The notes below the pieces were generated by a model. The model was not told where the DNA came from and ran no database searches. It was given only the letters and a program-made list of their open reading frames with translations. Below, one piece after another: positions 1 to 64,000 of a stretch of DNA of 64,000 bases. Both the position numbers and the translations under genes were made by a program. Each line of letters opens with the position of its first letter. Position 1 is the first letter of the stretch. The DNA comes from a virus (taxonomy: Duplodnaviria > Caudoviricetes): IMG/VR virus record IMGVR_UViG_3300042139_000023. One strand, given 5' to 3'.

Positions 1-162
1 GCGAGCCGGGCCGAGGGGCACGACGAGGGCGCCTGGACGATCCCATTCGCCATGCTCGTCAGCCTGGGCGAGGAGGACGCCCTGGCGTTCACCGTCGGCG
101 CCGCCATGTGTGCGGCCGTCGGCTTCATCCAGTCCACCTTGGAAAAGGAGGCGCAGGCGTGA
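1..162 (+). CDS. 3' end of hypothetical protein (partial)
   Basis: Open frame 1 to TGA at 160-162, GTGA overlap with next start. Confidence 0.55.
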   Translation, partial: ASRAEGHDEGAWTIPFAMLVSLGEEDALAFTVGAAMCAAVGFIQSTLEKEAQA

Positions 163-587
163 GCGCCGACGGGGACACCTACCTCTGCCCGACCTGCGGC
201 AAGCCGTTCGACAAGACGGATCGGCTCTTCGACTTCGCCATCGCGGCGCACGAGAAGGACCACACGCCGCAGCGCAACAACCCGGCGAACATGATCCGCT
301 GGAACGAAGACGGCCTGATGTGGTGCTGCGTCCTGTGCGGCGCTCCGATCCACATCGGCGAGTACACGGCTCGGCAGATGATCATCGGTCACTGCCGGGT
401 GGTGCACGACTCGGTGACCGCAGGCTCCTCTTCCGCCCCTGTTACGGCCAGGGGCGGCCGGGGATCCAGCAGGTCGCGCGGGTTCGGTGAGGCGGTCGGC
501 GACATCGTCGAGGATGCCGCCGAGGGGATCGGCAAGGTCTTCAAGGCCATCGGCAACGCCATCGGCGACGCAAACCCCTTCGACTAA
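159..587 (+). CDS. Protein with two C2H2-like zinc fingers
   Basis: CPTC...HEKDH and CVLC...HCRVVH; GTG start after AAGGAG, inside track ORF 108..587. Confidence 0.6.
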   Translation: MSADGDTYLCPTCGKPFDKTDRLFDFAIAAHEKDHTPQRNNPANMIRWNEDGLMWCCVLCGAPIHIGEYTARQMIIGHCRVVHDSVTAGSSSAPVTARGGRGSSRSRGFGEAVGDIVEDAAEGIGKVFKAIGNAIGDANPFD

Positions 588-602
588 CCGAGGGACATCC
601 CA

Positions 603-680
603 ATGGCGGCCGTCTCGACGATCGTCTTGACGGCCGCCACCCCCATCGTGTTCTATGTAGTCACGCACCCGGAAAGGTGA
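603..680 (+). CDS. Possible 25-aa hydrophobic micropeptide
   Basis: GAGGGA then ATG; MAAVSTIVLTAATPIVFYVVTHPER; fills the gap between genes. Confidence 0.3.
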   Translation: MAAVSTIVLTAATPIVFYVVTHPER

Positions 681-687
681 GGAAAAA

Positions 688-1800
688 GTGGCACGAGAAG
701 AGAACCTTTCGACCATCGAGAGGATGCTGGGATTCGAGTTCGTCTCGGACCCCCGCAAGGCCCGGTTCCCGATCCCGGAGACCCCGAAGGAGTACCTGGA
801 GAAGAACCCCGAGCGTCCGTACCCGCACCCCTCCATGAAGATCACCCCGGAGATGGCACGCGACGTGCTGAAGTACCGGGTGATCCGTGTCGAGCGGATG
901 CCGCGCGAACTGCGCCACCCCGAGGTCACGGCCAACCGCCGCTTCCTCATCACGACGCTCAACGGCACGAAGAAGAGCAAGGGCCTGGTCTCCATCGTCG
1001 CCGACGGCGGCTGGGACGACCGGATCTCCACCTCCGTCGTCTTCACGGAGGACGGCTTCCTGCTCGACGGCCAGCACCGCTTCGCCGCGTGCGCCCTGTC
1101 GGGCAAGACGATCGAGGTCCCCGTCACCACCAACGGTCAGTGGGGCACGTTCTCCGTGCTCGACACCGGCCGTGGCCGCAACGCCGGTCAGCTCCTCGGT
1201 GACATCCCCTACCCGGACCAGTCGGCCGCCGCCGCCAAGCTCATCCTCCCGGTCATCCGGGGCACCGAGCGCACCGAGTGGGCCGTCACCGACGCCAGCA
1301 ACCAAGAGATCTACGAACTGGTCCACGGCTGGCCCTTCTTCCACGAGACGTGGGAGGGCTCCGGCTCCTGGATGAAGCACGTGCTCCAGGCGGCGGCCAG
1401 CCGGATCCCGCCGAGCGCACTGGCGGCTTCCGTCATGATGGCGCTGGCGGCCGGTGCCAACGCCTCGCACGTCCAGGAGTTCCTGAACGGACTGAAGCCG
1501 GGCTACCGCGACGGCTTCCCCCGGATCGGCCCCAAGGGTGAGGACCCGCGTCACCTGCTGCGCCGTCAGTACATGAACAAGGGCAACCGGAAGCCCACCG
1601 ACAAGGACCGCCGCGACCAGGTCAGCCACGTCCGCAAGGCGATGGACGTCTGGCTGGAGTGGAGGGCCCACGAGGAGGGTGACCCGAAGGCGAAGGTCAT
1701 CGAGCTGCTGAAGCTCCAGGCCGCCGCCGAGAACGCCGACCTGCCCGAGGTCTGGCACGCCGATCGAGTCCGCAAGTTCCACAGCGAGAGGGTTTCCTGA
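688..1800 (+). CDS. ParB-N-like / DGQHR-motif protein
   Basis: VVFTEDGFLLDGQHRFAACALSG motif; GC3-rich codons; RBS upstream. Confidence 0.75.
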   Translation: MAREENLSTIERMLGFEFVSDPRKARFPIPETPKEYLEKNPERPYPHPSMKITPEMARDVLKYRVIRVERMPRELRHPEVTANRRFLITTLNGTKKSKGLVSIVADGGWDDRISTSVVFTEDGFLLDGQHRFAACALSGKTIEVPVTTNGQWGTFSVLDTGRGRNAGQLLGDIPYPDQSAAAAKLILPVIRGTERTEWAVTDASNQEIYELVHGWPFFHETWEGSGSWMKHVLQAAASRIPPSALAASVMMALAAGANASHVQEFLNGLKPGYRDGFPRIGPKGEDPRHLLRRQYMNKGNRKPTDKDRRDQVSHVRKAMDVWLEWRAHEEGDPKAKVIELLKLQAAAENADLPEVWHADRVRKFHSERVS

Positions 1801-1802
1801 AC

Positions 1803-2213
1803 ATGGCCGAGATCTGGCTGCGCCCCGAGTTCCAGGGGCGTGAGAAGGAGCTGGAGACCCGGGTCGACTTCGAACGGCGTACGGGCATCTCCGCCCAGTC
1901 CCTGTCCTCCAAGTTCTCCAACTACGCCGACCGGCTGCCGAAGCTGGTCAAGCGCAACGGCAAGCTGAAGTACTTCGTCGCCGTCGAACTCGACGAGTTC
2001 GTGGGCTGGATCGAGGCCAACGCGGGCACCCGCTCCGAGGCCGATGTCCGCCGCGCCGAGCTGGCCCGGGTTCAGAACGCGATCGAGGACACGATGGAGC
2101 GCGTCGCCGACCGGCAGCGCGACCTCGACAAGGCGAAGCGCGACCTGGCCAAGTACCAGCGCCAGGCGAAGACCCTGAAGTCCGACATCGAGTTCCTGGA
2201 CCAGGTCGAGTAA
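1803..2213 (+). CDS. Putative HTH DNA-binding protein with C-terminal coiled coil
   Basis: N-terminal FERRTGISAQSLSSK HTH-like segment; heptad-rich C-terminus. Confidence 0.55.
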   Translation: MAEIWLRPEFQGREKELETRVDFERRTGISAQSLSSKFSNYADRLPKLVKRNGKLKYFVAVELDEFVGWIEANAGTRSEADVRRAELARVQNAIEDTMERVADRQRDLDKAKRDLAKYQRQAKTLKSDIEFLDQVE

Positions 2214-2257
2214 CACCGCAGAATCCAGCCGCTTTTCGGTGGCTGGCGAACAGCGAG

Positions 2258-2282
2258 AGAGGGCCCTTCGGGGCCCTCTTTT
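2258..2282 (+). terminator. Intrinsic terminator
   Basis: AGAGGGCCC-TTCG-GGGCCCTCT followed by T-run. Confidence 0.75.
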
Positions 2283-2317
2283 CGTGGTACCGTATTGCTC
2301 AAGGGAAGGAGAATACC

Positions 2318-2518
2318 GTGGAGTTCACGGTCGAGGTATTCGACTACGGACGGTACGGCTGCACGGTGAAGGAGCCCCGCACGGGGCTCTCTGGTGAGGG
2401 TGACACCAAGGAAGAAGCGATGGACGATCTCCGGAGGAAACTCTGGAGCCACATCGAGTACGACTTCGTCCCGCCCGAAGAGGGTCCGACCCGCAGCATC
2501 GAGAAGATCACCATCTGA
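2318..2518 (+). CDS. HicB-like small protein
   Basis: GLSGEGDTKEEAMDDLR resembles the HicB/UPF0150 N-terminal motif. Confidence 0.55.
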   Translation: MEFTVEVFDYGRYGCTVKEPRTGLSGEGDTKEEAMDDLRRKLWSHIEYDFVPPEEGPTRSIEKITI

Positions 2519-2529
2519 AGGAGACCGTC

Positions 2530-2817
2530 GTGTACACCCTGGTCAGGCACAACCTCTGGACGTTCGAATGCTTCCCCCGCTTCCGGCGGGGGCTGGAGCC
2601 GCTGTTCGTCAGCCCGCTGACGGCGCGGCGCGTGCGCGAGGAGGGCGGAGTCCTCTTCGACACCTCGGAGGAGGCGTGGGACGCAGCCGAGGGGTTCATG
2701 TACCCGGCCGGGGACATGACGGTTCCGGCGAATCCGGTCGGATCTTTCAAGGACATCTTCTTCCTGCGCCAGCCGCTTTTCGTTCCAGAGTTTTCCGGCG
2801 ATCTCATCGCGGCATAG
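2530..2817 (+). CDS. Hypothetical protein
   Basis: GGAG RBS, operon position. Confidence 0.65.
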   Translation: MYTLVRHNLWTFECFPRFRRGLEPLFVSPLTARRVREEGGVLFDTSEEAWDAAEGFMYPAGDMTVPANPVGSFKDIFFLRQPLFVPEFSGDLIAA

Positions 2818-2887
2818 GCTGGGTGCAGGTGCAGGTCAACGCGGGTAACATCCTGCACTGTTTCCGGCAGTGAAGGAGTTGAGCAAA

Positions 2888-3358
2888 ATGGCACGCGTTC
2901 ACGGTGTATATCTGAGGAAGCCTCCGAAGGGCCCCTCGTCCTACACCTCGAAGGAAGCGGCACTGGCCGCTTCGCCCACGCTGGTCGTGCCGGATGCGGC
3001 CTTCCCGAAGAACAAGGTCGAGTCGGTCAGGAACGCGGCCTTCCGGGTGAACTCGGGAGGCCGTGGCGACTGGTCGCCGGGGCAGTTCTTCGCCATCTGG
3101 GACTACGCGCAGGATGTCGTCCTGCGGGTGCGCCGGGACGAGGACGGTGACGGACCTGTCGAGGTCATCGGCTTCGTCAAGGAGGGCGAGGTCATCGGGA
3201 GCACCGGGGAATCCGTCGGCTCCCTGGAGGCGGTCCTGAAGGAAGAGGACGTCGAGACCGGCGGATGGGTGTTGCTGATCGGCATCCACCCGAACGTGCC
3301 CGAGGGCTGGGAGGAAGTGGTGAGCGCCCCGGGCAGCCGGAAGCGCAAGAAGAGCTGA
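2888..3358 (+). CDS. Hypothetical protein
   Basis: AAGGAG RBS before ATG 2888; coding-like codon bias. Confidence 0.7.
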   Translation: MARVHGVYLRKPPKGPSSYTSKEAALAASPTLVVPDAAFPKNKVESVRNAAFRVNSGGRGDWSPGQFFAIWDYAQDVVLRVRRDEDGDGPVEVIGFVKEGEVIGSTGESVGSLEAVLKEEDVETGGWVLLIGIHPNVPEGWEEVVSAPGSRKRKKS

Positions 3359-3400
3359 AGGGCGGGGCCGGACGGGGCCCCGCCATGGAGGGGAGACAGG

Positions 3401-3565
3401 GTGGAAACGCGTGTCGTGATCAGGGACAACCTGACCGAGAAGACGATCGAACTGATCGCCGACCTCACCCCGGAGGATGCCCGGGTGGTCAACGAGATCG
3501 GCGAACGGGTGGCGCAGGGCACCGGCTGGGATGTGACGGTCCTGGCAGTTGAGGCGGAGAAGTGA
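3401..3565 (+). CDS. Hypothetical protein (54 aa, not in ORF track)
   Basis: GGAG RBS, GTG start, METRVVIRDNLTEK..., GTGA overlap with next gene. Confidence 0.65.
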   Translation: METRVVIRDNLTEKTIELIADLTPEDARVVNEIGERVAQGTGWDVTVLAVEAEK

Positions 3566-4074
3566 ACCTCGATCCTCACGAGCTGGGCTGGCACGAGTTC
3601 TGGCTGAGGATCGGGGTGATCTTCTTCGTGCTGTCGCTCCTGATGCTTGCGGTGCTGATCGTGGGCCGGATCCTGCTGACGGCCTGCGACCTGGTCCGCT
3701 GGGTGAAGAAGAAGATTCACGGAGAGGAAGAAGAGATGTCGCCTGTGCGCATGCACCGCGCCCTGCTGAAGCTGGTCCCGGCCTCCCACCGGGGTCAGGC
3801 GGAGAAACTGCTGAAGGGCCTTCTCGCGGCCGATGAGAACGGTCGCGAGGTCTTCGTCGCCGAGTACGACGGCCAGCCCGCCAGCGTCCACGTGAGCGCC
3901 GAGGCTGCGATGGGCGCCTGCGCCCGGCACCTGTCGGCCGAGCCCGGTCCCGACATCCCCTGGGACTGGTTCGAGGACGAGTTCGGCTGGGTGATGCGCC
4001 GGATCGACCTCGACACCGACAAGCCGCTCAGCCTGCTGGCGGGCAAGGTCACCCGGACCGAGGTGAAGGCATGA
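3562..4074 (+). CDS. Membrane-anchored hypothetical protein
   Basis: N-terminal hydrophobic stretch; overlaps with both neighbours. Confidence 0.7.
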   Translation: MNLDPHELGWHEFWLRIGVIFFVLSLLMLAVLIVGRILLTACDLVRWVKKKIHGEEEEMSPVRMHRALLKLVPASHRGQAEKLLKGLLAADENGREVFVAEYDGQPASVHVSAEAAMGACARHLSAEPGPDIPWDWFEDEFGWVMRRIDLDTDKPLSLLAGKVTRTEVKA

Positions 4075-4559
4075 GCCACCCGGATCCCGCTTTCCGCCAG
4101 ATCGCCGAAGCGGAGCGCAAGATCGTCAAGTACTTCAAGTATGAGGCGTTCGCAGGGGCCGAGAGACTTCCGGCCCCCCTGAAGGGAATCGACGGCGTCC
4201 CCTTCACCACGATTCAGGTCGAGTGCGACGAGCAGTTCTCGTTGCAGCACCGAATCAACGAACTGATCGTGCGCCGGGACGCCGACGGGAATCCGTTCTG
4301 CCTTCTGGTGGCCCGGAGCAAGGGGAAAGTGCCGGAATTCTGGGATGCATACCTGCCGCCCATGTGGGATCTGGACTACGGTCCCGAGCCAACTCCGGAG
4401 AACGAGGCGTGGACGTGGGTCCGCATGGATCTGCGGCTCGCCGTCATCCACCTGAGCAGCGCGATCCGCACCTGGGGATTCGCTCAGATGTACTCGCTGG
4501 TCACGGAGAAGCCGCCCACGCTGAGCGGCATACAGGCGTGGCTGGCGCGGCCGAGCTGA
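4071..4559 (+). CDS. Hypothetical protein
   Basis: ATGA overlap, codon bias. Confidence 0.7.
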   Translation: MSHPDPAFRQIAEAERKIVKYFKYEAFAGAERLPAPLKGIDGVPFTTIQVECDEQFSLQHRINELIVRRDADGNPFCLLVARSKGKVPEFWDAYLPPMWDLDYGPEPTPENEAWTWVRMDLRLAVIHLSSAIRTWGFAQMYSLVTEKPPTLSGIQAWLARPS

Positions 4560-4583
4560 CCGGCCGGATCCGCCGAGATACCT

Positions 4584-4613
4584 GAAGGGGCGCCCCGTGA
4601 GGGGCGCCCCTTC
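4584..4613. terminator. Hairpin between convergent genes
   Basis: GAAGGGGCGCCC / GGGCGCCCCTTC inverted repeat. Confidence 0.7.
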
Positions 4614-4630
4614 TTGCGTTGTGGCCCTGC

Positions 4631-4921
4631 TCAGACGCCGTGCACCGACATCCCGGGAATCCAGAAGCGGGTGTCTCCCGTCTCGGTGTGCTGGAGCTGC
4701 ACCCGATCGGCCAGGACAAGCAGGTCGTCCGCGTGGCGGTACTGCACCGCCAGAGCCACCAGGAAGGCGCTGTACTCCCTGACGTCGGCTTCCAGGTAGA
4801 CGCAGTCGGTCCCGTTGTCGGGGTGCGGTCCGCGCTTGATCCCCTGCCACGTCAGGTTGGCGTAGGTCAGAGCCCGGCCGACCGCGTCCCGGCTGAGGCT
4901 TATCCGCATATCCGAGTCCAC
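4631..4921 (-). CDS. Hypothetical protein
   Basis: GAGGGG RBS; TAGAAT -10-like box upstream. Confidence 0.6.
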   Translation of the reverse strand: MDSDMRISLSRDAVGRALTYANLTWQGIKRGPHPDNGTDCVYLEADVREYSAFLVALAVQYRHADDLLVLADRVQLQHTETGDTRFWIPGMSVHGV

Positions 4922-5046
4922 TTTTTACCCCCTCGTTTCTTCTCTTTTCCTGCCTGTATTCTACTCCTATCCCCTGGTCAGAGCGATAGAAGAGGTTCAA
5001 GTTGCAACCGCTGAACGTGGTGGAGCAGGAGTTCGAAGGGACTGCG

Positions 5047-5247
5047 ATGATGGTGGCAGTCCCCCAGACCGGCACCCTTCCCCAGGATCCCCACGTGCCC
5101 ATGCCGTCGCCCCTGCGCGCCATCCTGTACGCCGTCATCGCCACCGTCCTGGCCGCCTCCCTGTACGTATGCATCGAAGCGGCCGTCATGATCTACGACT
5201 TCTACCAGATCATCCAGTGGTTGGGGGCGCTCGCGGAGCACTCCTGA
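5047..5247 (+). CDS. Small membrane protein
   Basis: Hydrophobic ILYAVIATVLAASLYVCIEAAV segment; GAAGGGA RBS. Confidence 0.55.
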   Translation: MMVAVPQTGTLPQDPHVPMPSPLRAILYAVIATVLAASLYVCIEAAVMIYDFYQIIQWLGALAEHS

Positions 5248-5281
5248 GACACTGTCCGTACGAACTGAAGGGGAGGTCGAG

Positions 5282-5458
5282 ATGGCCACGCAAGCCAGCT
5301 CCAGCGGGTGCAGCAGCACCACAACGGGGATCCGTGGATCCCTGACCGGCCGTGTCACCCGCGAGCCGGTGCGCAACTACTGGCCAGATCACGACATGAC
5401 CCCGAGGACCGACTTCATCAGCGAGCGGAATCGCACCGCTCTGATGTGGCGACTCTGA
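5282..5458 (+). CDS. Possible 58-aa hypothetical protein
   Basis: GGGAGG RBS before ATG. Confidence 0.4.
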   Translation: MATQASSSGCSSTTTGIRGSLTGRVTREPVRNYWPDHDMTPRTDFISERNRTALMWRL

Positions 5459-5512
5459 CGGACCTTTCCCGGTAGGATTTCTCCAGGAAAACGGAGAAGA
5501 AGGGACCGGGAA

Positions 5513-6019
5513 ATGTCGAAGTGGCCACAGCCGCATGAAGGTGTCGCCGGAGTCAAGCGGACCCGGGACGACCTGCTCAGCCTGGACCCGGCAGCACTGC
5601 GCCGCCGGGTCATCATCCTCGACATCGCCCGGTCCTTGTGGCAGGCGACTCTGCGGGGAGCCCACAACGAGTACGGCCGGAGCGCGTACGAGCGCATGAG
5701 CAAGCCGCGCATGGGTGATCTGGTCGTCGAGACGATGGGCATGGCGCACCCCTCGAAGGCCGATCGCGACGGCAGCGCGCTCGCCATCCACAGCTTCGGA
5801 ATCATGCTCGGCGAGCGCACCGAGTGGGCCTGCACGAACGAGAAGTGGCAGGAGTACGTCGAGGAGGATCCCGATCTCACCGACGACGACCGGGCCACCG
5901 ACACGGCGATCTATGTCCAGTACGGTCCGGAGCCTGAAGACGTCTGCCGCTGGGTGAACTGCTCCGTCATCGCCCTGCCGACCGGGGCGCTGTACCACAC
6001 GGCCGATCAGAATCCTTGA
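5513..6019 (+). CDS. Hypothetical protein
   Basis: GAAGGGA RBS, codon bias. Confidence 0.7.
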   Translation: MSKWPQPHEGVAGVKRTRDDLLSLDPAALRRRVIILDIARSLWQATLRGAHNEYGRSAYERMSKPRMGDLVVETMGMAHPSKADRDGSALAIHSFGIMLGERTEWACTNEKWQEYVEEDPDLTDDDRATDTAIYVQYGPEPEDVCRWVNCSVIALPTGALYHTADQNP

Positions 6020-6187
6020 GTTCTTCCACTCCGTTCGGCATCCATCGAAACGCTTGCCTCGGCAGTCCCCCAGAAGAGACGATGGACTTGCTCACGAGGC
6101 GCCTTCACCGACCCGGACTGGCCCCTCCAGGACCCCGCTGCCCGGCTCTTGCCCAGCCGACTTCACCGGCAGCGGGGTTCGCCCATC

Positions 6188-6952
6188 TCAGCTCACGTCC
6201 ATGTTCGGGTACCGCTTCTTCACGGCCGCCCGCACCTTGCGCTTGTCCTCGTCGGAACCGAACTGCTCGACCCGGGACAGGGCGCTGCGAGCCCGAGCCG
6301 GGGTGTCGATGGGGTACTTGCGGCCCGGCAGAGCGAAGGCGGAGTCCGGCAGCTTGTTGCGCTTGTCGGCGTTCAGAGGCGCTTCCTGGAGGTCGCTCTC
6401 CCCCATGTAGCTGTACTCGTCCTCGTCGGGATCGCCGTACTCGTAGTCGTCGACCGGCGGCTCGGCCATCGGATCGCCGTACTGGTCCTCGATCGCCTGC
6501 TGAAGGTCGTCGAGGGTGTCGCCGTCCACGAACTGGCTCAGCACGGCGAGCGCCATGCGGGCGTCCTCCTCGCAGGGGAAGGACGACATGTTCTCGCGTA
6601 CGAACTCGACCGCCGCCTCCTTCTGCTCCTCCTTGTCGCCCTCTCCCTTCTTCTGGAGCCATGGCGGCAGGGCTTCCAGCAGGCCGGACTTCTCCAGGGT
6701 GGCACGCGGCTTGATCTGCGGGCTGGTCGCCTCCTGGGCGGTCTCCCAGGGCCGCTGCGACTCGTCCATGCCGCGCTTGCGGGTGGCCGTGCCGCCCGGG
6801 TAGTCAGCCTCCTGCTGGGTGCGGAAGCCGATCCCGTTCCGGGTGTATCGCTTGTCCTTCACTGCCGTGCGCAGACCCATCGGCATGTCCGAGCTGGCTG
6901 CCTCGCGCAGACCGGTCGTCTTCAGGCTGTGACTGTCGTATCCGTTGGCCAC
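6188..6952 (-). CDS. Acidic protein with C-terminal DUF6582-like domain
   Basis: C-terminal RNKLPDSAFALPGRKYPIDTPARARSALSRVEQFG matches my recollection of DUF6582; GAGGTGG RBS. Confidence 0.65.
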   Translation of the reverse strand: MANGYDSHSLKTTGLREAASSDMPMGLRTAVKDKRYTRNGIGFRTQQEADYPGGTATRKRGMDESQRPWETAQEATSPQIKPRATLEKSGLLEALPPWLQKKGEGDKEEQKEAAVEFVRENMSSFPCEEDARMALAVLSQFVDGDTLDDLQQAIEDQYGDPMAEPPVDDYEYGDPDEDEYSYMGESDLQEAPLNADKRNKLPDSAFALPGRKYPIDTPARARSALSRVEQFGSDEDKRKVRAAVKKRYPNMDVS

Positions 6953-7010
6953 TGCTCCACCTCATTTCCGGGCGTGCCCGTATCCAGAAGAGCGTATCCG
7001 TGGGAACGGC

Positions 7011-7049
7011 GAACGGCCCGCCTCCAGGGTCTGGGGAGGCGGGCCGTTC
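7011..7049 (-). terminator. Hairpin downstream of terD
   Basis: 15-bp inverted repeat GAACGGCCCGCCTCC / GGAGGCGGGCCGTTC. Confidence 0.7.
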
Positions 7050-7067
7050 TGTCCTGCGCGGTGTAGG

Positions 7068-7751
7068 TCAGCCGTTGTTGACGGCGGCGGCCTGACGGAT
7101 GAGGTCCATCTGGTCACCGTGCTTGACGCGCACGCGGGTGTTCTTCTTCTCCATCGTCCACTGCGTGGTGTTGCCGACGCGGTCGAGGACCGTGACGATC
7201 ACGCAGTTCTCGGTTCCGAGCAGGGAGGGGCGGATGCAGAACTCCGGCTTGGCACCGGGGCCGCCGGTCCCGTCGTAGACGGAGGTGAGGACGTTGTTGG
7301 CACCCTGGAAGCCCTGGTCGCCGAGCTTCTTGTTCTTGTCCTTGAAGGCGGCGACCATGATGACGATCCGGTGGAACTCCCCGGGGATCTTGTCGAGGTG
7401 GAAGGTGACCGTCTCGTCGTCGCCCTCACCCTCACCGGTCTGGTTGTCGCCGGAGTGCGTGACCGACCCGTCGCCGGGCTGGCCGTGCAGCGGGTTCACG
7501 AGGCTGTCCCACCCGGCACACAGCACCACGGGCTCGTTGTCCTGGAAGAGGACGGCGACCACGTCGAGGTCGCTGCCCGCCTTCTTGAAGACCTTCCCGA
7601 GCAGGCCGCCCTTGCCTCGGGACGACGCGTCCCAGGAGACTCCGACCGACACGGTGCCGGTGATGTCCAGCTTCTGGCCGACGCCGAGCACCGGCACACC
7701 GGCCGGAGCGAGCTGCGCGTCCGACAGGGTCTCCTTGGTCATGTCCGCCAT
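7068..7751 (-). CDS. terD: TerD-domain stress protein
   Basis: VGVSWD...DLDVVAV...SVTHSGDNQTGEGEGDDETVTFHLDKIP: TerD calcium-binding motifs. Confidence 0.9.
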   Translation of the reverse strand: MADMTKETLSDAQLAPAGVPVLGVGQKLDITGTVSVGVSWDASSRGKGGLLGKVFKKAGSDLDVVAVLFQDNEPVVLCAGWDSLVNPLHGQPGDGSVTHSGDNQTGEGEGDDETVTFHLDKIPGEFHRIVIMVAAFKDKNKKLGDQGFQGANNVLTSVYDGTGGPGAKPEFCIRPSLLGTENCVIVTVLDRVGNTTQWTMEKKNTRVRVKHGDQMDLIRQAAAVNNG

Positions 7752-7906
7752 TACTTGGTCCTCCCGACCCGGAACCCGTTCAGGGTGCCGTCGTTGTCCG
7801 GCCCCTTGCCCCGGTCGCCCGCCGGGATGCCGCTGCTGCCGTTGCCGGACCCACTGGATCCGGAACCGCCGGAGCTTCCACTTCCGTTCTGGAATTCGAG
7901 CGTCAC
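7751..7906 (-). CDS. 51-aa Gly/Ser-rich peptide coupled to terD
   Basis: GGAAAGGGAAG RBS, GTG start, MTLEFQNGSGSSGGSGSSGSGNG..., stop TAA overlaps terD ATG (TAATG). Confidence 0.6.
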   Translation of the reverse strand: MTLEFQNGSGSSGGSGSSGSGNGSSGIPAGDRGKGPDNDGTLNGFRVGRTK

Positions 7907-7947
7907 GCTCTTCCCTTTCCTCGGCTTATTCTGCCGTTTTTCCGTTG

Positions 7948-7988
7948 CTGCCTAGGCCAGTCTATCCACATCAACATGTTTGCCGCAA
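7948..7988 (-). promoter_or_regulatory. HrdB-like promoter (TTGCGG-N18-TAGACT) with palindromic operator CTGCC-TA-GGCCA at 7948-7959
   Basis: Read directly; lies in a divergent intergenic region. Confidence 0.55.
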
Positions 7989-8133
7989 GCCTGTCTTGGC
8001 GATCTGCATCACAGAGTGTTCCCATGTTTCCAGGCATTCGGTGAACGATGAACCGAGAGTGACACGTGCAGGTCAACGGCGATATGATGCCTATCATGAT
8101 CCCCGTGTTCCGGGGACAAGGAAGGGAGAGAAC

Positions 8134-8895
8134 GTGAACGAGAAGCAGCCCTGGACGGGCATCGCCCCGTCGCCGACGGTTCTCGGTCAGCTCGACTACG
8201 AAGAGATGGCGGTCCTGGCCCTGCTCTCCTGGTCGACCGCCACGAACAGGCCCGTGACGTCGCTCGACGTGGCCAACCTCGAAGACCGCGACGGCAAGAA
8301 GCTCGGCCCGGCCGAGGCGAAGGACATCGTGCGCCAGCTCGGCGACCTGAAGATCGCGTCGGTGTACGGCATGGGCAACGACCGTCCCATGTCGGTGCGG
8401 CTCGGCGGCTTCGTGCCCAGGATGCCCCGTAAGTTCGACGACCGGCGCCCGGCACCCCAGCGCACCTCCTCCGCCGCCCCCCGCAGTGCACCCGCAGCGG
8501 CCCGGCGTCCGGAGTCCCGCAGCAAGCCGCCGCAGGGCAAGCGGGGCGGCACTCCCCCGTGGGTGCTGAAGGAGCGCCGGGTGGAGACCGGCCTGGCCGT
8601 CAGCCCGCGCACCCCCGACTACGTCCTGCCGGAGGCGACGCGCCTGCGTGAGGAGCAGATCCGGATCGAGAGCGGCGAGTTCTCGGGCACGCTCGTCGAG
8701 CAGGCGCAGGCCCGTCTCGCTGTGCTGGAAGGGCGCATCCGGCTGTACGAGAAGTGGCTGCGCGACGAGCCCCGGCACCCGGCCCTCCCGGGCGCCCTGG
8801 AGAAGAAGCGCAAGGCGGTGCCGGAGATGAAGTTCCAGATCGAGCGGGCCGCCGTGAAGCAGGCCGAGATGGCGGCGGAGGCGAGCGGTGAATGA
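8134..8895 (+). CDS. Hypothetical protein, possible N-terminal wHTH and C-terminal coiled coil
   Basis: GAAGGGAGAG RBS before GTG 8134; the upstream part of track ORF 7285..8895 is a shadow of terD. Confidence 0.7.
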   Translation: MNEKQPWTGIAPSPTVLGQLDYEEMAVLALLSWSTATNRPVTSLDVANLEDRDGKKLGPAEAKDIVRQLGDLKIASVYGMGNDRPMSVRLGGFVPRMPRKFDDRRPAPQRTSSAAPRSAPAAARRPESRSKPPQGKRGGTPPWVLKERRVETGLAVSPRTPDYVLPEATRLREEQIRIESGEFSGTLVEQAQARLAVLEGRIRLYEKWLRDEPRHPALPGALEKKRKAVPEMKFQIERAAVKQAEMAAEASGE

Positions 8896-9328
8896 CGGCC
8901 TGAACGAGGAGTTCCAGCGGTCGCGGGCGGAGAGAAGGCGGCTGGCCGAGATGAGCCAGCGAATGCGGATGGAGAACGAGCGGGCCGTCCGGCTGGTGCT
9001 CGACGAGTACTTCCCCGAGGGGGTACCGACCGACCTGCTGGAACGGATCTGCATGATCCAGAACTCCCTGATCAGGGAGATCGTGACGGCAGACAAGGTC
9101 ACCCGCGAACTGCACGACGGCATCAACCGGATCGGCGAGGAGGCGGCTCAGCGCTGGGTGAACGGCTTCAAGGAGTGCGCCGACCAGGTGCGCACCTTCG
9201 CAGCCGAGCTGAACCTGAGTCAGGCGGTCGTGGACAGCCTGCTGCGCAACGACTCCAGCGTGCGTGAGACGGAGGCGGCGGCCAGAGACCAGGCCGCCAC
9301 CCAGCAGGTGGAGTGGTCGCGGACCTGA
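8888..9328 (+). CDS. Coiled-coil hypothetical protein
   Basis: Overlaps previous stop; codon bias. Confidence 0.7.
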   Translation: MNDGLNEEFQRSRAERRRLAEMSQRMRMENERAVRLVLDEYFPEGVPTDLLERICMIQNSLIREIVTADKVTRELHDGINRIGEEAAQRWVNGFKECADQVRTFAAELNLSQAVVDSLLRNDSSVRETEAAARDQAATQQVEWSRT

Positions 9329-9426
9329 CACCCTTGCCGGGTGGCGAAGTTCCGGCCCCCGTCCTGGGCCGAGCCCGAGTCGGGCGAGGACACGATCGAG
9401 ATCGAGTACACCGACGGGTCAACAAC

Positions 9427-9475
9427 GAAGGAGCTGCACCTTCCGCTCTCGTGGCGGATCGGGTGCAGCTCCTTC
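9427..9475. terminator. Bidirectional hairpin between convergent operons
   Basis: Perfect 14-bp inverted repeat GAAGGAGCTGCACC / GGTGCAGCTCCTTC. Confidence 0.7.
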
Positions 9476-9486
9476 CGGCGTCTGTG

Positions 9487-9759
9487 TCAGGCCGTGGCGT
9501 CGGCCTGGGCCTCGATCTCCTGCTTCTTGCCGACGAAGAAGTAGCCGTTCTTGCGCGGCGTCCCCTTGCCGGTGTTCCGGTCCTCGTGCAGGTACTTCAC
9601 GTTGATCGAGCGGTGGTTCTTCCCGCTCGGGTAGCTGACGATGTTGGCGTTGGCGTAGCCCGTGTAGAACGAGGTAACGAGGATGCGGCGCCCACCGTCA
9701 CGCGGGTCGGCCGACTCGTAGATGTTGTCCTTCTCGATCTTGTAGTCCTGGTCGCTCAC
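9487..9759 (-). CDS. Hypothetical protein
   Basis: GAGGAGAG RBS, GTG start overlapping previous stop. Confidence 0.7.
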   Translation of the reverse strand: MSDQDYKIEKDNIYESADPRDGGRRILVTSFYTGYANANIVSYPSGKNHRSINVKYLHEDRNTGKGTPRKNGYFFVGKKQEIEAQADATA

Positions 9760-10544
9760 GTACTCTCCTCTTCCGAAGGGATGGCGGAGACCGCCCTGAT
9801 CTCCAGCCGCTGGCCGCACATGGCCAGGATCTTCTCTGCCCACGACAGGGTCAGCGTCGCCTTTCCGGTGAGCATCTGACTCATGTGCTTGGTGGACACC
9901 CCGAGCCTGCGGGCCGCCGCCGCCTGACTGATCCCGGATTCCTCCAAGGCCGCCCGCACCTGACCCCGCAGGCTGTCCTGCACGCCGGGCGAACCGCGAC
10001 CGGCCAGCACGTCCGACAGCTCACCGCGCCGCTCCTCCCACCACCAGCTCTGCGGCGGTCCGAACGGCGCGGTCAGGGTGTTCCAGTATTCCAGCAGGCC
10101 GTAGACGCGTTCGATGAATTCCTCGGCCTGCTGGGCGTTCTCGAACCGCCGCATGTACCGGACCCCCGGCAGGATCTCCTTCCCGGCCAGCGCACCGATC
10201 ACCTTCAGGCTGTCGTACGGCACGTAGGTGCCGTCGTCGCGGATCATCCACTCGGCGACGGCCGCCCTGTACCGCTCGATCGTCGACTCGGCGGCCTGTG
10301 CCCGGCGGTTCAGGTTCCGGTTGGTCTGCCGGGCTTCCGCCAGCTCGGCCGCCATCTGGACGGGGTCGCCGACGTGCATGATCTTCGATATCTCGGTGTA
10401 CAGCCTGCTGCGGGCCGCTCCGTCCTCGATCACGTCGCTGATCACGTGATTGACCTCGGACATCAGCGCGGCCAGGGCGGGGTCGCATCGGTGGCACCAG
10501 CCGTGGTCCACGCAGTGCCGGGTCTGCTTGCAGGGGCTACTCAT
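9756..10544 (-). CDS. Protein with C-terminal XRE-family HTH
   Basis: VRAALEESGISQAAAARRLGVSTKHMSQMLTGK. Confidence 0.75.
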   Translation of the reverse strand: MSSPCKQTRHCVDHGWCHRCDPALAALMSEVNHVISDVIEDGAARSRLYTEISKIMHVGDPVQMAAELAEARQTNRNLNRRAQAAESTIERYRAAVAEWMIRDDGTYVPYDSLKVIGALAGKEILPGVRYMRRFENAQQAEEFIERVYGLLEYWNTLTAPFGPPQSWWWEERRGELSDVLAGRGSPGVQDSLRGQVRAALEESGISQAAAARRLGVSTKHMSQMLTGKATLTLSWAEKILAMCGQRLEIRAVSAIPSEEEST

Positions 10545-10836
10545 CACCCTCGCCGACCATCTCGTAGAGGTGCCAGACCAGACCGGCTGGGTCGCGGTCG
10601 GTGGTGCCACGCCACTTCGCCTTCTCGGGCAGGGGGTGGCCGGTCCCGAAGACCTGGAAGGTCCGTTGGAGCAGCGTGCCGTTCGGCGCCGGGGTGACGT
10701 CCTCGGCCCAGAACTCCACGACCGGCATCTTCCCGGGTGCCCACTCCTGGGTGGCCACCTTCTTCACGATTCCGTACACCACGTGCCGGTGCTCCCGGTC
10801 ATCGACCGGAACCTCGTACCTGAACATCCGCCTCAT
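10537..10836 (-). CDS. Conserved phage-type hypothetical protein (FGTGHP motif)
   Basis: MFRYEVPVDD...VEFWAE...FQVFGTGHPLP...VWHLYE. Confidence 0.7.
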   Translation of the reverse strand: MRRMFRYEVPVDDREHRHVVYGIVKKVATQEWAPGKMPVVEFWAEDVTPAPNGTLLQRTFQVFGTGHPLPEKAKWRGTTDRDPAGLVWHLYEMVGEGDE

Positions 10837-11042
10837 CGCTTCTTCCTCTCCGCTCTGGCGCACATCCACGCCATCAGTCGTCCCGGAACCAGGTGGATCC
10901 GGTGTCCCATCCTGTGCTTGACCTCGTACAGATCCTGCCATCCCCAGTCAGCCGGTTCGCGGAGCCAGTGCACCAGCTCGTGGCGCCACCCCATATCGCG
11001 GTGGTCCTCGTGCCGCTCGCGCCAGCTCCGCATCCGCCTCAC
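10833..11042 (-). CDS. Hypothetical protein
   Basis: ATGA overlaps on both sides. Confidence 0.6.
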   Translation of the reverse strand: MRRMRSWRERHEDHRDMGWRHELVHWLREPADWGWQDLYEVKHRMGHRIHLVPGRLMAWMCARAERKKR

Positions 11043-11869
11043 CGGATTCCCATCTCCTTGCGCAGCCTGTCGGCCGTCTCCTGTGCCGTGCGGGCCGTCC
11101 GGTCCAGCTCCCTGACGGCAGACTCCGCCCGATCCTTTGCCCTGTCCAGGCTGAGTTGCCCCTGAACGAGGGCCTGAAGGACTTCAGCGGCCCCCTCCGG
11201 CTCCAGCTTGCCCTCCCAGGAGTACTCGGCCAGGCCGACCCCCAGCGCCGCTTCCAGGCGGTCCAGAAGCTCCAGGCGGCGCTTGTCCTTCTCGTTGAAG
11301 GTGCCCCGCTGGCGCTGGGTCTGCCGCTCCTGCTCGTAGAACTTCTGCCGAAGCTCCCGCTCCAGGCGCTGGAGTGCATTCGTCCGGGTCGTCTCGGTGT
11401 TCTTCAGCAGGGTGATGAGCAGGGGAATGGTGAGCCTGAAGTCCTCCTCGCTGCGCTCCTCGGGCTTGACCAGCACCTTGAAGCGGCGCCCGCGCGGACC
11501 GGGCATCATCAGGCCCCACCCCTTGGGCAGCTCCCCGTCCTTGACGATCCCCTCGTGCGGCACGACCAGCCAGAAGTGGTGGCAGTACGACCACCAGGCT
11601 TCCGCCTTCTTCGGCTCCTTCAGCTCCCGGAGCCAGTCGGCACGGCTCACCTTCAGCTCGCAGACCTCGATCGTCCCGGCACCCCGCGAGTTCCACAGGC
11701 CGATGTGCACCGCGTCGGCCCGGCGGCCGGAGTGCCCCGGTGCGGTGACTTCCGTCAGGTACACGGCCCCGGCCCCGGCCAGGGCGAGCTGGTCCTTGTC
11801 GCTGATGAAGTGCTGGCGGAGCCTGTCATCCAGCTCCGCCGTGGTCATCCCGTTGGGCGTGGCCATCAC
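11039..11869 (-). CDS. MmcB-like PD-(D/E)XK nuclease with coiled-coil tail
   Basis: RRADAVH...IEVCELKVSRADWLRELKEPKKAEAWWSYCHHFWLVVP. Confidence 0.75.
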   Translation of the reverse strand: MMATPNGMTTAELDDRLRQHFISDKDQLALAGAGAVYLTEVTAPGHSGRRADAVHIGLWNSRGAGTIEVCELKVSRADWLRELKEPKKAEAWWSYCHHFWLVVPHEGIVKDGELPKGWGLMMPGPRGRRFKVLVKPEERSEEDFRLTIPLLITLLKNTETTRTNALQRLERELRQKFYEQERQTQRQRGTFNEKDKRRLELLDRLEAALGVGLAEYSWEGKLEPEGAAEVLQALVQGQLSLDRAKDRAESAVRELDRTARTAQETADRLRKEMGIR

Positions 11870-12576
11870 GCTTCCCCTTCCCTGACAAGGCCCTTCGGCC
11901 GAGCCTTCGGATCCCTCAGATCCTCTTCATTCCATGCGGCCGGAGGAGCCCAGCCCGCCTTCTTTGCCCACGCTTTCGCCCGGTTGGAGTCCGGCTCGGC
12001 GATCCCGTAATCCAAGGGATCGGCGTCCCACATTCTGCGGTAGGCGTGGAAGATCGCGCTCTCCATCGAGACCCGGATGGTGGTCCGGCGCCCCTGCCTG
12101 ATGGCCCCGATCGTCTCGGTCGTTGTGCCGTCCACCTCACGAGCCAGCACAGGGAGGGAGAACCCACGGGCGCTGAGCGCCTGAAGGATGCGCCGAGCGG
12201 CCGTCGCGTCGGTCATGCCATCCAGCTCTGGTCGGTAGGTTTTCGGCGGAATCTCGATCGCCAGAATGGCGCGCTCGGTGTCCCGGTGGATGCGCTCGAT
12301 TCGGTTGGCCACCAGGTGTCCGACCGTGCCGCGCGCCAGTCCCGACTTCCTGGCGATGTCCGCGAGCGACATGCCCGCATCCCGCAGGAGGCGGCAATGG
12401 GCTCCAGCCGGGGCAGCGCTGACGTTCGCGCGCTGGCCCCGGTGAACGTTGACCTTGCTCCGCTTCTGCTGACGGAAGAGCGCCAGCCGACACTCCTCCC
12501 GGTCGCACCCGTACCTCCCGCAAGAGGCAGACCCGTGCTCGACCTTCGACCTGACCGGCCGCTCCACGCTCTTCAC
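11866..12576 (-). CDS. Actinophage-type Cys motif plus HTH DNA-binding protein
   Basis: HGSASCGRYGCDREECR followed by LRDAGMSLADIARKSGLARGTVGHL. Confidence 0.75.
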   Translation of the reverse strand: MKSVERPVRSKVEHGSASCGRYGCDREECRLALFRQQKRSKVNVHRGQRANVSAAPAGAHCRLLRDAGMSLADIARKSGLARGTVGHLVANRIERIHRDTERAILAIEIPPKTYRPELDGMTDATAARRILQALSARGFSLPVLAREVDGTTTETIGAIRQGRRTTIRVSMESAIFHAYRRMWDADPLDYGIAEPDSNRAKAWAKKAGWAPPAAWNEEDLRDPKARPKGLVREGEA

Positions 12577-12586
12577 CCTTTCCGCT

Positions 12587-13150
12587 TCAGCCGTAGTACG
12601 ACTGGTTCATCTCCTCGTAGTACGCGTCGATCTGCTCCTGCTGCTCTCGGTCGAAGTCGGCCTCGGTGCAGCCCTCCTCCCCGCAGGGCCAGGGCAAGAT
12701 CTTCCGGCCGTCCGGGTAACACGCCTTGCACCAGCGGTGGTCGGCGCAGATGTGACCCGGTACACCCGGCATGTCACAGGGCGGCGGCGGGAGCTGGCAG
12801 GTGTGCTCAACCGGCTCGGCCTCGATCAGCTTGATCCCGTGAGGGCAGTACACGCCCCACTCCGGCCGCCGGGCGGCCGACAGGCCGCACTCGTAGACGC
12901 CTCCACTGGCCGTCTCGATCCGCACGACCTCCTCGTCCCGGTGGACGACCGTACCGGTGCGCTCCCGGTCACCGTCGGGAACCGTGATCATCCCCCGCAG
13001 GCGGGGCCACTGGCACTGGGGCTGCGGGCACTTCTCGACGTCGCCCTCGTGCATGACGATGGCGCCGCTCTCGTCGGCGTCGTGGAACTGCCGGATGCCG
13101 AGCCCCTTCAGACCCGTCACAAAGGGGCTCTCACCGAATACGGCGTCCAT
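12587..13150 (-). CDS. Cys-rich hypothetical protein
   Basis: Operon coupling; several Cys/His pairs. Confidence 0.65.
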   Translation of the reverse strand: MDAVFGESPFVTGLKGLGIRQFHDADESGAIVMHEGDVEKCPQPQCQWPRLRGMITVPDGDRERTGTVVHRDEEVVRIETASGGVYECGLSAARRPEWGVYCPHGIKLIEAEPVEHTCQLPPPPCDMPGVPGHICADHRWCKACYPDGRKILPWPCGEEGCTEADFDREQQEQIDAYYEEMNQSYYG

Positions 13151-13563
13151 CAGACGAGTCCCTTCCGGCGCCGGATGTCATAGACCCACGCCGCGATGAC
13201 GGCGCCGCACTGGATCAGCTCGGTCTCCAGCTTGTCCAGGTCCCCGGCGGCGGCCTCGGTCAGGGCCTCGTAGACCTCCTCCAGCAGGATGAAGTCCCAG
13301 GCGGTGTGCTTGTGGTCGCCTTCCGGCTGGCACCGGCTGCACCGGCCGACGGTCCGGCTGGGCGTCTCGCGCTCGTCGTTGACGCCCTTCATGATCCCGG
13401 CTTTGTACTCGTAATGGTGGTGCGTCACGAAGGCGATGTCACGGGGATCGATGTCGGGGTGGATCTGGTCGCCCCACTTCTTGAGCTGGCGGGCGCGCTC
13501 GTCGTCCACCTTCTCCGCGAAGTCCTTCATGCCGGGCACCGCCAGCAGGATGGGGTAGCTCAC
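13150..13563 (-). CDS. MazG-like nucleotide pyrophosphohydrolase
   Basis: ERARQLKKWGDQ...WDFILLEEVYEA...LETELIQCGAVIAAW. Confidence 0.7.
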   Translation of the reverse strand: MSYPILLAVPGMKDFAEKVDDERARQLKKWGDQIHPDIDPRDIAFVTHHHYEYKAGIMKGVNDERETPSRTVGRCSRCQPEGDHKHTAWDFILLEEVYEALTEAAAGDLDKLETELIQCGAVIAAWVYDIRRRKGLV

Positions 13564-14030
13564 GTCGGTTCCTCCTCGTTCACCGAGCCGCCAGGCAGCA
13601 GCTCCTTCAGAATGTCGACCGGTCCGGGCTTGCCCTTGCCCCACTCGGCCATGCCCTTCATCGACATGGCCAGGAAGTCGGCATCGTTCGCCGACATGCG
13701 CACCTCGACCCGGCGGCCGACCGCGCCCTTCGTGCCGTCCGTGATGCGCACCTCGAAGCAGAGAGCCGTGTCGGGCTCACGCTCCCGGTACCAGGCGATC
13801 TCCTGCGGCCAGACCGCACTGACCGGCTGGGCCAGCCAGGTGGCCGGGCGCCGCTCGCGCCGCATGGACTGCATCCGGAGCTTCGCGTACGCCAGGTGCA
13901 GGATGTGGTCGATCTCCTGCGCCGGATTCGTGTGGCTCCAGTCGGACCCGGCCCACTCGTCGAGCACCTTGCGCACTTCGGCCAGCGCGTCCAGCGCCAC
14001 GTCGGCGCGCGTCGGCTCACCCTTCTTCAT
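13560..14030 (-). CDS. Hypothetical protein
   Basis: Operon coupling, AAGGAG RBS. Confidence 0.65.
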   Translation of the reverse strand: MKKGEPTRADVALDALAEVRKVLDEWAGSDWSHTNPAQEIDHILHLAYAKLRMQSMRRERRPATWLAQPVSAVWPQEIAWYREREPDTALCFEVRITDGTKGAVGRRVEVRMSANDADFLAMSMKGMAEWGKGKPGPVDILKELLPGGSVNEEEPT

Positions 14031-14187
14031 CGCCGGGCTCCTTCGACAGGCTCGTGACCACCGGCCCCTGCTCCGGCTTCATGCCGAGCTGGGACAGCTT
14101 CTTGTACAGCTCGGCCGAACCGACGAGCAGGCCCGACAGGATCGCCGAACCTGCCACGCCGACACCGAGCACCTGGCCTGCGTCCAT
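14017..14187 (-). CDS. Small membrane protein (56 aa, not in ORF track)
   Basis: GGAGG RBS, TGATG coupling, MDAGQVLGVGVAGSAILSGLLVG. Confidence 0.6.
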   Translation of the reverse strand: MDAGQVLGVGVAGSAILSGLLVGSAELYKKLSQLGMKPEQGPVVTSLSKEPGDEEG

Positions 14188-14477
14188 CAGTCCTCCCGCC
14201 TGGTCACGACCATGACGCCCCGGGCGTCGAAGCGCACGACGTTCCGGCCGTCCGCCCGCATGACCTCCATCAGGCCGTTGCGCTGCTCCTGTTCGCTCTG
14301 CCGTGAGCGCAGGAGATGGGCCGCCTCGTCGGCCACGGCGAACTCCATCACCGCGCCGGTCTCCAGCCGAACTCCGGGCAGGGTGCGCCCGAGGAAGCAG
14401 TCCTTGTTCTGGCAGCGGGAGATCGTCGGGTACATCAGCCCGTGCAGCAGCCGGACCATGCTGACGCGCTCGCTCAC
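14187..14477 (-). CDS. Hypothetical protein
   Basis: GTG start overlapping previous stop. Confidence 0.6.
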   Translation of the reverse strand: MSERVSMVRLLHGLMYPTISRCQNKDCFLGRTLPGVRLETGAVMEFAVADEAAHLLRSRQSEQEQRNGLMEVMRADGRNVVRFDARGVMVVTRRED

Positions 14478-14674
14478 GGGGTCACCTCGATCTCGTTCAG
14501 CGGCCGGGCGTCGTGGATCTGGTCGTACAGCTCCCGCAAGCGCTCGGCCGCCAGGTTGTCGGTCTTCTTCAGGGCGTTCTTCACCCACACCCGGAGCTGG
14601 TCCCAGCAGGATGTGCACAGGTACTGGCGGCGCCTGCGGGCTGCCCCGCAGCAGGGGCACGGAGTGGTGTTCAC
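14474..14674 (-). CDS. Small Zn-ribbon-like protein
   Basis: CPCC...CTSC; GTGA overlap. Confidence 0.6.
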   Translation of the reverse strand: MNTTPCPCCGAARRRRQYLCTSCWDQLRVWVKNALKKTDNLAAERLRELYDQIHDARPLNEIEVTP

Positions 14675-15198
14675 TGCCTCTCCCCCGTCGCCACGGCCTT
14701 GTAGGCGCGCTCGGCCAGGATCTGGAGGTGGTCGAGGATGTCCTGCGGGGCGCCCTCCTCCTCGGCCTGCCGGATGGTGTGCGCCACGGCGGCCGGGTCC
14801 TCGCGGTTCTCCCGGACCCGGCGCACGAACCGGTGCTGCCAGTAGGCATTCTCCTGCTTCATCCGCCACTCGCGCAGGGCGCGGAGCTGGCGCCTGGCCC
14901 GGGTGCGGCAGTTCATGTCCGGGCATTCGCCGTCGTGGGCGAATTCGTGCAGCACGTCGATGCCGCTCGTCACCTTCGGCGCCTTCTGGTCCTGCGGCGC
15001 CGGGATGATGTTCACCTCGGTCGACTCGCCGATCCGCCAGCCCTGGCCCCAGTCGAGCAGCACCGTGCGCACCGGGTGCGGGATGTAGTCGACCTCGTCG
15101 TAGATCTTCACGAGGAAACCGCCCGCGCCTTCGCCGTCCGGGTCGATCAGCTCGACGTACTTCCCGAGGTACTGATCGAGGTCGTTGATGTCGGTCAT
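14671..15198 (-). CDS. Hypothetical protein
   Basis: ATGA overlap, GGAGGG RBS. Confidence 0.7.
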   Translation of the reverse strand: MTDINDLDQYLGKYVELIDPDGEGAGGFLVKIYDEVDYIPHPVRTVLLDWGQGWRIGESTEVNIIPAPQDQKAPKVTSGIDVLHEFAHDGECPDMNCRTRARRQLRALREWRMKQENAYWQHRFVRRVRENREDPAAVAHTIRQAEEEGAPQDILDHLQILAERAYKAVATGERQ

Positions 15199-15458
15199 GC
15201 GTCCCTCCGGTTCAGGATCGCGAGCCGCGCCTGCGAGGCCCAGTTCCTCTCGCCGGGCACGACCTCCGCGTGCATGCGGTCGGAGAACGCCTCACCCAGA
15301 CTCACGCCCTCCGGGCGGTTGTCGAGCAGTTCGATCGCCACGGTGGCGAGCTTCAGGGCCTCCTCGTCGGTAAGGCCGGGGTAGATCTTCCGGACCTCGT
15401 CCGTGATCGTCCCGAGCAGCTTGATCACCGGCCACCCGTCGTCCGGCCCGGTGTTCAC
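15195..15458 (-). CDS. Hypothetical protein
   Basis: Operon coupling. Confidence 0.65.
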   Translation of the reverse strand: MNTGPDDGWPVIKLLGTITDEVRKIYPGLTDEEALKLATVAIELLDNRPEGVSLGEAFSDRMHAEVVPGERNWASQARLAILNRRDA

Positions 15459-15898
15459 AGGCGGTCCACGGTGAGGCCGACGACCGTCTCTCCGGCCGCC
15501 ACGACGTCGAGCTGCTGGATCACGGTCAGGTGGCCGTTGCGGACCTCCTGGCGGGTGCCCGGCGTGATCGGGTGGACCAGGGCGGCGCCGGTCGTACCGA
15601 CGTAGACGATGCGGTCGGCGGCGTACGAGAGGTTGGTGAGGCGGCCGTCGAAGGCGCTCCGGTCCAGACGTCCCTCGACTTCCGGCATGGAAGCGAAGAC
15701 GACGATGGGCCGGTCCTCACGAACCGTCTCCGCCTTGAGCGCGTCCACGTCCACGTCGGCGCTGAAGTGCCGCATGTCGAAGGCGATGGCCGCCTTCGAG
15801 ACGATCTCGCGGATCCGGGCGTAGTCCGGTCCGGCCATCAGGATCAGGGCCGGTCGGCTCGCGTCGCCGAGCAGGTGGTACGGGGCAACCTGTCCCAT
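15455..15898 (-). CDS. Hypothetical protein
   Basis: GGAGAGGGAAG RBS before ATG 15898; TAGAAT -10 upstream. Confidence 0.65.
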   Translation of the reverse strand: MGQVAPYHLLGDASRPALILMAGPDYARIREIVSKAAIAFDMRHFSADVDVDALKAETVREDRPIVVFASMPEVEGRLDRSAFDGRLTNLSYAADRIVYVGTTGAALVHPITPGTRQEVRNGHLTVIQQLDVVAAGETVVGLTVDRL

Positions 15899-15956
15899 GT
15901 TCTTCCCTCTCCGAAGTTCCTTGCCAATAAGGCTAGTTGGTTCTTCCATTCTAACA

Positions 15957-15968
15957 TGGCCCAGGCCA
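15957..15968. promoter_or_regulatory. Palindromic operator TGGCC-CA-GGCCA
   Basis: Perfect arms; sits just upstream of a minus-strand TAGAAT -10. Confidence 0.65.
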
Positions 15969-15982
15969 CTCGGGATACGAGA

Positions 15983-16011
15983 ACGGGCCCCTCCTTCAGG
16001 GAGAGGCCCGT
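15983..16011 (-). terminator. Hairpin after dCMP deaminase
   Basis: ACGGGCC...GGCCCGT inverted repeat. Confidence 0.55.
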
Positions 16012-16014
16012 CAC

Positions 16015-16527
16015 TCAGCCGATCCGGCCGCCCGGCCAGACGAACGTCTTGATCTCGGTGTTCTTCAGGATCTTCAGACAACCGGCGCAGGGCTGCTCGG
16101 TGATGTACATCGTGGCGCCGACCAGTCGGCTGCGGTCCGAGACGTCCAGCAGGGCATTCATCTCGGCATGCACCGCGATGCACGTGCCCGGCCCGGTGTC
16201 GTACGAACTGCCGGGGGCCACCGAGAAGGCGCAGGGCCACGTCTCGCCGCAGGCACACCAGCCGGTGAAGACCCGGCACTTGCAGTCCGGCGGGTGTGGC
16301 GGCCCGGGGCACTGCGAGGTCTCGTAGTGCCTGCCGCGTGGGCACTCACCGGCCAGGCAGCTCTCACCGCCACGCGGGCCACCGTTGTAGCCGCAGCCGA
16401 TGACCCGGTGCGCCTCATCCAGCAGAACGGCCCCGACTTGGCGCCTGGTGCAGTCACCCCGGAGGGAGACGGCCTCGGCAATGCCGAGTGCCCAGGCGTC
16501 CCAGTCGGGGCGCTCCGCCGTTCTCAC
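16015..16527 (-). CDS. dCMP deaminase
   Basis: RPDWD...[10 protein letters not shown]...GYNG...HAEMNA...PCAGC zinc deaminase motifs. Confidence 0.9.
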
Positions 16528-16730
16528 GAAGTGACCGTGACGCCCTGCGCCTCGATCCCCTTCTTCCCCTGCTGCGTCTCGAAGATCACTCGCTGGCCCT
16601 CTTCCAGGCTGCGGTAGCCCTGGGCGTTGATCTGCGAGTAGTGCACGAAGACGTCGGGCCCGCCGCCGTCCTGCTCGATGAAGCCGAAACCCTTCTCGGC
16701 GTTGAACCACTTCACGGTGCCCAGCGGCAT
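16524..16730 (-). CDS. cspA: Cold-shock protein
   Basis: [29 protein letters not shown] (RNP1/RNP2). Confidence 0.95.
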
Positions 16731-16798
16731 GTTTCTCTCCGGTCTCTCTGCTGTCTTGCCGGAGGAAATCTACCCTGTTTTTCAGCCCCGTGGCGGGC

Positions 16799-17041
16799 TC
16801 ACTTCTCGTCGGGAAGTCGGTCCACGTAGGCGGCCTTCGTGCGCCAGCGGGTCGGGCAGGCCGTGCACCGGACCTCGGAGTAGTCACTGGGGGTGCGGTG
16901 GTAACCGTTGAAGGCGGAGTAGTTCGCCCGGCGCACCGTCACCACCCAGTGCTCGAAGTGCTCCTTGCGGTTCCGGCAGGCCGTTCCCGATCGGCCACGG
17001 TCACTGACATGACCATGGCTGTCCCAGCCAGAACCCGTCAC
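16799..17041 (-). CDS. Conserved phage-type hypothetical protein, possible Zn binding
   Basis: WVVTVRRANYSAFNG...SDYSEVRCTAC...WRTKAAYV. Confidence 0.7.
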   Translation of the reverse strand: MTGSGWDSHGHVSDRGRSGTACRNRKEHFEHWVVTVRRANYSAFNGYHRTPSDYSEVRCTACPTRWRTKAAYVDRLPDEK

Positions 17042-17466
17042 TTCATCTCCCCTGTCTCGTCGGTGTGCTTCAGGGCGTCGGCCGCGCGAAGGGCACGGGT
17101 TGCGTCCTTCAGGAACTGGTCGACGTCGTCGTTGCCCTCCAGGAACTCGATATCGCCGAGGTCGCGCAGTTCCTGGATGTTGCGCTGGGCGGCCTTGATG
17201 CGCCGCAGCGCCTCCTCCAGGTTGCCGTGCAGGCTGCGCGCGGCCTGGCGCATGAGCCGGTTCGTCCCGGCGATCTCGGTGGCCTCGTTGAAGATGTACT
17301 CGGCCTCACTGTCGCCGCCCTCGGGCGCCTCGCCGAAGTCCAGCTCGGGTCCGAACGAGTGCCCGGTGCCGCCCTTGCGGATGGCCTCGCGAACCTCGGG
17401 CCAGCGTGCGGTATCGAGCGAACCGAGGATCGTGGCGACGTCGTACTCGCTCTCGATCTTCGTCAC
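17038..17466 (-). CDS. Hypothetical coiled-coil protein
   Basis: GTGA overlap. Confidence 0.65.
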   Translation of the reverse strand: MTKIESEYDVATILGSLDTARWPEVREAIRKGGTGHSFGPELDFGEAPEGGDSEAEYIFNEATEIAGTNRLMRQAARSLHGNLEEALRRIKAAQRNIQELRDLGDIEFLEGNDDVDQFLKDATRALRAADALKHTDETGEMK

Positions 17467-17675
17467 TGGCCACCGCCGTGGCCGAAGTTGCGCAGCGTGT
17501 GACCGTTGCCGCCGTTCTTGTAGGGATCCGGGGTGACGGCTCGCTTCATGGTGCCGGTGGTCTCGTCGCGGACCATCGGCGCCGGGGCCGGGTGTGCCTC
17601 GCCACTCTTGCCGCTGGTCGGCTGCTTCCAGGTCGAGCTGTCCACGGGCGCCTGCCCGCCGTCGTACGTACCCAT
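17463..17675 (-). CDS. Small disordered hypothetical protein
   Basis: GAGGAGAG RBS before ATG 17675. Confidence 0.6.
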   Translation of the reverse strand: MGTYDGGQAPVDSSTWKQPTSGKSGEAHPAPAPMVRDETTGTMKRAVTPDPYKNGGNGHTLRNFGHGGGQ

Positions 17676-17696
17676 CGCTTCTCTCCTCATCCGATG

Positions 17697-17730
17697 ACGG
17701 AGCCCCCAATCGCCAGACCGGGGGCTCCGT
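17697..17730 (-). terminator. Hairpin
   Basis: ACGGAGCCCCC / GGGGGCTCCGT. Confidence 0.55.
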
Positions 17731-17772
17731 GGGTTGCGATTCTTCAACTGTACCGAACTGGAGCGGAGTTGC

Positions 17773-18009
17773 CTACCCGAAGTGCATGACAGCCCGGATC
17801 GCCTGGACGTCGAACTCGGGGCCGCCGTCGAGTTCCTTCACGAAGGTGCGCACTTCCACTGCCGTCGCCTTCGGGTACTTCTCGATCGCTTCGCGGATCA
17901 GTTCAGCCGTCGCCTCGTCCGGCATGTCGTCAGCCGTCGGCGGCCTTCGCTTCACCGGCCGATGCGGGCGCCTGCCGAGGTTCCCGTCGTACCCGCCGAG
18001 CCATGTCAT
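17773..18009 (-). CDS. Hypothetical protein
   Basis: Codon bias, operon position. Confidence 0.6.
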   Translation of the reverse strand: MTWLGGYDGNLGRRPHRPVKRRPPTADDMPDEATAELIREAIEKYPKATAVEVRTFVKELDGGPEFDVQAIRAVMHFG

Positions 18010-18020
18010 CGCGCGCCCCC

Positions 18021-18296
18021 TTACGCCGTGAAGACGCTGATGGCGATCTTCTCGCCGGAGGCGATCAGCGCCTGGGCGAAGTCCTCCATGTAGACCGGCG
18101 GGAAGTCGGACCCGAACAGGTCGTCCACCGTGATCTTCTGGAACTGATCGGCGTGGCGCGGGATGATCCGGTACGTCGGGCCCTTCAGGTCGGCCCTGCC
18201 CGCGAAGATTTCCTTCCCGCCCGCGCGGTCCAGCGTCATCACCACGTCGCGGAACTCGATCGAACCCACGACCGTGACCGTGTTCTGTCCCATCAC
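18021..18296 (-). CDS. Hypothetical protein
   Basis: GGGGGAG RBS, overlap with previous stop. Confidence 0.65.
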   Translation of the reverse strand: MMGQNTVTVVGSIEFRDVVMTLDRAGGKEIFAGRADLKGPTYRIIPRHADQFQKITVDDLFGSDFPPVYMEDFAQALIASGEKIAISVFTA

Positions 18297-26419: not shown

Positions 26420-26956
26420 TCATGCCGGGCGATAGACCGGACCGCTCGGGTCGAACACGACAGGAACCTCGAAGCCCTCGGCGTCGTAGACGATCGTGTC
26501 GCCGCCGACGCGGATCACTTCGCTGGACAGCCGCTTCGCCGTCTCGCTTTCGAGGTCGGCGAGGGTCAGGATCGGAGCCGTCGTCTCACTGCTGAGGCGG
26601 CTGAGTTCGGAGGGGCTGAGTCCAGGAGCGTACACCAGCTCAGCCTTGTCGACGTGCTCCCGGCCAGTGCCGGAGGCGTACATGACGAGGCGCAGATGAC
26701 GCATCTCCCGGGCCGCCACACGCCCGTCCCCGCCGCCCAGAATCTGGCCGACCGAGGACCACACCTCATCGTCGGAACGCAGCCCCGGCAGGAGCACGAG
26801 CACCTTCATTCCGCAGATCGCCGCATTCAGCAGCATCTGCGCGCAGAGCACGTCCGGCCTGCCTCCCGAGTCGTTCGACACGAGCGACGTGACGGCGCCC
26901 TCCTTCAGTCCCCAGCCGGGCCGCGCCAGAGCGATGGGCCCTACAGACACAACCAT
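26420..26956 (-). CDS. Degenerate DnaB/RecA-fold-like protein lacking a Walker A lysine
   Basis: GLKEGAVTSLVSNDSGGRPDVLCAQMLLNAAICGMKVLVL parallels the DnaB P-loop region; inference. Confidence 0.5.
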   Translation of the reverse strand: MVVSVGPIALARPGWGLKEGAVTSLVSNDSGGRPDVLCAQMLLNAAICGMKVLVLLPGLRSDDEVWSSVGQILGGGDGRVAAREMRHLRLVMYASGTGREHVDKAELVYAPGLSPSELSRLSSETTAPILTLADLESETAKRLSSEVIRVGGDTIVYDAEGFEVPVVFDPSGPVYRPA

Positions 26957-27016
26957 CTCTTCACCCTTTCCGAGGGGTGAACCAACATCAACTTGGCTCA
27001 CCCACAGCCTACTACA

Positions 27017-27028
27017 TGGCCTGGGCCA
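27017..27028. promoter_or_regulatory. Palindromic operator TGGCC-TG-GGCCA
   Basis: Intergenic, upstream of the gene starting at 26956. Confidence 0.65.
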
Positions 27029-27164
27029 CTTCTACTGGCAAGCCCCTCGAAAGGGGCTTGCCGCCCGTCACCCATGGCTGCCATACTCTACATGCCGCCC
27101 CACGAGGGGCCGGAAGTGGGGCCAGGTCATCCGGTGGACACCGGACGCCTGGCCTTCGCGCTGT

Positions 27165-27611
27165 CTACCGGAGCTTCGCCCGGAACCGGGCGCCTCCGAT
27201 GATCTCCTCGTCGGTCGCCTCGACGACCTGCTTCGTCAGCTCGCGGATCGGGCCGAAGCCGTTGTACGAGAAGTCCTTCGGCACGTTCATCGCCTGCTGC
27301 TTGCCCATCTCCAGCAGGCCGACGACCGACAGCAGCCAGCCATCACAGACGGCGTACTTCGCCGCCTCGATGGTCCAGATGTCGAACCACTCCCGGATCG
27401 CGTCACGGCGTCCGCGCAGGTGGGCCGTCTTCAGCCACTTCCGGTACCTCTCGGCCTTCTCGTCGGCCTCCAGGTACCTTTCGTTGATCCACCTGCGTTC
27501 GGCGATCACGATGTTGACGTCCCGGGGCTCCATCACGAACAGGTCGCCGGGCGGCGCGAGGCGGCCGAGCGGACCGAGGTCGTCGCAGACCAGAAACTCC
27601 CCCGTGATCAC
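27165..27611 (-). CDS. Hypothetical protein
   Basis: GTGA coupling to dnaB. Confidence 0.7.
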   Translation of the reverse strand: MITGEFLVCDDLGPLGRLAPPGDLFVMEPRDVNIVIAERRWINERYLEADEKAERYRKWLKTAHLRGRRDAIREWFDIWTIEAAKYAVCDGWLLSVVGLLEMGKQQAMNVPKDFSYNGFGPIRELTKQVVEATDEEIIGGARFRAKLR

Positions 27612-28969
27612 GACGACATCCCCGCCAGCATGTCGGAGGGGTTGAGGAAGCGGCTGTGGGCGCCGTCGAACAGCATCACCCGTTCGGCCGTCTTGCCCCC
27701 TCGGTTCTTCGCGAGGATCAGGTCCGCATCCTTGCCCCGCGCCGTGTCAGGGTCGATCTTGAACGGCAGGTGAACCAGGACCACCACGTTCGCGTCCTGC
27801 TCGATCTGGCCGGACTGGCGCAGGTCGGTCAGCTTGGGCTTGCCGTCATCGCGACCGGCCGACTCACGGTTGAGCTGAGCCAGCGCGATGATGATCACCC
27901 GGAGCGTACGGGCCAGCCTGCGCAGGCCCTCCGAGACGATCGCCACGTCCACCGTCGGGTTGCCGGTCGGCTTGTCCGGCTTGACGAGCTGGAGGTAGTC
28001 GATGACGAAGACCTTCGCGCCCTTCTCGCGCGCCGACTTGCGCACCTTCAGAGCGATCTCGCCAAGGGTCTGGCCCGGGTCGTCGTCGACCGTCATCGGG
28101 TAGTCCGCCTGGTTGGCGTCGTACTCGATCAGGCGCTCGATCGCCTCAGCGTCCACCCGGCCGTCACGGATGTCCTCGAAGGGGATGCCCGTCTCGGCCG
28201 ACGCGTTGCGCTGGCCCAGCTCCTCCTTCGGCATCTCCAGCGAGAAGATCTCCGTGGCGATGCCCTGGTGCGCGACGTTCCGGGCGACCTGGGCACCCAG
28301 GGTGGTCTTGCCATGGCCGGGGCGCCCGGCGATCACGATGAACTGGCCCAGCCGCATGCCGCCGGTCAGCTCGTCGATGTCGTGCAGCCCCATCGGGATG
28401 CCCTTTTCCATCGTGCGCCCGTGCAGGATGTGGCCCAGCGCCGCCTCCGAGACCTGCGACGCGGAGAAGGTGGTCTCCACCTTCGTGGAGGCGTCGATGA
28501 CCTCCGACACCACCACCGAGACCTCCCCGGCGATCTCCCCGTAGGAGCCGCCACCCGCCTGCACCCGGCCCGAGGACTCCACCAGCACCTTGTGCAGCAG
28601 GCGCCGCCGGTACAGGTCGAGCAGGGTCCGGGCGCCTCCGTGCGAGGCCGCCAGGTTCCCGGCCTTCGCGGGCAGGCTGTGCACGTGGTCGAACAGCTCG
28701 GCGGTCAGCTCACCTTCCTGCCGCAGCGCCCCGACGACAGCCACCGGGTGAGTGTTGCCGCCGTCGATGAAGCAGGACAGGAACGCCTCGTAGACCTTGC
28801 GGTTCAGCGGGTCGTGGAACACCTCCGGCCCGGCGTCCCGCAGGATCTCGGTGACCTCGTCACGGCAGTCGAGCGGGTGGCCGTCGGAGACGAGCAGTTC
28901 CCCTAGAACCGCCGTCTCCGCGTGCGGGTCGACCATCGTGCCGCCCGCAATGGCGCGTACTTCACCCAC
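27608..28969 (-). CDS. dnaB: Replicative DNA helicase
   Basis: AGRPGHGKTT Walker A, FSLEM, VIDYLQLV, LAQLNRE, DLRQSGQIEQDA, AKNRGG. Confidence 0.95.
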   Translation of the reverse strand: MGEVRAIAGGTMVDPHAETAVLGELLVSDGHPLDCRDEVTEILRDAGPEVFHDPLNRKVYEAFLSCFIDGGNTHPVAVVGALRQEGELTAELFDHVHSLPAKAGNLAASHGGARTLLDLYRRRLLHKVLVESSGRVQAGGGSYGEIAGEVSVVVSEVIDASTKVETTFSASQVSEAALGHILHGRTMEKGIPMGLHDIDELTGGMRLGQFIVIAGRPGHGKTTLGAQVARNVAHQGIATEIFSLEMPKEELGQRNASAETGIPFEDIRDGRVDAEAIERLIEYDANQADYPMTVDDDPGQTLGEIALKVRKSAREKGAKVFVIDYLQLVKPDKPTGNPTVDVAIVSEGLRRLARTLRVIIIALAQLNRESAGRDDGKPKLTDLRQSGQIEQDANVVVLVHLPFKIDPDTARGKDADLILAKNRGGKTAERVMLFDGAHSRFLNPSDMLAGMSS

Positions 28970-28992
28970 GTTTGTTCTCCTTATCCGTTTCT

Positions 28993-29937
28993 TCAGCTCT
29001 TCAGCAGGTTGGCCCGCTCACGCTGGGCCTGGTACTCGCGCAGCCTTGCGTCGATCTTCTCCTGCTCCTCGGGGCTGATCTCCAGGCCGGGCCGCTGGTG
29101 GAACTGCTTCGGCGGCACGTACCGGTTGAGCTGTTCGTCCTCCTTCGGCGCCTCGGGCATCGCGATGCGCGCCTTCGGGGGCTTGCCCAGGTCTCCGGCC
29201 TTGCTGATCAGCAGCCGTTCCGGAGCGTTGACCCGGGGGTTCAGCTCGGCCGCCATCCGCAGCGCCAGCTCGCGCGGGTTCCATCCGGCCTCCAGCGCCG
29301 GGCGCACCGCAGCGGCGACCCGCTCACAGGCGGCCGACATCAGCCGCAGCCGGGGCTCGATGTTCCGCGCGGTGATCTCTTCCAGCTCGACAGCGAACTC
29401 GGCCTCGGCCCCGCTCGGCACGGGGGCCTGAAGGCCCGACATGTCGAACTCGGGCTCCGGCTCCTCGGTCTCCTCGTCCATGAGGACGATCGCCTGAGCC
29501 TGCGCCTCCTGCTGGCGGGCACCCTTGCGGGGCCTGCGGTTCAGCGGCACCGTCACGAAGACCACGCTGCGGCTCTTTTTCTTGCTGATCGCGGCGGCCT
29601 CGGCCATCACGCTCTTGGGGCCCGCGTACTCCTCCGGCGGCACCACGACGAACTCGAAGTCGGCACCCTCGCCCGACTGCGGGTTGTTCAGCCTGCGCAG
29701 GATCCCCTTCTTGGCCAGGGACTGCATCGCCTTGTGCGCGGTGCTCACCGAGACGAGGCCACCCGAGATCTCGTTGACCCAGGCTGCGGTCGCGCGGAAG
29801 CCGGTCTCGGGCACGCCGCCGTGCGTGTGCTTGAGGTTGCCCTTGATGATCGAGTAGATCCGGTACTCGGTGGACGTCACGTCCGGGTGCAGCAGCACCC
29901 AGTCGTCGACCACGGTGAAGTGCCTTGAATCCGACAT
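28993..29937 (-). CDS. Replication initiator-like protein (N-terminal wHTH)
   Basis: HFTVVDDWVLLHPDVTSTEYRIYSII...SVSTAHKAMQSLAKKGIL; directly upstream of dnaB. Confidence 0.7.
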   Translation of the reverse strand: MSDSRHFTVVDDWVLLHPDVTSTEYRIYSIIKGNLKHTHGGVPETGFRATAAWVNEISGGLVSVSTAHKAMQSLAKKGILRRLNNPQSGEGADFEFVVVPPEEYAGPKSVMAEAAAISKKKSRSVVFVTVPLNRRPRKGARQQEAQAQAIVLMDEETEEPEPEFDMSGLQAPVPSGAEAEFAVELEEITARNIEPRLRLMSAACERVAAAVRPALEAGWNPRELALRMAAELNPRVNAPERLLISKAGDLGKPPKARIAMPEAPKEDEQLNRYVPPKQFHQRPGLEISPEEQEKIDARLREYQAQRERANLLKS

Positions 29938-29975
29938 GGCTTCCGCTGTAACCTTTCAGTCAGTTTGCTTGATCG

Positions 29976-29999
29976 AGGCCCCAGTTCACGCTGGGGCCT
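29976..29999 (-). terminator. Hairpin
   Basis: AGGCCCCAG-N6-CTGGGGCCT. Confidence 0.55.
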
Positions 30000-30008
30000 T
30001 CTCCTTTC

Positions 30009-30404
30009 TCAGGAGAAGGCTGCCACCAGCTTGCCGTTCGGGCGCCGGTAAGCGTCCAGCTCGTCGCGGATGTCGGGCGGGTACGCCTCCATCTGGAGCC
30101 GGACCTTGCCGCTGCGGTAGACCGCGACCTTCGTGATCGCCTCGATCTCCAGCAGGAACTGCATCGGCTTCTTCCACTCGCCGTTCTCACCGAACAGCGC
30201 TTCCGCCCAGTCCTTCGAGATGGTGACGCGCATCCTGTCGGAGTCCTCCATCGTCGCGGCGGAGGCGATCCGCGCGTACAGGCCCAGGGCCTCGAACTCC
30301 TCGCTGAGCTTCGCCACCACCCAGATGGGGAACGGCGCCGTCTGGGCGTACTGCCCGAACTCGTTCATCAGGGTCGCGTCGATGACGCTGGCCTCGTGTC
30401 CCAT
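30009..30404 (-). CDS. Rep-type wHTH-like hypothetical protein
   Basis: APFPIWVVAKL...ALGLYARI; AAGGAG RBS. Confidence 0.6.
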   Translation of the reverse strand: MGHEASVIDATLMNEFGQYAQTAPFPIWVVAKLSEEFEALGLYARIASAATMEDSDRMRVTISKDWAEALFGENGEWKKPMQFLLEIEAITKVAVYRSGKVRLQMEAYPPDIRDELDAYRRPNGKLVAAFS

Positions 30405-30482
30405 GCCGGTCACTCCTTTCCGTAGTTGCGACTCTAGCAGAACGATCTCGGCAGTGCAGCTAGAAGTCGCCCCCTTGTCCAC

Positions 30483-31110
30483 CAGAAGGTACTCCCTCTA
30501 TCCGCGTATGAGAAGGGTGCGACAGGGAGACCGGGGTCACATCGTTGACATGTTCATGCTCATCGAGATGTCCAACTTCACCCCGGAATACCCTTGACCT
30601 CTCGTTGCCAAAGTAGGCCATATGGTTGACCATATGAGGTCAACGTCCCTGGCAGAAAATGACAGAGTCGGTAGCCCACCTGACCTGGGGAAACGTCGAT
30701 TTTCCACCCCCTATAGAAGTATCTAGAAGTCCTCCTCTTCAGGCTTGGCTCCAGCCATGCCAGGCACATGCCGGAGTGGGTTCCCCACCCACCGGCCCGC
30801 ACCTGACCTGTCTTCCGCCAAGCCTTCATCGTCGTCCTCAGCGCGTCGGCGCTCCGCGCCGCCGGAGGACGGATGGACTCGCTTCGCTCGAAAGACCTCG
30901 GGGCTTCTGTGGTCTGCCGGGTGCGGGGCGTCGGCCGGGGTCGCGCTTCGGGTGCGGCGGGAAGGTGGCTGGGCGCCCGGCTGCGGGCCCGCACGGGGTT
31001 CGGCGCCCCTCGGGTGGTCGGCGGGCGCCGTCGGCCGCCTGCGGGTCGCAGGAGCCTGGGGAGGTACGTGAGAAGTAGGGTGGCCGGGTTTCCCTACCTG
31101 GAGGTGGATC
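30483..31110. other. Divergent intergenic control region, candidate replication origin
   Basis: No convincing CDS; palindrome CATATGG-TTGA-CCATATG (30619-30636); TAGAAGT at 30461, 30714 and 30724; several TTGAC boxes. Confidence 0.4.
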
Positions 31111-31386
31111 ATGGCGATCCCGAGTGGCGCCTACGCCGTCACGTACAAGCTGTGGCTGTTCGCCGACACGGACCCCGAGAACCCGGTGGACACCGGCATC
31201 GAGCAGACCTTCCCGTTCACGAACGGGTTCGGCGCGACGGTGACGGAGAACGAGGACGCGGCGGCCGAGGCGGCGATGGGTGCCTGGAAGGCAGCGATGG
31301 AGGCGGCGTACCCCGGCGTGACGGTGAATGCCCGCCGCGAGTACCTGATCCGGTCGGAGCCCGACACCTGGCCCTGGTCTTCCTGA
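31111..31386 (+). CDS. Hypothetical protein
   Basis: GGAGGTGG RBS. Confidence 0.7.
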   Translation: MAIPSGAYAVTYKLWLFADTDPENPVDTGIEQTFPFTNGFGATVTENEDAAAEAAMGAWKAAMEAAYPGVTVNARREYLIRSEPDTWPWSS

Positions 31387-31388
31387 AC

Positions 31389-31400
31389 CGGCCCAGGCCA
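31389..31400. promoter_or_regulatory. Operator CGGCC-CA-GGCCA
   Basis: Intergenic; TATCCT -10-like box 14 nt downstream. Confidence 0.55.
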
Positions 31401-31458
31401 TCAAGGTTCGCTGATATCCTCTCCGTTGGGGAATCACCCCATCGGAGAGGAGCAGGGG

Positions 31459-31833
31459 ATGGCGAGGATGGACGCGGCGGACCGCAAGGCGAACACGGTG
31501 AAAGATCTGCTGTACAGCGAGGGGATCCGCAACAACGAGTACGTCCACCTGGACGTGTATCCCTCGGCGGACCGCGAGAAGGTCATGGTCACCGTGCACC
31601 GGCACCACTACGACTGCGAGGGCTGCCGCAGCAAGACGCTCGGGGCGAAGATCCTGGAGGGGCTGAAGCACGGCATCCCGCCGGTCTGCCCGCAGTGCCG
31701 GATCCACAACGAGTCGATGGAGTTCGAGCAGCGGGCGCTCCTCAAGCGGATCACCGCTGCGCTGCGCCGGGAGTTCACCGTCACCGACGAGTACGCCGGT
31801 TCGGTGCTCGCCTCCGTGGACATCGCCGTCTGA
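31459..31833 (+). CDS. Hypothetical protein with CxxC...CxxC
   Basis: CEGC and CPQC; GAGGAG RBS. Confidence 0.7.
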   Translation: MARMDAADRKANTVKDLLYSEGIRNNEYVHLDVYPSADREKVMVTVHRHHYDCEGCRSKTLGAKILEGLKHGIPPVCPQCRIHNESMEFEQRALLKRITAALRREFTVTDEYAGSVLASVDIAV

Positions 31834-31989
31834 TGGCGGCCGACGGGTCGGCGAGCCTGCGGGCGGACCAGAAGAGGGCCGAAGACCTGGGCATCCGCCT
31901 CGCCCCGTGAACTTGTTGCGATGGCAGCCAAGTTCACGATAGGCTCCTCATAGGAGGTGGGCGCGGCCCACCAGTGGGAGGGAGAGACC

Positions 31990-32310
31990 ATGGTCATCCT
32001 GGTGTCGCCGGACTCGCGTGGTCGGGTCAACCTGAACCGGGTGATTCAGGACAAGCAGTACGCGGTGACGGTCAGCGAGGACGGCGTGATCACGCTGACG
32101 CCCTCGGTCGTGATCAGTGAGCGCGAGCTGCTGGACCTGACCGCCGTGCGGCCGGTGCTCTCGCCGGAGGAGGCGTTCGGCCAGCGCGGCGCCGTCGAGG
32201 CGGCGCAGGCCGTGCAGGACAACCGCAAGGCCCGCAGTGCGGGTGACTGGGGGCGCCGGATCTCCACCTCGGCGGACCTGAGTGCGCTCATCTGGGGGGA
32301 CGCGGCATGA
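31990..32310 (+). CDS. AbrB/MazE-type putative antitoxin
   Basis: VSPDSRGRVNL...YAVTVSEDGVITLTP; ATGA-coupled to a RelE-like gene. Confidence 0.7.
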   Translation: MVILVSPDSRGRVNLNRVIQDKQYAVTVSEDGVITLTPSVVISERELLDLTAVRPVLSPEEAFGQRGAVEAAQAVQDNRKARSAGDWGRRISTSADLSALIWGDAA

Positions 32311-32612
32311 AGTTCACGCTGGAGATCACCCCGGCCGCCGAGAAGGGGATCAAGAAGATCCGCAAGTCCGGCGACCGGGGGAAGTTGAAGCAGGTCCAGT
32401 CCGCGCTGGAGAAGCTGGCCGACAATCCGGCCCACCCCGGCCTGAACACACATCGCATGAAGCCGGAGCCCCGCTTCAGCAACCGCGACGACCTGTGGAT
32501 CTCGTACATCCGCATCGGCCCCGGTGGCGAGCGCATTCTGTGGGCCTACGGCGATCAGGGCGACGAGGTCAAGGTCATCGAGGTCGAGTACATCGGCCGC
32601 CACATCGACTGA
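32307..32612 (+). CDS. RelE/ParE-family toxin
   Basis: LEITPAAEKGIKKI...ALEKLADNPAHPGLNTH...RILWAY...IEVEYIGRH. Confidence 0.75.
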   Translation: MKFTLEITPAAEKGIKKIRKSGDRGKLKQVQSALEKLADNPAHPGLNTHRMKPEPRFSNRDDLWISYIRIGPGGERILWAYGDQGDEVKVIEVEYIGRHID

Positions 32613-32719
32613 CCGGACGCTGTGCAAGTTCTGTGAAGGGCCTCACACTTTGCAAGTTTTCCTCACTGATTCCGTCTGAAGAACGACGTACCTGATGACG
32701 GAACAAGAGAGGAGAAGTC

Positions 32720-33058
32720 ATGAGGTCCCTGAAGTCCCAGGTTCTGGGCTTTCTGAACTCGGGCGGCTACCGGTCGGCCAAGAGTGCGCAGGATGTGGTG
32801 CTGGTGAGGAGCCGGTCCTACCGGTGGTCCAGCGGAGAGATCGACCGGAACCGGATCATGCTCGGGAGTTTTTCGGGCTTCGAGATCGAAGAGATTCCCG
32901 AAGGTGTCCTGGTCCGGTTCGCCGGTCCGGGGCGTGAGGAAACCCGATCGCTCGACGGATACGCACGAGTGCTCGGCAATTGCGGTTTCCAGGTCGAACG
33001 AGGTCCGGATCCGCAGCATGCAGGACGTGAGGTCATCAGGGTGTTCTCGAAGCCCTGA
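32720..33058 (+). CDS. Hypothetical protein (paralog of 37665..38015)
   Basis: GAGGAG RBS; shared LVR(F/Y)xG...NC(G/S)FxV...DP...GR motif. Confidence 0.7.
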   Translation: MRSLKSQVLGFLNSGGYRSAKSAQDVVLVRSRSYRWSSGEIDRNRIMLGSFSGFEIEEIPEGVLVRFAGPGREETRSLDGYARVLGNCGFQVERGPDPQHAGREVIRVFSKP

Positions 33059-33062
33059 ATCC

Positions 33063-33083
33063 TCAACTTCCCTGTGGTAGAGT
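33063..33083 (+). promoter_or_regulatory. Promoter TCAAC-N5-TGTGG-TAGAGT
   Basis: Same architecture at 35309 and 37041. Confidence 0.55.
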
Positions 33084-33192
33084 AGTTTTCAGGAGAGAGG
33101 GAGAAGCCCCGGGGGCGCCCGCGCTCCGGCTAAGAACAACGGCACCCCGGGGCTTTCAGCCCACCTCACATCGGAATCGGACGGAGAAGAGC

Positions 33193-33924
33193 TTGACCAC
33201 GCTCAGCATCGACAACATGCCCGAGGTCGTTCACGAGCCGTACGCCTTCCTGCTGGACAAGACGGGCGTCGAGCCCATCGTCGAGCGCAACGGCTACGGC
33301 AAGATCCTGCTCACCCACCTGGGTGAGCGGACGAAGATGACGATCAAGTTCCGCCTCGACGGCCGGAAGTGGCGCTGGGAGAAGTCCCACCTCTTCATCG
33401 ACGGCGAGCAGCAGCCGCTGGCCAGCGGCTGGGAGATGTACGTCGCCATCTTCAAGGACCCCGACAACGGCCGCCGCGACTTCGTTCCGGAGGGCGCTCG
33501 CAAGGCGCAGATCCCGGAGTCGAAGGAGGTCGACGAGCAGTACCTGCCGAAGGCCGTCGCCGACGAGCTGATCAGCCTGCGGAAGATGGTCCGCAAGGCG
33601 GAGACCACGGCCACGGCGACGATCGTCTCCAGTGCGAACCAGTACCTGATCACGCTGGTCGACGGCGAGACGGGCCAGAGCTTCATCTTCACCTTCGGGT
33701 TCGAGAGCGGCGCCTGGCAGGTCGTCGACATGCTGCTGGTCAACGCCAAGGGCTACGACGTCACCCGGTACGTCGGCGAGCACCAGATCGAGCAGTTCCT
33801 GCACGAGATCATGGGCATCGCGGGCCGCGCCTCCCAGGTCACCTACAACCCGGGCGGCTCCGCCCAGCAGGCGGCGACCACGAACTCGGTCAACGTTCGC
33901 AAGTCCACCGTCTTCCGGATCTGA
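33193..33924 (+). CDS. Hypothetical protein
   Basis: GGAG RBS, TTG start, strong codon bias. Confidence 0.75.
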   Translation: MTTLSIDNMPEVVHEPYAFLLDKTGVEPIVERNGYGKILLTHLGERTKMTIKFRLDGRKWRWEKSHLFIDGEQQPLASGWEMYVAIFKDPDNGRRDFVPEGARKAQIPESKEVDEQYLPKAVADELISLRKMVRKAETTATATIVSSANQYLITLVDGETGQSFIFTFGFESGAWQVVDMLLVNAKGYDVTRYVGEHQIEQFLHEIMGIAGRASQVTYNPGGSAQQAATTNSVNVRKSTVFRI

Positions 33925-33932
33925 GGAGAGCA

Positions 33933-34142
33933 GTGCGCCGCACGGACGAGCCGGACCGGGGCGACATCGCCCGCGCCTACCTGGCCAACGCACGCGAGTG
34001 CGCCGACCTGGTGAACACGGTCGAGATGCCCCGGATCGGGCAGAGCGACGCGGAGAGGGTCCGCGACATCGCCATCATGAACGCCCTGCTGGCCATCGCG
34101 GTGATGCAGGTTCCGGACGAGCCCGGCATGCGGCTCGCCTGA
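33933..34142 (+). CDS. Hypothetical protein
   Basis: GAGGAG RBS, GTG start. Confidence 0.6.
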   Translation: MRRTDEPDRGDIARAYLANARECADLVNTVEMPRIGQSDAERVRDIAIMNALLAIAVMQVPDEPGMRLA

Positions 34143-34159
34143 CGGAGGGGAAGAAGATC

Positions 34160-34423
34160 GTGGCGAAGAACGCCGCACTGGGTGACAACCGGTCCGAGCC
34201 GACGGAGCTGACCCGGGCCGTGGGCCTGCGGGTCCGCGCCTTGCGCGAGAAGGCCGGGATGACGCAGATCGAGCTGGCCGACGCGGTCGGATACCGCGAC
34301 AGTTCCTCGATCACGTTCATCGAGCAGGGCCGCAACAACATGAAGCCCGACGTGATGGTGCTGGTGTGCACCGCGCTGGGCACGTCGCCGAACGACCTGT
34401 TCGGCTGGGAGGAGAAGAAGTGA
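34160..34423 (+). CDS. XRE-family HTH regulator
   Basis: LRVRALREKAGMTQIELADAVGYRDSSSITFIEQGR...ALGTSPNDLFG. Confidence 0.88.
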   Translation: MAKNAALGDNRSEPTELTRAVGLRVRALREKAGMTQIELADAVGYRDSSSITFIEQGRNNMKPDVMVLVCTALGTSPNDLFGWEEKK

Positions 34424-34872
34424 AGCGAGACGAGGACGCCCCGCGCCCGAAGACGGGCATCAGCCTGCTGGTCATCCGGCAGTTCGAGGGTCGGCTGCAT
34501 GTGCTGCTCGGCCAGCGGCGCGGATCCCACGGTGAGGGCGAGTGGGGGACGCCGGGCGGCCACCAGGAGTTCGGTGAGACCTTCGAGGAGGGCGGCCTGA
34601 GCGAGCTGGAGGAGGAGTGCGGTGACGAGATCAACGTCACCCGCCCCCGGTTCCTCTGCGTCACGAACCTGCGCGAGTACCTGGACGAGGGCAAGCACTA
34701 CACCGACATCGGCATGGTGTCGCACTGGGTCTCCGGCGACCCGAAGCTGATGGAGCCGGAGAAGTGCCTGGGCTGGACCTGGCACCCGATCGACCGTCTG
34801 CCGACGCCGCTGTTCGCGCCGGTCGAGAACCTGGTCATCGCGTACCACACCGGCCAGCCGTACTTCGGCTGA
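34420..34872 (+). CDS. NUDIX hydrolase (NUDT15-like)
   Basis: VLLGQRRGSHGEGEWGTPGGHQEFGETFEEGGLSELEEECG; EPEKCLGWTW. Confidence 0.88.
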   Translation: MKRDEDAPRPKTGISLLVIRQFEGRLHVLLGQRRGSHGEGEWGTPGGHQEFGETFEEGGLSELEEECGDEINVTRPRFLCVTNLREYLDEGKHYTDIGMVSHWVSGDPKLMEPEKCLGWTWHPIDRLPTPLFAPVENLVIAYHTGQPYFG

Positions 34873-35201
34873 TGACCGACGACGTTCTCGCCCGGGTCCG
34901 TGCCGCACGGACCCGGGCCTGGGAGACGGGCATCGAGCTGGACCGTGTCTGGCGGATCGCCCAGGTCGATCCCAGCTTCGCGAAGAAGCTGGAGGATCAG
35001 GACGCCGTGGTGGAGCAGGCGATGGACGAACTTCGTGACGCGCTCACCCTGGGCGGCGTGGCGCCCCGGCCGACGCGGGACGAAGCCGTTGTCGACCTCA
35101 TGAAGTGGGGTGTCGACGAGGGGCTGATGAGTACGAGTCAGTACGACGCGTGGCTGGCCAACCCTTTGGAGCCGCAGGGCGGCGACCCGTACCGGCAGTG
35201 A
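34872..35201 (+). CDS. Hypothetical protein, possible member of tandem paralog family
   Basis: TGATG coupling; LMKWGVDEGLMSTSQY motif. Confidence 0.65.
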   Translation: MTDDVLARVRAARTRAWETGIELDRVWRIAQVDPSFAKKLEDQDAVVEQAMDELRDALTLGGVAPRPTRDEAVVDLMKWGVDEGLMSTSQYDAWLANPLEPQGGDPYRQ

Positions 35202-35206
35202 ACAAC

Positions 35207-35239
35207 CACAGCGCCCCGCCGGGAAGGCGGGGCGCTGTG
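35207..35239 (+). terminator. Hairpin terminator
   Basis: CACAGCGCCCCGCC / GGCGGGGCGCTGTG. Confidence 0.7.
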
Positions 35240-35296
35240 CTGTGTGCTGACTTGCTTTACAGAATCCAGGATCTGATTCCAACTCGCTTTCCGTTT

Positions 35297-35329
35297 TGGC
35301 TTAGGCCATCAACTCCACTGTGATAGCTT
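35297..35329 (+). promoter_or_regulatory. Operator TGGCT-TA-GGCCA over the -35 of a TCAAC-N5-TGTGA-TAGCTT promoter
   Basis: Read directly; precedes the paralog array. Confidence 0.6.
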
Positions 35330-35369
35330 TAAGTTGCATCTGAAATGCAAATTCGGTGAGGAGTGGAAA

Positions 35370-35771
35370 ATGCACAGTGATGTGCAGAAGGTGGTCACGG
35401 CTGCTCTGGACCAGGGGGTGAGTGCGTACCTGGACGCCTGCAAGGCGTACGAAGCGGTAACGCAGAACCCCAGCGACGAGAACAGCCGAGTGGACGCCGA
35501 GGCCCGCGAGCGCAAGGCGGGCAACAACGAGATGCTGGGCGCCCTGCTCGACGCCGCCGGATACGACGTCCGCATGGTGGGTCCCGCCCTCGATGAGGCG
35601 ACGGGCGAGAGCCTGGGGAAGACCTTCATCGCCTGGCCGAAGACCGAACGCGAGGTCATCAAGCACGGCTACGCGACCGGCCGCATCGACCGCGAGCACA
35701 TGCTGTCCTGGTTCGAGCGCCACCAGGAGAGCGGCTGGCTGCGCTACGACAAGCAGGAGGTCCCGGCATGA
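35370..35771 (+). CDS. Tandem paralog family member
   Basis: AGNNEMLGALLDAAG and VIKHGYATGRID motifs. Confidence 0.7.
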   Translation: MHSDVQKVVTAALDQGVSAYLDACKAYEAVTQNPSDENSRVDAEARERKAGNNEMLGALLDAAGYDVRMVGPALDEATGESLGKTFIAWPKTEREVIKHGYATGRIDREHMLSWFERHQESGWLRYDKQEVPA

Positions 35772-36100
35772 GCGACGCCGAGAAGCGGATGATCCACGGC
35801 GCGATGCGCAGCGCCAACGAGTTCGGCGCGATGGTCCGGCACTACACCAACCTGGTGGAGGCGGCCAAGAAGGGTGCTTCCCCCTCGCAGGAGGTGGCCG
35901 ACGGCCTGGAGCGGGACCTGGATGCCGCCCGGCGCGACTTCGCGGTGGCCCGCACGGTACTGGGCCAGGTTCTCGGCTCCGCCGGAGTCGACGTCTTCGG
36001 TCCGGTCGAGGGCGACGAGGAGTTCTTCGAGATCAAGGCCAGTAAGGTCGAGGCCGAACTGGAGAAGTGGCGTACGGAACAGCAGGGAGTGAGCGCCTGA
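35768..36100 (+). CDS. Tandem paralog family member (short)
   Basis: VARTVLGQVLGSAG motif; ATGA coupling. Confidence 0.65.
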   Translation: MSDAEKRMIHGAMRSANEFGAMVRHYTNLVEAAKKGASPSQEVADGLERDLDAARRDFAVARTVLGQVLGSAGVDVFGPVEGDEEFFEIKASKVEAELEKWRTEQQGVSA

Positions 36101-36462
36101 TGGCGACGTTCGAGCAGGCGCTGGACAAGGCATTCGAGATCGCCTGGAACCACAGTGTGGCGGTCGAAGGTGCTCGCGCCAACCCGGACGTATCAGATCC
36201 GCAGGTGCACGATGCGATGGTGCTCTCGGCAGAAGCGTCCTTCATCGGCGCTGTCGACACCCTGGGCTCCCTGCTGCACCTGTCGGGACGCCTGCCGTCG
36301 TTCGAGCTGTCCACGGACGAAGGCGATCAGTGGATGAAGGACTCCACGCAGGCGCTCGCCCAGATGATGGAGTGGGCCCACGAAAACGGCCGCATCACCG
36401 AGGCGGAATACGCCGGATACCGAGCGGTGTACGGGCTCGGCGCCCGAGAGATCCCGCAGTAA
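36100..36462 (+). CDS. Tandem paralog family member
   Basis: IGAVDTLGSLLHLSG and MMEWAHENGRITEAEY motifs. Confidence 0.7.
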   Translation: MATFEQALDKAFEIAWNHSVAVEGARANPDVSDPQVHDAMVLSAEASFIGAVDTLGSLLHLSGRLPSFELSTDEGDQWMKDSTQALAQMMEWAHENGRITEAEYAGYRAVYGLGAREIPQ

Positions 36463-36488
36463 CCCAACGGAATCAGGAGAAGAGCGAC

Positions 36489-36941
36489 ATGAGCAGCGAC
36501 ACGTTCACCGATGCCGTCGAGCTGGCCTACGCCGAGTGCTGGCGCCAGGGCGAGCACCTGGAGGACATCCTGAACGGCAAGGTCAAGTACGGAGACGGCT
36601 CCGAGGGGGATCAGGATTCGGCGTACACCAACTACTGGCGCGAGAGCCTGGGTGCCACGAAGGTGCTCGGCGCACTCCTCGTCGCCCAGGGGGAGGTCGG
36701 CACCCGGACGTTCCCGGTCAACCTCGACGAGGCGCTTCCGGACTCCCAGCAGGTCTGGATCCGTCTCATGCAGTGGGGCATCCGCAAGGGCCTGACGACG
36801 CAGGCCAAGCTGGACCAGGCGATCGAAGATGCGCCGCAGCTCAAGGACGCTCTGCGCTACCTCGGCCAGAACCGCAGGCCGAGCGAGGCCGACCTGAAGG
36901 CGCTCGCCGAGTTCCAGATGAAGCAGACCCAGCAGGTCTGA
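36489..36941 (+). CDS. Tandem paralog family member
   Basis: LGATKVLGALLVAQG and LMQWGIRKGLTT motifs. Confidence 0.7.
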   Translation: MSSDTFTDAVELAYAECWRQGEHLEDILNGKVKYGDGSEGDQDSAYTNYWRESLGATKVLGALLVAQGEVGTRTFPVNLDEALPDSQQVWIRLMQWGIRKGLTTQAKLDQAIEDAPQLKDALRYLGQNRRPSEADLKALAEFQMKQTQQV

Positions 36942-36952
36942 ACCTTCTCGCG

Positions 36953-36987
36953 GAAGACCCCCGGAGGAACCGGCTCCGGGGGTCTTC
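36953..36987 (+). terminator. Hairpin terminator
   Basis: 14-bp inverted repeat GAAGACCCCCGGAG / CTCCGGGGGTCTTC. Confidence 0.72.
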
Positions 36988-37027
36988 TCGCGTCGTGCGA
37001 CATTCGGCATATGCCAGAGTGAAGCCC

Positions 37028-37061
37028 TGGCCATAGGCCATCAACATCGTTGTGGTAGACT
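37028..37061 (+). promoter_or_regulatory. Operator variant TGGCC-ATA-GGCCA plus TCAAC-N5-TGTGG-TAGACT promoter
   Basis: Read directly. Confidence 0.6.
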
Positions 37062-37084
37062 CGTGTTCACGGAAGGGAGAAAAA

Positions 37085-37309
37085 GTGGACAAGCTGAGTG
37101 AAGGGCGACAGGTGAAAGCTGTGGCCCTGGAGGCGGCCTCACGCGTCGTCGCCGAGAACATGAAGTTCTTCGCCCGCACCAACAGCTACGCCAGCAGCGA
37201 CCGCGAGGGCGAGTACAACGCCACCCTGGCGGCTCGGGCGACCATCGACATGGCCCGGCAGTTCGAGGCGTACCTGAATGAGCCGGAGGACACGGTGGTG
37301 ACGCGATGA
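37085..37309 (+). CDS. Hypothetical protein
   Basis: GAAGGGAG RBS, GTG start. Confidence 0.65.
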
Positions 37310-37662
37310 AGTTTGTCCACGCCCGCAGCGAATCGGTCGTGCGCCGGTACGTGAACATCATCGACGGCCCGAAGATCCCGCACCCCGACAGTTCCGTCTC
37401 CGGCAAGAAGATCCTCCTGACCAAGGTTGAGATCCACTACGTCCTGATCTCCGGAGAGTGGAGGGTCGCAGGCGCGGCCTCCCCGAGCATCTACGCGGAG
37501 GGGTGGATCCTGAAGGGCGACGGCTCCCGTTCCCAGCGCCAGTGGAAGGGGCAGATCATGACGGCCCCGGCCCGGACCGAGAACGGCTGGCTGAAGAAGC
37601 TCATCGACGGCTCCCGGCCGACCGGATCGCCCGAGCTGCCCTTCGACGTGACGGAGGTCTGA
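37306..37662 (+). CDS. Hypothetical protein
   Basis: ATGA coupling. Confidence 0.7.
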
Positions 37663-37664
37663 CC

Positions 37665-38015
37665 GTGAACTACACCGTGGCCCAGCGGGTCAAGGGGATC
37701 CTGGTCAGCAGTGGCCACAACGACAAGAAGCGGGCTGCTCCGGACATGCCGACGGCGGACGAGATGGCTGCCGCCCGGCGGGCCTACGACGAAATGGGCC
37801 GGACCGGCGTCCTGAAGGTGAGGATCGGTTCCGGTGACTACTTCACCTCGGATCCCGACGGCGACGGCGCCCTCGTCAGGTACCACGGCTCGGTGTACCG
37901 CGAGGAGGAACGGCTTCGGCTGTACCGGCTCGCGGTGGAGAACTGCTCCTTCCGGGTGGCCGAGGAGGGCGACCCGGAGCGTCAAGGGCGCCGCCTGCTG
38001 AAGGTGGTGCGCTGA
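37665..38015 (+). CDS. Hypothetical protein (paralog of 32720..33058)
   Basis: GGAGG RBS, GTG start; shared motif. Confidence 0.7.
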   Translation: MNYTVAQRVKGILVSSGHNDKKRAAPDMPTADEMAAARRAYDEMGRTGVLKVRIGSGDYFTSDPDGDGALVRYHGSVYREEERLRLYRLAVENCSFRVAEEGDPERQGRRLLKVVR

Positions 38016-38017
38016 CC

Positions 38018-38203
38018 GTGGATGCCCTGACGTGGGTGAACACGGCCCTGCTCGGCATCATCGTTGTTCTTGGCTGGCTCAAGCTGGCCAACGGCGATGA
38101 ATCGGAGGGCTGCTGCGCGGTGATCCTCCTGTGCCTGTTTCTCGGAATGAGCGTTCTCGGTGTTGCGATATGGGGGCTCGGCTCCCTGATTGGATGGTGG
38201 TGA
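38018..38203 (+). CDS. Small two-helix membrane protein
   Basis: Two hydrophobic segments. Confidence 0.6.
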   Translation: MDALTWVNTALLGIIVVLGWLKLANGDESEGCCAVILLCLFLGMSVLGVAIWGLGSLIGWW

Positions 38204-38715
38204 CGGTGTACGAAAAGCCCGAACCGGTGGCGTACATCGTCCTCGGTTCCTACGTCCACCCCGAATGTTCGAACATTCCGATCCGCAACCGGCAGCCGGT
38301 CTACGCCAACGAGCTTCCGGCGATCGTGTTCTGCCGTGGCTGTGAGGATCAGATCCTTCCGGCGCCCTGCGTATTCTGCGAGATCATCGCGAAGCGTGAG
38401 CCGGTCGAGTGGATCCTTCAGCCCGACACCTGGCACGACGCGGTCGCCTTCGTCCCGCTGAACCCAATCACGGAAGGGCACTGCCTGATCGCCCCGAAGC
38501 GGCACGTGAAGGACTTCGCGGCAGACCCCGAGACGTTCGCCGACACGGCCCGGCGCGCAGCCGAGCTGATGCGGTGGACCGACCGGCCGATGAACCTGCT
38601 GTCGACGCGGGGCAAGGAGGCGGGGCAGGAGATCATGCACCTGCACCTGCACCTCATCCCCCGCGAGGCTGACGACGGGATACGGCTGCTGACCAGGAAG
38701 AAGGCAAAGCAGTGA
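38200..38715 (+). CDS. HIT-family hydrolase with N-terminal extension
   Basis: CVFCEII...AFVPLNPITEGHCLIAPKRH...HLHLHLIPR. Confidence 0.88.
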   Translation: MTVYEKPEPVAYIVLGSYVHPECSNIPIRNRQPVYANELPAIVFCRGCEDQILPAPCVFCEIIAKREPVEWILQPDTWHDAVAFVPLNPITEGHCLIAPKRHVKDFAADPETFADTARRAAELMRWTDRPMNLLSTRGKEAGQEIMHLHLHLIPREADDGIRLLTRKKAKQ

Positions 38716-39035
38716 AGAACAGGCAGGACGAGGTGGCCTACCGGATCCGCGCCGAGCTGGTCTGCTGCCATGTGTACGACGACGTCCAGAAGGAGGCGGC
38801 ACGCCTGGAGAAGCAGGGCGTGCCGGGCCACCATCAGGCCGCCATCGGTCGCGCCGTGATCCGAGGGGACTGGCACGACCTCTGCTACTGGGCAGAGGCC
38901 GCCGCGCAGATCGCTGAAGGCCGGTGTCCCGGTCGCGAGACCGACCCGAACATCTGCCGCTGCCCCTGCGAGGGGTGCAAGCACAACTGCTCGGCCCACA
39001 TCGAAGGAGAAGACAGTGACCTCTCGGGAGGTTGA
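38712..39035 (+). CDS. Cys-rich hypothetical protein
   Basis: ELVCC, HDLCYW, CRCPCEGCKHNCSAH. Confidence 0.7.
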   Translation: MKNRQDEVAYRIRAELVCCHVYDDVQKEAARLEKQGVPGHHQAAIGRAVIRGDWHDLCYWAEAAAQIAEGRCPGRETDPNICRCPCEGCKHNCSAHIEGEDSDLSGG

Positions 39036-39402
39036 GAAGATTTCGACCGGACGGTTCCCTGCGCCGCATGTTGCGTGGATCGTGAACCAGCTTCCGCGCG
39101 AACTCCACGGCATGTTCGGATTCCGAGGGGAGGAGGTCCCCGAAAAGTACGACGAGGAGATCGAGTACGTCTACAAGATCGCCTATCCCGACGGGTCCGC
39201 CTATCTGAAGTCCCTCCTGGTGGAGTACATCTCGGGCCGGGGTATTCCCACTGGCTTCATCATCGACGACGAGATCGATCTGGACGGCGTCAGGATGATC
39301 GTGAAGAACCACCTCCAGCGGGATGTGCAGTCCGGCGGAGAGGGTTCCGCGTACGTCTACCACCGGGTCACCGTCGACCTTCCGGAGGATGTCGATGGCT
39401 GA
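39016..39402 (+). CDS. Hypothetical protein
   Basis: GGAG RBS, codon bias. Confidence 0.65.
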   Translation: MTSREVEKISTGRFPAPHVAWIVNQLPRELHGMFGFRGEEVPEKYDEEIEYVYKIAYPDGSAYLKSLLVEYISGRGIPTGFIIDDEIDLDGVRMIVKNHLQRDVQSGGEGSAYVYHRVTVDLPEDVDG

Positions 39403-39931
39403 TCTCAGTCGGTACGAAGTGATCGAGGGCAGCGTCATCGTCTGCAATGACTGCCGCAACGGCGTGCACCGCGAGGTGGTGCACGCCTTCAAGGGCGCGT
39501 CGTTCTCCGTGGAGGAGATGCACACCGAGATCACGATGCACGAGTGGAATCGGCACGAGCCGGAGTTCGCCGACAACGCGGACAGCAACGGCCTCGCGGC
39601 GAAGCGGGCCTCCGAGGCTCTGGCCGAGCACGTCGAGAAGGTCGAGGACGATCTTCGCACGGACCGCTACTACGCCTGCTACCCGCCCGCCACGGCCTAC
39701 CGCGACGGCATGGTCAACGGCATGGGCGGGGCGACCGGCGACATGGCCTCTCTGCTGGGGCCCGACGCGGTGCGCGCCATCGTCGGTGCCCTTACCGAGA
39801 TCGCGGCGATGGACAAGAACTACGTCGAGCTGATCTCCGACCACAACCGCAAGACGTGCGAGGACCACACCTGCTCGATCTTCGGGCACCTGGTGGATCT
39901 CGCCCGAGCTGTCGACGCGCAGCTCACCTGA
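39395..39931 (+). CDS. Hypothetical protein with C2H2-like N-terminus
   Basis: CNDC...HEWNRH; GGAGG RBS. Confidence 0.7.
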   Translation: MADLSRYEVIEGSVIVCNDCRNGVHREVVHAFKGASFSVEEMHTEITMHEWNRHEPEFADNADSNGLAAKRASEALAEHVEKVEDDLRTDRYYACYPPATAYRDGMVNGMGGATGDMASLLGPDAVRAIVGALTEIAAMDKNYVELISDHNRKTCEDHTCSIFGHLVDLARAVDAQLT

Positions 39932-39976
39932 AGGACCGGGCCGTCACCCCACAGGGCGGCCGGAAAGGAGAGGGTC

Positions 39977-40591
39977 ATGAGGTTCGCCAGAGACCTGGAG
40001 GACATCGCGAAGGAAGGACCCCAGTGGCAGGACAGGCCGGATCGCGAACGCGTCGGGCCGGACCGCTGGGGCAAGAGCCACTGGGCTCTGCTCGGGTACG
40101 TGGACGAGCGCGTGGTGAACTGGCACGGACTGCTGAACTGGGATCACATCCAGGTTTCCAGGAAGCACTGGCCGATGCTGTACGCGGCCCGCAAGACGGC
40201 TCAGGTGGGATTCGGCCCGTCGAAGGACGGCGCCGAATACGGACTGCGTCTGAAGCCTTCCACCCACGATGACCGTGCGGTGATCCTCGCCGACCACTGC
40301 GAGGTCGACGCCCTGATGGATCTGGTCGACGCGGGCCTGGTGACCGTGGACATGCCGAAGGTCAGCCAGACCGGCCAGTCCTACCTGCGTCCCGATGGTC
40401 ACGCGCTCAGCGATCCGAGCCCGCGTGATCTGCTGACCGGCCATGTCGAGTGGCTGCTGATGCCGTGGGCGAAGTTCGGTCTGACCGAACGCGGCTGGCA
40501 GGTAGCCGCAGCACTGCGACGCCACAAGGGCGCGGGCGGCGTGTTCGCCAGGTTCGAGATGCCAGAGATGACGGAAGGTGCAGACGCGTGA
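39977..40591 (+). CDS. Hypothetical protein
   Basis: AAGGAG RBS. Confidence 0.7.
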   Translation: MRFARDLEDIAKEGPQWQDRPDRERVGPDRWGKSHWALLGYVDERVVNWHGLLNWDHIQVSRKHWPMLYAARKTAQVGFGPSKDGAEYGLRLKPSTHDDRAVILADHCEVDALMDLVDAGLVTVDMPKVSQTGQSYLRPDGHALSDPSPRDLLTGHVEWLLMPWAKFGLTERGWQVAAALRRHKGAGGVFARFEMPEMTEGADA

Positions 40592-40824
40592 AGATCCCGC
40601 CCCTTTTCGAGGTGGTGCAGCAGGCGATCCTGGGATTCCTCTCGGCCGCCGTGGTGAGCGGAGTCTGGTGGCTGGTCACCGGATCCCTCCCGGACGGCAT
40701 GGAGTTGTGGGCCGGTTCGTTCACCGTGATGTGGGCCGGATCGGTCTTCCTGCGGATGCAGAAGGCGCGCGAGGTGCGCGCCCTGCGTGAAATGTACGAT
40801 CGCCCGGCCAGCGACGAGAAGTGA
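40588..40824 (+). CDS. Small two-helix membrane protein
   Basis: Two hydrophobic segments; GTGA coupling. Confidence 0.65.
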   Translation: MKIPPLFEVVQQAILGFLSAAVVSGVWWLVTGSLPDGMELWAGSFTVMWAGSVFLRMQKAREVRALREMYDRPASDEK

Positions 40825-40879
40825 CTGGGGGCCGCCCGCCGGGCGGCCCCTTCCGGAAAGAGAGAAGACCGACGTGAGG

Positions 40880-41329
40880 ATGAACGTGCAGAGCACGAAC
40901 AACACGCACGCGATGAACGCGCTGCGCGTGTACGACGACGGCCGCAGTGCGGCGATCGTCCTGATGGCTTCCGATGACACGGAGATCGAGGATGCGCTGG
41001 GCCGCGTCTTCGAGATCCACGAGGCGCCCCTGTCGGACCTGGAGGCGGGTGTTCCGTGGGGTGCCGACGACGTCGGTGACTGCGAGATCCGTCCCGGCGG
41101 TGTGATGCTGACCGTGGAGGGGACCGGTGGCAGCTTCATGGGCCTGCGCTTCGAGGCGGCATGGAGCACGACGTCCCCGGGTTGGCGCCGGGCGGCCCGC
41201 GACAACGGCTGCGCCTGGCTGGCCCTGCCGGGCCGCTCGACGTACGACCACATCGCCAGGGCGGTCGCTTCGGGCTCCCTGGTGCAGCTCCCGGCCATGC
41301 CGGTGCTGAAGCTGGAGGTGACCCGGTGA
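40880..41329 (+). CDS. Hypothetical protein
   Basis: Codon bias; start uncertain. Confidence 0.65.
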   Translation: MNVQSTNNTHAMNALRVYDDGRSAAIVLMASDDTEIEDALGRVFEIHEAPLSDLEAGVPWGADDVGDCEIRPGGVMLTVEGTGGSFMGLRFEAAWSTTSPGWRRAARDNGCAWLALPGRSTYDHIARAVASGSLVQLPAMPVLKLEVTR

Positions 41330-41520
41330 GTCGCATCGATAACACGGTGACGACTGTCCTGCTCTGCGGCTGCCGCATCAAGCTGAGGATCAAGCCGTTG
41401 CGGCCCAGCGCCCGGTTCGGCTGCCGCTCCAACCAGGGGCACTCCTACAACCAGCTCTGGGCGTCGTACGAGGACAACGGCCGCACCTTCGAGAACCCCC
41501 TGGTCCCCGCCTCAGTGTGA
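41326..41520 (+). CDS. Small hypothetical protein
   Basis: GTGA coupling; CGC...C...H. Confidence 0.6.
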   Translation: MSRIDNTVTTVLLCGCRIKLRIKPLRPSARFGCRSNQGHSYNQLWASYEDNGRTFENPLVPASV

Positions 41521-41632
41521 CGATCGCCACGGCCGCAGTGACCAATCCTGGACCCTGCGGCCGTGGCACTGCTGCGAAGATTTCACCAGTGACCGACACC
41601 AGAGAGCGGTTCACCGGAAGGAGAAGGAAGAC

Positions 41633-41902
41633 ATGAGAGTTCCCGTGACGGCCATCGCCAACGGTGAGTTCAGTAATCCCGAGGAAGGCACCACGGCCAC
41701 GGTCGACCGTCTGGTGATGGCTGCCTCGTACTGGAAGGTCAGCGACTCGGCCCTGCGGTCCCTGGTCCACCTCACGGCTCTGGCCTGCGCCTCCGACAAG
41801 GTCGTCTCGATGACCCTGCTGACGGCCGACCTCGACGAGCTGGTCCGGCGTGGCCTCATCCGGTGCGGCGCCGACCGCCCCGACACGGTGGTGCTGATCT
41901 GA
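41633..41902 (+). CDS. Hypothetical protein, possible wHTH
   Basis: GGAGAAGG RBS; LDELVRRGLI. Confidence 0.65.
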   Translation: MRVPVTAIANGEFSNPEEGTTATVDRLVMAASYWKVSDSALRSLVHLTALACASDKVVSMTLLTADLDELVRRGLIRCGADRPDTVVLI

Positions 41903-42159
41903 TGGCCCTCCAGCGCATCAGCAAAATCGTGAAGACGCCTGAGAACGAAGTGGTCTACGCGATCGGAGACGGAGAGGCGGGCACCGGTTTCCGGATGATC
42001 TGCTCCGGCTGCCCCGGCAAGGACGTCGAGTACAACAGCGCGGCGGCGGCCATCCTCGGCGTCTCGTACCATGCCGAACTGGACCCGGACGAGCGCTTCG
42101 TTCCCACCACGAAGAACCCGCGCCCCAAGCCCCGCGAGATTCCGGAGGATGAGCTGTGA
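41902..42159 (+). CDS. Hypothetical protein
   Basis: TGATG coupling. Confidence 0.65.
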   Translation: MALQRISKIVKTPENEVVYAIGDGEAGTGFRMICSGCPGKDVEYNSAAAAILGVSYHAELDPDERFVPTTKNPRPKPREIPEDEL

Positions 42160-42905
42160 CCGATGACACCGATTTCGACGGGTGTCACCGGGAGTGCCGG
42201 ACCAAGGGCAAGCACTCCCGGGTGTGGGGCGGCTGCGAGTTCGGCATCCGGCCCGAGCCCACGGTGAGCATGTCGAAGGTCTACACGGCGGGCGACGGCT
42301 ATCCCTCGATCGGGTACGACTCGTACACCGTGGACCAGCTCACCGAGCTGATCGAGCCCGCCCTGAAGGGCATCACCGTGCGCCTCGGCCCGAACTCGTC
42401 GGCCGCCGTCCAGCGCGGCGAGTCGTTCCGCCTCTCCGGCGGCGAGATGTGGGCCATCGCCCGGCAGGCGGCGCACGCGATCGTCCACCGCAACGACCCG
42501 GACCGGCCGCCCCTGGAGACTCCGTTCGTCACGCGAGTCATGGAGATCTTCTCCCTGTCGCACGCCGACAGCTACGGGGATCTGTTCTGGCGGGTGGACG
42601 ACGGCGAGCTGAAGCTGTACGCCAACGTCTCGGACGTCTTCTTCTGGGGCGGCAGCGACGTCGAGGAGATCACCCGTGAGACGCTGCCCGAGCTGGAGAA
42701 GGCGTACGCCGACCTGAAGGCCGTGGAGGCGGAGGAGTTCACGGCTGAGCTGTACGCGGCCCGGCTCCGGAAGATGCGCCCCCAGGGTGCGTACTACCCG
42801 ACGGATGCGCACGAATCCTGGCGACGCGTCTACGCCCTGTTCGACGCCTGCGGGCCAGAGCGGAGCGTCGACGTGGGCAATCCGAAGAAGCCGCCGGTCC
42901 ACTGA
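42156..42905 (+). CDS. Hypothetical protein
   Basis: GTGA coupling, codon bias. Confidence 0.72.
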   Translation: MTDDTDFDGCHRECRTKGKHSRVWGGCEFGIRPEPTVSMSKVYTAGDGYPSIGYDSYTVDQLTELIEPALKGITVRLGPNSSAAVQRGESFRLSGGEMWAIARQAAHAIVHRNDPDRPPLETPFVTRVMEIFSLSHADSYGDLFWRVDDGELKLYANVSDVFFWGGSDVEEITRETLPELEKAYADLKAVEAEEFTAELYAARLRKMRPQGAYYPTDAHESWRRVYALFDACGPERSVDVGNPKKPPVH

Positions 42906-42960
42906 CCGGCACAGCCGCCCGGCCTGAGCCGGGCGGCTCGACCCCGCGAAAGGGAAGACC

Positions 42961-43680
42961 GTGGGCATCCGCCTGAACAAGAAGCTCGGCTGGGCTCTGA
43001 CCGGCCTGGAGCGCGATGAGCACGGACGCCTCACCGATCCGCGCGTCAGTCTCGACGGCGTCAATCGCTACGTGGAGGACTTCGCCCCGCTGTACCTGGG
43101 GTACCTGGAGGCGCTGCGCGACGCGGAGCCCGAGAACTCCGACGCCTGGTTCGACCTGATGATGTCGATCGAGATGGTGAAGGCGGCCCGTGACCAGGAT
43201 GGCGTTCTGAACTGGCCGGTCACCTGCCGGTCGGACGCCGGATACCGCGACCTGCTGCTCATCCAGCCGGTGGGATATCAGGGCTGGAGCCGGTACGGCG
43301 ACCCGCTCGACCAGCAGGAGGAGGCGATGCTGTACCCCGGCATGGAGCCTCGCGTGGTGCCCATGCCGTACGGCATCTACCCCTTCGAGGGGCTGTACAT
43401 GGACAGCCGCACCGGCCAGAAGCTGGACTCCACGGCCAAGCGGATCGTCGACCGGCTGCTGGAGGTGGCCGAGAAGGACGACGACAAGCGTGAGGACCGG
43501 CTGAAGGCGGCCGACCACCTGGCCAAGTCGATGGGGTTCGAGAACGCGGGGCACGCCAAGGAGCACATTGCACCCATCGTGCCGCCCGACGTCCGCTACG
43601 TGATCTCGTGGCTGAACCTGCTCAACGGGCCCGACGCCTGGCTTCAGCTCCGGCCGGTGCTCTACGTCTACTGGTCCTGA
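42961..43680 (+). CDS. Hypothetical protein
   Basis: GAAAGGGAAG RBS, codon bias. Confidence 0.72.
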   Translation: MGIRLNKKLGWALTGLERDEHGRLTDPRVSLDGVNRYVEDFAPLYLGYLEALRDAEPENSDAWFDLMMSIEMVKAARDQDGVLNWPVTCRSDAGYRDLLLIQPVGYQGWSRYGDPLDQQEEAMLYPGMEPRVVPMPYGIYPFEGLYMDSRTGQKLDSTAKRIVDRLLEVAEKDDDKREDRLKAADHLAKSMGFENAGHAKEHIAPIVPPDVRYVISWLNLLNGPDAWLQLRPVLYVYWS

Positions 43681-44529
43681 TCAGAACGCGGTGACCCGCT
43701 TCACCGGCCCCGGGTTCCGGTCCAGATCGACCGGCCGGAACCGGGCGCCGGGCAGAGTGCAGCGCGCCTTCAGCTCGTCCCCCGACATCGCCAGAATGGC
43801 GTCAGCCTGTTCCTCGGCCGGACCGGTGAGCGCCATGTCCCCGTAGCTCAGCCCCTCGAACCCGGCGTGGTACGCCCGGGGTGCGAACGGGAAGGCGACG
43901 TGCAGCCCCTGCTGGGCCATGTCGTTGGCCATCACCCCGTCGTACAGCGGGCCCGTACGCAGCATGTTCTCCTCGCCGAACTCGGCCGTCACGGCGGCGC
44001 CCATCTCGGGGAAGTAGTTCGGCCGCAGGCGCTTCAGGATCTTGCCGATGCGCTCCGGCCGGTAGCTGGAGCCCCAGACCTGGAAGGCCCCCGAGAGGTA
44101 GACGGCGTCAGGCCGGTTCGGCACCCGCACATCGTCGGCGAGGAAGATGTTCTCGCAGGCGCTCACCGAGTAGGCGCCCGGCGCCAGCTTGTGGGTGTCC
44201 CGGTGGAACCCGAAGTACCCCACGCCGATCAGGATGTCCTCCTCCAGGACGTGCACCAGATCGTCCGGGCCCACCCAGTCCAGCGCCTCCTGCATCGCGG
44301 TGAAGACGTTGTAGCTGCCGCTCGGGTAGTCGATGTCGCGCACCTTCAGGACCGCCCGGCCCGGATGTGCGTACTCGAACTCCTTGGCTACGGCCAGAGT
44401 CTCCTCGTCGTGGCCGCAGTCCACGGAGAGCATGACGCGCACCCCGCCGTCCATGGCGCGGGCCAGGCGCCGCAGACATGCCGCAGCGAATCCGGCCCGG
44501 CGCCACAGGGGAACGATCACATAGTCCAC
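43681..44529 (-). CDS. GT-A-fold glycosyltransferase
   Basis: VIVPLWRR...MLSVDCGHD...VHVLEEDILIG (DxD-like EED); coupled to the epimerase. Confidence 0.7.
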   Translation of the reverse strand: MDYVIVPLWRRAGFAAACLRRLARAMDGGVRVMLSVDCGHDEETLAVAKEFEYAHPGRAVLKVRDIDYPSGSYNVFTAMQEALDWVGPDDLVHVLEEDILIGVGYFGFHRDTHKLAPGAYSVSACENIFLADDVRVPNRPDAVYLSGAFQVWGSSYRPERIGKILKRLRPNYFPEMGAAVTAEFGEENMLRTGPLYDGVMANDMAQQGLHVAFPFAPRAYHAGFEGLSYGDMALTGPAEEQADAILAMSGDELKARCTLPGARFRPVDLDRNPGPVKRVTAF

Positions 44530-45485
44530 TACTGGGTCGCCTTCCAGAAGGGCAGCCAGTTCTCGGCGTACCACTCGACGGTGCGCCGGATGCCCTCCTC
44601 CAGGGAGACGAAGTCCCGGGCGTCGATCCCCAGAGGCTCCAGCGTGCTTGTGTCGGATCGTACGACAGCACCCGGAACCTCGCCCGGCCTCATCGGAAGA
44701 TGCGTGATCTCGACCGGATCCCGGCCGCTCGACTCGGCGGCGAACCGGGCCACCAGCCGGGCCACGTCGTTGACGGTGCAGGACTCCACCGGACCGACCT
44801 CGGCGGGCTTGTCCAGCGGACCGTGGGCCATCGTGTGCTCCATGGCCGTGACGAAGGAGGAGGCCACGTCGCCCACGTAGACGCAGTCACTGACCTGCTG
44901 GCCGTCTCCGTAGACCTCGATCGCCGTGCTGGTCAGGGCCCGGCAGGTGAAAGCAGGCAGGATCTTGCGGACCTTCGAGGGCCCGTACGGCGCCGCGACG
45001 GACTGCCCCGGCCCGTACGCGTTGACCGGCCGCACCACCGAGACGAGGCCACCCCGGTAGGCGTTGTACATGCGGCCGTAGTCCTCGACGCAGGTCTTCG
45101 AGATCGTGTAGCTGCCGGTCGCGTGATCCCTCATCCAGGCGTTGCCCACGCCCGCGTACACCACCGGAAGGTGGTACTGCACGGCTGCCTCGAAGACGTT
45201 CAGGCCGCCCAGGATGTTCGTCGCGGCCGACGGCCGGGGATTCTGGATCGTCTCCTGCGTGCCGAGCACGGCTGCCAGGTGAATGATCCCGTCCACGTGG
45301 GCGGCCAGTTCTGTGACCGCCGTGGGGCTCTCGATGTCTCCGAGGAAGAAGGACTCTCCGTCGGCCATCGGCGTGCGCGGGTACCGGTCGAACACGGCCA
45401 CTTCGTGGCCGCGCCGCAGCAGCTCCCGGCGCACCCAGCCGCCGATGAAGCCCTGCCCGCCGCTCAGTCCGATCTTCATCCGCAT
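44529..45485 (-). CDS. NAD-dependent nucleotide-sugar epimerase/dehydratase (extended SDR)
   Basis: GGQGFIG Rossmann motif, IIHLAA, YTISK (YxxxK), RPVNAYGPGQ, GDGQQVSDCVYVGDV. Confidence 0.92.
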   Translation of the reverse strand: MRMKIGLSGGQGFIGGWVRRELLRRGHEVAVFDRYPRTPMADGESFFLGDIESPTAVTELAAHVDGIIHLAAVLGTQETIQNPRPSAATNILGGLNVFEAAVQYHLPVVYAGVGNAWMRDHATGSYTISKTCVEDYGRMYNAYRGGLVSVVRPVNAYGPGQSVAAPYGPSKVRKILPAFTCRALTSTAIEVYGDGQQVSDCVYVGDVASSFVTAMEHTMAHGPLDKPAEVGPVESCTVNDVARLVARFAAESSGRDPVEITHLPMRPGEVPGAVVRSDTSTLEPLGIDARDFVSLEEGIRRTVEWYAENWLPFWKATQ

Positions 45486-45967
45486 CCCCTTTGCACGGCA
45501 TCACGCCCATACTTTCTGGTGGCTGCACCCCGGGCCTCGCCTGAATCGTGAGCCCCGTGGCACTTCTTGCACAGCTCCGACCAGTCGTTCAGGTCGCGAC
45601 GATACTCGTGACTTTTGTTCGACCACTCGGTTGGAGCATCCGAAGTTCCGCAGTTTTCACAGACTCCGGTTTTCTGCTTGTGCTTTGCTACCCAGCGATG
45701 GAGTTCTTTGTAACTTACGTCCTCACCTTTCCAGGACACGTTGCCTTCGCCGGTTTCTTGCGGTCGGCCCGGCTTGAACCAGCCGGGATTCTCGTTTTTG
45801 ATCTCGTACTTGAGGCCGGTGGGGCGGACTCGGTAGCGGTACATGCAGTCGCGTGAGCAGTAGCGCCCGCGCCCCTGCTCGATTCGCCTCTTCGGAGTCT
45901 CGAACTCCTCTCCGCACGGACAGGTCACCTTCACGTACTCGACGGCTCGTTCGCCAGGCTTGGGCAT
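45476..45967 (-). CDS. HNH endonuclease (homing-type)
   Basis: CPCGEEF...YCSRDC, WKG...LHRWV...CENCG...WSN...LCKKCHGAHD. Confidence 0.8.
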   Translation of the reverse strand: MPKPGERAVEYVKVTCPCGEEFETPKRRIEQGRGRYCSRDCMYRYRVRPTGLKYEIKNENPGWFKPGRPQETGEGNVSWKGEDVSYKELHRWVAKHKQKTGVCENCGTSDAPTEWSNKSHEYRRDLNDWSELCKKCHGAHDSGEARGAATRKYGRDAVQRGCG

Positions 45968-45977
45968 GGTGTCACCT

Positions 45978-46017
45978 CGGTTTCATGGGTCGTTACGAGT
46001 AGCTTCCCATGAAACCG
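45978..46017. other. 12-bp inverted repeat in divergent intergenic region
   Basis: CGGTTTCATGGG / CCCATGAAACCG. Confidence 0.5.
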
Positions 46018-46195
46018 TTCCTTGCCATGCATGCCTCCCTGACCGCCGTTGATCGGCAGTCTGCCACAAGGCCACGTCTCCACAGAGCAAAACCGCAGGT
46101 CAGATCGCGTTGTCAGTGGTAGCTAGTAGAGTGGGAACCACGCAAGAACAAGCCACGAGAACGAGAACAAAACGCACAGGATCAAGGAGAAGAAC

Positions 46196-47296
46196 GTGAC
46201 CACCGACATTCTCAAGAAGCACAAGGTCAACCACGTCGCCCTGGTGATCGACAAGTCGGGTTCGATGGGCAAGCACGAGTCGACCGTCATCCGTGTGGTC
46301 GACGAGTTCGTGAAGGGCCTCAAGGAGGAGTCCGACGCGCTCGGGCACGAGACCCGCATCTCGCTCTACGCCTTCAACCACATCGTGGAGTGCCTGGTCT
46401 GGGACATGGACGTCAAGGCGCTTCCGTCCATGCGTGGCCTGTACTACCCGGACGGCGCCACCTCCCTGATCGAGGCGTCGGTGCTGTCGCTGAACGACCT
46501 CAAGACGGAGGTCTCGGAGAAGTACGGGGAGCACTCCTTCCTCCAGGTCGTGTGGACCGACGGCGAGGAGAACGCCTCGGGCTACACCAAGTGGGGCAAC
46601 ATGCACACCCAGTACGGCCAGGTCGTCAACCGCCGTCAGCTCGACGAACAGCTCGGTCTGATCCGTTCCGCGATGGGCAGCCTGCCCGACCACTGGACCT
46701 CCGCGATCCTCGTGCCCAACTCGCTGGCCAAGCGGACCGCCCAGTCCTACGGCTTCGCGGCGGGCAACATCGCCGTCTGGGACGCCGACACCACGAAGGG
46801 CGTCGAGGAGGCCATCGGCACCGTCAAGGCGGCGGCCACCAGCTTCCTGCGGGGCCGCGAGGCGGGCGTTCGCGGCACGAAGAGCCTCTTCGCGGTCGGC
46901 CAGGACATCGACATCAACACGGTGAAGGCCGTGCTGAAGCCGCTCAGCCGGGGCTCCTACGAGATCTACGACGTGGAGGCGGCCGAGGACGGCATGGAGA
47001 TCCGCGACTTCGTCGAGAAGCACACCGAGAAGTCCTACCGCCCGCGCTCCGCGTACTACGAGCTGGGCGTTCGCGTCTCGGTCCAGTCCAACAAGGACGT
47101 CCTGGTCTACGACAAGAAGACCCGGAAGGTCTACGGCGGCGAGGACGCCCGCGAGCTGCTGTTCGGCCCCGACGGGCGCACGAACGGCACCCTCTCGGTG
47201 AAGGCCGGGTTCAACCCGGACCTGAAGGTCTTCGTGATGTCGGGCAGCTACAACCGGAAGCTGAAGAAGAACACGAAGCTCCTCGTCAAGCTGTGA
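46196..47296 (+). CDS. vWA (MIDAS) domain protein
   Basis: ALVIDKSGSM (DxSxS) and WTDGEEN. Confidence 0.85.
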   Translation: MTTDILKKHKVNHVALVIDKSGSMGKHESTVIRVVDEFVKGLKEESDALGHETRISLYAFNHIVECLVWDMDVKALPSMRGLYYPDGATSLIEASVLSLNDLKTEVSEKYGEHSFLQVVWTDGEENASGYTKWGNMHTQYGQVVNRRQLDEQLGLIRSAMGSLPDHWTSAILVPNSLAKRTAQSYGFAAGNIAVWDADTTKGVEEAIGTVKAAATSFLRGREAGVRGTKSLFAVGQDIDINTVKAVLKPLSRGSYEIYDVEAAEDGMEIRDFVEKHTEKSYRPRSAYYELGVRVSVQSNKDVLVYDKKTRKVYGGEDARELLFGPDGRTNGTLSVKAGFNPDLKVFVMSGSYNRKLKKNTKLLVKL

Positions 47297-47380
47297 GCCG
47301 GGCCGGTACAGTTCCGGCATGACTCGTGACGCGACTTTCCCACTTCAGCCCCAAGGCGGGGCTGGTGGGGAAGGAACGCG

Positions 47381-47539
47381 ATGGCGCACAGTCCGCATCG
47401 CCAGTGGAAGGGGTGCCGCCTCTGCGCTCCCCACAAGGACAAGCGCAACGGCCGTCCGGTCCGCGATCCGTGGCGCGAGGTCCGCAAGACGGGCCTGAAG
47501 CGCCGCTACGGCCGCCGCTGGACGCCCGAAGAGAGCTGA
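47381..47539 (+). CDS. 52-aa basic CxxC-PHK peptide (not in ORF track)
   Basis: GGGAAGGA RBS; MAHSPHRQWKGCRLCAPHKDKRNG...; followed by terminator. Confidence 0.6.
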   Translation: MAHSPHRQWKGCRLCAPHKDKRNGRPVRDPWREVRKTGLKRRYGRRWTPEES

Positions 47540-47543
47540 CCCG

Positions 47544-47576
47544 ACACCCCGCCCATCCGCAAGATGGGCGGGGTGT
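47544..47576 (+). terminator. Hairpin terminator
   Basis: 14-bp inverted repeat ACACCCCGCCCATC / GATGGGCGGGGTGT. Confidence 0.72.
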
Positions 47577-47644
47577 TCTGCATTCCGTGATCCCATCCGG
47601 CCTGACCTCCGTCTACGCTGCTCTCAGCATCCGAGGAGGCCCGA

Positions 47645-50600
47645 ATGGCTCTGCCCACCCAGCGCACGGTCACCGGAACGTACGTGAATCCCGTGACGGG
47701 CAAGCCGTACGACGGCACAAACGGGCGCAACCAGTACGTGGTTTTCGAGCCGTATCCGTCCGTGTGGACCGACCAGGACGGAAATCAGATTCTCCTGGGA
47801 AGCGGCCGGGTGAATCTCTCCGAGAATGGCAGCTTCCAGAAAGACCTCGTCTGCACCGACGACCCCGGAGTTCTTCCGAGTGGGCGCCTGTGGAAAATCC
47901 ACCAGCACGTCGGAGACTCCATCTCCACCGGCTACATCGCCGTGCCGGAAGGAAGCGGGTCGCTGGACATCAGCGATCTCCTCTCGATCGAAGAGGGCGG
48001 GGTCGTCTTCGTCCCCTCCCCCGGACCTCCTGGCCCGGCCGGACCGACCGGACCGACGGGCCCCGCTGGTCCTGCTGGAGCAGAGGGCGCGGCGGGGCCA
48101 GCGGGCGCCGAAGGGGAGTCTGCGTACGACGTAGCGGTGGACAACGGGTTCGTCGGCACGGAATCCCAGTGGCTGGCCTCTCTGGTGGGACCCGAAGGCG
48201 CCGAAGGGCCGACCGGTCCCCAGCCTCCCCTCGGAGATGCCGGAGACGGCCCGACGGTCGCCCTGAAGTCGGACGATCCGACCACCACGAACTCGCGCAC
48301 CCCGACCGGCCCGGCAGGTGGTGACCTGGGCGGCACCTATCCGAACCCGGAAGTCCTGAAGCTGGCCGGAATCGAGATCACCGGCACGCCGAATCCGGGT
48401 GATGCCCTTGTGGCCACCAATGCCGACAGTGCTACCTGGGCGACGGCCGGTGAGTCGCTGCCCTGGGTTTTCGACGTGACCGACTCCGCCTACGGCGCAG
48501 TGGGCGATGCGACGATCGTGAGCGACGGCGCGATGACCTCCGGGTCCGCCATCCTCACCAGTTCCACGGCGAACTGGCCCACCGACATCACGGGCAAGAA
48601 GATCGCCGTGAAGAACGCCGGTCCGACAGGCATCACCACCCTCATCACCACCGTCGCCAGCCGCCAGAGCGCCACCCAGATCACCCTCTCCGACGCGAAC
48701 GCCTCGGGCATTTCGATCACCAACGCGACGGTCACTTACGGCACCGACGACACGGCTGCCATCCAGGCCGCCGTAGATGCGGCCGAGGCGTATCTGGTCA
48801 CCCACTCCTACGCGCAGGTGTACTTCCCGCCCCGGGCCTATCTGGTGGCAGGCGCCCTGAACACCAGCAAGAGCGGCAACGGGCAGATCGTGTTCGGCGT
48901 CTACGCGACGACCGGCGTGAAGAAGACGCTGGAGTTCCGGGGCGAGGGCAACGGCGCTGCGGCGGTCCGGCACTGGGAGCAGACAGTCCCCCAGTACGCC
49001 AACTCCTGCCTGATCAGCCTTGGGGTCTTCTCGTCGACCGCCGCGCAGATCTCCAACCTCAACGCCAACGGCAACCCGGGCGTCATCAGCGGCCCCAACG
49101 AAGGCACCTCGAACGGCCTGGCGTACGGCGCCTCGGCCCGCTACAGCAACGTGATGGCCGTGCTGACCAACCTGGCCATTCTTACGACCCACTCGGCGTA
49201 CGGCCTCGGCTACGGGGCGGCCAACCTCTGGGGCTGCGCCAACGCCTACATCGACAACTTCGGCTACGGCACGGCAGGCACCGTCGCCAGCCCGAGCACC
49301 GACTACACCTCGCCCGGAGTTTTCGCCACGGGCCTCGTGGTCGGCCTGCTGCTTCCGGCGCCCGGCAACAACGACCACACCATCGCCCGGAACATCTCCT
49401 GCGGAGGCGGCTACACCTACGCTCTCTTCTTCACCGAGCATGCGGTGATCGAACGCCTGATGATTCTGTACTGCTGGGCCGCCCTGGTCGCGGTCGGTTC
49501 CTACGCGGGCAGCGTCGGATCCGTCCATGGCATGAAGGTCGTCTCGGCCTCGATCGAGGCGTGCACGAACGAGCTGTACATCTACGGCGGCGGCTCCAGC
49601 GGAATCGGTCCGATCGTCGACATCGATCAGCTCTCCACCGAGAACGGCACGCCGACCGTTCACGGCACGAGCACAGCCGCCATGAATGCGGCCCTGGGCA
49701 AGGTGCGGCTGACCGGCCTCTTCAACGAGGCGGGCGTCAACGTGACGAGCCCGACCGGAATCGAGCTGATCAACGGCCAGGTTCCGATCGCGATCAAGCG
49801 GAAGACCGCCACGTTCACGTGTTCGCCGATCGACCGGATCCTGATCTGCGACACCACCAGCGGAAGTTTCACCGGCACCCTCCCGAGCGCCGCGTTCTGC
49901 CCCGTCGAGTACACCTTCAAGAACGTCGGCAGCAATACGCTCACCGTGGCCACGACGAGCAGCCAGAACATCTACTCCATCAGCAGCACCGGGGCGACCA
50001 CCGCCACGGTCCGGCCTGGACAGACCCTCCGCGTCAGGGCCCTGTACAACGGAAGCACGTGGGGCTGGCACTCGGATACTCCGATCGCCCACGCCTCCAC
50101 GCACGCGCTCGGCGGATCGGACGCGCTCACCCCGGCGGCGATCGGCGCCGAACCCTCCCGCATCGCTGCGCACGGGCTGGCCGCCTGGTGCTACGACCCG
50201 GCGCTGGCGGTCAACTCGACGGAGATGTCCAACGGCGTCCTCTACCTGGTCCGGGTCGACCTCTACGCCAACGTCAACGCGACGAAGATCTACTGGTGGG
50301 TCGGCAACAACGGGTCCGGACCGGTTTCCGGCCAGAACCTGGTGGGCCTCTACTCCTCCACCGGAGTACTTCTGGCCTCGACGAACGTGGACTCCTCCAT
50401 CTCGTCGGCCGGTCTGAAGACCACCACCATCACGAGCCAGTCCCTGACGGCCGGATCGTTCTACTGGATCGGCCTCCTCTTCAACGCGTCGGTCCCTCCG
50501 ACCCTGACTCGTGGCTCCGGGTGGACTGGCGTGGAGAGCGCGGCCAACGTCGGCCTCACCGCCGCGACACTGCGTTTCGCCAAGAACGGATCCGGCCGGA

Positions 50601-50680
50601 CCGCACTTCCCTCTCCCCTTGTTCCAGAGATCAACACGGGCACAGACTTCGCGGGTCCCTGGGCTGCCGTAGGGGCGTGA
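47645..50680 (+). CDS. Tail fibre/tailspike-like protein with collagen repeats and pectin-lyase-like beta-helix
   Basis: GPPGPAGPTGPTGPAG collagen; GESAYDVAVDNGFVGTESQWLASL repeat; AYGAVGD...DDTAAIQAAVD beta-helix cap. Confidence 0.8.
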   Translation: MALPTQRTVTGTYVNPVTGKPYDGTNGRNQYVVFEPYPSVWTDQDGNQILLGSGRVNLSENGSFQKDLVCTDDPGVLPSGRLWKIHQHVGDSISTGYIAVPEGSGSLDISDLLSIEEGGVVFVPSPGPPGPAGPTGPTGPAGPAGAEGAAGPAGAEGESAYDVAVDNGFVGTESQWLASLVGPEGAEGPTGPQPPLGDAGDGPTVALKSDDPTTTNSRTPTGPAGGDLGGTYPNPEVLKLAGIEITGTPNPGDALVATNADSATWATAGESLPWVFDVTDSAYGAVGDATIVSDGAMTSGSAILTSSTANWPTDITGKKIAVKNAGPTGITTLITTVASRQSATQITLSDANASGISITNATVTYGTDDTAAIQAAVDAAEAYLVTHSYAQVYFPPRAYLVAGALNTSKSGNGQIVFGVYATTGVKKTLEFRGEGNGAAAVRHWEQTVPQYANSCLISLGVFSSTAAQISNLNANGNPGVISGPNEGTSNGLAYGASARYSNVMAVLTNLAILTTHSAYGLGYGAANLWGCANAYIDNFGYGTAGTVASPSTDYTSPGVFATGLVVGLLLPAPGNNDHTIARNISCGGGYTYALFFTEHAVIERLMILYCWAALVAVGSYAGSVGSVHGMKVVSASIEACTNELYIYGGGSSGIGPIVDIDQLSTENGTPTVHGTSTAAMNAALGKVRLTGLFNEAGVNVTSPTGIELINGQVPIAIKRKTATFTCSPIDRILICDTTSGSFTGTLPSAAFCPVEYTFKNVGSNTLTVATTSSQNIYSISSTGATTATVRPGQTLRVRALYNGSTWGWHSDTPIAHASTHALGGSDALTPAAIGAEPSRIAAHGLAAWCYDPALAVNSTEMSNGVLYLVRVDLYANVNATKIYWWVGNNGSGPVSGQNLVGLYSSTGVLLASTNVDSSISSAGLKTTTITSQSLTAGSFYWIGLLFNASVPPTLTRGSGWTGVESAANVGLTAATLRFAKNGSGRTALPSPLVPEINTGTDFAGPWAAVGA

Positions 50681-50746
50681 TCCAATCACTTCGGCGCTCG
50701 TCGTGATTCCTGATTACTCTGCTCCCAGACGAGAGAAAGGCTGACC

Positions 50747-53700
50747 ATGGCGCTGCCGACCGAACGTACCGTCACCGGCACTTACGTCAATCCGGTCAAT
50801 GGTGAGCCGTATGACGGAAGCGATGGATCCAACTACGTGATTTTCGAACCTGTTCCGTCTCGATGGACGGATCAGGAAGGGAATCAGATTCTCCTCGGCG
50901 GCGGAAAGGTCACGCTCGACGAGAACGGTCACTTCTCGGAAACTCTCGTCTGCACCGATGCGGCCGGAGTGCTCCCGGCCGACGGCCGCATGTGGCGCCT
51001 GCGGCAGTTCGTGGGCGGCGACTGGGAAGAAGGCGTCTTCGCCCTTCCCGAGGGGACCGGCGCTCTCGACATCACCGACATCCTCTCGGTCGACGTCTGC
51101 GGAGTCGATTACGTACCCGTGCCCGGCCCGCCCGGCAGTCCTGGCACGCCCGGTACGCCTGGAGCCCCGGGCGCCGACGGGCAGGACGGTGAGTCCGCCT
51201 ACCAGGTCGCGGTCGACAACGGCTTCGTGGGGACCGAGGAGGAGTGGCTGGCCTCCCTGGTGGGGCCTGCTGGTCCCTCCGGCGTGGACGGCGGCCTCGA
51301 CACCGGCATCACCTCCGGCGGCGACATCTCGGTGAACCCGGACAATCCCCTGGCCATCGACATCAATCCCCTCAGTGGCCGGATCGTCGACTACCTCACC
51401 GACCCGCTGACGATCACGCCCGTCGAGAGCACGAGTGTCATCACGGTCGAGCTGGACAGCGTCGCCCAGACCAGGGACATCACCTGGTTCGTGATGGACG
51501 CCGACCTGAACGTCTACCAGCAGGAGAACCGGCCCACGCCCGAGGACCGGCGGACCTTCATCGTCCTGGGCATGGCCGCGCAGGACAACGGATCGATCTT
51601 CCTCGCGCAGTCCATCCCCACCATCTCGGGCAACCCGGTCAACCAGCTCTATGACCTGATGGACGCGATCGGCGCCTTCGGCATCTCGGGCAACGACGTC
51701 AGCCCCAACGGCGCGAACCTGATGCTCAACGTGGGTTCCGGTCAGGTCTTCTCCCGGGGCTGGAACCACTTCGACGGCGGCAGCGAGACCAACAACCCGC
51801 ACATCACCGACACCGTCGGCGCGACCCCGGCCTCCTGGACGAACGTCCTGCGTGACTCCGACCTGGAACATGTGCTGTCGTCGACCGTCGTGGACGTCGG
51901 CAACTACGACAACAACGGCTCCCTGGTCCCCGTGCCCAACGGCGAGTACGTGGTCCACCAGCTCTGGATGTTCCCCACCAACGAGGGCGCTGAGGTCCAC
52001 GTTCTCCAGTACGGCCAGCAGACGTACGCCTCGCTCGATGACGCGGTCTCCTCGGCGGGCAAGGAAGCCTTCGCGACCAACCCGGCGCTCCCCGGCAACG
52101 CGATCAATCTCGGGTTCCTGGCGACCTCCGGCTCGGCCACCGACCTCTCCAACTCGACCCAGGCCCTGTTCATCAAGGCGGGCAAGTTCGGCTCGGGCCC
52201 CGGCGGTGGCGCCGCTGTCGACTTGAGCGGGTACGCCCAGCTCTCCGGCGCCGAGTTCACCGGCACCGTCTCCTCGCTGCGCGCGGCCGATGATGACATT
52301 GCCCAGTCGTCCCGGACCCTGGTCAACACCAACGACCTGTGGCGCCGCCTCACCGACGGCGAGATGCAGTGGGGATCGGGCTCCGGCCCGATGGACACGT
52401 TCCTGAAGCGCCTGGGTGTGGGCCTGCTGGCGCTTATCAACAGCGACCTTCTGATCGGCCAGGAGGACGCGAAGAGCTACCGGCTCCGGCAGTCCGGCGC
52501 ATCCCTGGATCTCGACGCTTCGGGTGCCGATCTCTTCATGTCGGTCTTCGAGCTGGTCAACTTCCTCGGAGAGCAGTACACGTACCTCCGCCTGGAATCC
52601 GGCGAGTTCACTGCGCACGCCAGCGGAAAGTGGCTGTTCGGAAGCGGCCCGGACGACACATCCGTCCACACCATCGACGGCCTGAACAACCTGCTCGGCT
52701 TCTTCGGCGTGACCCCGGTCGGCAAGCAGACGGTCTCCGGCGAGCGGACGACCGGCGGAGCCCTCCAGAGCCTGCTGGACGGCCTGGAAGCGCTCGGCCT
52801 CATCACTGACTCCTCGACGGCCGGAGAGGCTGTCGTAGAGACCGTGAACGGCGAATCCGGGCCTGACGTGACCCTCTCCGCCGCCGACGTCGGAGCGGTC
52901 GACGTGACCGAGAAGGGTGTCGCCAGCGGTGTGGCCACGCTCGGCCTCGACGGAAAGGTTCCCTCGGGGCAGCTCCCGACCGCACCGGTCACTTCGGTCA
53001 ACACCGAGACCGGCGCCGTGGTACTCGACGCCGCCGACGTGGGGGCGATCGACAGCGACGAGAAGGGCGCCAACAACGGCGTCGCCACCCTCGACAACAC
53101 GGGCAAGGTCCCGAGCGCCCAGCTCCCGGCCGCCCCTGTCACCTCCGTGAACGGCGAGACCGGAGCGGTGAGCCTGAGCGCGGCCGACGTCGGGGCGCTC
53201 GACCAGGCCACGGCCGACGGCCTCTACATGGCGCAGGATTCCCTGTGGATCAACGGCATGGACCACGGCGTCGTCGGTGACGGCACCACGGATGACGCGC
53301 CCGCCATCAACGCGATCCTCGCCAGCTCCCCGGCAGGCAGCGTCATCGCCCTGCCGCCGCTCACGTTCGCCACCGATGAGCCGATCGTCGTACCGCCCGG
53401 CAAGACACTGATGACCCTGCGCTCCGACCTGATGACGGTCACCGACCTGTACGAGCCGAACGCCCAGATCAAGCCGCTGGCCACCTTCACGGGCGCCGCC
53501 GCAATCCGGTTCCTGGACGCGACCGACGGCGGCTACGCGGACATCTCCGGCGAGCAGCGGGTCCTGAACGTCACCCTCGACGGATCGAACGTGGCGGCCG
53601 GAGTCGACGGGATTCAGGCCAAGGGCAACGTGCAGAACGTGGCTCTGCGCGACGTCACGATCCGGCGCTTCCCGAACTCCGGCATCTACTGCGGCCTCCA

Positions 53701-56700
53701 GGGCGGCATCGCCCCGTACTCCTGGCGCATGCACCGGGTGATGCTCGACAACAACCACGCGCACGGCTTCTTCGGTGAGCGCATGGTCGACCTCACGGCC
53801 GTCGACTGCCAGGCGATCGGCAACTGGTCCAACGGCTGGATGCTCCAGAACGCGGCGAACTCCCAGATGGTCGGCTGCCGGGCCGAATGGAACGGCAACC
53901 ACGGGTTCTACCTGAGCGGCAACTGGGGCAACGGCGCCGGATCCGGCGGCATGCTGATGTCGGGCTGCTCGACCGACCGCAACGGCTTCAACGGTGTCTA
54001 CGTGGACGCCACGGGCACCCCGCCGATCGTCATCTCCAACCTCATGACCCGACGCGACGGCCGCAACGGCGGTACCGGTGGAGGCGGGTATGCGGGCGTG
54101 GCCACGAACGGCGCCACAACGCCGCTCATCATCGGCGACTGGACGAACTTCCCCGGCGTGGACGATGGGGGCGCCTCGACGAACTCGCCCCAGTACGGCG
54201 GCTCCTTCACCGACACCGCGTTCGTGCAGATCGACAACGCCTACCTGCACGCTGCGACCGGCGGCATCTTCGACGCGGGCGACAACGGAGAAGTCCGGCT
54301 GGGCTCGAACATCACCTACGCGATCGGAACCACCAGCGCTTTCACCCGGGGTCGCGTCCCGTCCGGAGAGATCACGGTGGCCGCCGCCGACTCCGCCTCG
54401 GCCGACGAGGCGGACTTCATCTGCACCGGCACCGACGACCACCTGGTGATCCAGACGGCCATCGACCTGGTCGACGGGGCGCCCGGCAAGGGCCGCGTAC
54501 GCCTGCTCGACGGCACCTTCAACCTGGGGGCCACGATCAACTGGCCCAGCGGGGTCGGCCTGGGTCTCGTCGGCTCCGGCTGGGGGACCGTGCTGAAGCT
54601 GGCCGCCGGGGTCGACGACAATGCCATCACTTTCTCCGGCGACGAAACGCGCTCGACGTTCTCCGACTTCACCATCGACGGCAATCACACGAACCAGACC
54701 ACGGGCCCGTCTGGCGGCATCTGGGCAATGGGTGCCGTGGAGTGCGTCTTCCAGCGTCTGCACTTCACCGCCTGCAAGAGCATGGCCCTGGTGTTCTCCG
54801 GGCAGAACAACACGGCCTTCGGCCACAACAACGTCGTCACGCACTGCCTCTTCGACAACGCGAACACCTCCACCCTGGAGGGTGGTGCGATCTACCTGAC
54901 GTCGAGCGATGAGAACTTCATCGTGGCCTGCGATTTCCAGTTCCTCGGCGGATCCGGTGCCGCGATGGGAATGATCCACGATACGGCCGGAACGCAAACC
55001 ATCCTGGGCTGCAACTTCGTCAACGGCGGCAACAGCCGTCCGGCCATCCGTGTGCAGGACGCGTCCGCCACGAAGGTCATCGGATGCAACTTCGACGGGG
55101 TGGCCGGTGACGCCATCTTCCTCGCGGCCCAGAACTGCGTGGTTGAGGGCAACACCATCTTCGGCATCGGTGCTGTCGGAACGGCTGGTTCCTACAGCGG
55201 CATCCACCTGGAGTTCGCCGCCACCGGCAACCTGATCTCCGGCAACTCCCTCACCTCCCACACGACGAACGGCGCCGCTCGCTCCCTGATCCGCGAGGAA
55301 TCCGTCGGTGACTCGGGCAACAACCTGATCATCGGCAACATGCTCATCACCAAAGGCACGCTGGCCGTGGCCGCGCTCGACATCAACGCCCCCGGCACGA
55401 TGGCGCGCGACAACATGGGCGGCGGAGTGAAGGGTGACGTGGCGCCCGCTCTGCGCACCAACGCCGGGGCCATCTCCGACGCCACGTTCGCCCCGCTCGT
55501 GCCGAGTGATGGCATGCAGGGTGTCGACACCACGAACAGCCGGGTCTACACCCGTATCGGTGGCACCTGGAAGTACACCCCGGCCGCCAGCCGGGCGCTC
55601 GCTGGGGCCATGTACGTGGCCGCCTCGGACTCCTCGGCCGCCGACAAGGCGATGGCTGACTATGTCTGCGACGGCACCGCCGACGAGGTGCAGATCCAGG
55701 CGGCGATCGACGCGGTGCAGGCGACGGGTGGCGGTGTGGTGCTGCTCTCCCCGGGCACCTTCAACGTCGCGGCCACCATCGAGATCAACGGCACGATCGA
55801 CGAGGACAACGCGAAGACGGTGACCCTGCGCGGCTGTGGCCAGCAGGCGACCTACCTGAACGCCGCCTCGAATGTCGTCGCGATCACCATCTCGGACTGG
55901 GCTCAGGTTCACCTCGACTCGTTCTGCATCTTCATCGCCGGATCCGGAATCGGAATCAAGTCGATCGGCGTAAACGACGTCGGCAACAACAACACGATCT
56001 CGTTCTGGCACTCCAGCTTCCGGAACCTTCGCATCAACGGCGCCTTCAACGCCTCGTACACCACGTGGGGTATGGAGCTGGGAATGCCGTGGCGGTCCAC
56101 CTTCGAGAACATCGAAGTCGAAGGCTGCCGGAATGGCATCAAAATCATCAACAACTCCAGCGTGCAGAACGCGGGAGACTGTGTCTTCTCGCGCCTCTTC
56201 GTGGAGATCGTCGGAACGGGTGGATACGCCCTCTACTTCGACTCTCAGGCCAACAACATGAACCAGAACATCTGGCACATGTTCGAGGCCGGGGCCAACT
56301 CCACCGGCTGCACGGGCATCTACGTCGGAGGAGCCGCCCCGACGGCCAGCCAGCGGTTCTACGGCCTGAACCTGGAGCAGTTCCAGACCGGCATCAACGT
56401 GGCCAACGGTGAGAGCAACGAGTTCTACTGCAACTACGTGACCGGCGACAGCGGGCAGGCCGGAAACAAGATGTTCGTCTGCGCCTCGAATTCGTACAAC
56501 AACCTCTTCCAGGCGAAGTGGGTCAATGTCGAATCGAGCGGCACGCTTCAGATCATCGAAGACCTGAACACGACGTCTGCGGCTCCGAACATTTTCGAGC
56601 GCATCCGCATCGAGAACAACACGGGCGGCACGGTCACCTACACGAAGTCCTCGTCCACGGTTTTCCGGGACATCACGACCTTCAATACGGGTAACGCGAT

Positions 56701-57268
56701 GCCCGCAGGTCTGCTCCAGTATCCGCTGAGCACGGTCAACAATCCGACCTTCACCCCGGCCGATCACAACCTGATCACGTGGACGCAGGATCCGGCCACG
56801 GTCGCCGACGCTTTCCCCCTGAACACGGGCGTCGTGTACCTGTCCAAGGTGAAGATTGTGAACCGGTCGACCGTGGTCTCGAACGTCCTGTACGGCGTGA
56901 CCACGGCGGGAACGTCTCTGACCAGCGGCCAGAACTTCGTGGGCCTGTACAACTCCTCCGGAACCCGGCTCGCCGTCAGTGCCGATCAGACCACGAACTT
57001 CGGCTCGCAGGGCCTGAAGACGGCCGCCCTCACGGCCCCGCAGACGCTCGCCGTTGGGGACTACTATGTGGCCTTCCTCTCCGTCGGCACCGGCACGCAG
57101 CCGTCGGTGGCGGCTTCGGGCGGCGTCTCCAGCGCCATCAACGCGGGGCTGACCACCGCCACCTCCCGGTTCCTCACCTCCGGCACCGGGCAGACCGCAC
57201 TCCCGTCGAGCATCACCCTCAGCTCGGGTTCACAGAACACCGGCTCCCGCTGGGCCGCTCTCTCGTAG
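50747..57268 (+). CDS. Giant tail fibre/tailspike-like protein with three beta-helix modules
   Basis: N- and C-termini similar to the 47645 gene; collagen; VTSVNGETGAV and GVATLD..GKVP repeats; three DD..AI/IQ.AID caps. Confidence 0.82.
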   Translation: MALPTERTVTGTYVNPVNGEPYDGSDGSNYVIFEPVPSRWTDQEGNQILLGGGKVTLDENGHFSETLVCTDAAGVLPADGRMWRLRQFVGGDWEEGVFALPEGTGALDITDILSVDVCGVDYVPVPGPPGSPGTPGTPGAPGADGQDGESAYQVAVDNGFVGTEEEWLASLVGPAGPSGVDGGLDTGITSGGDISVNPDNPLAIDINPLSGRIVDYLTDPLTITPVESTSVITVELDSVAQTRDITWFVMDADLNVYQQENRPTPEDRRTFIVLGMAAQDNGSIFLAQSIPTISGNPVNQLYDLMDAIGAFGISGNDVSPNGANLMLNVGSGQVFSRGWNHFDGGSETNNPHITDTVGATPASWTNVLRDSDLEHVLSSTVVDVGNYDNNGSLVPVPNGEYVVHQLWMFPTNEGAEVHVLQYGQQTYASLDDAVSSAGKEAFATNPALPGNAINLGFLATSGSATDLSNSTQALFIKAGKFGSGPGGGAAVDLSGYAQLSGAEFTGTVSSLRAADDDIAQSSRTLVNTNDLWRRLTDGEMQWGSGSGPMDTFLKRLGVGLLALINSDLLIGQEDAKSYRLRQSGASLDLDASGADLFMSVFELVNFLGEQYTYLRLESGEFTAHASGKWLFGSGPDDTSVHTIDGLNNLLGFFGVTPVGKQTVSGERTTGGALQSLLDGLEALGLITDSSTAGEAVVETVNGESGPDVTLSAADVGAVDVTEKGVASGVATLGLDGKVPSGQLPTAPVTSVNTETGAVVLDAADVGAIDSDEKGANNGVATLDNTGKVPSAQLPAAPVTSVNGETGAVSLSAADVGALDQATADGLYMAQDSLWINGMDHGVVGDGTTDDAPAINAILASSPAGSVIALPPLTFATDEPIVVPPGKTLMTLRSDLMTVTDLYEPNAQIKPLATFTGAAAIRFLDATDGGYADISGEQRVLNVTLDGSNVAAGVDGIQAKGNVQNVALRDVTIRRFPNSGIYCGLQGGIAPYSWRMHRVMLDNNHAHGFFGERMVDLTAVDCQAIGNWSNGWMLQNAANSQMVGCRAEWNGNHGFYLSGNWGNGAGSGGMLMSGCSTDRNGFNGVYVDATGTPPIVISNLMTRRDGRNGGTGGGGYAGVATNGATTPLIIGDWTNFPGVDDGGASTNSPQYGGSFTDTAFVQIDNAYLHAATGGIFDAGDNGEVRLGSNITYAIGTTSAFTRGRVPSGEITVAAADSASADEADFICTGTDDHLVIQTAIDLVDGAPGKGRVRLLDGTFNLGATINWPSGVGLGLVGSGWGTVLKLAAGVDDNAITFSGDETRSTFSDFTIDGNHTNQTTGPSGGIWAMGAVECVFQRLHFTACKSMALVFSGQNNTAFGHNNVVTHCLFDNANTSTLEGGAIYLTSSDENFIVACDFQFLGGSGAAMGMIHDTAGTQTILGCNFVNGGNSRPAIRVQDASATKVIGCNFDGVAGDAIFLAAQNCVVEGNTIFGIGAVGTAGSYSGIHLEFAATGNLISGNSLTSHTTNGAARSLIREESVGDSGNNLIIGNMLITKGTLAVAALDINAPGTMARDNMGGGVKGDVAPALRTNAGAISDATFAPLVPSDGMQGVDTTNSRVYTRIGGTWKYTPAASRALAGAMYVAASDSSAADKAMADYVCDGTADEVQIQAAIDAVQATGGGVVLLSPGTFNVAATIEINGTIDEDNAKTVTLRGCGQQATYLNAASNVVAITISDWAQVHLDSFCIFIAGSGIGIKSIGVNDVGNNNTISFWHSSFRNLRINGAFNASYTTWGMELGMPWRSTFENIEVEGCRNGIKIINNSSVQNAGDCVFSRLFVEIVGTGGYALYFDSQANNMNQNIWHMFEAGANSTGCTGIYVGGAAPTASQRFYGLNLEQFQTGINVANGESNEFYCNYVTGDSGQAGNKMFVCASNSYNNLFQAKWVNVESSGTLQIIEDLNTTSAAPNIFERIRIENNTGGTVTYTKSSSTVFRDITTFNTGNAMPAGLLQYPLSTVNNPTFTPADHNLITWTQDPATVADAFPLNTGVVYLSKVKIVNRSTVVSNVLYGVTTAGTSLTSGQNFVGLYNSSGTRLAVSADQTTNFGSQGLKTAALTAPQTLAVGDYYVAFLSVGTGTQPSVAASGGVSSAINAGLTTATSRFLTSGTGQTALPSSITLSSGSQNTGSRWAALS

Positions 57269-57311
57269 AACGGCACGCACTGGGTAAACGTCCTGGAGAA
57301 GGGAGGCAGAC

Positions 57312-57392
57312 ATGACACTCGGAGGACTGATCTATCTCCTCGTCGCGATCCTGCTGATCCTGCTGATCCTGGCCGTCGTCGGGGTGATCTGA
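57312..57392 (+). CDS. 26-aa transmembrane micropeptide
   Basis: GAAGGGAGG RBS; MTLGGLIYLLVAILLILLILAVVGVI; followed by terminator. Confidence 0.6.
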   Translation: MTLGGLIYLLVAILLILLILAVVGVI

Positions 57393-57397
57393 CGAAA

Positions 57398-57438
57398 CAG
57401 GGCCCACCCGGGATACCGACGCTCCCAGGTGGGCCCTG
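57398..57438. terminator. Hairpin between convergent genes
   Basis: CAGGGCCCACC / GGTGGGCCCTG. Confidence 0.68.
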
Positions 57439-57454
57439 CTCGGGGGACATCCTC

Positions 57455-57805
57455 TCAGAATCCCCCGCCGCTGTCGCAGCCCGACGAGCCCGAGTCGTAC
57501 GAGCTGGAGGAGTGCGAGGACCCCGAGTCGTAGCTGCTGTGGCTGCTGCTGTGCGAGCTGCCCGAGTCGTACGAGTGGTGGGAGCCGCCGCCCGAGGAGT
57601 GCGAGGTGGATGAGGTGCCGCAGTCGTCGGACCGGGTGCTCGCCGGAGGGGTGTAGAACGTGGCGTACGAAACGGGGTCCGGCTCCGGGCGGTAGGTCGT
57701 CGCAGGCCGAGGGGCCGGGGTCGACGGGGTGCGCTTCGCGGTGGGGGCGGGGGCCGAGGCCGCCTTCTTTTCCGGCCGCTTCTTGAACGGGTTCTTGAAG
57801 TCCAT
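57455..57805 (-). CDS. Low-complexity Ser/Gly/His-rich protein
   Basis: SYDSGSSHS repeats at the C-terminus. Confidence 0.65.
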   Translation of the reverse strand: MDFKNPFKKRPEKKAASAPAPTAKRTPSTPAPRPATTYRPEPDPVSYATFYTPPASTRSDDCGTSSTSHSSGGGSHHSYDSGSSHSSSHSSYDSGSSHSSSSYDSGSSGCDSGGGF

Positions 57806-57955
57806 GCTGGCATCTTTCCCAACCCGGAAACGACTGTCACCACTCTTGAGGAAGTCCAGAGCTTTCCGGTTTTCCGGTGATCAGACGGAGGCTTCCTCTA
57901 CCGTGTACAGCAGACGGCCGACCTCTTCCCCCCGTGGAGGCGGCCGTCTGCCTTC

Positions 57956-58423
57956 TTACTCGGCCTTGCGCCAGAGCTTCGTGTAGCGCCTGAGCTTGCG
58001 CCGGGCGCTGCTCCACCCCATCGGCCCCTGCGGTTCATCCATCGCCAGGTAGAGCCGTGGCGCCGCCTTTGACGCACCTTCTTCCGTGACGTCCTTCAGC
58101 AGACCCTCGGCCAGCAGGCAGTCCAGTGCCTCCCTGGCCCGCGTCCTGGACGTGGGCTTCTTGTTGATTCCCGGCAGCAGCCAGCAGACCTCGTCGAGAG
58201 TCAGTGGCGGTATGCCGGGCCCGTTCTCGAACTGCATCGAGCGCAGGACACACCACAGCCGGAACGCCGTCGGGTTCACCCGGTCGCAGAGCATCACCCA
58301 GTCGGGCACCTGCGTGAACGACAGCCGCTTCCCCGCCTCCGGCAGGTCCAGGAACGGCGCCAGCACGTCAGGGCGCTGCCTCTGCTTCGCCTTCCGCTGG
58401 GATCCGAGCGCTGCTCTCCTCAT
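57956..58423 (-). CDS. Rep-type wHTH protein
   Basis: SFTQVPDWVMLCDRVNPTAFRLWCVL...SRTRAREALDCLLAEGLL. Confidence 0.72.
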   Translation of the reverse strand: MRRAALGSQRKAKQRQRPDVLAPFLDLPEAGKRLSFTQVPDWVMLCDRVNPTAFRLWCVLRSMQFENGPGIPPLTLDEVCWLLPGINKKPTSRTRAREALDCLLAEGLLKDVTEEGASKAAPRLYLAMDEPQGPMGWSSARRKLRRYTKLWRKAE

Positions 58424-58470
58424 CTCACCTCCTCGTCTACGCAGGTCAAGTGTACCTTCATTGCCCGGAC

Positions 58471-58499
58471 TTGACGGCCTGGGCCACTTCTGGAAGAGT
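58471..58499 (+). promoter_or_regulatory. Promoter TTGACG-N17-AAGAGT overlapped by operator CGGCC-TG-GGCCA (58475-58486)
   Basis: Divergent intergenic region. Confidence 0.62.
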
Positions 58500-58544
58500 A
58501 TGACTCACCGCCGGACAGGGCGGTCTCGGAAAGGGGACTGAAGC

Positions 58545-58811
58545 GTGAGCAACGGCCGAAACAACAACAAGAAGCGCTCCAAGCTGAGCGGATTCGACAA
58601 GGCGGCGCAGGCTCTCACCACGGGACTCTCCCCCGAGGCCGCCCAGAACTTCACCTCCATGGTGAAGGACGTGGCGACGGAGTACAGCTACAACGACTCC
58701 ACCATGATCCGGCGCTTGAGGAGCCGTCTCAACCAGGCGGCCCGGTCGAAGAACTCCTGGGCCCACGAGGTGCTGGAGAAGCTGAAGCAGGCCGAGGGGG
58801 TGACGGCCTGA
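58545..58811 (+). CDS. Hypothetical protein
   Basis: AAGGGG RBS. Confidence 0.65.
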   Translation: MSNGRNNNKKRSKLSGFDKAAQALTTGLSPEAAQNFTSMVKDVATEYSYNDSTMIRRLRSRLNQAARSKNSWAHEVLEKLKQAEGVTA

Positions 58812-58812
58812 C

Positions 58813-58893
58813 ATGAACCCCAACCCGTGCCCCCAGTGCGGAGCCAAGAACGGATCTGGCTGCGGCCATGGCCTCGGCGGAAACCAGGGCTGA
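58813..58893 (+). CDS. 26-aa Cys-rich micropeptide
   Basis: MNPNPCPQCGAKNGSGCGHGLGGNQG, starts 1 nt after previous stop. Confidence 0.45.
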   Translation: MNPNPCPQCGAKNGSGCGHGLGGNQG

Positions 58894-59012
58894 TCGCACA
58901 CGGGGCACACCACATGGACTCGGATGCGCGCGACGCTCCGAGTCCATGTGCGTCAGGGGTTCTTTTCAGGTCGAATCCACTAGGGAAACGTGACAGGAAA
59001 ACGGAGAGGAAC

Positions 59013-59132
59013 GTGAAGAAGCTGAAGAGCTGGATCCTGCTCTCGGTTGCCGGAGTGCTCGCCGTACTGGTCGGCAACCGCCTGGAGGAGGCCGTGGTCC
59101 TCGACCACGACAACATGGGCGGCTCCCGGTGA
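59013..59132 (+). CDS. 39-aa membrane/secreted peptide
   Basis: GGAGAGGA RBS; MKKLKSWILLSVAGVLAVLVG. Confidence 0.55.
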   Translation: MKKLKSWILLSVAGVLAVLVGNRLEEAVVLDHDNMGGSR

Positions 59133-59530
59133 CCCCTGGGTTCGAGGTGGTCGACGTCGAGGTCTCCATCGGGGTTCCTTCGGACGCTGACCTGCTCGGC
59201 GTCTACCTGCATCACCCGAACGTGGACGGCCGGGTCGAGGCGGAGACGAAGGGGCACGCGGCCGGAGCGGAGTACACGACCTACCCGATCGGGCCCATGC
59301 CGCCGGTCCTGGAGCGCGCCTACGTCGAGATCAAGGGCGTGAACATGTACATCGCGCTCGGGTCGTTGTACGTGATCGCCCCTCTGCTGACCAAGCGCGA
59401 GGAGGTCGCGCACCTGAAGCACGCCGTCGTCTACTTCGCGACCGAGCCGTTCCGCGAGATGACGCCGGAGGAGAAGGTCTGGCTGGCGGCGCGGATGCCG
59501 CTGGTCATTTCCGAGGAGAAGGAGAACTGA
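59129..59530 (+). CDS. Hypothetical protein
   Basis: GTGA coupling. Confidence 0.68.
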   Translation: MTPGFEVVDVEVSIGVPSDADLLGVYLHHPNVDGRVEAETKGHAAGAEYTTYPIGPMPPVLERAYVEIKGVNMYIALGSLYVIAPLLTKREEVAHLKHAVVYFATEPFREMTPEEKVWLAARMPLVISEEKEN

Positions 59531-59739
59531 TGTCGAGCCGTGACCAGCGTCTCGCCGCAACGAAGTACGCGGGCAAGAAGTCCGCTTCGCAGGAGGCCCG
59601 AGAGAAGACCTCCCGCAAGGCCCCGGCGGTCGCCGAGGACCCCATGGAGGGCATGCGCCGCGCCCTGGCGCAGCCGCGTACCCAGGAGTCCGTCGACCGC
59701 GCTCGCGCGCACCAGCGCAACCTTCCGCCGCTCGGCTGA
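59530..59739 (+). CDS. Small basic hypothetical protein
   Basis: TGATG coupling. Confidence 0.65.
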   Translation: MSSRDQRLAATKYAGKKSASQEAREKTSRKAPAVAEDPMEGMRRALAQPRTQESVDRARAHQRNLPPLG

Positions 59740-59758
59740 GTCGAGTACGCGGAACCTC

Positions 59759-59790
59759 GAAGGGGGCCCGGTTCCTACCGGGTCCCCTTC
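59759..59790 (+). terminator. Hairpin terminator
   Basis: GAAGGGG.CCCGGT / ACCGGG.CCCCTTC. Confidence 0.62.
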
Positions 59791-59952
59791 GTCGTGGCCG
59801 GATTGTTTCCCTCGTTGGTGCAAACATGAACAGTCCTCCGTCGTACCCTTGTTCTCCCCAGCAACGGACACTCTCTGGCCAACCGCACCCTTTTAGCCAA
59901 CTTGAATCTCAAAGGGTGCTACGATAGGTACAGTTGAGGAAAGGAGCCCAAC

Positions 59953-60312
59953 GTGGCAAACGTCGAGCAGAAGCCCGGCAACCTGAACAAGATGCTCCTC
60001 GCGGAGGCGCTGGCCGATCGGATGGGTCTGGCGCGATCCGTCGCCCAGGAGGCTGTCGAAAACGTCTTCGACATCTGCGCCCGTACCGTGGCCCAGGGTT
60101 TCACCGTTTCCATCACGAACTTCGGCAGCTTCGCGCTGGTGGAGAAGAAGGAGCGGATGGCCCGGAACCCGCACAACGGCGAGCGCGTGCGCGTCGCCGC
60201 CCGCAAGGCCGTCAAGGTCAGCGTTTCGCCTCGCTGGAACGACTTCGCCAACTCGGCACACCCGGAGAACACCACGATCCGGAAGCAGGCGAAGGGCCCG
60301 TCTCAGCAGTAG
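59953..60312 (+). CDS. hup: HU/IHF-family DNA-binding protein
   Basis: LNKMLLAEALADRMGL...TVSITNFGSF...ERMARNPHNGERVRVAARK. Confidence 0.92.
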   Translation: MANVEQKPGNLNKMLLAEALADRMGLARSVAQEAVENVFDICARTVAQGFTVSITNFGSFALVEKKERMARNPHNGERVRVAARKAVKVSVSPRWNDFANSAHPENTTIRKQAKGPSQQ

Positions 60313-60324
60313 TGGCTCAGGCCA
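60313..60324. promoter_or_regulatory. Operator TGGCT-CA-GGCCA
   Basis: Immediately after the hup stop, upstream of a TACGCT -10-like box. Confidence 0.55.
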
Positions 60325-60409
60325 AATCGTGATACGCTGTTACCGACGAACAGCGAGCACGCACAGTAAAGTTCGCAGAACGAAGCAGGACATCGGAGAG
60401 GAATAGAAC

Positions 60410-60904
60410 GTGTCTCTGACCACCGCAGTGCGGTCCATCTTCCGCAACGCATCCAAGGACTTCCCCGGCGCCAGCGAAGCCGACATCGCCGTCTACGCGA
60501 AGCTCGTCTTCGAGGCCGCCGCGACCAACCTGAAGAGCACCTACAAGGACGCCGAGGCCATCGCCTCCGCGAACGCCGAGCTGGCCGAGGCCGCCGAGCG
60601 CGGCGAGTCGTGGGCCGTGAACCTGCGCGACTCCGTCCTGGTGAACGTCGTCAAGCCGATCGTCGACAAGGCCACCGAGAAGGGCGTGGACCCCGTCCCG
60701 GCCCTCGTGCTCCAGGCCGACGTCACCGAGGAGCAGGCCCGCGAGTACGTCGCCGCCCTGGAGAACCGCTCCACCGACGCGGACTCCGCCGTCGACACCG
60801 ACGAGGACGAGGGCGGCGAGTCGTCCGACTCGGACGACTCGGACGAGGGCGACTCCACCGCCTCCGTCAGCTACGGCTACGGCAACCCCGTCGCCTCGGC
60901 CTGA
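60410..60904 (+). CDS. Hypothetical protein with acidic tail
   Basis: GGAGAGGA RBS, strong codon bias. Confidence 0.75.
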   Translation: MSLTTAVRSIFRNASKDFPGASEADIAVYAKLVFEAAATNLKSTYKDAEAIASANAELAEAAERGESWAVNLRDSVLVNVVKPIVDKATEKGVDPVPALVLQADVTEEQAREYVAALENRSTDADSAVDTDEDEGGESSDSDDSDEGDSTASVSYGYGNPVASA

Positions 60905-60922
60905 CCGAGCAGCACACCCCGA

Positions 60923-60959
60923 GAAGGCCGGACCTGGCGATCGACCAGGTCCGGCCTTC
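60923..60959 (+). terminator. Hairpin terminator
   Basis: 15-bp inverted repeat GAAGGCCGGACCTGG / CCAGGTCCGGCCTTC. Confidence 0.72.
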
Positions 60960-60987
60960 GCCGTTGAAGGAGAGGAAGAAGGAAACG

Positions 60988-61305
60988 ATGGGTCTCTACT
61001 ACGCCGTTCCCGTGCGGCGCGAGAGCAGGACGCTGACGTACAACCCGCTCGACGGTCACTGCGCTCTGGCCATCACGCCGATGGACGCCGTGATCCAGCT
61101 CGGCATGCCCAAGGCGGGCACGATGATCGCCGTGTGGCCGCTCACCCGGAAGGTCACCCTGGAGGAGGCCGGGCAGGCGTGCTCGCTCATGGCGCCGCTC
61201 AGGATCTTCATCATCGTCGACCAGGAGGAGGGCGTGATGTTCCCGCTCGGCCTGGACCCGGCGCTCGACGCGGTCATGGAGGTGCCCCATGCTGGTCGCG
61301 ACTGA
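60988..61305 (+). CDS. Hypothetical protein
   Basis: GAAGGA RBS; overlaps the FtsK-like gene start. Confidence 0.65.
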   Translation: MGLYYAVPVRRESRTLTYNPLDGHCALAITPMDAVIQLGMPKAGTMIAVWPLTRKVTLEEAGQACSLMAPLRIFIIVDQEEGVMFPLGLDPALDAVMEVPHAGRD

Positions 61306-62590
61306 GGAGGAACTGCGCCTCCTGGACCTCCTCACGCCCGAGTACTGGGACCCCCAGGCCAAGGCGCGGGGTCTGCGCGGCGTGAATCTGGACTCCGCCA
61401 AGCTGACCGAGTCCGGGGTCGTCGCCGTCCTCAAGCTCGACGGACGCGACATGATCAAGGAGCTGCGGGCTAAGCACCAGGCCATACGCGCCATGCTTGA
61501 CGTGCTCGACGAGCACCTGAGCGACCTCTCCCCCGGCGGCCGGTCCTCGAAGGTGCTGTTCGCGGTGCGCACCCGGTACATCACCGACGAGCTGGACATG
61601 TTCTGGCACCCCGACATCACCACGCTCGGCCTCGACACCGTCACGGGCGAAGAGGTCGACGTTCCGCGCAACGAGCGCCTGCTGGTCGGCGGCGCCTCGG
61701 GATCCGGCAAGAGCTGGTCCACGCGTGCCCTGATGGCCCGCGCCGTCGTCCACCCCGACGAGGAGCTGGGCGGATTCATCGACGGGAAGGGGGAAGAGGC
61801 CACGGTCTGGCGCGGCATCTGCACCTGTGCCGTGACCCACGAAGAGATCATCGAGATGATCGAGCGCGAGCACGCCCGGATGGAGGACCGGGCCGCCCAG
61901 ATGGCCAAGCTCGGGATCTCGAAGTGGGACCTGAAGCTCGGCCCGCGCAGGCTCATCCCGATCGACGAGGGCTACTCCGTCCTCCAGGCTGTGATCGACG
62001 AGGACAAGAGGCGCGGCAAGGCGCCGAAGGGTGACGAGGAGTACGCCTTCCTCGAAGGCCCCGACAAGTCCGTGATGCAGAAGCTCACCGAGCTGTCCAG
62101 CCAGGGCCGCTCGCGCGAGATCATCATCATGTGGATGACCCAGAACCCGCTCCGCTCGGGCGACGACCGGGGCATCACCTCGGGCATCCGCACGAACTTC
62201 GACTTCTCGCTCTGCCTTCGCGTCAACACCCCGCAGAACACCGACACGGTGCTCGGTCCCGGGGCGGGCGTGGAGCCGCACTTCCTCCCGCGCGGCCCGC
62301 GCTTCCGAGGGCACGGCTACCTGAACGTGCACGGCCCCAACCTCGTGCGCACCTGGACCGTCACGGACGAGATGGTGGCCCTCCTGGCGCACCCGGACCA
62401 CGGCCGTGGCAAGTACCCCCGCGATGTCGCTCTGCGGGCGCTGCGCGGCCAGCCGCAGGCCGTCTGGACCCCCGCTCTCCTCGCGACCCACACGGGCTGC
62501 GGCGTGACGCAGGCCAGCCGTTTCCTCCGGTCGTTCACCCGTGAGGGTCTGATCGTCGCGGACGGGGAGAACTTCCGGTTGGCGGTCTGA
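61289..62590 (+). CDS. FtsK/SpoIIIE (TraB-like) ATPase with C-terminal wHTH
   Basis: LLVGGASGSGKSW Walker A, FIDGKG, IPIDEGY Walker B, WMTQNP, IRTNFDFSLCLRV. Confidence 0.85.
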   Translation: MLVATEEELRLLDLLTPEYWDPQAKARGLRGVNLDSAKLTESGVVAVLKLDGRDMIKELRAKHQAIRAMLDVLDEHLSDLSPGGRSSKVLFAVRTRYITDELDMFWHPDITTLGLDTVTGEEVDVPRNERLLVGGASGSGKSWSTRALMARAVVHPDEELGGFIDGKGEEATVWRGICTCAVTHEEIIEMIEREHARMEDRAAQMAKLGISKWDLKLGPRRLIPIDEGYSVLQAVIDEDKRRGKAPKGDEEYAFLEGPDKSVMQKLTELSSQGRSREIIIMWMTQNPLRSGDDRGITSGIRTNFDFSLCLRVNTPQNTDTVLGPGAGVEPHFLPRGPRFRGHGYLNVHGPNLVRTWTVTDEMVALLAHPDHGRGKYPRDVALRALRGQPQAVWTPALLATHTGCGVTQASRFLRSFTREGLIVADGENFRLAV

Positions 62591-62600
62591 CCTGGATCGG

Positions 62601-62630
62601 TTGACCTAGGCCAGCAACACCCGGTAGAGT
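62601..62630 (+). promoter_or_regulatory. HrdB-type promoter TTGACC-N18-TAGAGT overlapped by operator TGACC-TA-GGCCA
   Basis: Near-consensus boxes; drives the second RNA island. Confidence 0.72.
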
Positions 62631-62741
62631 TTCACTTAGTTCGGGAATCCGACACCCGAGCGAAACGCTCCGAACCGGTTACGGCCCGGCTCGGCGCACC
62701 GATCCACCGGAGGCGGTCCGACACGCTTCCGGATGGATCAC

Positions 62742-62815
62742 TGGCGGGTAGCTCAGTTGGTCAGAGCATCGGACTGATAATCCGAAGGTCGAGAGTTCAA
62801 GTCTCTCCCCGCCAA
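62742..62815 (+). tRNA. trnI: tRNA-Ile(GAT)
   Basis: Cloverleaf TGGCGGG/CCCGCCA, loop CT-GAT-AA. Confidence 0.93.
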
Positions 62816-62968
62816 CTGGACCTGAATTACAGGTCCGCATTACCCCCGCTCTCGGCTGTAGAAAGCTGGTGGCGGGGTGACGTACCACTGAGGATTCCGT
62901 TGGGGAGGCACCCCGGGTGGCACCCGGGCCACGGAGTCCGCTGCTCGGCGATTGGCAGGTCGCCGAGC

Positions 62969-63052
62969 GCCCACGTTGTGTAGCGGTCTAGCACATCGCC
63001 CCACTGGTAATTCCAGCGGGCGGAGGCGCCGGTTCAAATCCGGTCGTGGGCT
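62969..63052 (+). ncRNA. tRNA-Glu-like RNA with extended anticodon arm
   Basis: GCCCACG/CGTGGGC acceptor, Glu-type D arm TTGTGTAGCGGTCTAGCAC, T-arm; 18-nt CCACTGGTAATTCCAGCG in place of the 7-nt loop. Confidence 0.72.
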
Positions 63053-63136
63053 CTCCGGTTGGAGTGGAAGATGAATCGGACGATTCCGTGTAGAACTCCT
63101 GAAAGCGGAATCTGGGCTGGACTATTGGGTCTGGCG

Positions 63137-63254
63137 GTGCATGTGCCTGAGCGGCCTAAAGGTGCCTGCTGAAGCTCTCCCAGGAGTGGGGGCAGGCGAC
63201 CTGACGGAACTGGGATTTCCGGAGGGTCCACGGGTTCGAATCCCGTCGTGCACA
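63137..63254 (+). ncRNA. Class II tRNA-like RNA with 22-nt anticodon-position loop and very long variable arm
   Basis: GTGCATG/CGTGCAC-A acceptor, CCT-GAGCGGCCTAA-AGG D arm, CCTGC/GCAGG stem, ACGGG-TTCGAAT-CCCGT T arm. Confidence 0.7.
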
Positions 63255-63264
63255 CGTGAACGGA

Positions 63265-63402
63265 ATGGAGAAGGAAAAGGAGAAGCCGGTCGGGCCGGTC
63301 GTTCTCCAGGAGGACGGAATCACGTTCCTCTCCGTCAAGGAGCTGGACGACTACCGCGAGCAGAAGATCCTGCTCGCCTGGCAGGAAGGTGCATATGTCT
63401 GA
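63265..63402 (+). CDS. Possible 45-aa hypothetical protein
   Basis: Open frame with GC3 bias; start uncertain. Confidence 0.4.
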   Translation: MEKEKEKPVGPVVLQEDGITFLSVKELDDYREQKILLAWQEGAYV

Positions 63403-63583
63403 CGCTGACGCCCTGGATGCCGCATCCGATGCGGTGAACTCCGGGCCCGCAGCAACGCAGTCGCACTCCATCGGCAACTACGGATCCAGCGAGCTGACTC
63501 GCACGGAGGTTCCGGACAAGCCGCAGGCCAAGATGAGCGGTGTTCCGCCGGAGCAGTGGGCCCGCCCCGTTCAGAAGCGCTGA
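63395..63583 (+). CDS. Small hypothetical protein
   Basis: GGAAGG RBS. Confidence 0.6.
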   Translation: MSDADALDAASDAVNSGPAATQSHSIGNYGSSELTRTEVPDKPQAKMSGVPPEQWARPVQKR

Positions 63584-63601
63584 CCCTCGGAAAGGGAGAA
63601 C

Positions 63602-64000
63602 GTGACGTACACCATCGAGAAGATCCGCGAGATCGCCCCGGGCCTGGAGAAGCCCTTCCAGAAGGCGAGCTTCGCGGCGAACCAGCATGGCCTGGACGGC
63701 GAGCGGGCGGCCGTCTACCTCGTGCTCGACCGCTCCGGGTCGATGGACTGGCCGGGGCGCGGCTACTACAGCGGCGGCGCCGTCCAGTACTTCGCCGAGC
63801 GCATCCTGGGCATGGCTCCGCTCTTCGAGGACGACGGCCGGGTGCCGGTCGTGTTCTTCGACCACGAGCTGAAGGGCATGGACGAGCTGTCCCTGGAGGA
63901 CTACCAGGGCAAGATCGCCAAGGCGCACTCCAAGCTCGGCCACATGGGCGGTACGGACTACGCCGTCGCCATGGACGCCGTGGTGCAGCACTACCAGTCC
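63602..64000 (+). CDS. TerF-associated type vWA protein (partial, runs off window)
   Basis: RAAVYLVLDRSGSM...VQYFAERIL...DDGRVPVVFF...GGTDYAVAMDAV. Confidence 0.85.
   Translation, partial: MTYTIEKIREIAPGLEKPFQKASFAANQHGLDGERAAVYLVLDRSGSMDWPGRGYYSGGAVQYFAERILGMAPLFEDDGRVPVVFFDHELKGMDELSLEDYQGKIAKAHSKLGHMGGTDYAVAMDAVVQHYQS

What the first reader, a model, noticed from the sequence alone, without database searches (positions are those of the whole stretch)
63137..63254. 118-nt class II tRNA-like RNA with oversized anticodon loop and variable arm
Seen: acceptor GTGCATG/CGTGCAC with A73 then C, a Ser/Leu/Tyr-type D arm, a CCTGC/GCAGG stem enclosing 22 nt, a roughly 33-nt variable arm (GACC...GGTC enclosing CGGAA/TTCCG), and a perfect T arm. 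Established: bacterial LeuRS and SerRS largely ignore the anticodon, relying on A73 and tertiary structure or on the long variable arm. Inference: this RNA might still be charged while being unable to decode, acting as a decoy, an amino-acid sink, or a donor for non-ribosomal aminoacyl transfer.
Basis: partly seen in the sequence, partly recalled or inferred. Interest (0 to 1): 0.75.

Follow-up and report, generated by a model that had tools for sequence, protein, structure and literature searches.

The report
Anticodon-less class II tRNA mimic
A small group of large Streptomyces phages carries a conserved gene for an RNA shaped like a long-armed tRNA whose anticodon loop is replaced by a closed hairpin, so it cannot read codons and most likely acts as a tRNA look-alike; its exact job is unknown.

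Summary
Window 63137-63254 (+) folds into a class II cloverleaf. It has a 7-bp acceptor stem, A73, a Tyr/Ser-type D arm, a canonical T arm and all elbow nucleotides, plus a 31-nt variable arm.

The "22-nt anticodon loop" is not a loop. It is a purine-rich internal loop (UGAA/GGRG), a 5-bp helix and an invariant YCCA tetraloop.

I found 12 distinct homologues, one per genome where whole records were searched. All come from BM-cluster Streptomyces phages (Frankenweenie, Satis, JustBecause, Kela) and related soil viral contigs. On an alignment of 11 of them, 98% of cells pair, 18 pairs show compensatory changes, and 0 of 500 shuffles reach this.

Rfam tRNA, Rfam YrlA and default ARAGORN all miss it. 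ARAGORN in intron mode finds the body but names a different "anticodon" in different orthologues.

The gene lies behind a conserved promoter, after tRNA-Ile and a second sealed-anticodon tRNA mimic. It sits about 2 kb upstream of Y RNAs and a Ro60 gene.

My reading: it is a new, lineage-restricted, non-decoding tRNA mimic. It is probably cut out by RNase P and RNase Z and probably serves as a decoy or adaptor for a tRNA-binding protein. Charging is neither supported nor excluded.

This scan has noted other anticodon-less tRNA-shaped phage RNA families on other DNA.

The parts
62601..62630 (+). Promoter-like site TTGACC-N18-TAGAGT, upstream of the RNA cluster
   Evidence: 1 site found against 0.2 expected. 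The hexamers are conserved in relatives.
62742..62816 (+). Ordinary tRNA-Ile(GAU), the first gene of the cluster
   Evidence: ARAGORN. Rfam tRNA 77.4 bits.
62969..63053 (+). tRNA-like-1: a class I tRNA body whose 17-nt 'loop' folds into an invariant CUGG/CCAG helix. It does not decode.
   Evidence: Rfam tRNA 46.4 bits with 17 nt inserted in the anticodon loop. In alignment A4 the extension is deleted in Satis and L005. Annotated as tRNA-OTHER, Undet or His in relatives.
63117..63134 (+). Conserved hairpin 2 nt upstream of the element's 5' end
   Evidence: Alignment A1: stems CTGGAC/GTCTGG, CCGGAC/GTCCGG, CCGGG/CCCGG and TCAGGG/CCCTGA, that is, compensatory changes.
63137..63254 (+). The whole 118-nt class II tRNA-shaped RNA, G1 to A73
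   Evidence: Model R1 scores it at 134.8 bits.
63146..63162 (+). D arm: 3-bp stem and 11-nt loop with invariant A14, G15 and GG. It is of the Tyr/Ser type.
   Evidence: Invariant columns in A3. Compared with actinobacterial tRNA-Tyr and tRNA-Ser.
63164..63197 (+). Extended, closed 'anticodon' arm: a 7-bp stem, then the internal loop GAA/GGR, then a 5-bp helix, then the YCCA tetraloop (63179-63182)
   Evidence: Four of the five extension-helix pairs change on both sides. UGAA and CCAG are invariant.
63198..63228 (+). 31-nt variable arm: two helices, an internal loop and a loop holding the invariant CUGG (63210-63213)
   Evidence: All four outer pairs and two inner pairs change on both sides.
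63230..63246 (+). Canonical T arm with loop TTCGAAT
63256..63402 (+). Conserved 48-aa ORF. Its GTG start lies 1 nt after the discriminator.
   Evidence: No Pfam or PHROG family matches.

Best explanation
This is a real, selected gene for a non-decoding class II tRNA mimic. It probably descends from a tRNA-Tyr or tRNA-Ser gene. It is confined to BM-cluster Streptomyces phages and their soil relatives.

Proposed mechanism (all steps inferred):
1. It is transcribed from the conserved promoter at 62601-62630, together with tRNA-Ile, tRNA-like-1 and the small ORFs.
2. Host RNase P and RNase Z excise it, because the acceptor stem, T arm and D/T elbow are fully canonical.
3. The RNase Z cut would also leave the downstream mRNA almost leaderless.
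4. The mature RNA cannot enter decoding, because its anticodon end is a closed helix.
5. It therefore acts as a stable look-alike that occupies or recruits a tRNA-recognising protein.
6. The invariant internal loop (UGAA/GGRG), the YCCA tetraloop and the CUGG variable-arm loop supply the specific contact. The two loops may form a loop-loop CCAG:CUGG duplex.

The most likely setting is the phage's tRNA / Y RNA / Ro60 module. One example would be an uncleavable competitor for a host nuclease or enzyme directed at class II tRNAs.
For: Shown:
- Cloverleaf with strong covariation.
- 55 of 118 columns are invariant across nine genomes. Mean pairwise identity is 0.77, equal to the functional tRNA-Ile (0.79) and above the spacers (0.54 and 0.71).
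- 1-nt indels between orthologues exclude a coding region.
- One copy per genome in three complete phage records.
- No 7-nt loop, and no consistent anticodon across orthologues.
- U8, A14, G15-C48, G18G19 and the T loop are all invariant.
- The promoter is conserved.
- The synteny tRNA-Ile / tRNA-like-1 / element / small ORF / YrlA-like RNA / TROVE holds even in the divergent contig L005.
- The neighbouring mimic is also sealed, and carries the same CUGG and CCAG as an invariant helix.

Precedent: Hughes et al. [quoted passage not shown]
Against: - There are no expression data, no mapped ends and no known binding partner.
- A complete relative, the 259.6-kb contig G103 (L061), keeps the synteny and Ro60 but lacks the element. 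The element is therefore accessory.
- The loop-loop pairing has no real covariation support. Four of its five pairs never vary, and 186 of 500 shuffles do as well.
- A decoy for an anticodon nuclease would be expected to keep an anticodon-like loop.
- Co-location with Ro60 is weak evidence, because Ro60 genes in actinophages generally sit among tRNA genes.
Confidence: 0.5

Rival explanations
1. Processing signal only. The tRNA shape serves as an RNase P / RNase Z 'punctuation mark' that releases and stabilises the downstream small-ORF mRNA. The RNA itself has no role in trans.
For: - In BM-core phages the GTG that the Frankenweenie record annotates as the ORF start lies 1 nt after A73, with no room for a Shine-Dalgarno sequence. 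In Frankenweenie I saw no other in-frame start.
- The junction A-C-GTGAACG is invariant in the five phage sequences first aligned.
- No terminator was found in the cluster.
Against: - A minihelix or any tRNA would do this job. It does not explain the covarying extension helix and variable arm, or the invariant loops.
- L005 and L061 use a normal Shine-Dalgarno sequence for the same ORF.
- This role could coexist with a trans function.
Confidence: 0.15
2. Chargeable but non-decoding tRNA. Host SerRS, or TyrRS or LeuRS, aminoacylates it after CCA addition. It then acts as an amino-acid sink or as a donor for a non-ribosomal aminoacyl transferase.
For: - Intact acceptor stem, elbow and long variable arm, with A73.
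- Tyr/Ser-like core.
- SerRS and LeuRS largely ignore the anticodon (established knowledge).
Against: - The tRNA-Ser genes I printed have G73, and TyrRS also reads G34/U35 (my knowledge).
- The D loop and G15-C48 are not of the Leu type.
- The variable arm starts with no unpaired 44/45 nucleotides, unlike the tRNA-Tyr and tRNA-Ser seen. Its orientation, which is the main class II discriminator, may therefore differ.
- No aaRS, CCA-adding or Pth domain was found in three complete relatives.
- I looked for no aminoacyl-transferase family. None appears in the annotated tables I read around the locus.
Confidence: 0.12
3. An extra Ro60 partner. It would be a Y-RNA-like adaptor whose tRNA body tethers Ro60 to tRNA-handling enzymes or gates its substrates.
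For: - It is always on the same strand, roughly 1-2.5 kb upstream of the YrlA-like RNAs and the TROVE gene.
- Chen et al. 2014 (PMC4201824) report Ro60-bound RNAs that escaped bioinformatic detection. They also describe D. radiodurans Yrn1 as having a tRNA-like orientation different from YrlA.
Against: - No YrlA match even at E <= 10.
- It has no terminal Ro-binding stem of the kind shared by the Y-RNA units next to Ro60.
- Ro60 phages outside the clade lack it, and so does G103, which has Ro60.
- The Ro60 gene itself comes in two very different types within the clade (72% against 37-39% identity to the L005 protein), while the element stays constant.
Confidence: 0.12
4. Precursor of a decoding tRNA. 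The inserted hairpin is an intron that a nuclease removes and a ligase rejoins.
For: - The 5' half of the 'loop' reads C-U-G-A-A, like positions 32-36 of a tRNA, and is invariant.
- Some relatives carry an RNA ligase nearby.
Against: - The internal loop is symmetric, not a bulge-helix-bulge.
- Removing the hairpin leaves 8-10 nt, not 7.
- GGR varies, so no reading gives a fixed sensible anticodon for a class II body.
- The ligase is absent from Frankenweenie and Satis.
- The neighbouring mimic cannot be turned into a decoder either.
Confidence: 0.04
5. A decaying tRNA pseudogene with no function.
For: The standard tRNA finders do not call it.
Against: Compensatory changes occur in every helix, including the inserted one. 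It is as conserved as tRNA-Ile.
Confidence: 0.03

Closest known systems
Bacterial class II tRNAs, especially actinobacterial tRNA-Tyr(GUA) and tRNA-Ser(GCU)
   Same: - 7-bp acceptor stem, 3-bp D stem with an 11-nt loop, G15-C48, a canonical T arm and a long helical variable arm.
- A73, as in tRNA-Tyr.
- These are the best non-family matches to the model, at 46-52 bits.
   Different: - No 7-nt anticodon loop, no U33 in a loop context and no anticodon.
- The variable arm is 31 nt, against 13-23 nt in the tRNA-Tyr and tRNA-Ser I printed, and has no unpaired 44/45 nucleotides.
- It fails the Rfam tRNA model and default ARAGORN.
YrlA / bacterial and phage Y RNAs with a tRNA-like domain (Rfam RF02553; Chen et al. 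2014, PMC4201824)
   Same: - A non-decoding RNA with a tRNA-type D/T elbow, encoded near a Ro60 gene.
- A competitive-inhibitor role has been proposed for YrlA (PMC7790460).
   Different: - YrlA is circularly permuted: its ends lie at the 'anticodon' side within a Ro-binding stem, and its acceptor stem is closed. Here the ends are at the acceptor stem and the anticodon side is closed.
- No RF02553 match.
- The same phages carry separate YrlA-like RNAs next to Ro60.
Phage T4 stable RNAs species 1 and 2 (rnaC, rnaD) in the tRNA gene cluster. From my own knowledge, not checked here.
   Same: Small stable RNAs of unknown function, co-transcribed and co-processed with phage tRNAs and having tRNA-like ends.
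   Different: No sequence relation was tested. The T4 RNAs are not class II cloverleaves with a sealed anticodon arm.
tRNA-like-1 of the same cluster (window 62969-63053)
   Same: A sealed anticodon arm, in the same operon, with the same CUGG and CCAG tetramers.
   Different: A class I body with discriminator U. Its extension is dispensable, being deleted in Satis and L005.

Membership tests
tRNA (Rfam RF00005; decoding tRNA) | Score at or above the family's gathering threshold of 29 bits | tested here: not met
   No RF00005 match at 63137-63254, even at E <= 10. The neighbours score 77 and 46 bits.
tRNA (Rfam RF00005; decoding tRNA) | 7-nt anticodon loop with U33 and an anticodon that is conserved among orthologues | tested here: not met
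   The loop is replaced by an internal loop, a 5-bp helix and a tetraloop. ARAGORN in intron mode gives Arg, Ala, Phe or Leu across orthologues.
tRNA (Rfam RF00005; decoding tRNA) | Acceptor stem, D arm, T arm and the tertiary-contact nucleotides (U8, A14, G15-C48, G18G19, TPsiC) | tested here: met
   All are present and invariant in A3. The helices covary.
Class II tRNA (Ser/Leu/Tyr) | Long base-paired variable arm and a 3-bp D stem | tested here: met
   The variable-arm helices covary. The best non-family model matches are tRNA-Tyr and tRNA-Ser.
Class II tRNA (Ser/Leu/Tyr) | Aminoacylation by SerRS, LeuRS or TyrRS | not testable with these tools
   The sequence gives only A73 and a Tyr/Ser-like core. 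No phage aaRS was found.
YrlA / Y RNA (Rfam RF02553) | Match to the covariance model | tested here: not met
   No match at E <= 10 in 62600-63400. Separate sub-threshold YrlA matches lie next to Ro60 in Frankenweenie (30.8 bits) and L005 (41.7 bits).
YrlA / Y RNA (Rfam RF02553) | 5' and 3' ends form the Ro60-binding stem, and the tRNA-like domain is permuted | tested here: not met
   The ends form an ordinary 7-bp acceptor stem. The order of parts is the standard tRNA order.
YrlA / Y RNA (Rfam RF02553) | Encoded within a few kb of a Ro60 (TROVE) gene | tested here: met
   Roughly 1-2.5 kb upstream, on the same strand, in the records I examined: Frankenweenie, Satis, JustBecause, Kela, L005, L060 and L008. 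The window itself ends before Ro60.
YrlA / Y RNA (Rfam RF02553) | Physical binding to Ro60 | not testable with these tools
   Needs immunoprecipitation.
Intron-bearing pre-tRNA (archaeal/eukaryal type) | Bulge-helix-bulge motif at the splice sites, and a 7-nt loop after excision | tested here: not met
   The internal loop is a symmetric 3x3. The residue after removing the hairpin is 8-10 nt.
tmRNA | Call by ARAGORN, with a tag reading frame | tested here: not met
   No tmRNA was called in the window.

The most novel reading that the evidence does not exclude
The RNA is a purpose-built, uncleavable mimic of a class II tRNA. Its anticodon tip and variable-arm loop lock together through a CCAG:CUGG kissing contact. 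With this shape it either blocks a host defence enzyme that attacks tRNA-Tyr or tRNA-Ser, or it is charged and used outside the ribosome. Together with its sealed neighbour, it would represent a general phage strategy of 'anticodon-less tRNAs'.
Probability: 0.2. Interest if true: 0.75.

Novelty: new variant of a known kind. Interest (0 to 1): 0.5.

Why it matters
Phage tRNA genes are usually read as codon-usage helpers or as replacements for tRNAs that the host cleaves. This is a well-supported case of a phage keeping the whole tRNA body under selection while deliberately closing off the decoding end. A second such RNA sits beside it, and Y RNAs and Ro60 lie close by.

It gives a concrete RNA to test in cultivable phage-host pairs (Satis or JustBecause on S. 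lividans; Frankenweenie or Kela on S. scabiei). The question it opens is what tRNA mimics do during infection: decoy, adaptor or processing signal.

It also exposes an annotation problem. JustBecause lists part of the element as a 72-nt "tRNA-Ser". Kela places it inside a CDS. Frankenweenie and Satis do not annotate it at all.

Tried and rejected
- **Standard finders.** Rfam at gathering threshold and at E <= 10 and default ARAGORN do not call the element.
- **Bacterial genomes, pattern scan.** The scan gave 13 hits, all chance. None matches model R1 at E <= 0.001.
- **Metagenomes, pattern scan.** Of 30 hits, 24 were chance and 6 real. Only 2 of the 6 added new sequences.
- **Actinomycetota genomes.** Model R1 over 101 genomes gave nothing above 52 bits, so the element was not found in those searched. 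Three of these genomes (G002, G049, G089) are unpublished. This count rests partly on them, and so does one typed tRNA-Ser locus (L076).
- **Other Ro60 actinophages.** GiJojo, Atuin, Rabbitrun and BRock have no homologue near Ro60.
- **Public sequencing runs.** RNA-library contigs cover tRNA-Ile and the ORFs at 63273-63524. One 151-nt contig from a run that is probably DNA covers 63104-63253. No conclusion on expression is possible.
- **Pth-like lead.** Other notes of this scan reported a Pth-like neighbour gene. None was found here.
- **Other enzyme domains.** No class II aaRS core (Ser type), no TyrRS-type domain and no CCA-adding domain.
- **RNA ligase link.** Rejected as obligatory, because the ligase is absent from Frankenweenie and Satis.
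- **Loop-loop pairing.** Possible, but covariation does not decide it.
- **Not available.** No whole genome is held for this window. The supplement of Chen et al. 2014 is not held.
- **Literature.** The searches found no description of this RNA.

Full report
**1. The observation**

- a 7-bp acceptor stem (GTGCATG with CGTGCAC), followed by A73 and then C;
- a D arm with a 3-bp stem and an 11-nt loop;
- an anticodon-type stem;
- a long variable arm;
- a T arm with the loop TTCGAAT.

RNAfold returns this cloverleaf as the minimum-energy structure, at -56 kcal/mol and z = -2.77.

One detail needs correcting. The 22 nt inside the anticodon stem are not a loop. They fold into a 3x3 purine-rich internal loop (GAA opposite GGR, flanked by a U-G pair), a 5-bp helix and a CCCA tetraloop. 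The "anticodon arm" is therefore a closed rod of about 15 stacked layers, with no 7-nt loop.

**2. It is a conserved gene, not chance**

*Where homologues were found.*
- The window comes from a large Streptomyces phage of the BM cluster. The locus is 87% identical to Frankenweenie and about 74% identical to Satis, Quantum, Kradal, EhyElimayoE, Kela and JustBecause.
- A pattern taken from the invariant part of the extended arm found five IMG/VR contigs and six soil or rhizosphere metagenome contigs that hold the element.
- A search with the upstream FtsK-like protein added one more variant, L060.

*Structure support.*
- Eleven distinct sequences (alignment A3) support the cloverleaf. Of all cells, 98.2% form standard pairs. 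Eighteen of 40 pairs change on both sides. None of 500 shuffles reaches these values. Slid controls pair at only 33-50%.
- The inserted helix covaries in four of its five pairs. Both variable-arm helices covary too.
- RNAalifold predicts the same structure independently.

*Why it is not coding.* Single-base indels between orthologues rule out a coding reading, although Kela annotates a CDS across it.

*How conserved it is.* In nine genomes the element is as conserved as the functional tRNA-Ile next to it (mean pairwise identity 0.77 against 0.79). It is more conserved than the spacers (0.54 and 0.71).

*How distinct it is.* A covariance model (R1) scores family members at 110-139 bits and ordinary tRNAs at 52 bits or less. 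It finds exactly one copy in each of three complete phage records.

**3. What kind of RNA it is**

The tRNA core is intact. U8, A14, G15 with C48, G18G19, A21 and the T loop are all invariant.

In 101 Actinomycetota genomes, the 24 best matches to the model were 13 tRNA-Tyr(GUA) and 11 tRNA-Ser. None was tRNA-Leu. Three of those genomes (G002, G049, G089) are unpublished. The D arm is nearly the same as that of actinobacterial tRNA-Tyr or tRNA-Ser(GCU), and A73 matches tRNA-Tyr. The body therefore looks derived from a Tyr or Ser tRNA gene.

It nevertheless fails as a decoding tRNA:
- Rfam's tRNA model does not report it even at E <= 10.
- Default ARAGORN does not call it.
- ARAGORN in intron mode recognises the full body but names Arg(gcg), Ala(ggc), Phe(gaa) or Leu(gag) in different orthologues.
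- Removing the hairpin leaves 8-10 nt rather than 7, and the 3' side (GGR) varies.
- The internal loop is symmetric, not a bulge-helix-bulge.

The invariant single-stranded features are UGAA, the tetraloop with its closing base (CCAG), GGRG, and CUGG in the variable-arm loop.

CCAG and CUGG are complementary, so a loop-loop contact of 4-5 bp is possible in 94.5% of cells. Four of its five pairs never vary, however, and the fifth shows one compensatory change (Satis) and three mismatches. Covariation therefore cannot decide the question.

**4. Context**

A promoter-like site at 62601-62630 is conserved in relatives. After it come, in order:
1. tRNA-Ile(GAU);
2. a second odd RNA at 62969-63053;
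3. a conserved hairpin;
4. the element;
5. one base later, the GTG of a conserved 48-aa ORF;
6. a 64-aa ORF and a TerF-type vWA gene.

No terminator was found.

The second odd RNA is a class I tRNA body. Its anticodon loop is replaced by an invariant CUGG/CCAG helix. In Satis and L005 that extension is simply missing, which leaves a 3-nt or 6-nt loop. It is also a non-decoder.

Downstream in the relatives lie YrlA-like RNAs and a TROVE/Ro60 gene. Earlier notes of this scan describe three Y-RNA units just beyond the end of this window. Y RNAs of the usual kind are thus already present, which makes it less likely that the element is "the" Y RNA.

Several facts limit the link to neighbouring genes:
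- An RNA ligase (PF09414) is nearby in JustBecause, Kela and L005 but absent from Frankenweenie and Satis.
- Ro60 genes in other actinophages also sit among tRNA genes, and those phages lack the element.
- A complete 259.6-kb relative (L061, handle G103) keeps the FtsK-like gene, a tRNA, the homologue of the first mimic, the small ORF and Ro60. It lacks the element at the syntenic site and anywhere else at family-level score.

The element is therefore an accessory, lineage-specific addition.

**5. Mechanism**

*Shown:* a selected, structured, single-copy RNA gene that does not decode and has a complete tRNA core.

*Inferred:*
- It is co-transcribed with tRNA-Ile and excised by host RNase P and RNase Z, which need only the acceptor/T minihelix and the elbow.
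- CCA would have to be added by the host enzyme. CCA is not encoded, and I found no phage CCA-adding enzyme.
- The RNase Z cut after A73 would leave the ORF48 message with a 1-nt leader. In BM-core phages the GTG annotated as the start lies there, with no room for a ribosome-binding site. L005 and L061 use a normal ribosome-binding site instead.

The processing role is real but cannot be the whole story. It does not explain the covarying extension and variable arm, or the invariant loops.

My best reading is a tRNA mimic. It would occupy or recruit a tRNA-recognising protein through its invariant distal motifs, within the phage's RNA-handling module. [quoted passage not shown]

I found nothing that supports charging:
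- no phage SerRS-type, TyrRS-type or Pth domain;
- A73 rather than the G73 of the tRNA-Ser genes I printed;
- no anticodon for TyrRS to read;
- no Leu-type D loop.

It cannot be excluded by sequence alone.

**6. Comparison and novelty**

The RNA works like other tRNA look-alikes (YrlA; the T4 stable RNAs, which I know only from memory). It is not a member of any family I could test. It fails the tRNA and YrlA models, and its topology is the reverse of YrlA's: the ends are at the acceptor stem and the anticodon side is closed.

No paper found in five literature searches describes it. The genome announcements only count tRNAs.

Notes from this scan report several other anticodon-less tRNA-shaped RNA families in other phages (unchecked AI notes). 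The general theme is therefore recurring, while this family appears to be new.

I class it as a new variant of a known kind. Interest is moderate: the structural evidence is solid, but the function is unknown.

**7. Expression**

Public runs gave no usable evidence. Contigs from soil RNA libraries cover the downstream ORFs but not the element. One 151-nt contig across the element comes from a run that is probably DNA.

Noticed in passing
window 62969-63053 (+): A second non-decoding tRNA-shaped RNA. It has a class I body and discriminator U, and its anticodon loop is replaced by an invariant CUGG/CCAG helix. The extension is deleted in Satis and L005. In the distant relative L061 the homologue has a 7-nt loop with A33.
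   Followed up: partly
window 63254-63265: The conserved 48-aa ORF starts at a GTG 1 nt after the discriminator A73, with no room for a Shine-Dalgarno sequence. An RNase Z cut would give a nearly leaderless mRNA. L005 and L061 have a normal Shine-Dalgarno sequence for the same ORF.
   Followed up: partly
L086:144-261 (G103:C1:133743-133860) and L087:84-210 (G103:C1:131233-131359): Two unannotated long tRNA-shaped RNAs in the main tRNA array of a 259.6-kb relative. One is a 118-nt class II body with the loop ACGCAAU (C33) and a variable arm of about 48 nt. The other is a 127-nt body with 61 nt between the anticodon-stem strands. Satis 125662-125779 and 126448-126542 are weaker candidates.
   Followed up: partly
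window 62601-62630: The promoter-like TTGACC-N18-TAGAGT is conserved across BM phages and more distant contigs. This suggests one transcript for tRNA-Ile, both mimics and the small ORFs.
   Followed up: partly
window 63117-63134: A hairpin with compensatory changes lies 2 nt upstream of the element's 5' end. The spacer 63054-63136 is unusually conserved (34 of 83 columns invariant) and contains another invariant CTGGG.
   Followed up: no
L002:2104-2175 and L004:2073-2318: Annotation errors in relatives. JustBecause lists the 3' 72 nt of the element as tRNA-Ser (the default ARAGORN call, gga). Kela extends a CDS across the element. Frankenweenie and Satis leave it unannotated.
   Followed up: yes
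L005:4459-6057; Frankenweenie gene 147; Kela gene 136: The Ro60 (TROVE) genes of this phage group fall into two very different types. Identity to the L005 protein is 72% for the Satis type and 37-39% for the Frankenweenie/Kela type. The upstream RNA cluster is nonetheless conserved. This suggests the Ro60 gene was replaced.
   Followed up: no
L005:6476-7030: A protein with a phage ProQ C-terminal-like domain (PF24203) lies directly after Ro60, and an RNA ligase (PF09414) lies directly before it. This makes a compact cluster of RNA-handling genes.
   Followed up: no
window 63273-63524: Contigs from two soil metatranscriptome libraries match the small ORFs downstream of the element exactly. DNA carry-over cannot be excluded.
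   Followed up: no
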